Of a stretch of DNA of 39,144 nt, positions 1 to 39,144 are shown piece by piece. Position numbers and translations under genes: made by a program. The notes below the pieces were generated by a model that was given only the letters and a program-made list of their open reading frames with translations, was not told the DNA's origin and ran no database searches. Origin of the DNA: a virus (lineage: Duplodnaviria; Caudoviricetes); the IMG/VR virus record IMGVR_UViG_3300042923_000511, positions 1 to 39,144 of that record. One strand, given 5' to 3'. Position 1 is the stretch's first letter. Each line of letters opens with the position of its first letter.

Positions 1-300
1 ACTTTCCTCACCACCTATAAACTGGGTTACATAGTAGCCGCCTGAATTTGGAACAACATTCGTAAATGTATATGTTGTATCGGTTACATCTGGCGCTGTT
101 AGTTGCAAGATTCCACCTGTCCATAAATAAAGTTTTAAAGTAGCTCCACTGGTAAAATTGCTTACAATAATACTCTCAGTTCCTGCTGCTGCTACCGGTG
201 GCGTTACTTCTGCCATTACTTTAGCCGGGCTGCTTGAAATAGCAAATAAAACTACGATCAATAAAAATGCCGTTATCTTTTTTTGTAGCATAGATTTCAT
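1..300 (-). CDS. Host secreted or surface protein, N-terminal 100 aa (runs off the window; not in the ORF track)
   Basis: Open frame from ATG 300 (or 291) to the window edge: MKSMLQKKITAFLLIVVLFAISSSPAKVMAEVTPP...; looks like a Sec signal peptide followed by beta-rich sequence. Confidence 0.75.
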   Translation of the reverse strand, partial: MKSMLQKKITAFLLIVVLFAISSSPAKVMAEVTPPVAAAGTESIIVSNFTSGATLKLYLWTGGILQLTAPDVTDTTYTFTNVVPNSGGYYVTQFIGGEES

Positions 301-715
301 CCTCACATTATATAGTAGTAGTGTTTATCGTCCCTCTCCAAGGACTTTATCCTCTGTATAAATTGGCTGTTTATTCTGCCTCTACTATAGTTTATTCTAG
401 CATAAGCAGCTTACAAATTTTTTACAAGTAACCATCTATTTTACATATCTGGTGTTCATTTCTTATATATACTTATTTCTGGTAAATCTTGCTCTTTCAG
501 TTTTTTGTTAAGCCAATTATAATGTAACTAAAAACCAATGCTAGGAGTAATTCTATTCCATGGATAAATCTACCATTAGTTCTATTTACATTATAATACA
601 TTAAGCTATAAACCGCAATTGTAACTTATTCTTAACTCTTTTTCATAGTTAATAAAGCCAATATGTTGATACTGGCTAATTCTGCTTCCTTAACCAAATT
701 CCCTTTTCTTTTTAT

Positions 716-764
716 AAAAAAAGAACCGCAAAAGATCAGCATATGCTAAATCAATTACGGTTCT
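716..764 (-). terminator. Probable host intrinsic terminator
   Basis: Stem AGAACCG...CGGTTCT followed by T7 on the minus strand. Confidence 0.5.
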
Positions 765-987
765 GCTATAAATTATGAACACCCTCACATAGAAAAAAAA
801 CGAATCTTTCTTGTAAACTTCTGTCTTTCTCTACGTCTTAAGCTGTTTATACATTACACATGAGAACGCCAAGAAATGCTACCACTTTCTGCATACGGAT
901 CATATCTGCCGGGTTACTACTAACTCCTCTATCTTTCTGAAAACCTCCCAAAGTGCGTAAATTCAAGAGTTTCTACATACGAATCGT

Positions 988-1044
988 CTATGATTCGTTT
1001 TTCACCCTTTGTAGACAACAGACCGTCTCCACGTGCACACTATG
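988..1044 (-). pseudogene. Displaced original 3' end of rlmD (HSVHVETVCCLQRVKNES*)
   Basis: Encodes the same HSVHVETV motif as the rlmD C-terminus at 38292-38269; lies just outside the left prophage boundary. Confidence 0.75.
1025..1044. repeat. Prophage att core, left copy (GTCTCCACGTGCACACTATG)
   Basis: 19/20 identical direct repeat of 38273-38292 (GTCTCCACATGCACACTATG). Confidence 0.9.
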
Positions 1045-1191
1045 TGTATACCATATAATTATTAGTTTCTTGTGGTTATTTTTAGTATTATATAATTATT
1101 TAAATTATAGCGCAAAAACGATACAATGCAATATATCGTTATTTATGGTATTCTATAGTATATATAGCAAATGCTGTTGGTGTGTGAAGAA

Positions 1192-1219
1192 TGTAGACAA
1201 AATGTAAGCGTTGCCAACA
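1192..1219. repeat. Putative integrase arm-type sites, left end
   Basis: TGTAGACAAA (1192) and TTGCCAACA (1211) resemble GGTAGGCAAA, CGTTGGCATA and TGTAGACAGT at 38168-38246. Confidence 0.5.
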
Positions 1220-1227
1220 TTAAAAGC

Positions 1228-1252
1228 TTAGCCACCTAATACAGGTGGCTAA
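1228..1252 (-). terminator. Terminator after the SOS-boxed ORF
   Basis: Perfect 10-bp stem TTAGCCACCT-aatac-AGGTGGCTAA directly after the stop at 1257. Confidence 0.7.
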
Positions 1253-1256
1253 TTAA

Positions 1257-1463
1257 TTACACTACGATATTTGATAATTTGTCTCTGTCCATAAATCCAC
1301 ATTTGTAGCATTCAATCATAGTCGTTATAAAAAGGTCGTCTGGCTCATTATGCATCCCAACATTCTTAGCCTTTTCACGCACATTTTCTTCCGCGATCTT
1401 GCACCTCCATGCAATGAATTTTGCGTATTCTTCTTGCAAACCTTTCTCCATCCTATTAACCAT
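1257..1463 (-). CDS. Small hypothetical protein (about 68 aa; alternative start 1451), LexA-regulated
   Basis: Lies between a consensus promoter with an SOS box and a terminator; purine-rich RBS. The longer 1589 start in the ORF track runs through the promoter. Confidence 0.65.
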   Translation of the reverse strand: MVNRMEKGLQEEYAKFIAWRCKIAEENVREKAKNVGMHNEPDDLFITTMIECYKCGFMDRDKLSNIVV

Positions 1464-1502
1464 TCCTTTCTCGACCCTCTTTCGTTCATTCCTTGTAGAA
1501 AT

Positions 1503-1531
1503 ATTATAGAACATGTGTTCTATTTTTGCAA
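1503..1531 (-). promoter_or_regulatory. sigma-A promoter with a LexA/DinR box in the spacer
   Basis: TTGCAA-17nt-TATAAT; GAAC-N4-GTTC (GAACATGTGTTC, 1509-1520) matches the Firmicutes SOS box. Confidence 0.85.
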
Positions 1532-1743
1532 TACTTTTTCGTAATTTTTGTTTACTATTTAAGTATAAAACAGGACCATGTTTTTGCAAGAGTTTTATGT
1601 AAATTTAACCATGGTAAATAATGGTATGTTTTCCGTATTTTACTATTTACAATCTAGTTATACCCATTTTGTCGCCTTGTAATTTACAATATATCTGTCT
1701 TATAGATATATTATCTTGCATCAAGATATTAGTTTGCTAAGTA

Positions 1744-1772
1744 TTGATTGACATATACTGGTATGCTATCAT
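1744..1772 (+). promoter_or_regulatory. Putative promoter of the XRE gene
   Basis: TTGATT-17nt-TATCAT with a TG extended -10; palindromes at 1688-1712 and 1712-1728 lie upstream. Confidence 0.45.
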
Positions 1773-1791
1773 TCATTAGAGGTGTGATTGC

Positions 1792-2079
1792 ATGTACGAT
1801 AAAGTTAGTTTAGGTAATAAAATATACATAGCACGTAAAAATAAAGGGTTAAAGCAAAGTGATATTTGCCAGGCAATAAATATAGGCCAGTCCGCTTTTT
1901 CCGACCTGGAAACTGGCAAGCGAGAAATAACTTTAACAGAACTATATAAATTGGCTGATGCTCTGGATGCTCCGATATCATGGTTGTTAGGTATTAATTT
2001 AGACAACGCGTTAACAGCAACGGAAATGTTAAAATTGGAAGAGTTTCGGCAGTATCTTATAAATATTCGGAAAAAATAA
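1792..2079 (+). CDS. XRE-family HTH transcriptional regulator
   Basis: LGNKIYIARKNKGLKQSDICQAINIGQSAFSDLETGKREI is an HTH_3 pattern; RBS GAGGTG. Confidence 0.9.
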   Translation: MYDKVSLGNKIYIARKNKGLKQSDICQAINIGQSAFSDLETGKREITLTELYKLADALDAPISWLLGINLDNALTATEMLKLEEFRQYLINIRKK

Positions 2080-2083
2080 CATT

Positions 2084-2117
2084 ACCCTGGCTTATTCAAG
2101 CAGGGTTTTATTTTTTA
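2084..2117 (+). terminator. Intrinsic terminator
   Basis: ACCCTG-g-CTT-attc-AAG-CAGGGT followed by a T-rich tract. Confidence 0.7.
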
Positions 2118-2136
2118 TTATATTCTAAAGAAAGTA

Positions 2137-2165
2137 TTGCATGATTTTGTATGTAATGGTATTAT
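2137..2165 (+). promoter_or_regulatory. sigma-A promoter of the MBL hydrolase/DUF3006 operon
   Basis: TTGCAT-17nt-TATTAT with a TG extended -10; RBS AAGGAGG downstream. Confidence 0.65.
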
Positions 2166-2195
2166 TTTACTTATAAATAACTAAGGAGGAATATA

Positions 2196-3191
2196 ATGAA
2201 ATCAATTAAAAGGGTAAGCGCATTATTATTAATCTTTGCAATAGCAATAGTATCTGTTTTCAGTATACAGGTTTTTGCATCGTCTAACACAATGAAAGTA
2301 CATTATATTGATGTCGGACAAGGAGATGCGGTTTTGATTGAATCAAATAGCAAATATATGCTTATAGATGCGGGGAGAGAAAAAAATACTGTTGCTGACT
2401 ACTTGAAAAAGCAGAAAATTAAAAAGTTAGATTATTTAATTTTAACACATCCAGATGCAGATCATATAGGTGGCTCAATCAGTATAGTAAATAATTACAC
2501 CATAGGCAAAATTATAATGCCTAATAAGTCGCACACAAGCAAAACATATGAAAACCTGCTTTTAGCAATTAAAAAGAAAGGTCTTAAAATTACCAAGCCT
2601 AAAGTTGGAACTGAATATGAAATTGGGGACGCAGAGTTTACAATTATTGCACCGAATAAAACTTACAGTGATAATAATAATTCTTCGATTGGGCTTAAGC
2701 TTGAAAATGGAGATACCAGTTTTTTATTTGTTGGAGATGCAGAAGAAAAGGCTATTAATGATATAATCAAGAATAAAATTGATATAAGTGCAGATGTACT
2801 CATGGTAGGACATCATGGTTCCGATTCCAGTACGACCGAAGAATTAATTGATGCTGTAGACCCTGATAGTGCAGTTATATCTGTTGGCAAAAACAACTAC
2901 GGGCACCCTACTGATTCGGTGCTTGATATGTTATCTAACCATGGCGTTGATATTTATCGTACTGACGAAAGCAGGACCATTATTGCAACGAGCAACGGAA
3001 AGAGTGTCGCAATAGATGCGGACATTTTCGAACACGAGGCAATTGAAAATGACAGCCAAATTGTATATGTAACAAAAACAGGTAAAAAATATCATCGTGA
3101 GAATTGCTCTGCGCTGAAAAGTAAAATAGAGACTACTTTAGATGATGTATTAAGTAAAGGCTTGACACCATGTGAAATATGCAATCCATAG
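2196..3191 (+). CDS. Secreted ComEC/Rec2-like metallo-beta-lactamase-fold hydrolase with a C-terminal Cys/His Zn-binding motif
   Basis: Signal peptide ending VFA; IDVGQGDA, THPDADHIGG, GD, HHGS and YGHP motifs; C-terminal VYVTKTGKKYH..C..PCEICNP. Confidence 0.9.
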   Translation: MKSIKRVSALLLIFAIAIVSVFSIQVFASSNTMKVHYIDVGQGDAVLIESNSKYMLIDAGREKNTVADYLKKQKIKKLDYLILTHPDADHIGGSISIVNNYTIGKIIMPNKSHTSKTYENLLLAIKKKGLKITKPKVGTEYEIGDAEFTIIAPNKTYSDNNNSSIGLKLENGDTSFLFVGDAEEKAINDIIKNKIDISADVLMVGHHGSDSSTTEELIDAVDPDSAVISVGKNNYGHPTDSVLDMLSNHGVDIYRTDESRTIIATSNGKSVAIDADIFEHEAIENDSQIVYVTKTGKKYHRENCSALKSKIETTLDDVLSKGLTPCEICNP

Positions 3192-3204
3192 GAGATGTTT
3201 AGTT

Positions 3205-3417
3205 ATGAAAGCTATAATTGATAGGTTCGAAGGAAAATATGCTGTGCTTGAATTAGAAGATGGAACGATGCAAGATATTGAAAGAATAAAGATTCCGCAA
3301 GAATCAAAAGAGGGAGATTGTTTAACGATATCTGTTGATAAGATTGAGATAGATATATCAGAAACAAACCAAAGGAGAGATAGTATTAAAAAGTTAATGA
3401 ACGAATTATTTGAATAA
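3205..3417 (+). CDS. DUF3006-family protein
   Basis: MKAIIDRFEGKYAVLE...EGD...LFE pattern; usual partner of this MBL family; start moved to ATG 3205 (RBS GGAG). Confidence 0.85.
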   Translation: MKAIIDRFEGKYAVLELEDGTMQDIERIKIPQESKEGDCLTISVDKIEIDISETNQRRDSIKKLMNELFE

Positions 3418-3457
3418 AAAATAACCCCACCGCCGATTAAGGTAGTGGGGTATTCTT
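3416..3457. terminator. Terminator between the convergent DUF3006 and endolysin genes
   Basis: ACCCCACCGCC-gattaa-GGTAGTGGGGT stem with A/T tracts. Confidence 0.75.
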
Positions 3458-3458
3458 A

Positions 3459-4001
3459 TCATCCTATTCCATCTGCGATTAATTTGGCCAAGTAGCCTTT
3501 ATGCAGTCTCGCATAATGCCATTCTTTCTTATTGGTACAAAAGTAAGTTTCTAGCATAATACACACTGGCTTCGTTTGTGACAACATATAAAGGTTTGTC
3601 CTTAACTTTATCCCTCTATTATCAAAAACCTTGCTTAAATTAGCTTGTACGCGTTTTGCATAAGCCTCGCCTTTTTCTGATATGTATAATACTTCGGCGC
3701 CTTTTGCGTTAGAGTTATCGGATGCGTTTAGGTGTAGTTCAATAATCAGATCATAAGCATTTTCTTCATCGTTGACAATGTCTAATTTGTAGTTTTTTTC
3801 TTGCGTGGATTTTGTAAATTTCTTCTCTGGGCAAATGACAACATCTACCTCGTGACCGTTTTTACGCAATGCTTTCGAGAGATATTTTGAAAATGTCTTA
3901 TTGAACTTATATTCATTGCCACCGCCAAACCTGGTACCGTCTGCAGATGTGATGGCTCCTGATTTGAGGATGGAGTGCCCTACTGTTAATGCTATTTTCA
4001 T
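3459..4001 (-). CDS. Endolysin, N-acetylmuramoyl-L-alanine amidase (Amidase_3), catalytic domain only
   Basis: VGH, E, ELHLNA and MLETYF motifs; follows the holins. Confidence 0.9.
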   Translation of the reverse strand: MKIALTVGHSILKSGAITSADGTRFGGGNEYKFNKTFSKYLSKALRKNGHEVDVVICPEKKFTKSTQEKNYKLDIVNDEENAYDLIIELHLNASDNSNAKGAEVLYISEKGEAYAKRVQANLSKVFDNRGIKLRTNLYMLSQTKPVCIMLETYFCTNKKEWHYARLHKGYLAKLIADGIG

Positions 4002-4003
4002 TG

Positions 4004-4186
4004 TTATTCACCATCCTTTTTCTTCTCTGTTTGAGTGCCAAAATAAAAAGCAATAATTGTAGTAAAAATCATTAAAAACTGCTCTCCTGTGATATCTCCG
4101 CGCACAGATAAAAACGCGAATATTCCAGTTAATGCAATAGTAATAATTGATTTTACGTTAATTAATTTTGATAATTTTTCTTTCAT
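4004..4186 (-). CDS. Holin (two TM helices)
   Basis: KLINVKSIITI...IIAFYFGTQ; lysis-cassette position. Confidence 0.75.
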   Translation of the reverse strand: MKEKLSKLINVKSIITIALTGIFAFLSVRGDITGEQFLMIFTTIIAFYFGTQTEKKKDGE

Positions 4187-4188
4187 GG

Positions 4189-4431
4189 TTACTTCTCCTT
4201 TTCTTCCAAATCCTTGATTCGGTTATTGGCTACTTTGATTTGTTCGTCTGTGACCGCTTGTCGTTCTTCCAGTTTAAACGTGCGCTCGATTATATTGTTA
4301 TGCTTATTTACCTTGTTCTCTAGCTCTTGGATGCGATAAGCAATTAATTTATTACTGGCCTTTACCCCCATGTAAGACCCACCCAAGGTACCTACAAGAC
4401 TTATTACTGCAACTATAATTGTATCTGACAT
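4189..4431 (-). CDS. Holin-like membrane protein (N-terminal TM plus coiled coil)
   Basis: IIVAVISLVGTLGG...YRIQELENKVNKHNNIIERT; lysis-cassette position. Confidence 0.65.
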   Translation of the reverse strand: MSDTIIVAVISLVGTLGGSYMGVKASNKLIAYRIQELENKVNKHNNIIERTFKLEERQAVTDEQIKVANNRIKDLEEKEK

Positions 4432-4477
4432 TTATCTACCTCTCATCATGTGAATTTTAAAAAGAGCCATAAACGGA

Positions 4478-6061
4478 TTAATAAACTCCACCTAATCGGC
4501 TCTGTATAAATACTCTTAATATAATATCTGCTTCAACCCTTGCTGCCATGTTTGGATATATTTCTATTTCGTGTCTTCCTCTTGCGACTTTTCCATCTGT
4601 ATCTTTTGATAAATATGAAACGATATTTAGTCTGTCTGCACTAGTTCCTGTAAAGTCCACTGTGTTACCATCCACTTTTATAGTTACGCTCGTGATATTT
4701 ACTTCATACTCAACTATTCCTATTTTGGCAAAGTGCGTATGCCCTGGAATTGTTATTCCATGTGAGTGCGAAGATGGAGTGCCGCTAACAGTTGTGCTAT
4801 CGGTTGAAATTGATTGATTTTCAGTTTCTATAATTCCAAAATCACCGCGAAATTTCTTTGTTCGGAAAGTTAGTTCACAAGTATTTACGTTTACAACATC
4901 GTTATCAATAATAAAGGGAATGTAAGCAGGAATTAAATTATCGCAGTTGTCTTGGTAAGTAAAATTATACATATTTGTAGCACCTTGACTATACGCTTCA
5001 TTGACTTGTTGCTTACGCTCCAATTCAGCTTGGGTAGTTGCAATGCTAGAAATTTTATTATTTATCTGATATGAAACTTCATATTCTTTCGATAAATCAG
5101 ATATTTTTTCGCCTACGATTCTAGCCGAATATTCTTTATCTTCAACTATGATTCTAGTTACTGTATTTAACATTCTTCTTTCGTGTGCGTATTCAGGCAA
5201 TATTGATAAATCAGCACCGTTCACACTAAATGATATTTTAGGCTCTTTCCATTGGTTAAGAAGTGCTTGCGCTTTGGCTTTTAATGTTGTAGCGTCTTCC
5301 ATGCTTTTATCAATCCAAATATAAGACCGCTTACCCCATTTGGTTATAGATGCATCATCTTTTAAATATTTTTGTCCACTATTGACACGTTCGATTGTTA
5401 ATTGATTTACGCCCTCGCCAAACCCTTTTGGTATTAAATAATTTACAATATCGGTTGGGTCTGATATGTTGTTAAAATCCAACATGTCCTTGCCCCATCT
5501 GATTTCGGATTTAACATCATCGGATACCGCCTTTAGATTTAATACCCACGGATAAACAGTGGTATCATATGTAAACTCATAAGGCATATTAAAGGCTATT
5601 GGGATGCTCAATATTGGAGCTAACAGACCATTTTCATTTTCGAAAGAATACTCATAAAAATAATTAAAATCACATTCACCTAATACCCAACGTTCCGTTT
5701 CCTGCAGATTTAAAATGTTCTGTATGACTTGTGATGTCGAATATCCGCTATATTGAAAATATCCATCCATGACATCGTCTAACAATGTAGATATAACATG
5801 TTCACACGAGTATGTTATGCTTTCATTGCTTGCATTTTTTACGGTTTCTGTAGGCATAATACGGTATAGTCCGTAATTTCTTCTGCTGTCACCAATAGCC
5901 TCAATATAATTTAGATGGCTACACAACTCATTTTTTATATCGTTAAGCGGTAGACTAAAAGAAAATTGCCATACCTCATTCACATTTCTTTCTGTTGGAG
6001 TATCGAACGCATTTTCTAAAATACCTATATCATTCACATTCGTATCTTTTACTACAATCAA
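4478..6061 (-). CDS. Tail tip/baseplate hub protein (Tal, prophage-tail family)
   Basis: GILENAF...FSLPLND, IRWGKDM and PKGFGEG motifs; start moved to TTG 6061 after RBS AGGGGTGA. Confidence 0.8.
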   Translation of the reverse strand: MIVVKDTNVNDIGILENAFDTPTERNVNEVWQFSFSLPLNDIKNELCSHLNYIEAIGDSRRNYGLYRIMPTETVKNASNESITYSCEHVISTLLDDVMDGYFQYSGYSTSQVIQNILNLQETERWVLGECDFNYFYEYSFENENGLLAPILSIPIAFNMPYEFTYDTTVYPWVLNLKAVSDDVKSEIRWGKDMLDFNNISDPTDIVNYLIPKGFGEGVNQLTIERVNSGQKYLKDDASITKWGKRSYIWIDKSMEDATTLKAKAQALLNQWKEPKISFSVNGADLSILPEYAHERRMLNTVTRIIVEDKEYSARIVGEKISDLSKEYEVSYQINNKISSIATTQAELERKQQVNEAYSQGATNMYNFTYQDNCDNLIPAYIPFIIDNDVVNVNTCELTFRTKKFRGDFGIIETENQSISTDSTTVSGTPSSHSHGITIPGHTHFAKIGIVEYEVNITSVTIKVDGNTVDFTGTSADRLNIVSYLSKDTDGKVARGRHEIEIYPNMAARVEADIILRVFIQSRLGGVY

Positions 6062-6081
6062 TTCATCACCCCTTTTCAATT

Positions 6082-6112
6082 AAAAAGAGACTACCTGTTA
6101 AGATAATCTCTT
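6082..6112 (-). terminator. Intrinsic terminator inside the tail operon, after the SGNH tail-fibre gene
   Basis: Minus strand AAGAGATTATCT-taac-AGGTAGTCTCTT (12 bp, 2 G-U pairs) running into TTTTT. Confidence 0.75.
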
Positions 6113-6138
6113 GTGTCGCAATATGTTCCGATTGTTAA

Positions 6139-7983
6139 TTAAAGTTTTACTACTTTTAAACTCGGTGTGATTTTTGGCGTTACACCACCCACCGTAATGT
6201 ATACTCTAATATAATCATCTTTGTTTAATGATAATATATCGTGTAAATCTACGGTTTTGCTTTGAGTTCCTATAGCAGAAGATATCTTGTCATAAACATA
6301 CTTTTTGTTCATGCTTCCATTCACTTCTAGCCTTACAACTATGTCTGCATTTTCGGTTGCAATAACCTTCATTGTAAACAAAATATCGTATACGCCAGAT
6401 TTTGCAAACGTAAACGTTCCAGAACTTACCGTTAGGAGTTTTGTATCATCCACTCTGCTATTTGTAATTAATAGATATGGAGAGCCACTTGTTAATGTTT
6501 GTTCAACCGATTGATACACCCATGCAAAATCAACAAAAATAGGAATGTTTTTATCAGGGAAAGATTGTGTGTTTTTATATATTATAGCTTGTATATGTAG
6601 TAATGTGTTTGATGAACTAGCATTTTTTGTTGATTGATTAATTATCTTTAATGTATGTTTACCAGGTGTTAATTTGTAAGTTATTGAATTTCTAAAAACT
6701 GTAGAAGGATTATATGTATCAACTAAAGTTTGTGATACCCCATCGATTTCTGCGACAAATTGCCCTAATGCTGCACCAGAAGTATATACAATGGTTACTT
6801 CCTCCCCATCAAATTCCGTCGAAACATAATTATTTGGTGAATTAAAATAAAAGAACTTGCCACCTATAGTACTAGGACTGGTTGTCTGTACAGCACCAGT
6901 ATTATAAACTTTAAATCCATCAAGGCCATTTAGCATATTATATAAACTTGAAGGTGTTTCAATGAAATCGGTTGGCACAAAATAAGGTTTAAACCATTCA
7001 GCTATATAAGTTTGTCCTAACTCATTCAAGTGTGTACCGTCTAAATTTATATCAGCTTGAACAATGCTACCATCAGCGAAAGAACTTTCAAACATAGAAT
7101 ATACATCATAAAATCCTAAATTGTATTTCCTTGCAGTTTCTTCTGTTATTTTATTAAAGCTTTCTAAGACTATATTTCTTGATTCATCCATTAATGGAGT
7201 TGAACTTCTCAATATAACATCAATATCGTTTGTAGACAAAATTTCTTTTATTAACTCTCCATAATACTGTCTGAATAATGATGTTGATATTGCCGCACCA
7301 CCGTCATTATCGTTCGTACCACTTGAAACAATTATTAGGTCAGGATTGTTTATAAGAACTGACGAATACAATCTATCCCACATTTGCTTAATATTATTTC
7401 CGCCAACTCCTGCATTAATTACTGTAACCAATCCCGGATACAAACCGTTTAACCATGTCTCTAATTGAGCAACGTGTCCATTTGCTACATAAAAATCATC
7501 TGTAATACTATCACCTAAAAATACTATTGTAACTGCTTCTCCGTTTTTTAATTTGTTTATGGTTCTGTTTGCGTGAAAAGTTCTTTTCTTTGTCACAAAA
7601 TCTGCCAATTGCGAATTAACTTTCGCATATTCTGTATCTAATCTTTCTTTTAAAACGCCATATGCAAATCCAGAAGCATCTACTCTTGCTTGCGCTGCCT
7701 CAACGGAAGAATCTCCATCTATTACAATTTGATTAAGTTGTGTTTGGGTAGATTCCGAATTAGCAAGTGCGGCATTTGCAGCATCTAAAGCAGTTTGTGA
7801 TTTCACGCTAGCTGATTCTGCTGTTGCAACCGCTTCTTCTGCATCTTGGATTATTGCGTTAATCTTATCTTTTCCTTCTGCAAGCGTGTCTGTTGTTAAT
7901 AATAAATTCGCCATTATAATATTCCCTCCTAACAAAAGTAGGAATACTATTGCAATAATAATTTTAATCGTTTTACTTTTCAT
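6139..7983 (-). CDS. Tail fibre/receptor-binding protein with SGNH (GDSL) esterase, beta-sandwich and C1q-like domains; two in-frame starts (7983 gives 614 aa with a hydrophobic leader; 7914 gives 591 aa)
   Basis: Phage fibre N-terminus (GDSSVEAAQARVDASG..LKERLD); SGNH blocks FLGDSIT, GVGG, GTND and DGTH; RBS AGGGGG before 7983 and AGGAGG before 7914. Confidence 0.8.
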   Translation of the reverse strand: MKSKTIKIIIAIVFLLLLGGNIIMANLLLTTDTLAEGKDKINAIIQDAEEAVATAESASVKSQTALDAANAALANSESTQTQLNQIVIDGDSSVEAAQARVDASGFAYGVLKERLDTEYAKVNSQLADFVTKKRTFHANRTINKLKNGEAVTIVFLGDSITDDFYVANGHVAQLETWLNGLYPGLVTVINAGVGGNNIKQMWDRLYSSVLINNPDLIIVSSGTNDNDGGAAISTSLFRQYYGELIKEILSTNDIDVILRSSTPLMDESRNIVLESFNKITEETARKYNLGFYDVYSMFESSFADGSIVQADINLDGTHLNELGQTYIAEWFKPYFVPTDFIETPSSLYNMLNGLDGFKVYNTGAVQTTSPSTIGGKFFYFNSPNNYVSTEFDGEEVTIVYTSGAALGQFVAEIDGVSQTLVDTYNPSTVFRNSITYKLTPGKHTLKIINQSTKNASSSNTLLHIQAIIYKNTQSFPDKNIPIFVDFAWVYQSVEQTLTSGSPYLLITNSRVDDTKLLTVSSGTFTFAKSGVYDILFTMKVIATENADIVVRLEVNGSMNKKYVYDKISSAIGTQSKTVDLHDILSLNKDDYIRVYITVGGVTPKITPSLKVVKL

Positions 7984-8007
7984 ATTTATATGCCCCCTAT
8001 ACTGTGA

Positions 8008-8036
8008 ATTATAGGACATCAGAATTAAAATTGCAA
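8008..8036 (-). promoter_or_regulatory. Internal sigma-A promoter for the SGNH tail-fibre gene
   Basis: TTGCAA (8036-8031), 17 nt, TATAAT (8013-8008), in the intergenic gap after dit. Confidence 0.75.
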
Positions 8037-8072
8037 TAATTTCCTTGTTGTATTATGTAAGTTTTTAAGTAT

Positions 8073-8876
8073 TTAGATGTATTTATCTCTTGATTTGATT
8101 CTAATTAACAAGCTAATTCCCGTCCCGGTGATTGATATATTGTTATCACCTGGTATTAAAATAAAATCACGAAAATTAGATATAAACGTTCCTGCGTCGT
8201 CTTTTATTACTGTATATGTTTCGCAATCTATCACCCATGAAGCATTTGTAAATGTCCCAAGTGATATTGTATACCCATTTGCACTAATGACTAGGTCTGT
8301 TGCACTGCCTGTAATCTCAATCACCGGCTTAACTGCCATTCCATCAACTATAACACTTAGATTTGTTGCGCCTGTTATATTTACTAACCCATTAGAGCCG
8401 CTATGACCTAGCAAATAGCTTGACTGGAACGTAATAACTTCACTGCCCCATGTGATTTCGTCTGAATATACTTGGCTGTATGCATGGGGATTGTATGCTA
8501 CTAACCCAATAGACATTCTGCCAGTATTTATTGCTCTTTCGGCATCAATTTGTGAAGCGCACTGAACAATGTAATATTTATCTGGCTCATAATCGAATGA
8601 AAGTTTTATATCTTTCGGCTTTCCATAGACATCAAATAAAAAAGAGATGAAATCCCTCATTTTATGTTGCATCAAGGTTCTATCTCTTTCTATCATGATT
8701 AATGGAATCTGAAATACGCGCTCCCTTATTTCCGAACCAAAATTATATAATCCGTGTTTACCTGGTATGGCAATGGTTTTATTTTCGAAAGTAGGGGTCA
8801 ATGGATTCACGTGTCCAGGTTCGCATATCATTCCAAAATCTTTTAAGGTGTACGTGTCATTTAATAATATTTCCAT
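8073..8876 (-). CDS. Distal tail protein (Dit)
   Basis: Follows the TMP; IPGKHG...R.F, FDYEPDKYY and LIPGDNNI motifs. Confidence 0.85.
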   Translation of the reverse strand: MEILLNDTYTLKDFGMICEPGHVNPLTPTFENKTIAIPGKHGLYNFGSEIRERVFQIPLIMIERDRTLMQHKMRDFISFLFDVYGKPKDIKLSFDYEPDKYYIVQCASQIDAERAINTGRMSIGLVAYNPHAYSQVYSDEITWGSEVITFQSSYLLGHSGSNGLVNITGATNLSVIVDGMAVKPVIEITGSATDLVISANGYTISLGTFTNASWVIDCETYTVIKDDAGTFISNFRDFILIPGDNNISITGTGISLLIRIKSRDKYI

Positions 8877-11639
8877 TATCGCAACACCCCAACTTTCCTT
8901 GCGCCAGATTTGTTTTTAGTATTTAACAGTATACTCATGTCGTCTACTGTTTGCCTTGCTATTTCTTTTCCATTGATAGCAATAGGTCTGCTTGCTAATT
9001 GAACAATTGCATCTATTAATTCCACAATCCAATCGTTATCACTGCTGTTATTTAGACCTAGCATTTCTTTTAGGCTACTAAGTGGAGCAACCACTTCTGG
9101 ACCTGCTTCTCCAACGCCTTTTAGCCCGTATGGCGTGTTAAACAATGTAGGCTTGTCAAAGATGCCGCCTTTTGCGTACCATTCTACATTCAGCTTAGGA
9201 GTGCCCTCTTCTAGCCATTTTAACGGATTCATACTCATTGATGTTATCGTAAAGGCTTTTTATCCTCTACTTCTTATAGTTTCCTATAAGATCGGCGTAC
9301 ATTTTCACCTACGACTTTACGTTTAGGTGTTGAACACTCTTGGGGATATTTTATTCTGTTTGCACAGTTTCAATCCCTACGCTCTACGGTGGCTAAGACT
9401 TTTTAGTTTCATAGCTTACCTCGGTATTAGCATGATATTTTTTGATTAATTGAAGCAATAAATAATTCAAATTGTTCCCTAGTGTTTTTTCCCATACCAT
9501 AAACAGAATGAAATTCCTTGTGGCATTTCTTACATAAGGTTACTCCGTTTTCAACATTGGCTCTATTTCTTTTATCCCAATCATAACTATTTAAATGATG
9601 TGCGTTTAAGTTTCCGCCAACATTATCACCGCAACATTGACAAGTAAATTTATCTCTTTTATATACTTCTTGCCGCCAACTATAAGCGTTTTTTCCGTAT
9701 CTCTTTCTTTCTCTAGATTCAGAATCAATGCTCGCATCATAATGCGATGAATTTTCTCCTGCCCAATACTTTGTTAATCCTTTTCTCTGGCACTCATCAC
9801 TACAAAAATGATGTTTGCCTTTCTCGTAATGGCACTTTATGGCTTCTTTTTCTTTTCCGCATATTTCACATTTAAAAATTACTCTTTTCCTTGTATGAGC
9901 CTTGTCGTTTAATTTAAATTTTTTTATTCCTTCTTGAAAACACTCGTTACAAAAATGATGTTTCGACTTATTGAATAGGCTTAGTGGTCTTGTAATTTCT
10001 TTTTCACACAATTCACATTTAAACGTTACATTTTTGCCCTGACTTAAAGAATTGCATTTGCATCTCACTGAACAAAATCTAGCGATTTTCTCCTTGGATT
10101 TAAATTTTACTCCACAATATTCACATATAAGTTCATATTTTGAATTATTGCACTCTTTGCAAATAGTTCTTCTTCCGTCACTTGCCCTATTATCTTTATA
10201 AAATTCATTTAAGTCTTTGTGTTTTCCACATTTCGTGCATTGTTTAATCATTTTTTATTCCTCCGTTTCGTATAATTGTATTATACCACATTTTACTATT
10301 GGAGGCAATATAAAAATATTTTAGCTTTCACCGATTTTGTTCAATACTAGGCTGCAATTTTCATTGTAGCCGCGGCAATATGATGTTTACCGCTTATACT
10401 AAAGTGTGGCAATTTTAATTTAGGCCATTTAAATTCAAAACTAAAGAATCCTTTAATCTTTTCAATGGCTTTTGACACTATATCCTTAGCTCCATCCATA
10501 ACATCTGATATTTTCTTTTTGATATTATCAAAAGTTGTTTTAATGCCGTCCCATAACGCGCTAGCCTTAGCTTTAATAGTATCCCAGTTCTTATAAAGGA
10601 CTATCCCGATTGCAATGAGAGCAGCTATAGCCGCCACTACTAATCCAATTGGGTTTGCCATCATGGCTGCAGAAAGACTAAGTTGCGCACCAGTAGCACT
10701 TGTGGTAAATGCGGTATATGCCGCCATTAATCCACTTAAAACACTAATGATTTTTAACGCGATAAATGCCCCTAAAAGACCGCCTAAGATTGGGATGAGT
10801 ATATTGGAATTTTCTGCTATAAAACCTATTACATCACCTATGCCGCCAAGTATTGTACCTGCGGTTTCTTTGATTTGTGGCATATTATCAAGAAACCATT
10901 GCAACATTGTTGTAAGCTGTGGCATTAATTCGGACATGATTCCATTTTTTACACCGTCTAAGCTACCTTTTACATCCGCTAACGTATCGCCAAACACAAC
11001 TCCATTAGAAACAGCATCCTCGGACATTACAATTCCAAGTTCATCAGCTCGATTTTTTAAATCTGTCATTCCGTCTGCACCGGATTGTATTAATGGTTTT
11101 AATTCCGTATAGGATTTACCTAATAGGTCATTGCCAATGCTATTCTTTAACGCGCCATCTTCCATATTTGCGAGCGCGTACATGACTTCATTAAAGGTTT
11201 CTTCTGGTGACATAGTGGCAAGGTCTGACATGCTTATTCCCAGTTTTTCGTATGCTGATTGTGCTGCCGCTCCACCATTTTGCGCATCCACCATTGTATC
11301 TGATAACTTTTTCATGCCAGTTTCAAGGACCGTTATGTCTGCTCCTGATTGACCTGCAGCATATCCCCAACGTTGTAGTTCTTCTACTGCGATACCGGTT
11401 CTAAGGCTCAATTTATCCCACTTGTCTGCTGTTTCTGCGGTACCGTTTGCAAGTGCTGTAATTCCACCTAATACTGCTCCTGTTCCTGCGGCTACTGCTC
11501 CTGTTATTTTAGCACCTGCATCTGCTATTTTATCAAGGCTTAGCTTAGTATCTTTGCCTTGTTTATCTGTCTTTTTTAATGTATCGATTGCTTCTTTGTT
11601 ATCGATAAGTACAGTTCCAAATAAACGAAAGAGTTCCAT
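8876..11639 (-). CDS. Tail tape measure protein, two exons (11639-10389 and 9235-8876; spliced product 536 aa)
   Basis: Ala/Gly-rich TMP with MANPIGLVVAAIAAL...LYKNWD; the spliced junction reads LPHFSISG/SMNPLKWLEEGTPKLNVEWYAKGG in frame. Confidence 0.9.
9427..10251 (-). CDS. Intron-encoded HNH homing endonuclease with repeated CxxC zinc fingers
   Basis: RDKFTCQCC...LNAHH...NGVTLCKKCHKEFH; multiple CxxC...FCS repeats; RBS GGAGG. Confidence 0.9.
   Translation of the reverse strand: MIKQCTKCGKHKDLNEFYKDNRASDGRRTICKECNNSKYELICEYCGVKFKSKEKIARFCSVRCKCNSLSQGKNVTFKCELCEKEITRPLSLFNKSKHHFCNECFQEGIKKFKLNDKAHTRKRVIFKCEICGKEKEAIKCHYEKGKHHFCSDECQRKGLTKYWAGENSSHYDASIDSESRERKRYGKNAYSWRQEVYKRDKFTCQCCGDNVGGNLNAHHLNSYDWDKRNRANVENGVTLCKKCHKEFHSVYGMGKNTREQFELFIASINQKISC
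10280..10308 (-). promoter_or_regulatory. Intron-internal sigma-A promoter for the HNH gene
   Basis: TTGCCT-17nt-TATAAT with a TG extended -10. Confidence 0.7.
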
Positions 11640-11642
11640 GGT

Positions 11643-11960
11643 CTACCCCCTTTCTTTAAATTTTTCTTCGATTTCTGATATTTCGTTCATGATTTCTTCT
11701 TTGCTTCGTGTGTCAATAATTATTTTTCTCGGTCTCGCTCTATCGTAAAATTCATCAAAAGATTCGTAGTCGCTTTCTTTGTAATACGGATAACGTACGA
11801 GCCACCATCTGTAATAATATTCTTTTGTTTCTTCTTCTCTGGCTTTTTCTATGATGCGTATGGCTCTACTTAATGGCATTTTTAATACATAATCTATATT
11901 GTTATATCGTTTAAGCAGGAGATCTTCTGTGTCTATTCTGTCTATTCCCCTGCTTGATTT
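11643..11960 (-). CDS. -1 frame extension of the tail assembly chaperone (gpGT-like; fusion about 220 aa)
   Basis: The -1 frame is open from the slippery site through KSSRGIDRIDTEDLLLKRYNN...MPLSRA to the stop at 11643; no clear RBS before ATG 11879. Confidence 0.8.
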   Translation of the reverse strand, partial: KSSRGIDRIDTEDLLLKRYNNIDYVLKMPLSRAIRIIEKAREEETKEYYYRWWLVRYPYYKESDYESFDEFYDRARPRKIIIDTRSKEEIMNEISEIEEKFKERG

Positions 11961-12304
11961 AAAAAATCACCAAATTCCTCATGATTAACAAGTTCGGCAA
12001 AGAATTCCTTGATTTGTTTTAAACTCATTTTTGATACTTCTTCAAGTTTCATTCCGGTTAGATTTGAGATTAACTGCACAACCTCATTCTTGGCCTTGTG
12101 AAAACTCCGAATTATTTTAGTAACTAAATCTAGCCCTATTGCAACTGCAACTTCTTTACCAATCTTGGCGGCATCCTGTTTATTTTCTAGCTTTGATGTT
12201 TTAATTTGTTTTGTGATTTTATCAACATCGGCTTCCAATCCCATTTTATCTATAATTTCAGACATTAGAAAAACATCTTCAAGGTTAAATCCTCTGGTTA
12301 TCAT
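11942..12304 (-). CDS. Tail assembly chaperone (gpG-like)
   Basis: Between the major tail and TMP genes; slippery heptamer near the 3' end. Confidence 0.8.
   Translation of the reverse strand: MITRGFNLEDVFLMSEIIDKMGLEADVDKITKQIKTSKLENKQDAAKIGKEVAVAIGLDLVTKIIRSFHKAKNEVVQLISNLTGMKLEEVSKMSLKQIKEFFAELVNHEEFGDFLNQAGE
11960..11966 (-). other. Programmed -1 ribosomal frameshift site T TTT TTA
   Basis: X XXY YYZ heptamer in the correct frame (GAT TTT TTA). Confidence 0.85.
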
Positions 12305-12322
12305 ATATACCTCCTATAAAAT

Positions 12323-12346
12323 AAAAAGGGTAGATTTCTCTACCCT
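12323..12346 (-). terminator. Terminator/attenuator after the major tail gene
   Basis: AGGGTAGA-gaaa-TCTACCCT-TTTT. Confidence 0.75.
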
Positions 12347-12351
12347 AATTT

Positions 12352-12867
12352 CTAAACTGCATATTCTACGTTCCATGGTGGAGTTTCTTTTGCTGCTTCA
12401 TCATATGTAGCACTAAAACCAATTGACGGAACAACTTCGTTTTTATCTTCCAATTTCCATTCCAGGTTGTCTAAGTTTAATGCATCTTTTACTATGATCG
12501 TAACTGCTTTACCGTCTTTTGTTTTGCCTACCCACTTAACATCATTGTAATCACCTGCTACAATTTTAAGCGTAGAAGTCATTGTGTGCTTCGTTGGAGT
12601 GGTTTCGATATCAGGAGTAACGCTCATGCCTGGATAATATTTTGTCATATCCGTTGCATTAAATAGTTCAAGAGCGTTTACTGTAAGCTTTGCATTTTCT
12701 TCATCAATTACAGTTCTACCCTTAACAATTCCCATATCTCCATCGGCTTGGATGTGTCTATATGTTCGTTCGACATTAAATACACTGCCACCTCTTGTAA
12801 GTCCAATTGGCGTAGTGCCCACCGTAACAACTCCATAGCCTAGTAAAATCTTTTCTGCTGTTGCCAT
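12352..12867 (-). CDS. Major tail (tube) protein
   Basis: ILLGYG...IGLTRGG..F motif; position. Confidence 0.8.
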   Translation of the reverse strand: MATAEKILLGYGVVTVGTTPIGLTRGGSVFNVERTYRHIQADGDMGIVKGRTVIDEENAKLTVNALELFNATDMTKYYPGMSVTPDIETTPTKHTMTSTLKIVAGDYNDVKWVGKTKDGKAVTIIVKDALNLDNLEWKLEDKNEVVPSIGFSATYDEAAKETPPWNVEYAV

Positions 12868-12879
12868 TTTATCACCTCG

Positions 12880-13251
12880 CTATTTAAAATAAGCTCGCAC
12901 AACATACCTTAAGTTAATAAGATGTGATGATACGAGTTCTTCTGGGTTAATATATTGTCTTTGTTCTCTTTCGAATTGCATATTTAGTGTATCTGTGTTT
13001 ACAACCGTATGGTTTAATCCATTGTCAATGCTATCCACTAAATCTTCCATAACCCTAACTGATCTAGTTACATCCTCGTATATGTCAATATTAAGGTATA
13101 AATCTTCACTCGGGTAAGAGTTAACCACGCTCTCTACGCGATAAACCACATAAGGAGGCACTGGGGATTGTGGTGCTTTATTTCGGTATACACGCGGATG
13201 CCTTGATATTAAATAATTATATAGCGAATCTGCTACTGCATTTGTATTCAC
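12880..13251 (-). CDS. Tail terminator/completion protein
   Basis: RVY..KAP....PYVVY pattern; position. Confidence 0.7.
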   Translation of the reverse strand: MNTNAVADSLYNYLISRHPRVYRNKAPQSPVPPYVVYRVESVVNSYPSEDLYLNIDIYEDVTRSVRVMEDLVDSIDNGLNHTVVNTDTLNMQFEREQRQYINPEELVSSHLINLRYVVRAYFK

Positions 13252-13261
13252 TTAATCCCTC

Positions 13262-13621
13262 CTATTCCTTATTGATTTCGTCTATTGCCGCAGCTATCAT
13301 TTGCTGTATTAACTCTGCATTTTTTACTACCACAGGTTTAATAGGGTCTTGTTCTGCGCCTGTAATCATTCTTCCGACTATGCCGTGGATAGACATTTTA
13401 AATCCTATCTGCAAATCCTTTTCCTGTTTTCTTGCCCAATATCCTAACGTCTTGGTTAATATGGACCGTCTTTGGTGGAATTGTGATTTCATTGTAGTTG
13501 ACTTTATTTCTTTAACTAAGTTTTGTCCTATGGTGTTCATTACTTTCTGCGGTTTTTCTTCAATCTTAACAATTATCTTGTCGAGATTGGATTCAAATGT
13601 AAAAGGCTTTTTCTTTGCCAT
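13262..13621 (-). CDS. Neck/tail-completion protein (HK97 gp10 position)
   Basis: Synteny and size. Confidence 0.55.
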   Translation of the reverse strand: MAKKKPFTFESNLDKIIVKIEEKPQKVMNTIGQNLVKEIKSTTMKSQFHQRRSILTKTLGYWARKQEKDLQIGFKMSIHGIVGRMITGAEQDPIKPVVVKNAELIQQMIAAAIDEINKE

Positions 13622-13920
13622 TAGACTTCACTTCCCACATAAGCAGTGCAAACAAGTTCTCTCATATCTCCTTGTTTAGATGCTCTGATAATTGTATAAA
13701 CTTTACCATTGAACCTCACGTATTCCTCGTTGTTAAACTCGAAATCGTTAATTTCAAATGTAAGTTCAGGCTTTAAACCTGCAACTGCTCCTTGGTAAAA
13801 TTCTGAACGATTATCATTTAATTGATTGGCAAGTCTCTTCTCCCATGACATTGACTTGACAACCTCTCCATATTCGATTGTTTCGATTAAGTTTCCTAGT
13901 TCAATTTCATCATTAAACAT
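13621..13920 (-). CDS. Head closure/head-tail adaptor protein
   Basis: SEFYQGAVAGLKPE...FNGKVYTIIR...ELVC. Confidence 0.8.
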   Translation of the reverse strand: MFNDEIELGNLIETIEYGEVVKSMSWEKRLANQLNDNRSEFYQGAVAGLKPELTFEINDFEFNNEEYVRFNGKVYTIIRASKQGDMRELVCTAYVGSEV

Positions 13921-14343
13921 CTACACCACCACCCATACACTATTAACCATACTTACAATAGTCCATGTGCCATTTATATACATTTGCATTGTTCCGTCAG
14001 TTAAAATATAAACCGTATATTCTTCCGGAATCATTGGCAATGTATCTACTGTATATACATTGTTTACTATCAGCTGCTTGTTATGGATCATTAGATTGTG
14101 TATCCTAAATTGCAAATGTCTTGGTATTGTTGGATTACCCTTGTTGGAATAACGATATTCTGCATAGTCAACAATAAACATTATGTGATTCATATTGGTT
14201 TCGCTCAAAACTAAACCTTTTTCGTCTTGTAGTTCTTTAATTACGGATTCAATTATTGCAGTTAAATAAATGTCTCTAACTGTCGTGCTTATTCCTAGCC
14301 TTGCCTTTACTAGTTCCAGTATTGTTGATGTGTCCATCTTCAT
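13921..14343 (-). CDS. Head-tail connector (gp6-like) with a C-terminal extension
   Basis: LELVKARLGISTTVRD.YL...FIVDYAEYRY...PRHLQFRIHNL. Confidence 0.8.
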   Translation of the reverse strand: MKMDTSTILELVKARLGISTTVRDIYLTAIIESVIKELQDEKGLVLSETNMNHIMFIVDYAEYRYSNKGNPTIPRHLQFRIHNLMIHNKQLIVNNVYTVDTLPMIPEEYTVYILTDGTMQMYINGTWTIVSMVNSVWVVV

Positions 14344-14500
14344 CAGCTCCTTTGCTCTTTGGTCCGCTGATTATCTCAACAAGAGGGCTGTCAGAGATAG
14401 AATTTAAAATATCTATCTCTGCACTGGTCATTTCTGCTATTTCTCCCTCTTTGTAGAGACGCTTGCCATCACCAAATAATTTAAGCGCCTTTACTTTCAT
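14276..14500 (-). CDS. Small head-associated hypothetical protein
   Basis: MKVKALKLF.D...Y.EG pattern common after capsid genes; RBS GGAGG. Confidence 0.6.
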   Translation of the reverse strand: MKVKALKLFGDGKRLYKEGEIAEMTSAEIDILNSISDSPLVEIISGPKSKGADEDGHINNTGTSKGKARNKHDS

Positions 14501-14511
14501 ACGGATTCCTC

Positions 14512-15921
14512 CTAGGCGTTAGCTGTATCAGCAGCGAATGTTACTGCGGTTGCTGTAGGTGCTACCGCTCCGACTTCTTGGTCAATATTAATAGCAATAA
14601 ATCCCTCGCCGAATACTGGTCTGCCATCATAACGAGAAGTTCCTTTAAATACAGTGTTATCCTCGATAAATTGTACATGTTCGGACTGCGCCAATGTAGC
14701 ACCTGCTCTTTCTGCAAGTAAATACAATGAACCATATCCGCCGATAATAACATTGTCCGGAATGAAATCCAATGTTTCAACTGCTCCGCCAACGATTGGC
14801 ATTGTTCCATTTTGACCTGATACAATTGCGCCAGCTGCATTAATCGTTAATGCCTTTGCCTGTAATATTGCAAATGTATTAGAACTCATTGCCCAGAACT
14901 TCTGGCCGTTTGAATAATTAGCTTTTGCTTTGCCTAATTTTAAAATAAGATCTTTATAAAATAAAACATCTGTGTTGGCTGCAGGGTCAATAAGCAAAAG
15001 GTTTGACGCATGTAAATCTGTCCATGCTTTTTCTTTGGTGCCCCAATATGCAGGCTGCGCTATTTCTGCAAGTCTAGTCACAATACCCACTGGCATTTTA
15101 ACACCTTTGCCATAAAGAATTGCTTTATCAAGTGCCAATCCGATTGCCTGTCCTAAGTAGGTCATTATTTCATCAGCTAATGCGATATCATCTGAATCCT
15201 CGAGTAATGAATTTGGTACGGGGATATATCCACCAACTTTATAGCCATCTACTTCTAACTGGTTGAATACAATTCCTAATTCATTGAGCTTGCCAATCAT
15301 TTCAGTCCATATTGCTTCTGAAACTGTGCCTGCAATTGTCTGTCTTGCGGTTCCGCTTACAGACTTAACAAATACATGTTTTGCTAATTTTGAATACTGA
15401 TTGATATTATCTCTTAATATTCCAAGTAAAATATTAGGAACACCTAATTCGCCGCCAGTTACTGCTCTTTTTTGATTAATAAATTCCCTGGTTCTCTGTA
15501 AGAAGTCTTTTACTTCCTCTCTCTGAATTAATGCTTCTACCGCTTCTCTAGTCATTCCTTTAAAAAATTTATTTCTTTCCATGTAATTACCACCCTCTCT
15601 TTCATGAGTTAAAGTTTTGCTTCTTTTTGATTCAGGATCTCCTTTAGGCTCTTTCGCATTGAGTTCCTCTAATTCTCCCTCGAGTTCTGCGATTTCTCCC
15701 TCGAGCTTGCTTTTCTTTTCTTCCAGGTCAGCCTTTTCAGTGTCTAGATTGGTGATTTCTTCATCAACTAAAGCTATCTCTTCATCGGTTTTGGCTTCTT
15801 CCAATGATGCCTCTAATTCGGTTGACCGTGTCTTTAAATTTCCCTCTTGCTCCACTAGTTCAGCTAAGGAAGATTTTCTCTGCTCGATTTTCTTATTTAA
15901 CATTAATTGTCTTAGTGCCAT
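14512..15921 (-). CDS. Major capsid protein, HK97 fold, with a coiled-coil delta domain
   Basis: Acidic coiled-coil N-terminus; LDKAILYGKG..MPVGI and RYDGRP motifs. Confidence 0.93.
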   Translation of the reverse strand: MALRQLMLNKKIEQRKSSLAELVEQEGNLKTRSTELEASLEEAKTDEEIALVDEEITNLDTEKADLEEKKSKLEGEIAELEGELEELNAKEPKGDPESKRSKTLTHEREGGNYMERNKFFKGMTREAVEALIQREEVKDFLQRTREFINQKRAVTGGELGVPNILLGILRDNINQYSKLAKHVFVKSVSGTARQTIAGTVSEAIWTEMIGKLNELGIVFNQLEVDGYKVGGYIPVPNSLLEDSDDIALADEIMTYLGQAIGLALDKAILYGKGVKMPVGIVTRLAEIAQPAYWGTKEKAWTDLHASNLLLIDPAANTDVLFYKDLILKLGKAKANYSNGQKFWAMSSNTFAILQAKALTINAAGAIVSGQNGTMPIVGGAVETLDFIPDNVIIGGYGSLYLLAERAGATLAQSEHVQFIEDNTVFKGTSRYDGRPVFGEGFIAINIDQEVGAVAPTATAVTFAADTANA

Positions 15922-16508
15922 TTTTTGAACCTCTCTTTCAATTTGTGTTTACGTTGTTCCAATTGCTTTTCATTGTGCTGCTCTACCTCTTTTTGTCTTG
16001 CCTGCACACCTGTTTCCTCATATGCCGGGAATGTACAAACCGAAACTTCATGGAGATCTATTTCTTTTATTGTCCACTTGACTGAACCATCATCTCGCCA
16101 CTCGGTTTCTTCCGAGACAATATTAAATCCAAACGAGCACTGGTCTACATCTCCACGCTTTACTCTTTCATAAAGATTAACCGCATCAGTGTCGTTCGGA
16201 TTGATTGAAATTCTACCCCATAACCCATAAGAATCCGTTTTGAGTTGCAATGTATTGGCTTTGTTTCTGCCCAATACAAGAGTTGTATCATGATTAATTA
16301 ATGCTCTTATGTCATTGCCTAGAGTATTATTAAATGCAGCTGAATCAATTTCCTCGAATGCTCCTGGCCATAATTCTGTTTGCTTTCCAAATACAGAAAA
16401 GTAGCCCTCTATATACATCCCGTCTTCTTCTGTTTCTGTTCTGGTTGCCTTGAATTCAGTTTGATAACTCCTAGTCTGAACTTTGTCCCTGCTCACTATT
16501 TTCACCAC
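15912..16508 (-). CDS. HK97-family prohead protease
   Basis: [24 protein letters not shown] and [10 protein letters not shown] motifs. Confidence 0.93.
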
Positions 16509-17730
16509 CTTTCAATTTCTTTTGGTCCCCTATCATTCCAGCGGGTATATAATTTTCAAGAATAATCCTTTCATCGAGCCCATCAAGCGGTGGGAGATCA
16601 AGCCATCCTCTAACCTCGTTGCCCAACATGAGACTTCTTACAAAAAGGTTCGAGCCTACTTCTGAAAGTTCTTTAATGTCGTATGAATATAAAGTTCTTG
16701 AATTTAATTTCCAGTAGTAGTCAGGACTAATCAGTAACTTTCTTGTAAGCTCCTGTTCTACGATTCTGGCTATTGACATAATTTTAGTTTTAATAAAGTT
16801 GTTGTATTCGTCTTTATCGAACTCGCCAACTCCCATAAAAAAAGCAGGAACTCCTATAATCCCTGCAACTGTTTTTTTATCAAGTTCTACTGCGTCATTA
16901 ATAGCCAAGTCTGTAAGGCTTAATGGCTTTACTTGGTCAACCTTAATTAAGTCAGCTGGTATAACCCATGGCTTTCCGCCCCCGGTATCATCTACATACC
17001 TTTTAAGCACTTCTTCTCTACCCTCTGGGGTTGTAAATTCTTCCGTCATTGCATCTACAGAAATAATGACAGATGGCTTCCATTTGTCTGACATGAATGC
17101 ATTTTTTGTGGCAGTGGCTTGTTTGAGATTTTTAACAATATCTTTTAACACCACTTGATAACCTTGCCCTATATATGGCTTTTCTGGATTTGGATTAATA
17201 ACAAAGTGCAATACTTCATCGTGGTTATATGTTTGGTTCCCGTATGCTACCTTGTAACCATTGTCACCGTCAATAAATCTTACATTTGATGGCTTTAAAG
17301 GAATTAAATCATCAATATACCCGTCTTTTGTTTTGGGGTAAACTACGCTGTTCCCTTTCCCGTCTAATAGCATTGTGTATATGATGTTATACATCCATGT
17401 TTTACGCGTCATAAGGCTATATGGATTGATGTCTATTTTTCTTGACAATTCATTTTTAATCCTCACGTCTCCCTTGTCGGTATTTTGCATTAGATGAATC
17501 GTCATTGATGATACCAGATCCGCAATTTTATCTACTGCTATTCTAACCTCTGGGTTGTTTGCAAGCGTCGTATACCCTGGAACGCATAACGTGTCGTATG
17601 CATCGGTTGATAAAAACCACCCTATGGAAGATGTATCTCTTTTTTCTTCTACCGGCTCTGCCCTTGCCCTAACTATGTTGGCATAATCTCTTATATTCCC
17701 CAAGTTATTCACCTTCCTTTTTCCCGCCAT
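16471..17730 (-). CDS. Portal protein (HK97 family)
   Basis: LDGKGNS, EVLHF and [11 protein letters not shown] motifs; position. Confidence 0.92.
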
Positions 17731-19456
17731 TTAGCCATGCGCTAGCTGAACTAGCTTTTTCCATGTTTTCAAGCATTCTTACACATGCAAAAACAGAGGC
17801 GTCAAATATATCAATCCTCTGTTCTGGTACTACTTTTTCGTATTGAATCATATCATCAGTTTTCTCTACTGCTCTAACATTTTGAACGCAATATTCAAAC
17901 GCATCTGAATGTAAATAATAAAGATTCCCCTCTTTGGCTTTTGCTTCGATATGCCGGAAGCCTTCTGATTTTTTATAAAAATATTGTGGTTGGTCAATTA
18001 TGCTGAATCCCGCTTTTTTCATGCCTAAGAAATACTCTCTGCAAAACTTCCTGTCGTGACCTACTTGTTTGATTTTAAACCCTAGTCTTTTCATCTTAAC
18101 AAACCAGTTTACTATATCAGCATGGTTAACAATTGCACTATTGCACATATCAAGCCATCCATCGTCTTTCCATCCGAATAGCGGTATCCCATCTTCGTCC
18201 GCTTTTTTATGTGCTGCCACTACCGGGAACCATGCATGAGGTATTATAATGTCAATCCCTTTGTATTCTCCGTATAATGCAGCTGCTGTTAAATCGTGCA
18301 GCTTTGATAAATCAGCACCGCCAAACCAATTAATTGGCAATCGAGCAAGTTCTTCTAATGCCCATTTGTATTTTGCGTCTGAATTCTTGAATTCATCTAT
18401 ATTGAAGTATGCTTTCATGGCTGATGTATAGATATTTAAACTTTTTGCGAGAAAGTCTTTTCTCTGTTGCGGGTCATTTTGTGCCTGCAGCGAATCGTTA
18501 ATCATATCCTCTTTACGAATAGTTACTCCGTAATTTGGATTGGCTTTTTCGTGTTCAGCAGGATTTGTATAATCTACATTTCCGTCTTTATCCTCATCTG
18601 CCTTGGCAATGAATACAAAGTAGGCGTCGTCTTTCACTATGCCTTTTAATATCTTTTTACAATATTCTAATCTATGATAGCAAAAAGAAGCCATGTTATC
18701 TCCGGCGGTTGTAATCCCAATCATCAATTTATTGGTGTATGCCTTCATAGCCTCTTTGATAATGTTGTATTGCTTTGGTGTTTTATAGGCATGTACTTCA
18801 TCAGCAATTCCGATATTACAATTTAATGAATCTTGCCTATCCGGATTAGCTGCTAGCGCCTTAATATAAATAGAGCCATCACCTAAATCACCTTTTATTG
18901 AATGTTCTTGGTTGTTATCAAGGATTCTAAAACTTTCTTCTTCGCCCATTTCGCGAATATTGAAGTTTATATAATTAAAGCTTTGCAGTGATTGCTCTAG
19001 CGCTGCTCCTACTATATAGATTTTAGAACCTGACTTTCTTTCCAGTAATCCAAGGGCCCATGATAATGCTCCTACAAATCTTGTCTTACCATTTTTACGC
19101 GGTATGTAAATAAATGCTTCTTTGAAACGTCTTATTCTGGTTCCTTTGCGATAAAAACCTAATAAGTTATATATTATATATTTTTCCCAAGGTTCTAACA
19201 AAAAAGGTTCTCCCATTAACGGGGTGCCATCTAGCATTTCGCCTTGATCGTGTACAAAAGTTTTCTCAATTATTCCAATAACAAACTCTGCATCCTTTGG
19301 ATTGAAGTCATAGTCTGAATTATTTAAATCATTCAGAAACCTTTGGCAGCCTTCGATACCTTCGATACAATTTAACTTTCGCTTTTCAACTATGCTATTG
19401 GCATACTCCATAACAACATCATAGTTTTTATACTGCGGTTTCCTATTTTTGTTCAA
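17705..19456 (-). CDS. terL: Terminase large subunit
   Basis: Walker A IPRKNGKT, Walker B IADEVH, ITTAG, and nuclease motifs GADLS and IDIFDA. Confidence 0.95.
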
Positions 19457-19805
19457 GGCTACTTAGCGCTGCTCCTAATCGTGATACTTTTTTCTTTCCA
19501 TTTGGCTTTTCGCTTTGCATGGCCTTTGGATTTAGGCATAATCTGTCCGAAAAAAGGAGTATGTCTTTTCTTAATGTTTCAATAGTTGACACTAATGCTG
19601 ACTTTTTTGTTCCTCCAGCAGCTGTAAATTCATCGCACTTATATTTTTTATCTTTAAGTTCTTTTGTGTATAGTTCATATTGTTCTCTTAGTTCGCAATA
19701 AATGTCAATAATAGGCTCATACTCTGGTTTATATGTGCCAAGTTTCTTCATGTCTGCAATTGTATTTTTTTTGATAGATTCTTTACGAATCGCCTTGCCT
19801 GGCAT
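19443..19805 (-). CDS. terS: Terminase small subunit (P27-like)
   Basis: [10 protein letters not shown]...[15 protein letters not shown]; directly upstream of terL. Confidence 0.85.
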
Positions 19806-19849
19806 ATACTCACCTCAATTCTTTGGTTACGAAAAAAAGTTTTTCATTG

Positions 19850-19925
19850 CTCGCTCTATTGGAAACATTTCCAACCGCCGGTACCTAGGGATTATTAATT
19901 AGAATAATTTAGGTGGGGGGATTGG
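19850..19925. other. Probable cos region
   Basis: GC-rich island (minus strand CCCCCCACC...CCCTAGGTACCGGCGGTTGG) between the HNH gene and terS, the usual cos location in HNH/P27-terS phages; cut site not determinable. Confidence 0.5.
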
Positions 19926-20092
19926 ATTTCGCTATTTAAAAAATCTTCCCATGCTTTTCTGCATGTTTCACTCCCGCTGCATTCGTTATACCTATCACAT
20001 CCAGCGCATCCATTATTTGCGCCTTTGTATTCTTGCGCCAAAAAGTTTACTAACGCATCAATGTCCTTTGTTATTACTTCAAATTGTTTCAA
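19895..20092 (-). CDS. Small Cys-rich hypothetical protein
   Basis: RBS GGAGG; CxxC...C...C. Confidence 0.6.
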   Translation of the reverse strand: MKQFEVITKDIDALVNFLAQEYKGANNGCAGCDRYNECSGSETCRKAWEDFLNSEIQSPHLNYSN

Positions 20093-20399
20093 GCTTCATC
20101 CCTCCTTTATTACTTACCCACGTTTCATATTTATCTTTTACTCTCTCTTGCCATTGCTTGCCAAGCTCTGTTAATTCATGTGTATCTCTATCGTGCATGG
20201 CATTGTGTTTAGTTCCGCTAAGAGATATCAAGTTCCAGTTCTCATGTGCTAACTCTGGGTAGAACTCTGCAGGATAGATATGATGTACTGTTGTAGCTTC
20301 AACCGCCTTGCCATATCTCTTGCTCTCTTGGCATAAGTATTTATCGCGCCTTAATATCGCTGCTCGTTTGTGTGCCCATCTTTTATTTTTGTAGTTCAT
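20079..20399 (-). CDS. Terminase-associated HNH endonuclease (HK97 gp74-like)
   Basis: W...R..ILRRDKYLCQ...VHHI.P...NLISL....HN..H; upstream of terS. Confidence 0.9.
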   Translation of the reverse strand: MNYKNKRWAHKRAAILRRDKYLCQESKRYGKAVEATTVHHIYPAEFYPELAHENWNLISLSGTKHNAMHDRDTHELTELGKQWQERVKDKYETWVSNKGGMKLETI

Positions 20400-20400
20400 A

Positions 20401-20655
20401 CTATCTACATCCTTTATTCACATTGTAATACTGTTGCTTGCTCTCTCTTAACTGTTGGTATTCCTCTTCCGTTAATAACCTCTGACACGATCCGCGTAGG
20501 TATTTGCTCTTAGGTAACTTACCACACTTAATAAGCTTTATTAATTCATGGCATGACCTTAATGTCTTATGATGCGAATGTTGGCTATATAATCCGCCTT
20601 TACGCACCACTATAAATCCTCTGCTGTTTTGCTTTATCTCAAATTCTATATTCAT
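20401..20655 (-). CDS. Hypothetical phage protein
   Basis: Tightly packed ORF, basic. Confidence 0.6.
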   Translation of the reverse strand: MNIEFEIKQNSRGFIVVRKGGLYSQHSHHKTLRSCHELIKLIKCGKLPKSKYLRGSCQRLLTEEEYQQLRESKQQYYNVNKGCR

Positions 20656-20658
20656 AGG

Positions 20659-20826
20659 CTAATTACCTTTTCTTAGCAAGCATCTGTAATCAGGCTTCAT
20701 CTCATGGAATACGCTCCCCGAAGTCCCTCGTTGTAAGCTATCTTTACCACATTTCTTTAGCGTAGATAATGGGCAAGCTATACAAGACGTTGGCAGCTTA
20801 TCTACTATAACTTTAATTATTTCCAT
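20659..20826 (-). CDS. Small Cys-rich hypothetical protein (LPTSCIACPL)
   Basis: Start moved to ATG 20826 after RBS GAGGTGA. Confidence 0.6.
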   Translation of the reverse strand: MEIIKVIVDKLPTSCIACPLSTLKKCGKDSLQRGTSGSVFHEMKPDYRCLLRKGN

Positions 20827-20848
20827 GGAATCACCTCGTTTCTGTAAT

Positions 20849-20879
20849 AAAAAAGCACCTACCGTTATGTAAGTGCTTT
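20849..20879 (-). terminator. Intrinsic terminator after the NUMOD4-HNH gene
   Basis: AAAGCACTTAC-ataacg-GTAGGTGCTTT-TTT. Confidence 0.75.
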
Positions 20880-20913
20880 CTTGTGATACTCGCTCAATCT
20901 GTGGCATGAGTAT

Positions 20914-21384
20914 CTATTTTGTGTATTCCCATACGTACCCTTTGTATTGTTTTGTTATTCCGTTAATATTTCTAGTAATTCCTCTGTGGTCAAATCCTTT
21001 TGCTCTACAATCTATTTGTGCTTCAAAAAGTATTGCTTTTCCTGTTTTAATATTTATACCTCTTATTTTTTTAGATTGCGAATATCTTATATTGTACTGA
21101 TTGTTGCACCATTCCAAATTTTCAACTGTATTATTTGCTTTGTGTTCGTCTATGTGATTAACCAACGGCAAATTTAACGGATTTTCAATAAACGCCGTTG
21201 CTACTAGCCTGTGAATTTTTGCTTTATATTTTATACCATTGATAGAAAGGTCAACGCATTGATATCCGTTTTTATCAGAACATGGCTTTCTTATTTTATT
21301 GGTTTTGATGCTAAAAATTCTTCCTATGTTGCTGATTTTATAATTTCCTTCCTGTCCCACTACATCTTTCCATATTTCTTTCAT
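20914..21384 (-). CDS. Free-standing NUMOD4-HNH homing endonuclease
   Basis: EIWKDV.G.EG.YKISN.GR; HRLVATAFI.NP..LP.VNHIDE.KANN...NLEWC. Confidence 0.92.
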   Translation of the reverse strand: MKEIWKDVVGQEGNYKISNIGRIFSIKTNKIRKPCSDKNGYQCVDLSINGIKYKAKIHRLVATAFIENPLNLPLVNHIDEHKANNTVENLEWCNNQYNIRYSQSKKIRGINIKTGKAILFEAQIDCRAKGFDHRGITRNINGITKQYKGYVWEYTK

Positions 21385-21407
21385 TATTTATCTCTCCATT
21401 CTTTGCA

Positions 21408-21437
21408 ATAAAATAGGCACAGCTTTTCGCTATGCCT
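21408..21437 (-). terminator. Terminator-like hairpin ending the late leader
   Basis: AGGCATAGC-gaaaa-GCTGTGCCT-ATTTTATT. Confidence 0.65.
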
Positions 21438-21626
21438 TGTTTATAATTATGAAGAGTGTTAGGAGCATACCCTAACATGCGTTACTCTTGTTTTAATCCA
21501 TGCCGTTACTAAACTTAAACAGCTCGGCTTGTCCTGTACGGTAATGGCTCCACAGTATGTAATTTACTCGAAATTACCAAATAAGGAGGTGTCGGCTATG
21601 AATGAATAACCAAAACCCATAATATA

Positions 21627-21660
21627 ATTATACTTATTTGACACGGGAAATGTGGGAAAT
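21627..21660 (-). promoter_or_regulatory. Putative activator-dependent late promoter
   Basis: Direct repeat ATTTCCC x2 replaces the -35 immediately after the activator stop; TATAAT at 21632-21627. Confidence 0.55.
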
Positions 21661-21661
21661 T

Positions 21662-22045
21662 TTATTTAAAATGGTTACGATACTTTTTTGATACTGTCGT
21701 CCTCTCGTATCCCGTTTCGATTGCTATTTGCTCCCAAGAAAGATTATTAATGCATCTTAATCTTAATATCAATCTTAATTCGGCGCCCTCTACTGTGTTT
21801 ATGTACCTTTCTATTCTGCCTCTTACAACATATAATTCTTTTAGCTTAATCTCGTACAGTTCGTTTATTTCTTGTATGGCTATGGCTCTGTTGCCCACTT
21901 TGTCAGTCGTCCCGCTTCCAAATGGCATACCAGTAATTTCTTGGCCCTTGCAGTAGGATTGTGATTCTAGTTCCTCTTTCTGTTTTTTTAACACTCCGAT
22001 TTCTTTGTTTATCCAATGGAGCTGATTTAATTCTTTTTCCGTCAA
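21662..22045 (-). CDS. Late transcriptional activator (ArpU/RinA/DUF1492-like)
   Basis: ITGMP.G...RLILRLR.I..LSWEQIA...GY..TTV HTH; last early gene; start moved to TTG 22045. Confidence 0.8.
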   Translation of the reverse strand: MTEKELNQLHWINKEIGVLKKQKEELESQSYCKGQEITGMPFGSGTTDKVGNRAIAIQEINELYEIKLKELYVVRGRIERYINTVEGAELRLILRLRCINNLSWEQIAIETGYERTTVSKKYRNHFK

Positions 22046-22049
22046 TCTC

Positions 22050-22271
22050 TCACCCCTTATTGTATGTTGTAAACTTGTCCACGTCATGATATGTAAAACA
22101 TTCTTTTTTGCCGCCTATCCTGCATAGTACATGATATGGATAAAATCTAAGTATAGTTGCTTTGATTCTTTTTAATATTTTCTCGTCCTTTACATCACGC
22201 ATCCGCATATTAATGGTTTGCCCTGGCTTATATTTATTGTATATTTTATTTCTTAGTTCTCTTAGTGTCAT
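22050..22271 (-). CDS. Hypothetical phage protein
   Basis: RBS; C-terminal ECFTY.D pattern. Confidence 0.65.
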   Translation of the reverse strand: MTLRELRNKIYNKYKPGQTINMRMRDVKDEKILKRIKATILRFYPYHVLCRIGGKKECFTYHDVDKFTTYNKG

Positions 22272-22290
22272 TTTTCACCATCCTTTATAA

Positions 22291-22324
22291 AATAAAAACT
22301 ACTAACCAAATATTGATTAGTAGT
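22291..22324 (-). terminator. Terminator after the 135-aa gene
   Basis: ACTACTAATCA-atatt-TGGTTAGTAGT-TTTTATTTT. Confidence 0.75.
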
Positions 22325-22331
22325 CTGTGGT

Positions 22332-22739
22332 TTACTTATTAAATTTTGCCTGGAATCCAGTATGTAGCATAGTCAGTATGCTTTCAAACTGTTCTTCGGT
22401 TAATTCCTGGTATTCTTCCATGGCCAGTGATGCTCCTGCGTTATTATTGGTTTTATCATCACTCTTGGTAATAACAATCTCATATTCATTTTGCGATGGA
22501 TTGTAAGTGTAATTACCGTCATAACCATGGAGCTTGCAGAACTCATTGAAAATTATCTCGTGTTTTAAACTATCCGTCATTTCACTTCTTTCTTCTTGTA
22601 ACCATTGCAGCAACAATAACCCATTAAATTCACATTCTGCCTTAATAAATTCTCTGTAGTGCTGAGAAATGAAATACCCCAATGTATCAGCACATTGATA
22701 TTCGCTATCAAGTGATTTAATATATTCAAAATTAGTCAT
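22332..22739 (-). CDS. Hypothetical acidic protein in a moron-like cassette
   Basis: RBS AAGGAG; MTNFEYIKSL...WLQEE N-terminal module. Confidence 0.75.
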   Translation of the reverse strand: MTNFEYIKSLDSEYQCADTLGYFISQHYREFIKAECEFNGLLLLQWLQEERSEMTDSLKHEIIFNEFCKLHGYDGNYTYNPSQNEYEIVITKSDDKTNNNAGASLAMEEYQELTEEQFESILTMLHTGFQAKFNK

Positions 22740-22768
22740 GTATTTACACTCCTTTTTATTACTATTAT

Positions 22769-22788
22769 CTACTAATCAATATTTAGTT
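22769..22788. repeat. 20-bp inverted repeat, partner of 22304-22323
   Basis: CTACTAATCAATATTTAGTT versus AACCAAATATTGATTAGTAG (19/20 complementary). Confidence 0.9.
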
Positions 22789-22814
22789 GTCAATGTACTT
22801 GGATAAATTTTAAT

Positions 22815-23159
22815 TTAGCTTAGTAACTTAAATTCATTTTTCATAAATTCTTCATCACCTTGTAATCTATCAGAATTGGAATCAATATCATCTTTCCAGT
22901 CCTCTTCACTGAAAACTGCTCTATCCATACCACAATTACATTCATGATGATGTATGACTTCACACCCACAGCGAATACAAGTTACTTTAATTTCTGATTC
23001 TTTGTAATCTTCCTTATCTTTCATCTTTGGATAATATAGTTCAAATAACCGTTTAACTTCTTTATCTGATTTATCACTTAGCCAATTATCTGCAATTTCA
23101 CATCCTAATTTTTTTCTAAAGAATTTTACTTTCTCTTTTCGGTTACTTGGTATTTTCAT
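22815..23159 (-). CDS. Hypothetical protein with a CxxC...CxC motif
   Basis: ORF with RBS AGGTG. Confidence 0.65.
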   Translation of the reverse strand: MKIPSNRKEKVKFFRKKLGCEIADNWLSDKSDKEVKRLFELYYPKMKDKEDYKESEIKVTCIRCGCEVIHHHECNCGMDRAVFSEEDWKDDIDSNSDRLQGDEEFMKNEFKLLS

Positions 23160-23209
23160 ATAACACCTACTTTCTAACCCAAATGATAATTGCTATTTTA
23201 GTTTAGCTA

Positions 23210-23383
23210 TTATTCGTTTTCATAGCTGCAATAAACAATAGGTTCATCAGCATTACAATTATTATATTCAATATCCTCTTTTGCTTTTTCCTTAGCTATT
23301 TCTTCTGCTTCTTCTTTGCTATCTGCTTCAATGTCATCATAATTGATAGACAAATTCATTCCTACACTTACATTCCATTTCAT
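23210..23383 (-). CDS. 57-aa acidic protein (IEADSKEEAEEIA, DpnD/PcfM-like); not in the ORF track
   Basis: RBS GAGGT; fills the gap between neighbours. Confidence 0.65.
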   Translation of the reverse strand: MKWNVSVGMNLSINYDDIEADSKEEAEEIAKEKAKEDIEYNNCNADEPIVYCSYENE

Positions 23384-23417
23384 ATTTTTTTACCTCTCTA
23401 AATGATAATTTCCCCTA

Positions 23418-23720
23418 CTACTTACTCCCTAACTTAATCCTTATCTCTCCAAGTTCCGCACAATATTTAAGTGCTTCTCGGTGCCAGTAGTCACGTTGGA
23501 CACGTATCTCCAGTAATTCTTTTTCTGTTTCCATTAGTTGATTGTGGAGTATTTGGCATTCTTTTGATTCTTCCGGCTCTGACTGGATAATTTTTTGTAC
23601 TTCCTCTAATATCTCATAAGCCATATCATACTGCCCTTGTCCATATACGGGGCGCGTGGTTTTATTCACTCCCCATGCCTTATGTTGGATTGTCTCAATA
23701 ATTTGCTTTTCCTTATTCAT
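23418..23720 (-). CDS. Hypothetical phage protein
   Basis: Start overlaps the end of the YopX gene. Confidence 0.65.
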   Translation of the reverse strand: MNKEKQIIETIQHKAWGVNKTTRPVYGQGQYDMAYEILEEVQKIIQSEPEESKECQILHNQLMETEKELLEIRVQRDYWHREALKYCAELGEIRIKLGSK

Positions 23721-24072
23721 TCGATACCCCCTGTAATAACTCCGGATTCTGATAGATATTTCCGATAACCTCTACTGCCGGCTCTTGTCCTACATAGCAT
23801 ATATATCCATTAGTTGTGTGCCCTAAATATCTAGCATTTTCTTCATCCCATTTGACTGTGAATATATAACTGGAACCTCCGCGCGTTCCCATGCAGATAT
23901 CGCAATCATAAATTTCTTTGCCGTTCTTGTCTTTTAATCCGGTGTATTGCATTGGTACGAGATACGGACATGTCAATATAGAAAAGCTATTCCAGCGTAA
24001 TAACATTTGTTTCCATGAAAACATTGATTTTACGTTCGTGTCCCATGCCCTAAACTTAATTTCCATTTGCAT
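23713..24072 (-). CDS. YopX-family protein
   Basis: EIKFRAWD...MQYTGLKDKNGKEIY..DI...EVIGNIYQNPELL. Confidence 0.92.
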   Translation of the reverse strand: MQMEIKFRAWDTNVKSMFSWKQMLLRWNSFSILTCPYLVPMQYTGLKDKNGKEIYDCDICMGTRGGSSYIFTVKWDEENARYLGHTTNGYICYVGQEPAVEVIGNIYQNPELLQGVSNE

Positions 24073-24772
24073 AAGCTTCCTCCTTGCTTATTCGTTCAAA
24101 TTCTATTACCCAAACATAATGGTTTGCGTTCCATCCGTATTTATCAAGGTCTGATTTCTTTACGGTGGAATCCCACAATTTTATGAAATTTGGTTTTGCA
24201 TCAACCATCCACGAAATCCCAGTATAAACACCTTCATGAACGCAATCTGCAATACACATATCCTGTAACCGTTCAACTCTAACATCTGTCACTCTCAAGA
24301 ATATCCTAGTTGCTTCTTTCGGCATATGTATGGATGGGTGCCATCTTAAACTATATTTTTCATCTGAATATCTAATATCATCCGCCTTAAACACGAAATA
24401 TTTCATTCTCTTTTGAATATTTGTCGGAGCCCAATTTCCTGATAACCCACATTCAAACTTTTCAATTTTGTCAAAGTTAGTTATAATTTCATGTATATTT
24501 TTAATTTCGCGGCCTTCATCAAAATCCATATATTCTGTTTCAAATACTTCTTGCCATGCTTCTCTTACATAGAGAATATCTCCGACTTGATAAGGTCCTA
24601 CATCTTCAACTTCCCAGCATTCCTCTTTTTCGTTTATGTAATACCATGGTGTACCATCACATTTATAATCAAATCCTTTTATGATTTTTTCTTTAACTAA
24701 CCGCCTTGTAACCGTCTTTCTACCGTCTAAAATAGCTTTAACCATTTCGGTGCAGAATAATATTGGTTTCAT
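24056..24772 (-). CDS. Conserved phage protein, ASCH/PUA-like
   Basis: MKPILF..EMVKAILDGRKTVTRR, GDILYVRE and WHPSIHMPKEATRI motifs; start moved to 24772. Confidence 0.75.
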   Translation of the reverse strand: MKPILFCTEMVKAILDGRKTVTRRLVKEKIIKGFDYKCDGTPWYYINEKEECWEVEDVGPYQVGDILYVREAWQEVFETEYMDFDEGREIKNIHEIITNFDKIEKFECGLSGNWAPTNIQKRMKYFVFKADDIRYSDEKYSLRWHPSIHMPKEATRIFLRVTDVRVERLQDMCIADCVHEGVYTGISWMVDAKPNFIKLWDSTVKKSDLDKYGWNANHYVWVIEFERISKEEAYANGN

Positions 24773-25158
24773 TCTGATACCTCCCTGTATGGTTCTGGCA
24801 GTGGTTGCCATGCTGTGACTATTAATGATTGTTCTATATCTTCCCAAAACCAATTACCATCTTCTTGTATAAAATCAATTGCAGTATCTCCGTTCTCATA
24901 AGCAACTAGCACATCTTCGTTAATTTGTGGCAATTTCTCGCTTACTGGAATCCAACCATCATTTAATTGATGTTCCATATGGGCGATAGCAGTTCCGACC
25001 GCGTTTCTTACTGAATTCGCTCTTGATGCTAATTCTAACGACTTATCGCTGTAGTTTTCTGCCTTGCTGTATACCGAATAATCTGCATATATTTCAAGTA
25101 ATAAATCATGATACTTTTTTAGCGTTGCAATCGAATTTTCAATCTCTTGATTATTCAT
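24769..25158 (-). CDS. DUF551-domain protein
   Basis: WIPVSEKLP...VTAWQPLPEPY. Confidence 0.85.
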   Translation of the reverse strand: MNNQEIENSIATLKKYHDLLLEIYADYSVYSKAENYSDKSLELASRANSVRNAVGTAIAHMEHQLNDGWIPVSEKLPQINEDVLVAYENGDTAIDFIQEDGNWFWEDIEQSLIVTAWQPLPEPYREVSE

Positions 25159-25414
25159 ATTCCACGCTCCAATCTATGGCTTGACCGCATATCAAACAAT
25201 GTTTATGTACTGTTTTATCATCCAAATAAACAATGGTTTTTCCACATGAAGGACAATCAAATATACTAAATTCATCATTTTCATTTATTGGTTTCTTTGG
25301 TATCTGCTTTTCTAGTGCTTGGATTGCTAAGCAGCAGGACTTTATTGATACCGTGCATGTTGTTGCCCTTGTTTGTATTTCTAATTCTTTTATAGCTTTT
25401 TCTATATCATTCAT
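25151..25414 (-). CDS. Zn-ribbon phage protein (EKQIPKKP family)
   Basis: ALEKQIPKKP...CPSC...CLICGQAIDW; start moved to 25414. Confidence 0.8.
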   Translation of the reverse strand: MNDIEKAIKELEIQTRATTCTVSIKSCCLAIQALEKQIPKKPINENDEFSIFDCPSCGKTIVYLDDKTVHKHCLICGQAIDWSVEYE

Positions 25415-25701
25415 TCTTCCACACTCCAATCTATTGATTGACCACAATTAGGACAATAATTTGGTGATTCATCAGTTATGTTTTCGTTACATGTAGGACA
25501 ATATGAACACGGAAATTTAATATATCGTTTCTTTGGTATCTGCTTTTCAAGTGAAGATATTGCGACATCCATTGCTTTTTTCTGTTCTTCAAGGCTTGAA
25601 TTATCACTTTTTGGCTCAAAGTTCATATTGTATGCAATCATATCTCTGATAATCTCTGCTCTATGTTTAAGTAAATTTATTGCTCTTTCTAACTCATTCA
25701 T
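25411..25701 (-). CDS. Zn-ribbon phage protein, paralogue of the neighbouring gene
   Basis: LEKQIPKK...CPTC...CPNCGQSIDW. Confidence 0.8.
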   Translation of the reverse strand: MNELERAINLLKHRAEIIRDMIAYNMNFEPKSDNSSLEEQKKAMDVAISSLEKQIPKKRYIKFPCSYCPTCNENITDESPNYCPNCGQSIDWSVEE

Positions 25702-25987
25702 CCTTGACAGCTCCTTTCAATAATGGAATAACTCTATTTAACAGTGATAGTTGGCCTAAAAAGAATTCACTTTTATCTGACATTATTAATGCTGTCTTGT
25801 GCTCCTCTTCTAACTGCTCCGCTACCTTGTCCACATCATAAGCGGTTGGTTCGTGTTCTATAATGCAAATACAATCTGCATAGGCATATGATTTCATTAT
25901 CTCATTTGTAGTTGCTGTGTTGACCGAATAAGAGTTTTTACCTTCTATCTTTTTTAACAATGCTTCTCTGCTGATTAAATCACTCAT
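25694..25987 (-). CDS. Hypothetical phage protein
   Basis: MSDLISREAL...PTAYDVDKV..QLE pattern. Confidence 0.75.
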   Translation of the reverse strand: MSDLISREALLKKIEGKNSYSVNTATTNEIMKSYAYADCICIIEHEPTAYDVDKVAEQLEEEHKTALIMSDKSEFFLGQLSLLNRVIPLLKGAVKDE

Positions 25988-25989
25988 TC

Positions 25990-26175
25990 TTATACCTCAG
26001 CTTTCGTTAATCCATCTAATGCATATCCACCGCGGTAATTCTCTAACATTACACATACAGTTCCACATAAGTCAAATGGCTCGCTCTTGACGGTAAATTC
26101 TACCCCTTTATTTTTATCTGCAACCCAGTATTTATCATTCATTACAACCTTATCTCCAGTTTTAATATCATTCAT
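25990..26175 (-). CDS. Small beta-barrel-like hypothetical protein
   Basis: MNDIKTGDKVV; start moved to 26175 (RBS AAGGAG). Confidence 0.6.
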   Translation of the reverse strand: MNDIKTGDKVVMNDKYWVADKNKGVEFTVKSEPFDLCGTVCVMLENYRGGYALDGLTKAEV

Positions 26176-26296
26176 CCTTGACATCTCCTTCATTTTCTTT
26201 CTTAGGCTCATATTTATTCATGTACTCCCAATCACATTCTTTGCATGGGTGCTCTTCGGCTTTTAATTTTTCGTACTTACATGTGCTACAGCTCAT
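26168..26296 (-). CDS. 42-aa Cys-rich protein MSCSTCKYE...PCKEC; not in the ORF track
   Basis: RBS GAGGT; stop overlaps the start of the next gene. Confidence 0.6.
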   Translation of the reverse strand: MSCSTCKYEKLKAEEHPCKECDWEYMNKYEPKKENEGDVKDE

Positions 26297-26298
26297 CC

Positions 26299-26858
26299 CT
26301 ATACCTCATCTGGAAAACTCATTGGAAGAACTACTCTTATATTTCTTCTGTCTTTTTCCTCGCGAATAATAATAGGGTCTCTTTTGTTTCTGCATTCAAG
26401 TATTACCTGGCTTCTTCCGCTTGCATTTTTTTAATTTCTTTTAATGCATCGATAAGCAAATCTGTATTTATACCTACTCTTGATGTAACTTCCTTTGATT
26501 CGTAGTTAGCAATCATTTTTTTGGTTTGATACCATTCTCCTTCTGGTTGTTTCACGCGAATACAATAATTAAGCATATCTATCATCACAATGTTACTATC
26601 TTTTATGATTTCAACCTTGTTACAATCGGTTTTCATGAAGGTAAACGGTTTTATATATGCAATGAAGTTTTCATCTGCTTGACACCTTATGTATTCCACC
26701 GCAATTCTGTGCCCGTCTAACGCTTCTACCCTAATCTCTTGTGTTTCGCTATTAACTTCCAAATAAATAAATTGCATCTTCTCTTGGTCTATTCTTGTGA
26801 AAGGTTTTAATGCTTTAATAACACGTTTAAATTCTTTCATATCAACTACAGCTTTCAT
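26299..26858 (-). pseudogene. Beta-sliding-clamp-like phage protein, frameshifted at an A7 run (26426-26432)
   Basis: ALDGHRIA and GIN.DLLIDALK motifs; one extra A restores ...QVILECRNKRDPIIIR...RVVLPM (186 aa). Confidence 0.6.
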
Positions 26859-26875
26859 ATATCCTCCTTTATTTG

Positions 26876-27031
26876 CTATAAAAAATCTTTTGGTTTATTA
26901 TTTACCGCCACCCAACTTTGGTCTAACTGTACTGGCTTAAATTCAAACATCACAGTACCGTATTTTGTAGGCAATGGTTGTGATATATAATTGTCTGTCG
27001 GCTTGTATGTAATTCCTGTTTTATTGTTCAT
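26876..27031 (-). CDS. 51-aa hypothetical protein; not in the ORF track
   Basis: RBS GGAGG; fills the gap. Confidence 0.55.
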   Translation of the reverse strand: MNNKTGITYKPTDNYISQPLPTKYGTVMFEFKPVQLDQSWVAVNNKPKDFL

Positions 27032-27999
27032 TTTGACCTCCTATAAAATCGTTGATTGACATTTGACCTTCGATATTTTTATCCTCCATCCACCAATCAA
27101 ACACTCCTTGCGCGTTTTTCCATCCAATAACATCTTTACATCCACACTGGTCGCGATATTTAAGCATCCTATCAAATGTGTTTATATATAATTGTTTATA
27201 TTTTGGATATTTAGCGAATTCTTCTTCTCTTCCTTTTCCACTCATTGGGCACCCTATGCATCCTATTCTTCCGCATCCTCCAGAGAATCCGTTTTTATAA
27301 AGAGGATTTATTTCTATTTTTTCATGTCGAATGTACCACCACAAATATTCGTCATCCCAATTCAAAATTGGATTTATAAGTGTTTTGCTTGTCCGATAGC
27401 AATTTTCAACCGCTCTATGAGCTTCTGAATTTTCGTAATTTAGAACTATCACCCCCCCCTTTGTTTGTTAAGTGAAAATTTACATTATTGCTATTTTCTT
27501 CTGTGCCATCAATCGATATCTGTCCGTTTATAATGCTTTTATGTTGTTTAATTCCATCAACATAACCTTTAATTTCTTTCGTAGGCTTAGTAAATGTAAT
27601 AATCCCTTGATTCTCGCTTCTGTTTCTGCTTTCAAATTTTCTTACTCCTGTAATTACCTTTTTACCGATTCCACTGTATTCCTTTAAGTCAGCGCAACAG
27701 TATCTCATTTTTCTTGTGGGTGGTGTCTTGTGCCTTACAATAAGTTGCCACATCGTTTCTTTTGGATACTCAACAATTATCTCTCCACGCTTTACCTTTT
27801 CTCTTATATAGTAGACCGTTTCAGGAGCATCTACTGTCGTGTGATTATGTACTGCTATATATTTCACACCACTTTTTCTCGCTAGATGGAGGATTACATC
27901 CGAATCTTTTCCTCCGCTATATCCAAGCTGATACGGTTCATCACTCGAAAAATTTTTAAGTATATCGATAGCTTGTTTTTCTAAGTCCGATTTAATCAC
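27021..27999 (-). pseudogene. PAPS-reductase-family protein split by a frameshift in a G8 tract (27452-27459)
   Basis: YSGGKDS, YCC..LKE and TGVRKFES motifs in the 5' half; NPILNW and RIGCIGCP in the 3' half; G7 would give one 325-aa ORF. Confidence 0.85.
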
Positions 28000-28238
28000 C
28001 CTCCTATAAAATCCATAATTGACATTTGACCTGGTAATTGTTCATCTGTGCACCAACTTTTATAAACTGGATATAGCCAATATTCTTGACCGTTAGAAAA
28101 GTATTGCGGTATAATGCCGAACTGTTCGCCATTTTTAAATAAAACTTCTCTCCCGTCTAAAATATCAATACAATCATGCAATTGCCTTTTGATTCCACAG
28201 GGCGCATTTTCTAAAAATTTATCCTTGCTGAATACCAT
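27996..28238 (-). CDS. Hypothetical protein with C-terminal QLPGQMSIMDF
   Basis: RBS GGAG; overlaps the next start. Confidence 0.7.
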   Translation of the reverse strand: MVFSKDKFLENAPCGIKRQLHDCIDILDGREVLFKNGEQFGIIPQYFSNGQEYWLYPVYKSWCTDEQLPGQMSIMDFIGG

Positions 28239-28247
28239 AAGTCACTC

Positions 28248-29879
28248 CTATGCAAATCTTAATTGTTGTTGACTATCATCAATGCTCATGTTTGGTATGC
28301 GTTCGCCTACTTTTAAGTTACTGCAATTTGCTTCTACAAGAACCTGTGACACAATAGGAACGACACTATTTCCTATTCGTTCTACCTGTTTACTTTTTGG
28401 ATATGGCTTCCCGCCCTTTGTTTTAAAATCTATAATGTAATCACTTGGGAATCCATTTCCTAGTTTTAATTCTTCTGGTTCGAGCATCCTAAGGAAGATG
28501 TCTAATATTGCGTATTCGTTGCCCATGACAGTAATTAATGCAAATCTATCCTTAGTTACAACTGTATGTAATGGGTCGTTTACTGTCTGCCCAATGCCGC
28601 AACCGTAATATTCCATGATAAATTGTGATACCCAGGTACATTTCTGCGCTGTTTCAGTATCAACACCATTTTCTATTAATTGCTTATAGTCAACTGCAAA
28701 AATTGAAACTTGTCCAAAATGTCCCGCACTGGTCGTGATGGTATGTATTGGTTCTAGCAGCGATTGACCGCTACCGCTTTTATAAAATTTTGTAAGGAAC
28801 GCCGCTACCAATGCATACCTTGGTGATGTATCGATTGTCATAATAGGCTCTGTTACTGATTGCCCTCTGACCTCTTTCTTTGTAGTTTCTGAATGGTATT
28901 GAATAATCATTAGTGAACATAGATAATGTTTTCCGCTTGTTACAATGGTTCCAAGTGGAGACTCAATATCATTTACTCTTGGCGCTTGTCCTTCACGTTC
29001 TCCATATCCAATAGGTACTATGCAAGGTGATATTAAGCAGTGCTCATTCTTTGTTACTATGGTTGATAGTGGGTCGTGTACCGAACGATTTCTATCTTGT
29101 GTAAATCCCGTCTGACCAATCTGCATTATAAATGGCTCCGGATTATTAAATACAAACTTATCCATTCCCCTTGCAATCCGATTCATAGTTTTATCTGCCA
29201 GTGGCTTTTTACGTTCAAAAATTGATTTACCCAAGTTAGTAAAATCAAGATAATTAGCAATTGGTTCCCACTTCTTAAGTCCATTTACTCCAAATTTATT
29301 ATGAGTTTGTTCCGGCCATACAATAGGCTTTCCGTCTCTTCTAAAAATTGCATACCACCGTTTTCTAGTAGTCGGCGCTCCATAATCAGCAGCTATTAAC
29401 TCTCTGCTATCAAACTCGTACCCCAGGCTTTTCATTGCATTAATAAATTTATTGTAATCTTCGCCTTTGCGTTCCTTGATTGGGTATCCCTCTTTATCAA
29501 GCGGTCCCCAGTCCTGTATTTCTTCTACATTCTCCATTAAGATTACATCCGGTAAAATCGCCTTGGCATGTTTATATACTGCCCAAGGAAGAATTCTTAA
29601 TCCTTTTTCTCTTGGCTTGCCGCCTTTTGCCTTGCTATGGCTTGTACAATCTGGACTAGCCCACATTAAAGATACGTGTTGACCTTTTGTGTATTTTAAG
29701 ATATCTACTTTAAAAATATCTTCCTGGACATGTAACGTATCCGGATGGTTAACCTCATGCATGGCTATGGCATCTGGGTCATGATTAATTGCTATGTCTA
29801 CTGGTCTACCTAATGCCATTTCGATTCCCACGGAAGCACCGCCTCCACCGGCAAAACAATCTATAATTAAATCTCGCAT
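28248..29879 (-). CDS. Orphan C5-cytosine DNA methyltransferase
   Basis: FAGGGG, SPDC, ENV, TTRKR and IGNSV motifs; start moved to ATG 29879 (RBS AGGGGTGA). Confidence 0.93.
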   Translation of the reverse strand: MRDLIIDCFAGGGGASVGIEMALGRPVDIAINHDPDAIAMHEVNHPDTLHVQEDIFKVDILKYTKGQHVSLMWASPDCTSHSKAKGGKPREKGLRILPWAVYKHAKAILPDVILMENVEEIQDWGPLDKEGYPIKERKGEDYNKFINAMKSLGYEFDSRELIAADYGAPTTRKRWYAIFRRDGKPIVWPEQTHNKFGVNGLKKWEPIANYLDFTNLGKSIFERKKPLADKTMNRIARGMDKFVFNNPEPFIMQIGQTGFTQDRNRSVHDPLSTIVTKNEHCLISPCIVPIGYGEREGQAPRVNDIESPLGTIVTSGKHYLCSLMIIQYHSETTKKEVRGQSVTEPIMTIDTSPRYALVAAFLTKFYKSGSGQSLLEPIHTITTSAGHFGQVSIFAVDYKQLIENGVDTETAQKCTWVSQFIMEYYGCGIGQTVNDPLHTVVTKDRFALITVMGNEYAILDIFLRMLEPEELKLGNGFPSDYIIDFKTKGGKPYPKSKQVERIGNSVVPIVSQVLVEANCSNLKVGERIPNMSIDDSQQQLRFA

Positions 29880-29892
29880 TAACTCACCCTTT

Positions 29893-30228
29893 CTATACCT
29901 TTGTAAATTTCTTGCCATAAGTGCCAAGTAGTTTTGCATTAATTGATTTCCATAGCCTTGGATGGCTTGCAACTCTGTCCCATTCTTCAAGCAGTGGATC
30001 GTATTTAATTTTTACCGGTTCTTCCTGTGCGTAGAAAAACTCGCCTGTCTTGATAATCATAAATTTACCTTTTACGCGCCCACCTCTAATAATTGCGTTT
30101 TGTATTCCTTTGTAGCTTGTTTTTGTATAGGCTGCTGCATCGTTTATAGTACCGCCCTCTACCACTATTTGATTGGTAATGGTATTTATTACATTGACTT
30201 TAATTTTTGGTTTATTGGTTATTCCCAT
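29893..30228 (-). CDS. Hypothetical protein with a NUMOD1-like HTH
   Basis: GTINDAAAYTKTSYKGIQNAI. Confidence 0.6.
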   Translation of the reverse strand: MGITNKPKIKVNVINTITNQIVVEGGTINDAAAYTKTSYKGIQNAIIRGGRVKGKFMIIKTGEFFYAQEEPVKIKYDPLLEEWDRVASHPRLWKSINAKLLGTYGKKFTKV

Positions 30229-30232
30229 TGAT

Positions 30233-30952
30233 TTATCGCCCCCTGTTTAATAATTTTTGTTCCATTGTTTCGTAGTCGGAACCGGTATATTCTCGCTCCG
30301 GGAAGTTATGAATTTTTTGATTAATTGGATTGGTTTGTGATTTATCTTTTTTATCTCTTTCCCAAGTTCTAACACATGCTTTCCAGTCTTTCATTTTATT
30401 TTTCCCTACCATCCATCCTTTAGAAGAATAAAAATCAATAAAGCGTTCTGCATCTACGTTGTTACTGCGTTCATTGCAATATTTTTTTACTTCTTCAAGT
30501 GTTGGTGGAGTGAAACGACTACTATTCTTTATATTATCCTTATCTATACTATCCTTACCTAACCTAACCTGTGTATCCATAGTGGATACATTCTGTATAC
30601 ATTCGTTACTTTCGAGTTTATATGCCTTATTTTCGTCAAGCGAAAGAAGTGCTTTTTCCTCTTTGTATTTGGTTTCATTGTATCGGTCGTTCTGTATGTA
30701 GTTGTGAATCTTCCAATGTTTTATCACTACTATTCCAGTATCAAAAGGAATAATAAATCTTTTGCTTATAAGGATCCTCAAATCATCATCCTTACATCCA
30801 ACCATTCGCATTATTGTCTTAGGCTTATTAATAAAACCATCATCATCTGCCCTCATTGATAAGTGAAAATATAAAAGTTGTGAGGACTGCGGCATTTCTA
30901 AAAAAGCGTCTGAATCAATTATTGTTTTCGCAAACATTCTACGTTCTGCCAT
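30233..30952 (-). CDS. Phage replication initiator (replisome organizer)
   Basis: MAERRMFAKTIIDSDAFLEMP..SQ.LYFHL...ADDDGF; FTPPTLEEV...FIDFYSSKGW; start moved to 30952. Confidence 0.9.
   Translation of the reverse strand: MAERRMFAKTIIDSDAFLEMPQSSQLLYFHLSMRADDDGFINKPKTIMRMVGCKDDDLRILISKRFIIPFDTGIVVIKHWKIHNYIQNDRYNETKYKEEKALLSLDENKAYKLESNECIQNVSTMDTQVRLGKDSIDKDNIKNSSRFTPPTLEEVKKYCNERSNNVDAERFIDFYSSKGWMVGKNKMKDWKACVRTWERDKKDKSQTNPINQKIHNFPEREYTGSDYETMEQKLLNRGR
30535..30602. other. Probable replication origin (iterons) inside the initiator gene
   Basis: TGTATCCA, TGGATACA and TGTATACA repeats plus ACCTA/TATCCTT repeats in the linker-coding region. Confidence 0.5.
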
Positions 30953-31259
30953 TTGACCACTCCCTATATAATTCCATCCAATCATCAAACGTCATTGTTA
31001 CTAACCATTCAGAACGATCTTTTCGGTGAAATACTACAGGCTTACTATTGCCTTTATTATCTCTTTTGGATTGATCCATAGCATTGTATAGATTCAATTT
31101 TTCAACCCTTTTACATTCAATATGTATACCAGGTAATCCAACCACATCATCACCTTCTAATCCGTTATACTGTTGACCTCTGCGTGTGTCATAACCATAG
31201 TCTTTTAATTTATTTGCAAGCTCACGTTCTCCGCGAGCACCTTTTTGTTTACTATTCAT
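30939..31259 (-). CDS. Holliday junction resolvase-like PD-(D/E)xK nuclease
   Basis: SKQKGARGERELA...D......IECKR. Confidence 0.85.
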   Translation of the reverse strand: MNSKQKGARGERELANKLKDYGYDTRRGQQYNGLEGDDVVGLPGIHIECKRVEKLNLYNAMDQSKRDNKGNSKPVVFHRKDRSEWLVTMTFDDWMELYREWSNGRT

Positions 31260-31369
31260 TGTTCTCCTTTCTCCAGGATAGCATGGCTACTACCCTGGTT
31301 TGGATAAAGAGGTTTTAGTATGTTTCGTGATATGCAATACTAAACAACTATGTAGGTTAACGAGTTACT

Positions 31370-31660
31370 CTATAGCCAAGACTTGCCAAATTCTAATATA
31401 AAGTCGATGCGCGACCCTATATTTTCTTCGTAGTAAGTCTGCGCCAACTGTTTAAATTGTAAATCTAATTTTCTATTGCCTCTATGTACTGCGTCATTGC
31501 TATCTGTGTGCCATCTAGGATGCAATGGAAGTATAAACCCATACTTCTCTGATTTACTTCTATTTGAGCCAAAGAATACATGATGGATGGCTACTACATT
31601 ACTCCCACACAGGTAACAATGCTCCAAATCATCTGTAAGTACACTAAATAGCTTTTTCAT
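31370..31660 (-). CDS. HNH-like Zn-binding recombination-associated protein
   Basis: CYLCG...HHVFFG..R..SEKYG...L...H...H. Confidence 0.7.
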   Translation of the reverse strand: MKKLFSVLTDDLEHCYLCGSNVVAIHHVFFGSNRSKSEKYGFILPLHPRWHTDSNDAVHRGNRKLDLQFKQLAQTYYEENIGSRIDFILEFGKSWL

Positions 31661-32190
31661 TCAACACCCCACAATGCTTTTAGATGTCCTAATTCATCCG
31701 GTGAAAGTGTCTCAATACCTAATTCCTTGCACTCGCTAACTACTCCATCAATTAGCACACTCATTTCTTTTGTGTCGTATGTACTGGAACCGTAATAACA
31801 AAGCATCTGTACCGCCTCTGTTCCATTTACATTAATTTCTCCAACTTCCTCACATTCTCGCCATTGCTTTTTAACTCCATCAACAGCATTTTGCTTAACC
31901 ACTATGTATGTAAATTGGCCATATCGTTTAAGCATTTGGAGATATACGGACCATTTATCAGTCCGTAATACCTCTGCTATCTTTTGAAGTAGTACCCATA
32001 AGTAAGCGTTCGCGTCTAAGCTTCGCTTTTCTCTGTATTGGACAGCCTTAATGCGTAATTTTTTACAGTCTTTTAATTTTTCATACTCTGGCAATATTAG
32101 TGACTTTTCATTTGCGGAAAAAATAATGTTTAATTCTCCTGTAACAAAGTCATTTGTTATGCCTTTAATCTGACCTGTAAATTCCATCAA
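31657..32190 (-). CDS. NinB-like recombination protein
   Basis: KRSLDANAYLWVL..KIA...GSSTYDTKEMSVLIDGVV.EC.ELGI. Confidence 0.8.
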   Translation of the reverse strand: MMEFTGQIKGITNDFVTGELNIIFSANEKSLILPEYEKLKDCKKLRIKAVQYREKRSLDANAYLWVLLQKIAEVLRTDKWSVYLQMLKRYGQFTYIVVKQNAVDGVKKQWRECEEVGEINVNGTEAVQMLCYYGSSTYDTKEMSVLIDGVVSECKELGIETLSPDELGHLKALWGVE

Positions 32191-32195
32191 ATCAC

Positions 32196-32798
32196 CTATT
32201 TTTTAATTTTTTCTAAATTCTTTATAGCTTCTACATATTGCTGTTTCGTTAATTGCTCCACTGGCACCTTAAATACTTTTGTTACGTCTAGCCCTTTATT
32301 AATGCAAAGATTTTTTAAAACCACTGCTTCATTTGCTGTAATTATTTCAGGCTCTTTTAATGTGCTCTTATCATATTTGGTCTTATCTGCTTGCCAGTAA
32401 ACATCGGCTCCTATGCCCAATTGTTTACATGCTACAGATATTGCATCGGTTGTCGCCATTTTGTAACATTCGTCAGATACATAAGGACCACTTTTTTCTT
32501 TTGCAACAAACATGCTGCCGCCAGTACCTGATATTGGCATTGACCACTCATTATCTATTTTTATGTACATTTCTATGTCTACAAAGGCGGCTATTTCACT
32601 TTCGTAACGTTCAAGCCATTTATTAACTATTTTGTAGTACCACCCGATTCCACAAGGGCCAAATTGTTCGGTTAAAGCCTTTATTCTCCACATAGGGTTA
32701 ATGTCAGTCTTGCCATTCATTCTGCCGCCTTTAATTTCTTTTTTGGCTGTTTCTGGCACCACTCTAAACAGGTCATAAATTTCAAGATTCGATTTCAT
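32196..32798 (-). CDS. Rad52/Sak-like single-strand annealing protein
   Basis: DINPMWRIKALTEQFGPCGIGW...K.A.TDA....CKQLGIG.DVY. Confidence 0.8.
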   Translation of the reverse strand: MKSNLEIYDLFRVVPETAKKEIKGGRMNGKTDINPMWRIKALTEQFGPCGIGWYYKIVNKWLERYESEIAAFVDIEMYIKIDNEWSMPISGTGGSMFVAKEKSGPYVSDECYKMATTDAISVACKQLGIGADVYWQADKTKYDKSTLKEPEIITANEAVVLKNLCINKGLDVTKVFKVPVEQLTKQQYVEAIKNLEKIKK

Positions 32799-32801
32799 TA
32801 A

Positions 32802-33731
32802 TTAATCAACCCTTTCGTAATCAACTCCAATACTTTGCAGATACATTTCAATTTGTTTTAACTCTTCTGGCGTAGCTTCAACATTAAAAGTAGCTACACA
32901 TAATCTTGATGCATTTGTTTGTTTTTGTACTTCCATGGCTTCATGTTCAGCTTTTATCTGTGCTGCCTGCTGTGCTGCAGCCATTATTCTTTCCTCTACC
33001 CTTATTCGCTCTTCCTGTGCGATACGTTCTCTTTCTTCACGTCTTATACGTTCTCTTTCAGCTTCAAGCTCTCTCTCTCGTTCACGCTTCTGCTGTTCTT
33101 CCATACGTGCTTGAATTTCTTTCTTTTGCTGTTCATAGCGGTTTATGTAAGCAATGGATTTTGTTAAATCTAAGTCATGCCAGTACATTTCTAAGGCTTC
33201 ATCCGTTTTATCAGTAATCATGCCTTTAATGATACCTACCGCTTGTCTTATGGATTCAAGTTTACCGATAATATCACTTCTGATAGACTTAATACTGGTT
33301 GCTGTGTTTTCCCATTTATCATCATAGATGGAGGCAAGTGAAATATTTTCTTGTAGATCACCAATTAATTCATCAAAAATTTTATTGATCTCCGCTTTTT
33401 TCTCTAGTCTTTGTTTTTCTTCGAACTCTTTTACCTGGTTATCAAGCGTGTTAATAGGTGTGTTAATTATTTCAATTAAATCCTTTACCTTTTCCTCGAA
33501 TGATAAGTACGGTTTCAAGCACTCATTTTTAACCTCTATGCGCTTTTCGTTAACTGCCTTTATCATTTTGCGTAACGTTGCAATATCATTTTTTCTTTCC
33601 TTTTTATTAGATTCAGTTACTTCTAATTCGTTATAAACCTGCATCTGATCTGATAAAGCGGTTTTTATTTCATCAAAGTTAGTTTTGATTACTCCTAATT
33701 CTTGACTTATTACTATTTGCATTTCATTCAT
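32802..33731 (-). CDS. DUF1351-like coiled-coil protein
   Basis: NFDEIK...IATLRK...R.EVK...KPY..FE; upstream of the SSAP. Confidence 0.8.
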   Translation of the reverse strand: MNEMQIVISQELGVIKTNFDEIKTALSDQMQVYNELEVTESNKKERKNDIATLRKMIKAVNEKRIEVKNECLKPYLSFEEKVKDLIEIINTPINTLDNQVKEFEEKQRLEKKAEINKIFDELIGDLQENISLASIYDDKWENTATSIKSIRSDIIGKLESIRQAVGIIKGMITDKTDEALEMYWHDLDLTKSIAYINRYEQQKKEIQARMEEQQKRERERELEAERERIRREERERIAQEERIRVEERIMAAAQQAAQIKAEHEAMEVQKQTNASRLCVATFNVEATPEELKQIEMYLQSIGVDYERVD

Positions 33732-33919
33732 TTATTTTCATCCTCCTGATAAAATGGTAAATTCTTAATTTCAATATTTTCTAATTCTCTCTGATGCCTT
33801 TTATGTATGCGCTTATATTTATCAATCTCACTCTCGTAGGCGTCATCTGTTAATTCATTATCCGACACACTAAGCCTCCTTAATGCGAATAAGGATGTGA
33901 TTATACAAGAATGTATCAA
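33728..33919 (-). CDS. Small hypothetical protein (true start probably the internal GTG, about 46 aa)
   Basis: Internal RBS AGGAGG before GTG-TCG-GAT. Confidence 0.5.
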   Translation of the reverse strand: MIHSCIITSLFALRRLSVSDNELTDDAYESEIDKYKRIHKRHQRELENIEIKNLPFYQEDENK

Positions 33920-33984
33920 TCATGCGATTAACATATTCAATAGTTCCTCTGCCCTCATACCACCATTCTCCATCAATAAATTTT

Positions 33985-34155
33985 TCAACTATGTATTCCA
34001 ATATTTTCACCTGTCATCAATGTTATTTGACCATCACTAGACTGCGTAAATAATGCCATTAGCTGATTCAATTTGATTTCCTTTTCGTCAAAGCAGCTGC
34101 ATTTTTCGCCAAAGTCCAATGACGCGCCACAATGTTCACATTCTATAAATTTCAT
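33985..34155 (-). CDS. 56-aa Zn-finger protein (CEHCGASLDFGEKCSC); not in the ORF track
   Basis: RBS GGAGA; common phage CxxCG..LD.GE.CxC motif. Confidence 0.7.
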   Translation of the reverse strand: MKFIECEHCGASLDFGEKCSCFDEKEIKLNQLMALFTQSSDGQITLMTGENIGIHS

Positions 34156-34183
34156 TTACATGTTTCTCCTGCCGTGTTATAAT
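34155..34183 (+). promoter_or_regulatory. Antisense sigma-A promoter in the early operon
   Basis: TTTACA-17nt-TATAAT with a TG extended -10. Confidence 0.6.
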
Positions 34184-34341
34184 GCACTTGAACTTTTATT
34201 TATTGGCTCGACTTGGTACTCCAATACCTGTCGAGCTTTTCTTCTGCTTGTACAATGCGGACATTCGTAGCCAGTTGGTGGTATCCTCTGCTTAATGCTG
34301 ACACACCAGGATAATCCGCAGTAACCACAGCTCATTTTCAT
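34177..34341 (-). CDS. 54-aa Zn-ribbon protein (CGYCG...CPHC); not in the ORF track
   Basis: RBS AAGGAG; two CxxC motifs. Confidence 0.6.
   Translation of the reverse strand: MKMSCGYCGLSWCVSIKQRIPPTGYECPHCTSRRKARQVLEYQVEPINKSSSAL
34205..34244 (+). terminator. Terminator for the antisense transcript
   Basis: GGCTCGAC-tt-GGTA-ctccaa-TACC-t-GTCGAGCT-TTTCTT. Confidence 0.6.
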
Positions 34342-34355
34342 AGCCATGCTCCTTT

Positions 34356-34553
34356 CTAATTGTCATAAATTGAATCTAAAACCTTATAACATATGTAACT
34401 TAATCCGACAAACGCAAACAACACGATGCAGCTTAATATTGCATTCAGTGGCGTTATAAGGTCTCGCTCTAGGTTTCCCAGCCTGCCAATTACAGCTGTT
34501 ATGGATAAGAAACCAGTAAAGCCGAAGAAATACTTTAGATTGCGTTTTATCAT
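34356..34553 (-). CDS. Small two-TM membrane protein
   Basis: Start moved to ATG 34553 (RBS GGAGG); two hydrophobic stretches. Confidence 0.65.
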   Translation of the reverse strand: MIKRNLKYFFGFTGFLSITAVIGRLGNLERDLITPLNAILSCIVLFAFVGLSYICYKVLDSIYDN

Positions 34554-34807
34554 GGCTTGCCCTCCACTGAATCGGCTAGTTCTAATTGTTCTCTGCACAT
34601 GTCATACGTTCCACAATGATTTAAATTGCTGCATGGATTTGATGTTGTTAAGGTTTCATTAAACGTTATTCCAAAAACATCATCATTACTGCCATCATTC
34701 GCCCAATGCGTATTTTTTATTGTGCCTGTCCACCCAACCTGAATATTAGTTTCGTCGGTATCAACTTTTTCCAATGCTATAACTTTTACTTTGTCTCCTA
34801 TTTTCAT
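34550..34807 (-). CDS. Small SH3/KOW-like hypothetical protein
   Basis: MKIGDKVKV...GWTGTI; RBS GGAGG. Confidence 0.7.
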   Translation of the reverse strand: MKIGDKVKVIALEKVDTDETNIQVGWTGTIKNTHWANDGSNDDVFGITFNETLTTSNPCSNLNHCGTYDMCREQLELADSVEGKP

Positions 34808-34822
34808 AAGCTTGCCTCCCTT

Positions 34823-35554
34823 CTATGCAATATTTATCTGAGAATTAACATCATCAATAAGTATCCTTGTATTAGTACATGGTTGCCATCTTCTGATATA
34901 GACGCATGCTTCTTCAAATTTTAGCTTAGGTATATTATTCCTGCTGTTTACGTTGAAATGGTCTTTTAAGTCCCTGTTGCATTCAGAAAATACCTTTTTA
35001 GATACTTCTTTATATGCGTTACTTTCTTTTCCTCCTAGAGCAGTAATCACGACATTGTTTACTAGCTTTTCCAATACCAATTGCTGACCATAATCAATCA
35101 CCATGTTATTTTCTAGCTTGTCCACCCTTTTATCAGTGTCGGAAATATGTTGCACTACTGCCTGGATTTTTTTATCGTGCATGATTAAGGCTTGCATTTC
35201 TGTTGTTAATTCGGCAAATATATTAACTGGTTTAAAATAACTTTCCACCAATTCGTCGTATACTTCCCATGCCTTATCTGTGTTTAATGATTTTGCATGA
35301 AGAAAAGCTCCTTTTTCTGTCCATAGGTAAAGCTGATTTACTCGAAGTAACGATTCGTCATATTGACGATTTGTTTTAAATTCTTTTAGATCTTCGCCTT
35401 GTAACAATATGTAATGTTTTCCTTCTTGGTATCTATCCTGATTTCTTGTGAAATTTTTCGAAATCACTTTGCTATCTGTTTCATAGCTTTCTGCTAATTG
35501 TTGAGTTGTTAAAACTCTTGTTTCTTTAAATTCTGTTACTGCAAGATTATTCAA
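34823..35554 (-). CDS. Phage antirepressor-like protein (ORF6N + ORF6C domains)
   Basis: RVLTTQQLAESY...NF.RN..RY.EGKHY...LYLWTEKGA..HAKSLNTDKAW; C-terminal F.V....IP...FEEA..YI..W.P. Confidence 0.88.
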   Translation of the reverse strand: MNNLAVTEFKETRVLTTQQLAESYETDSKVISKNFTRNQDRYQEGKHYILLQGEDLKEFKTNRQYDESLLRVNQLYLWTEKGAFLHAKSLNTDKAWEVYDELVESYFKPVNIFAELTTEMQALIMHDKKIQAVVQHISDTDKRVDKLENNMVIDYGQQLVLEKLVNNVVITALGGKESNAYKEVSKKVFSECNRDLKDHFNVNSRNNIPKLKFEEACVYIRRWQPCTNTRILIDDVNSQINIA

Positions 35555-35566
35555 ATAAAATTCCTC

Positions 35567-35908
35567 CTAACTTAATTCGATTATTTTGTCGATGAATCTA
35601 TCTGCCATAGCAGAGAAGTCTTTCTTTGTGTCCTCAAACTTTGCATATAGCGAGAACATACTTTTAACTAAATTAACTGCATCGTCATAATTAACATCAA
35701 ACCACTCGCCAATCTTTCTTGAATCTTTCAAATAACAATGTATGATGTTTTCTAAGTTGTAATGATTAGAGCACTTTTCGGTTTGATATGAACGTTTGAC
35801 AACAAACCCACCCTGTCTTGAAAGTGTTTTAACTCTTGATTCAATGTTTTGTGAAATTCCGATTTTAACCTGTCCATTTTCATTTTCAATTACATATATG
35901 CTTTTCAT
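35567..35908 (-). CDS. GIY-YIG/T5orf172-family protein
   Basis: IYVI......KIGIS.N...R...L...E..IH......GEWF. Confidence 0.85.
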   Translation of the reverse strand: MKSIYVIENENGQVKIGISQNIESRVKTLSRQGGFVVKRSYQTEKCSNHYNLENIIHCYLKDSRKIGEWFDVNYDDAVNLVKSMFSLYAKFEDTKKDFSAMADRFIDKIIELS

Positions 35909-35967
35909 TTATCACCTACCATTTCTGCTACTTCCATGGAAGTTATTGTTTTCTGTTCAATATTCAA
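35905..35967 (-). pseudogene. 20-codon remnant of a Rha-type gene (MNIEQKTITSMEVAEMVGDK*)
   Basis: RBS GGAGG plus TTG; TITSMEVAEMVG is the typical Rha N-terminus; ATGA overlap with the next gene. Confidence 0.6.
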
Positions 35968-35994
35968 TAGCTTGTCCTCCTTATTTATTAAACT

Positions 35995-36219
35995 TTAGGT
36001 TTCTGTTTCTATGTATTGCATTTTTTTAACATTGTTTAAGTCTGATAAATCATATCCTTCGTTCTTTTCTAAGAATTCGCATAATGCTTGTTTTCTAACC
36101 TTTATACTGCCAAGCCTTAAAGCTGGAAGATAACCCTTTTTTACAAGTTCATATGCATATGCTGGAGTTGTGCGTATGATCTTCGCAACTTCTTTGACTG
36201 TATACAATGTATCATCCAT
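35995..36219 (-). CDS. Excisionase-like HTH_17 protein
   Basis: LYTVKEVAKII......YEL...G.LPA.RLG..KV. Confidence 0.85.
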   Translation of the reverse strand: MDDTLYTVKEVAKIIRTTPAYAYELVKKGYLPALRLGSIKVRKQALCEFLEKNEGYDLSDLNNVKKMQYIETET

Positions 36220-36236
36220 ATTGCCACCTCCAATTA

Positions 36237-36253
36237 GTAACTTGTTAAGTTAC
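36237..36253. promoter_or_regulatory. Operator copy overlapping the cro stop codon
   Basis: GTAACTTGTTAAGTTAC. Confidence 0.75.
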
Positions 36254-36451
36254 TTCTTCTGCAAAAAAAATATCCAGCGGATTATCAATATTTAACTCTT
36301 TAATCATTATGCTAATCTCGTCACTTCCAAAGACCCCCTTTTTCATTTTGTCATAAAATGTTTGAGGAGTAATATTGAGTTTTTTTGCTACTTTGCACTG
36401 TGATAATCCATTTTTATAAATTATTCCGCGCAATTCGTTTACTTTTACCAT
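36245..36451 (-). CDS. Cro-like HTH repressor
   Basis: LRG.I...GLSQ..VAKKL.I...TFY.KM...IFF; divergent from cI. Confidence 0.88.
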   Translation of the reverse strand: MVKVNELRGIIYKNGLSQCKVAKKLNITPQTFYDKMKKGVFGSDEISIMIKELNIDNPLDIFFAEEVT

Positions 36452-36477
36452 TTTGGTGTCTCCTTTCTTTGAATTTT

Positions 36478-36567
36478 GTAACTTATTAAGTTACTTTTTA
36501 TTATATCACCATATAGTAACTTGTCAAGTTATTTTTTTGTTGACTTATATAATTAATATGATATAAT
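36478..36567. promoter_or_regulatory. Lysis/lysogeny switch: two operators and divergent promoters
   Basis: GTAACTTATTAAGTTAC (36478-36494) and GTAACTTGTCAAGTTAT (36516-36532); minus strand TTGACA-16-TATAAT (36527-36500); plus strand TTGACT-16-TATAAT (36540-36567); both with TG extension. Confidence 0.85.
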
Positions 36568-36606
36568 ATACACATAAATTTACATTAAATAAGAAGGAGA
36601 ACAACC

Positions 36607-36945
36607 ATGACGATAGGGGACAGAATAAAACAATTGAGAGAGGAGAAAAAAATAACTCAGGAGGAACTTGCAAAACACATTGATTCAACGAAGCAAACAA
36701 TTCACAAATACGAAAACAACATTGTTACTAATATTCCATCTGATAAAATCGAAATGATAGCTTATGCATTGGAAAGTACCCCTGCTTATTTAATGGGATG
36801 GACCGACAAGCGTAACGATGATGTTAAAACACCATCTCTCTACAAGGCTCTGGATAAATTAGATATTAAAGATAATGAGCTAACAGAGGATGAAATCTCT
36901 AGCATTATTAATTTTGTAAATTTTATGCGTAACAATAAAAAATAA
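36607..36945 (+). CDS. CI-like XRE repressor without an S24 peptidase domain
   Basis: IGDRIKQLREEKKITQEELA......QTIHKYE...NIP...PAYLMGW; 112 aa. Confidence 0.9.
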   Translation: MTIGDRIKQLREEKKITQEELAKHIDSTKQTIHKYENNIVTNIPSDKIEMIAYALESTPAYLMGWTDKRNDDVKTPSLYKALDKLDIKDNELTEDEISSIINFVNFMRNNKK

Positions 36946-36962
36946 CAATTCAAGGAGGTATT

Positions 36963-38186
36963 ATGGAGGGTCATATAAGGAAGAGAGGGGAAAAATGGTA
37001 TTACTCTTTCGAAGCTGCAGAAATAAATGGAAAGCGTAAACGCATTGAGCGCGTTGGTGGAAGAACAAAAAAAGAAGCGGAAGCAGCGCTTAGAAATGCA
37101 TTACAAGAATACAACAACGCAGGTATGTTTTTTGAACCAAGTCAAATATCGCTATCTGATTACCTTGACTATTGGTACAGTAACTATGTCTCTATTGAAT
37201 GCAAGCCAAATACACAACGAATATATAAAACCATTATCGATATACACATAAAGCCGTATTTGGGGCAATATAAATTAACCTCTATCACTTCGCAAATATT
37301 GCAACAACATTTAAATAAGTTATATTCTAACGGACTTAGCAAAAATTATTTGAGTAATATACACGGTGTATTGTCCGGTTCTTTTTTTTATGCTGTAGAG
37401 CCTGGCCATTTTATAAAAATAAATCCAATGATGTATGTTAAGCTTCCTAAGTGCCCACACAAGAAAGCTGATACGGACCATAAAATAATCACAGCAAAAG
37501 AATTTAACACCATAATTGAAAGATTCCCATATAGCAACCAATATTACATTATTCTTATGATCTGTTTCTATACAGGAACAAGAATTTCTGAATGCACTGG
37601 GCTTACATGGGACATGGTCGATTTAGATAATAAAAAGATTAAAATTGAGCGAATTTTAGTTAAACATATGGATAAAAAATGGTATCTGGAGACCCCAAAG
37701 ACAGCAACGTCATATCGTGAAATACCCATAGGTGATACGCTGTTAGAGGCACTTAAAAAGCATAGAAAATGGCAATTAGAGAATAGGTTAAAGTATGGTT
37801 GCTATTACATGCAATATTATAAACGGAAAAATTTAAATATATATGGACTTGATAATTCTGTGGAACACAAGATTGTCGATGATGCCATAGAATTTATTTG
37901 CACACAAGAAAATGGCACACTTGTTAATCCTGATTTATCAAGATATTGTTCGAGGGTAATAAATTATGGCCTTGGAATACAGTTTAATTTTCACTCATTA
38001 AGACACACTCATGCAACCATATTAATTGAAAGCGGTGCTAATATGAAAGATGTGCAAAAGAGATTGGGTCACTCGCGTATTGCTACTACAATGGACACGT
38101 ATGTTAATGCCACAGAAAAAATGTCAGAAATGACAGTTGGTATATTTGAGAGTGCAGTTAATTTAAGTTTGCCTACCACAAAATAA
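36963..38186 (+). CDS. int: Tyrosine integrase
   Basis: Arm-binding N-terminus; TGTRISE, PKT, HSLRH, LGH and catalytic Y. Confidence 0.95.
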   Translation: MEGHIRKRGEKWYYSFEAAEINGKRKRIERVGGRTKKEAEAALRNALQEYNNAGMFFEPSQISLSDYLDYWYSNYVSIECKPNTQRIYKTIIDIHIKPYLGQYKLTSITSQILQQHLNKLYSNGLSKNYLSNIHGVLSGSFFYAVEPGHFIKINPMMYVKLPKCPHKKADTDHKIITAKEFNTIIERFPYSNQYYIILMICFYTGTRISECTGLTWDMVDLDNKKIKIERILVKHMDKKWYLETPKTATSYREIPIGDTLLEALKKHRKWQLENRLKYGCYYMQYYKRKNLNIYGLDNSVEHKIVDDAIEFICTQENGTLVNPDLSRYCSRVINYGLGIQFNFHSLRHTHATILIESGANMKDVQKRLGHSRIATTMDTYVNATEKMSEMTVGIFESAVNLSLPTTK

Positions 38187-38246
38187 TAACGTTGGCATAT
38201 GGTAGGCAAACTAAATTATAGCTGTTATTTTATTAATGTAGACAGT
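38168..38246. repeat. Putative integrase arm-type sites, right end
   Basis: TTTGCCTACC (38168), CGTTGGCATA (38190), GGTAGGCAAA (38201), TGTAGACAGT (38237). Confidence 0.55.
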
Positions 38247-39144
38247 TGGTTTTACTGCAAAGTAATGCAACGGTCTCCACATGCACACTATGCCCAAACT
38301 GATCCACCGCCTGCACTCTTTTCATCTCATACCCTCTACCGCACAGATACTTTAAATCTCGTGCCAGTGTTGCCGGATCGCAGGAGACATACACAACCTT
38401 TTTTGGTGCCATTTGTACGATAGTATCTAACAGACTCTCGTCGCACCCTTTTCTTGGGGGATCTACAACGATAACATCTGCATAGATATTTTCTTCTTTA
38501 TATTTTTCTGGAAGGATGTCTTCTGCTGCTCCAACGAAGAATTCTGCGTTCTGAATAAAATTAATCTCTGCATTTCTTTTTGCATCCTCTATTGCCTCAG
38601 GTATAATCTCTACCCCATATACCTGTTTTGCTTTCCCTGCCAGGAACAAGGAAATGGTTCCGATTCCACAGTAAAGATCCCATACAACCTCATTCCCATG
38701 TAAGTCAGCATATTCTAGTGCAATTTCATACAATTTTTTTGTCTGTACCGGATTTACCTGATAAAAGGATAGGGGGGATATCTGATATTTGATTTTACCA
38801 ATATAATCAGTAATATAAGGTTGCCCCCACAAGGTAATCACTTTATTACCAAGTATCACATTGGTTTTCTCCTGATTAAGGTTCAGACTAATACTTGTCA
38901 TATGAGGAATGCGGGTTAAAAACTCTATAAATTCCTCCTGGTGAGGAAGTTTTGTTCCATTGATTACCAGGCACACCATAATCTCACCTGTTGTAAAACC
39001 CACTCTGGTAAGGATATGGCGAACCAATCCAGTGTGGGTCTCTTCTTCATATACACTGATTTTGTATTCCACTAAAAATCTGCGAATCTGCTCTATTATT
39101 ATGTCATTAATGTCAGCCTGAATGTAACAATGGGAAGTGTCAAT
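38233..39144 (-). CDS. rlmD: 23S rRNA (uracil-1939-C5)-methyltransferase, 3' part (5' end outside the window); last codons phage-derived
   Basis: SFYQVN, DLYCGIGTI, VDPPRKG, YVSCDPATLARD and HVETV motifs. Confidence 0.95.
   Translation of the reverse strand: MDTSHCYIQADINDIIIEQIRRFLVEYKISVYEEETHTGLVRHILTRVGFTTGEIMVCLVINGTKLPHQEEFIEFLTRIPHMTSISLNLNQEKTNVILGNKVITLWGQPYITDYIGKIKYQISPLSFYQVNPVQTKKLYEIALEYADLHGNEVVWDLYCGIGTISLFLAGKAKQVYGVEIIPEAIEDAKRNAEINFIQNAEFFVGAAEDILPEKYKEENIYADVIVVDPPRKGCDESLLDTIVQMAPKKVVYVSCDPATLARDLKYLCGRGYEMKRVQAVDQFGHSVHVETVALLCSKTNCLH
38273..38292. repeat. Prophage att core, right copy
   Basis: Direct repeat of 1025-1044 within the rlmD codons HSVHVET. Confidence 0.9.

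What the first reader, a model, noticed from the sequence alone, without database searches (positions are those of the whole stretch)
6082..8036. Dual-start tail-fibre esterase wired as its own transcription unit: one gene for a virion RBP and a membrane-anchored or secreted lysogen enzyme?
Seen: inside the late tail operon this gene has (i) its own near-consensus sigma-A promoter TTGCAA-17-TATAAT (8036-8008); (ii) its own terminator (6112-6082); (iii) two in-frame ATGs, each with an SD. ATG 7983 (AGGGGG) adds MKSKTIKIIIAIVFLLLLGGNII, a basic n-region plus hydrophobic h-region typical of a Sec signal or anchor. ATG 7914 (AGGAGG, encoded in the leader's L-G-G codons) starts the ordinary fibre N-terminus MANLLL. 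The body is an SGNH esterase with intact Ser and Asp-x-x-His plus two beta-sandwich domains. Known: SGNH tailspikes de-O-acetylate surface polysaccharides; virion proteins normally lack signal peptides; morons have their own promoter and terminator. Inference: the lysogen exports the same enzyme the virion uses on its receptor and so modifies or masks that receptor. This would give superinfection exclusion that automatically tracks RBP specificity. I do not know a described case of this design.
Basis: partly seen in the sequence, partly recalled or inferred. Interest (0 to 1): 0.9.

Follow-up and report, generated by a model that had tools for sequence, protein, structure and literature searches.

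The report
Tail fibre with switchable export signal
A prophage of the bacterium Herbinix has a tail-fibre gene with its own promoter and two in-frame starts, a design repeated in related phages, and a conserved predicted RNA fold likely lets the one gene make either the virus's attachment enzyme or an exported copy that would strip the same docking sugar from the host cell.

Summary
Confirmed and extended. The promoter (8036-8008), two in-frame SD/ATG starts (7983, 7914), SGNH triad and terminator are all there. The design is not chance: five related phage loci show the same cassette in DNA (one frameshifted), and nine different basic-hydrophobic leaders precede fibres with SGNH, beta-helix or GH43 heads and two unrelated N-terminal docking domains; close relatives lack it and often carry a separate acyltransferase moron instead. 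New here: a predicted RNA switch. On the short promoter transcript start 1 is open and a leader hairpin closes start 2; on the read-through late transcript, sequence upstream of the transcription start (including the -35 and -10 boxes) pairs with the leader, burying start 1 and loosening start 2. This holds in 5 of 5 cassettes, beats all 40 shuffles each, and covaries. Most likely the late mRNA gives the virion fibre and the promoter mRNA an exported enzyme that removes the phage's own receptor. Export, expression in lysogens and exclusion are untested; no RNA run was available. No description found in ten literature searches.

The parts
8073..8876 (-). Distal tail protein (Dit) gene; its late transcript reads through into the cassette
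   Evidence: PF05709 and phrog_33
8017..8052 (-). Upstream arm of the predicted long-range RNA helix; includes the -35 box and promoter spacer, so it is present only on read-through mRNA
   Evidence: 29-pair duplex with the leader, -22.8 kcal/mol, 0 of 2000 shuffles as strong; covariation
8008..8036 (-). Sigma-A-type promoter TTGCAA-17-TATAAT; start site predicted near 8001
   Evidence: TTGCAW-17-TATAAT conserved in 5 of 5 cassettes
7995..8016 (-). Inner hairpin on read-through mRNA: the -10 region pairs with SD1
   Evidence: predicted folds; consensus helix of -10 box with the bases at ATG1
7993..7998 (-). SD1 (AGGGGG) for the long form
7915..7983 (-). 23-codon leader from ATG1: basic n-region, 11-residue hydrophobic core, GG; also the 3' arm of the long helix (7969-7931) and the anti-SD2 (7944-7940)
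7916..7950 (-). Hairpin on the short promoter mRNA that closes SD2
   Evidence: predicted fold; opening energy of RBS2 9.8 vs RBS1 1.6 kcal/mol
7925..7930 (-). SD2 (AGGAGG) for ATG2 at 7914, the start used by cassette-less relatives
7594..7914 (-). Virion anchor domain (DGDSSVEAAQARV family), shared by fibres with many different heads
   Evidence: relative gp20 of phage 0105phi7-2 (60% over 43 residues) is a virion protein by mass spectrometry
6991..7527 (-). SGNH esterase domain; S159 (7509), G195, N224, D315 (7041), H318 (7032)
   Evidence: PF13472 E 1e-18; fold matches 6HFZ, 9LNA, 4QNL
6571..6942 (-). First beta-sandwich, likely carbohydrate-binding
   Evidence: model; weak CE2_N hit below cut-off; SGNH plus sandwich aligns to 6HFZ
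6139..6531 (-). Second beta-sandwich, C1q-like, likely trimerisation; stop at 6139
   Evidence: weak PF00386 hit below cut-off; C1q structures among fold matches
6080..6112 (-). Intrinsic terminator closing the unit before the Tal and lysis genes
4478..6079 (-). Tal-type tail protein gene downstream
   Evidence: PF06605, phrog_4311

Best explanation
One fibre gene carries its own promoter and two in-frame starts, and a predicted RNA switch likely makes the late read-through mRNA yield the ordinary virion fibre while the short promoter mRNA yields a signal-peptide form that would be exported and would strip or cut the host surface polysaccharide that the phage itself uses as receptor. Shown in sequence: promoter, two SD/ATG starts, leader, intact esterase, terminator, and their recurrence before different fibre heads. 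Predicted by folding and supported by covariation: on the short mRNA start 1 is open and start 2 is closed by an anti-SD in the leader; on the long mRNA the region upstream of the start site captures that anti-SD and buries start 1. Inferred: Sec export (cleaved more likely than anchored), expression in the lysogen and early in infection, loss of receptor O-acetyl groups, hence superinfection exclusion and protection of released progeny, with a specificity that follows every swap of the fibre head.
For: Cassette in DNA in 5 distinct phage loci: window (= L213, Herbinix sp. MAG), L338/L368, L003, L002 (= L225, L257), L224. Nine different full leaders, M-K first, G and Met2 invariant in the 8 aligned. 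Leader lengths 57, 66, 66, 69 nt, all in frame, both other frames closed in the 3 printed. Heads differ: SGNH, beta-helix, GH43; docking domains differ (anchor type vs the L002/P0236 type). Switch score 10.2, 6.3, 13.7, 10.9, 14.9 kcal/mol, reached by 0 of 40 shuffles each with -35 and -10 held fixed; duplex z -3.7 to -5.0; each upstream arm pairs best with its own leader, 5 of 5. RNAalifold finds both helices unprompted in 4 sequences; 93% cells paired, 5 of 26 pairs change on both sides, slid controls 44-62%. 2-3 G.U pairs per helix. Real-gene control: 4 of 4 cassettes but 1 of 56 other promoter-SD-ATG genes have z below -3, and 0 of the 6 other genes with hydrophobic N-termini. RBS2 on the long mRNA (2.8-8.1) is as open as the fibre RBS of 6 cassette-less phages (3.1-8.9). 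The same head occurs with a leader (P0240) or without one and followed by an acyltransferase moron (P0238 = L259). SGNH fibres are active esterases and acetylation-negative hosts resist phage G7C (PMC13123978, PMC10743462, passages).
Against: No expression, ribosome or proteomic data; no signal-peptide predictor was available. A clean A-x-A cleavage site is present in only some leaders. The switch is incomplete in L338 (RBS2 8.1 vs RBS1 7.2 on the long mRNA), and in L003 and L224 the full long helix is the best fold only for the nascent RNA cut before SD2. L224 has a one-base frameshift in the leader with promoter intact, and P0017, P0022, P0030 are called from later starts, so the long form may be lost in some lineages. 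L003 has no terminator between fibre and Tal, only after Tal. Most relatives lack the cassette (2 of 92 anchor frames), and L214 has neither cassette nor moron. Only 4-5 related sequences underlie the covariation, and that test is lenient for kin. The best fold match is a bacterial esterase of acetylated mannans; the substrate is unknown. A chromosomal GH43 gene has a look-alike leader with SD and second Met (L374).
Confidence: 0.55

Rival explanations
1. Same two products and switch, but the exported enzyme serves release rather than immunity: it is made only on induction or early in infection and clears capsule, cell debris or biofilm so that progeny escape.
For: A consensus sigma-A promoter would fire early in infection as well as in a lysogen (inference); L003 lacks a terminator before Tal; loss of a surface polysaccharide could be costly to a lysogen.
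Against: The unit is closed by a terminator before the lysis genes in the cassette loci examined, and cassette-less relatives fill the same slot with promoter-bearing acyltransferase morons, a lysogenic-conversion pattern.
Confidence: 0.17
2. The exported form is a host-benefit enzyme that acts on plant or foreign polysaccharides (nutrition, or attack on neighbouring non-lysogens), not on the lysogen's own surface.
For: Top fold match is an esterase active on acetylated mannans (6HFZ); the host genus includes H. hemicellulosilytica; heads include GH43 and pectate-lyase-like folds.
Against: The heads are the usual fast-swapping fibre heads on a virion anchor and the cassette is indifferent to head type, which fits tracking of the receptor rather than a nutrient.
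Confidence: 0.1
3. The leader is translated but tethers the fibre in the membrane (uncleaved anchor or decoy receptor shield), or only sets the amount of fibre made, without enzymatic remodelling of the surface.
For: In the window residues 8-29 are uncharged; several leaders lack A-x-A; the hairpins could serve dosage control.
Against: K or R follows an 11-13-residue core in L003, P0008 and P0236, as in cleavable signals; the predicted switch shuts start 1 exactly on the mRNA where assembly happens.
Confidence: 0.13
4. The leader is a by-product: the T-rich complement of an A-rich promoter arm (a hairpin, operator or RNase site) happens to read as hydrophobic codons, or it is the stub of a deleted moron; only ATG 7914 is used.
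For: The 3' helix arm does encode the hydrophobic core; L224 is frameshifted.
Against: SD1, ATG1 and the basic n-region lie in the loop, outside the long helix, and are kept; lengths vary by whole codons; nine leaders, none with a stop or an acidic residue in the core.
Confidence: 0.05

Closest known systems
SGNH esterase tail fibres and spikes (E. coli phage G7C gp63.1, PDB 4QNL; Klebsiella prophage SGNH fibres, PMC13123978)
   Same: Virion anchor plus SGNH domain with intact triad plus beta-sandwich domains; fold matches 4QNL and 9LNA.
   Different: No own promoter, leader or second product is described there ('signal peptide' and 'secreted' occur 0 times in the main text of PMC13123978); Gram-positive-type host here.
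Promoter-inside-hairpin translational control of T4 genes e, soc, I-TevI, segB, mobE (PMC2988022, section 12 read)
   Same: An RBS is buried on long transcripts and free on the transcript from a promoter placed inside the hairpin.
   Different: There it is an on/off timer for one product; here a second, mutually exclusive hairpin is predicted to switch between two starts and two destinations, and the short transcript comes from a host-type promoter.
Dual-start lambda S holin/antiholin with its sdi hairpin (recalled, no call)
   Same: Two in-frame starts whose use is set by RNA structure.
   Different: Two extra residues on one mRNA, versus a 19-23-residue export signal chosen by mRNA 5' end.
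Morons for receptor masking and superinfection exclusion (seroconverting acyl/glycosyl transferases; Zip and the anti-Kronos effect, bioRxiv 2024.03.05.583538, abstract read; T5 Llp and Cor, recalled or listing only)
   Same: Own promoter and terminator inside the late operon; same slot holds acyltransferase morons in relatives; predicted outcome is loss of receptor.
   Different: Those are dedicated genes; here the receptor-binding protein itself would be the exclusion factor.
Yeast SUC2 invertase and retroviral Env receptor interference or viral receptor-destroying enzymes (recalled, no call)
   Same: mRNA 5' end decides signal peptide or none (SUC2); the attachment protein made by the resident virus neutralises its receptor (Env).
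   Different: Eukaryotic; in SUC2 the longer mRNA gives the secreted form by simple inclusion, here the shorter one is predicted to, by refolding.

Membership tests
SGNH/GDSL hydrolase | Blocks I, II, III, V with Ser, Gly, Asn, Asp-x-x-His | tested here: met
   S159, G195, N224, D315, H318, invariant in 9 rows; PF13472 68.7 bits over cut-off 32.9
SGNH/GDSL hydrolase | Esterase activity on an acetylated substrate | not testable with these tools
   needs assay
Siphophage receptor-binding side fibre | Position in the tail module next to Dit and Tal | tested here: met
Siphophage receptor-binding side fibre | Conserved N-terminal virion anchor with exchangeable heads | tested here: met
   relative gp20 found in virions
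Siphophage receptor-binding side fibre | This protein present in virions and binding the host | not testable with these tools
   needs virion proteomics
Moron | Own host-type promoter and terminator inside the late operon | tested here: met
   terminator missing directly after the gene in L003
Moron | Extra gene absent from relatives | tested here: not met
   The gene is a core tail gene in all relatives; only the 145-nt or so cassette is optional
Moron | Expressed from the repressed prophage | not testable with these tools
   no RNA holder listed
Sec signal peptide (SPase I) | Basic n-region and 7-15-residue hydrophobic h-region | tested here: met
   9 leaders; mean hydropathy of best 11-residue window 3.0-3.8 where computed
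Sec signal peptide (SPase I) | Small residues at -3 and -1 of a cleavage site | tested here: inconclusive
   A-M-A in P0236, S-M-A in L003, I-M-A in the window; none after Met2 in L338 or P0008; cleavage at the GG is possible (read by eye)
Lipoprotein signal (SPase II) | Lipobox Cys at the end of the h-region | tested here: not met
   no Cys there in the 8 aligned leaders
T4-type RBS-sequestering hairpin with internal promoter | 5' arm lies upstream of the start site and covers the RBS | tested here: met
   predicted in 5 of 5; start site itself not mapped
Superinfection exclusion system | Blocks adsorption or entry of a second phage | not testable with these tools
   needs lysogen assays

The most novel reading that the evidence does not exclude
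A portable cassette of about 150 nt in which the promoter boxes double as RNA switch arms turns any tail-fibre enzyme into a two-destination protein: virion part from the late mRNA, secreted receptor-destroying enzyme from the lysogen's mRNA. It would be the phage counterpart of retroviral receptor interference, with immunity that follows each fibre-head swap at no extra gene.
Probability: 0.5. Interest if true: 0.93.

Novelty: categorically new. Interest (0 to 1): 0.88.

Why it matters
Temperate phages swap fibre heads often, and each swap should break a dedicated exclusion gene; using the fibre itself solves that. It overturns the rule of thumb that tailed-phage virion proteins carry no export signals, shows a promoter whose -35, spacer and -10 are also under RNA-pairing constraint, and gives a compact natural switch that selects protein destination by mRNA start. 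The switch can be tested at once with reporter fusions in a laboratory host. It also warns that such fibres are mis-annotated, as lipases or with either start.

Tried and rejected
Terminator-hairpin artefact (A-tract and T-tract reading as KKR...SFL): rejected, the DNA of L002, L003 and L224 has no such hairpin at the leader. Expression: no RNA holder listed; the two DNA runs are contigs and X1 may be the window's source. Rfam: no match for the cassette or the TMP insertion. Leader-only protein search returned only the query. DNA patterns in viral contigs gave no new cassette: 115 loci, only L002 and L003 with a hydrophobic leader and second SD-Met; 3 loci, two inside coding DNA. Genome searches: 401 family and 401 order genomes and 151 and 201 relatives gave one new cassette, G469. 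ESM Atlas: nothing above 0.8 by features. Dit tree: cassette needs 3 changes, and two phages with identical Dit differ in state, but direction of gain or loss is not resolved. A Tal alignment was dropped after frame errors. No complex was folded. L003 was left out of the RNAalifold alignment because its 3' arm aligned poorly.

Full report
Setting. The window is a temperate siphophage genome of 39 kb with integrase, terminase, portal, capsid, tail and lysis genes. A Herbinix sp. MAG holds the same prophage (L213; 100% over the 17,307 bases compared), so the host is likely a member of the Lachnospiraceae. The gene lies between Dit (8073-8876) and Tal (4478-6079), an order shared by most relatives.

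Observation. The promoter and terminator matches alone are within chance for this DNA. The body is a virion anchor, an SGNH domain with S159, G195, N224, D315, H318 and two beta-sandwiches (model of residues 132-614, mean pLDDT 79). Fold matches are a two-domain esterase of acetylated mannans (6HFZ), phage fibres 9LNA and G7C gp63.1 (4QNL), and C1q domains. The anchor carries many different heads (174 hits, 120 listed), and a relative, gp20 of phage 0105phi7-2, is a virion protein (PMC10219371, passages).

The cassette is conserved and optional. Most anchor genes start straight after Dit: 2 of 92 anchor frames had an in-frame hydrophobic leader (duplicates included), 4 of 120 proteins. But in the Dit clade around this phage, five distinct loci show TTGCAW-17-TATAAT, an SD, ATG, a basic-hydrophobic leader ending in GG, and the usual fibre ATG: the window, L338 (G469), L003, L002 (also L225, L257) and L224. 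L224 has one A too few in the leader; P0008, P0009 and P0013 have the same leader intact. Protein searches add leaders in P0122, P0123, P0236 and P0240: nine different full leaders in all, four of them seen intact in DNA. Heads are SGNH, beta-helix or GH43. In L002 and P0236 the leader precedes a different N-terminal domain, behind a separate 128-aa anchor gene in L002. Leader lengths are 57, 66, 66 and 69 nt; shuffling gave 0 of 20000 equally open, basic and hydrophobic leaders for each of the three tested. Four clade members lack the cassette before the anchor: L226 (followed by a hexapeptide-repeat transferase), L259 (acyltransferase-3 with its own promoter), L214 (neither) and L258 (contig ends). 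L226 and L257 are identical over 1,211 bases of Dit and anchor, and one head occurs both with a leader (P0240) and without (P0238, L259). In run X2 one related contig matches the -35 region and has a gap of the same length (376 vs 377 letters), two have shorter gaps; two contigs of X1 go from Dit directly to SD-ATG (inferred from lengths and loose ends). The terminator goes with any independent unit in the slot, cassette or moron; L003 has it only after Tal.

The RNA switch. With a start 5-7 bases after the -10 box, the cost of opening RBS1 and RBS2 is 1.6/9.8 (window), 4.0/11.2, 1.5/10.7, 2.4/6.4 and 1.8/12.6 kcal/mol: an anti-SD inside the leader pairs with SD2. On read-through RNA the values become 7.8/5.8, 7.2/8.1, 10.9/6.4, 11.4/4.4 and 7.0/2.8. 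The cause is a 21-29-pair helix between the stretch around -35, absent from the short RNA, and the leader, with an inner hairpin of the -10 region over SD1 or ATG1; it is the best fold of the nascent long RNA in 5 of 5. The shift exceeds all 40 shuffles in each cassette with both boxes held fixed; duplex energies lie 3.7-5.0 SD below 2000 shuffles (0, 0, 10, 3 and 6 as strong); every arm pairs best with its own leader (5 of 5; 4 of 5 the other way round, and 4 of 5 for -35 plus spacer alone). RNAalifold on four cassettes (L003 left out) finds both helices; 93% of cells pair, 5 of 26 pairs change on both sides, 2 of 500 shuffles reach the covariation score, slid controls pair 44-62%; the tool warns that kin can pass this test. 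G.U pairs in every helix point to RNA rather than a DNA palindrome. Among 60 distinct promoter-SD-ATG genes in the fetched loci the four intact cassettes rank in the top five; 1 of 56 others and 0 of 6 other hydrophobic-start genes pass z -3. Against: the switch is partial in L338, and in L003 and L224 the full-length best fold keeps the SD2 hairpin, so kinetics would have to help.

How it most likely works. Late operon mRNA: start 1 buried, start 2 about as open as in cassette-less phages (3.1-8.9 kcal/mol, 6 loci), giving a cytoplasmic fibre for assembly. Promoter mRNA, ending at the terminator before Tal and the lysis genes: start 1 only, giving a Sec substrate. The short cores and the K or R after them favour cleavage and release to the wall or medium; the site is uncertain. 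The exported esterase would remove O-acetyl groups from the receptor polysaccharide; in G7C, acetylation-negative hosts are fully resistant (PMC10743462, passages), and SGNH fibres of Klebsiella prophages are active esterases (PMC13123978, passages). This would exclude superinfection and spare progeny from adsorbing to lysogens (anti-Kronos effect; bioRxiv 2024.03.05.583538, abstract). Export, expression and phenotype are inferred. Odds: two products under an RNA switch about 0.85; long form exported about 0.75; receptor-level exclusion as its purpose about 0.55.

Known and new. The parts have precedents: T4 genes with a promoter inside an RBS hairpin (PMC2988022, section 12), the lambda S dual start, SUC2 and retroviral receptor interference (all three recalled), and morons. 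Ten searches of the open-licence library (listings, five papers opened as stated) showed no fibre gene with a switchable export signal; subscription journals are not covered and no supplements were read. Two earlier notes of this scan report signal peptides on tail-spike-like proteins of other phyla, without a second start or switch in their text; they were not checked.

Verdict. A real, conserved and apparently undescribed design with strong in-silico support for the switch and an untested but coherent function. Interest 0.88.

Noticed in passing
window 9233-10387 (-): The tape-measure gene is interrupted by a 1,155-base insertion with an HNH endonuclease ORF (9427-10251) and its own promoter (10308-10280); a related phage contig joins 9232 to 10388. 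Ends (U before, G last) look like a group I intron by eye, but Rfam gives no match: possibly an unmodelled intron subtype.
   Followed up: partly
L374 (G404:C39 chromosome), 1646-1580 (-): A host GH43 gene has a look-alike leader with GG, an SD and a second Met; no consensus promoter at the cassette distance. Host enzymes may use dual starts too, or be the source of the leader.
   Followed up: partly
L224 2600-2670; P0017, P0022, P0030: One-A loss in the A-run after ATG1 takes the leader out of frame while promoter and helices remain: decay, assembly error or an on/off slip.
   Followed up: partly
L226, L259, L262, L263, L009 and L376, between fibre and Tal or just after the fibre or Tal: Cassette-less relatives carry surface-related morons: hexapeptide transferase, acyltransferase-3, multi-pass membrane proteins (O-antigen-ligase-related in 0105phi7-2), and stand-alone membrane-anchored SGNH proteins.
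   Followed up: partly
window 1792-3417 (+): HTH regulator, secreted ComEC-like metallo-beta-lactamase-fold protein with a classic signal peptide and DUF3006, after the lysis genes; a similar remnant lies in L368.
   Followed up: no
window 1531-1503 (-): A second TTGCAA-17-TATAAT promoter before a small ORF (1325-1489) with a terminator at 1252-1228, near the prophage end.
   Followed up: no
L002 3001-5195: Fibre split into a 128-aa anchor and a second gene with its own N-terminal domain; the cassette sits on the enzyme-bearing second gene, not on the anchor.
   Followed up: partly
L182: The one non-cassette gene with strong pairing between its promoter region and 5' coding sequence (z -3.9); it has no hydrophobic start.
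   Followed up: no
window 38233-39072 (-): 3' part of a 23S rRNA/tRNA uracil methyltransferase gene beside the integrase, likely the integration site.
   Followed up: no
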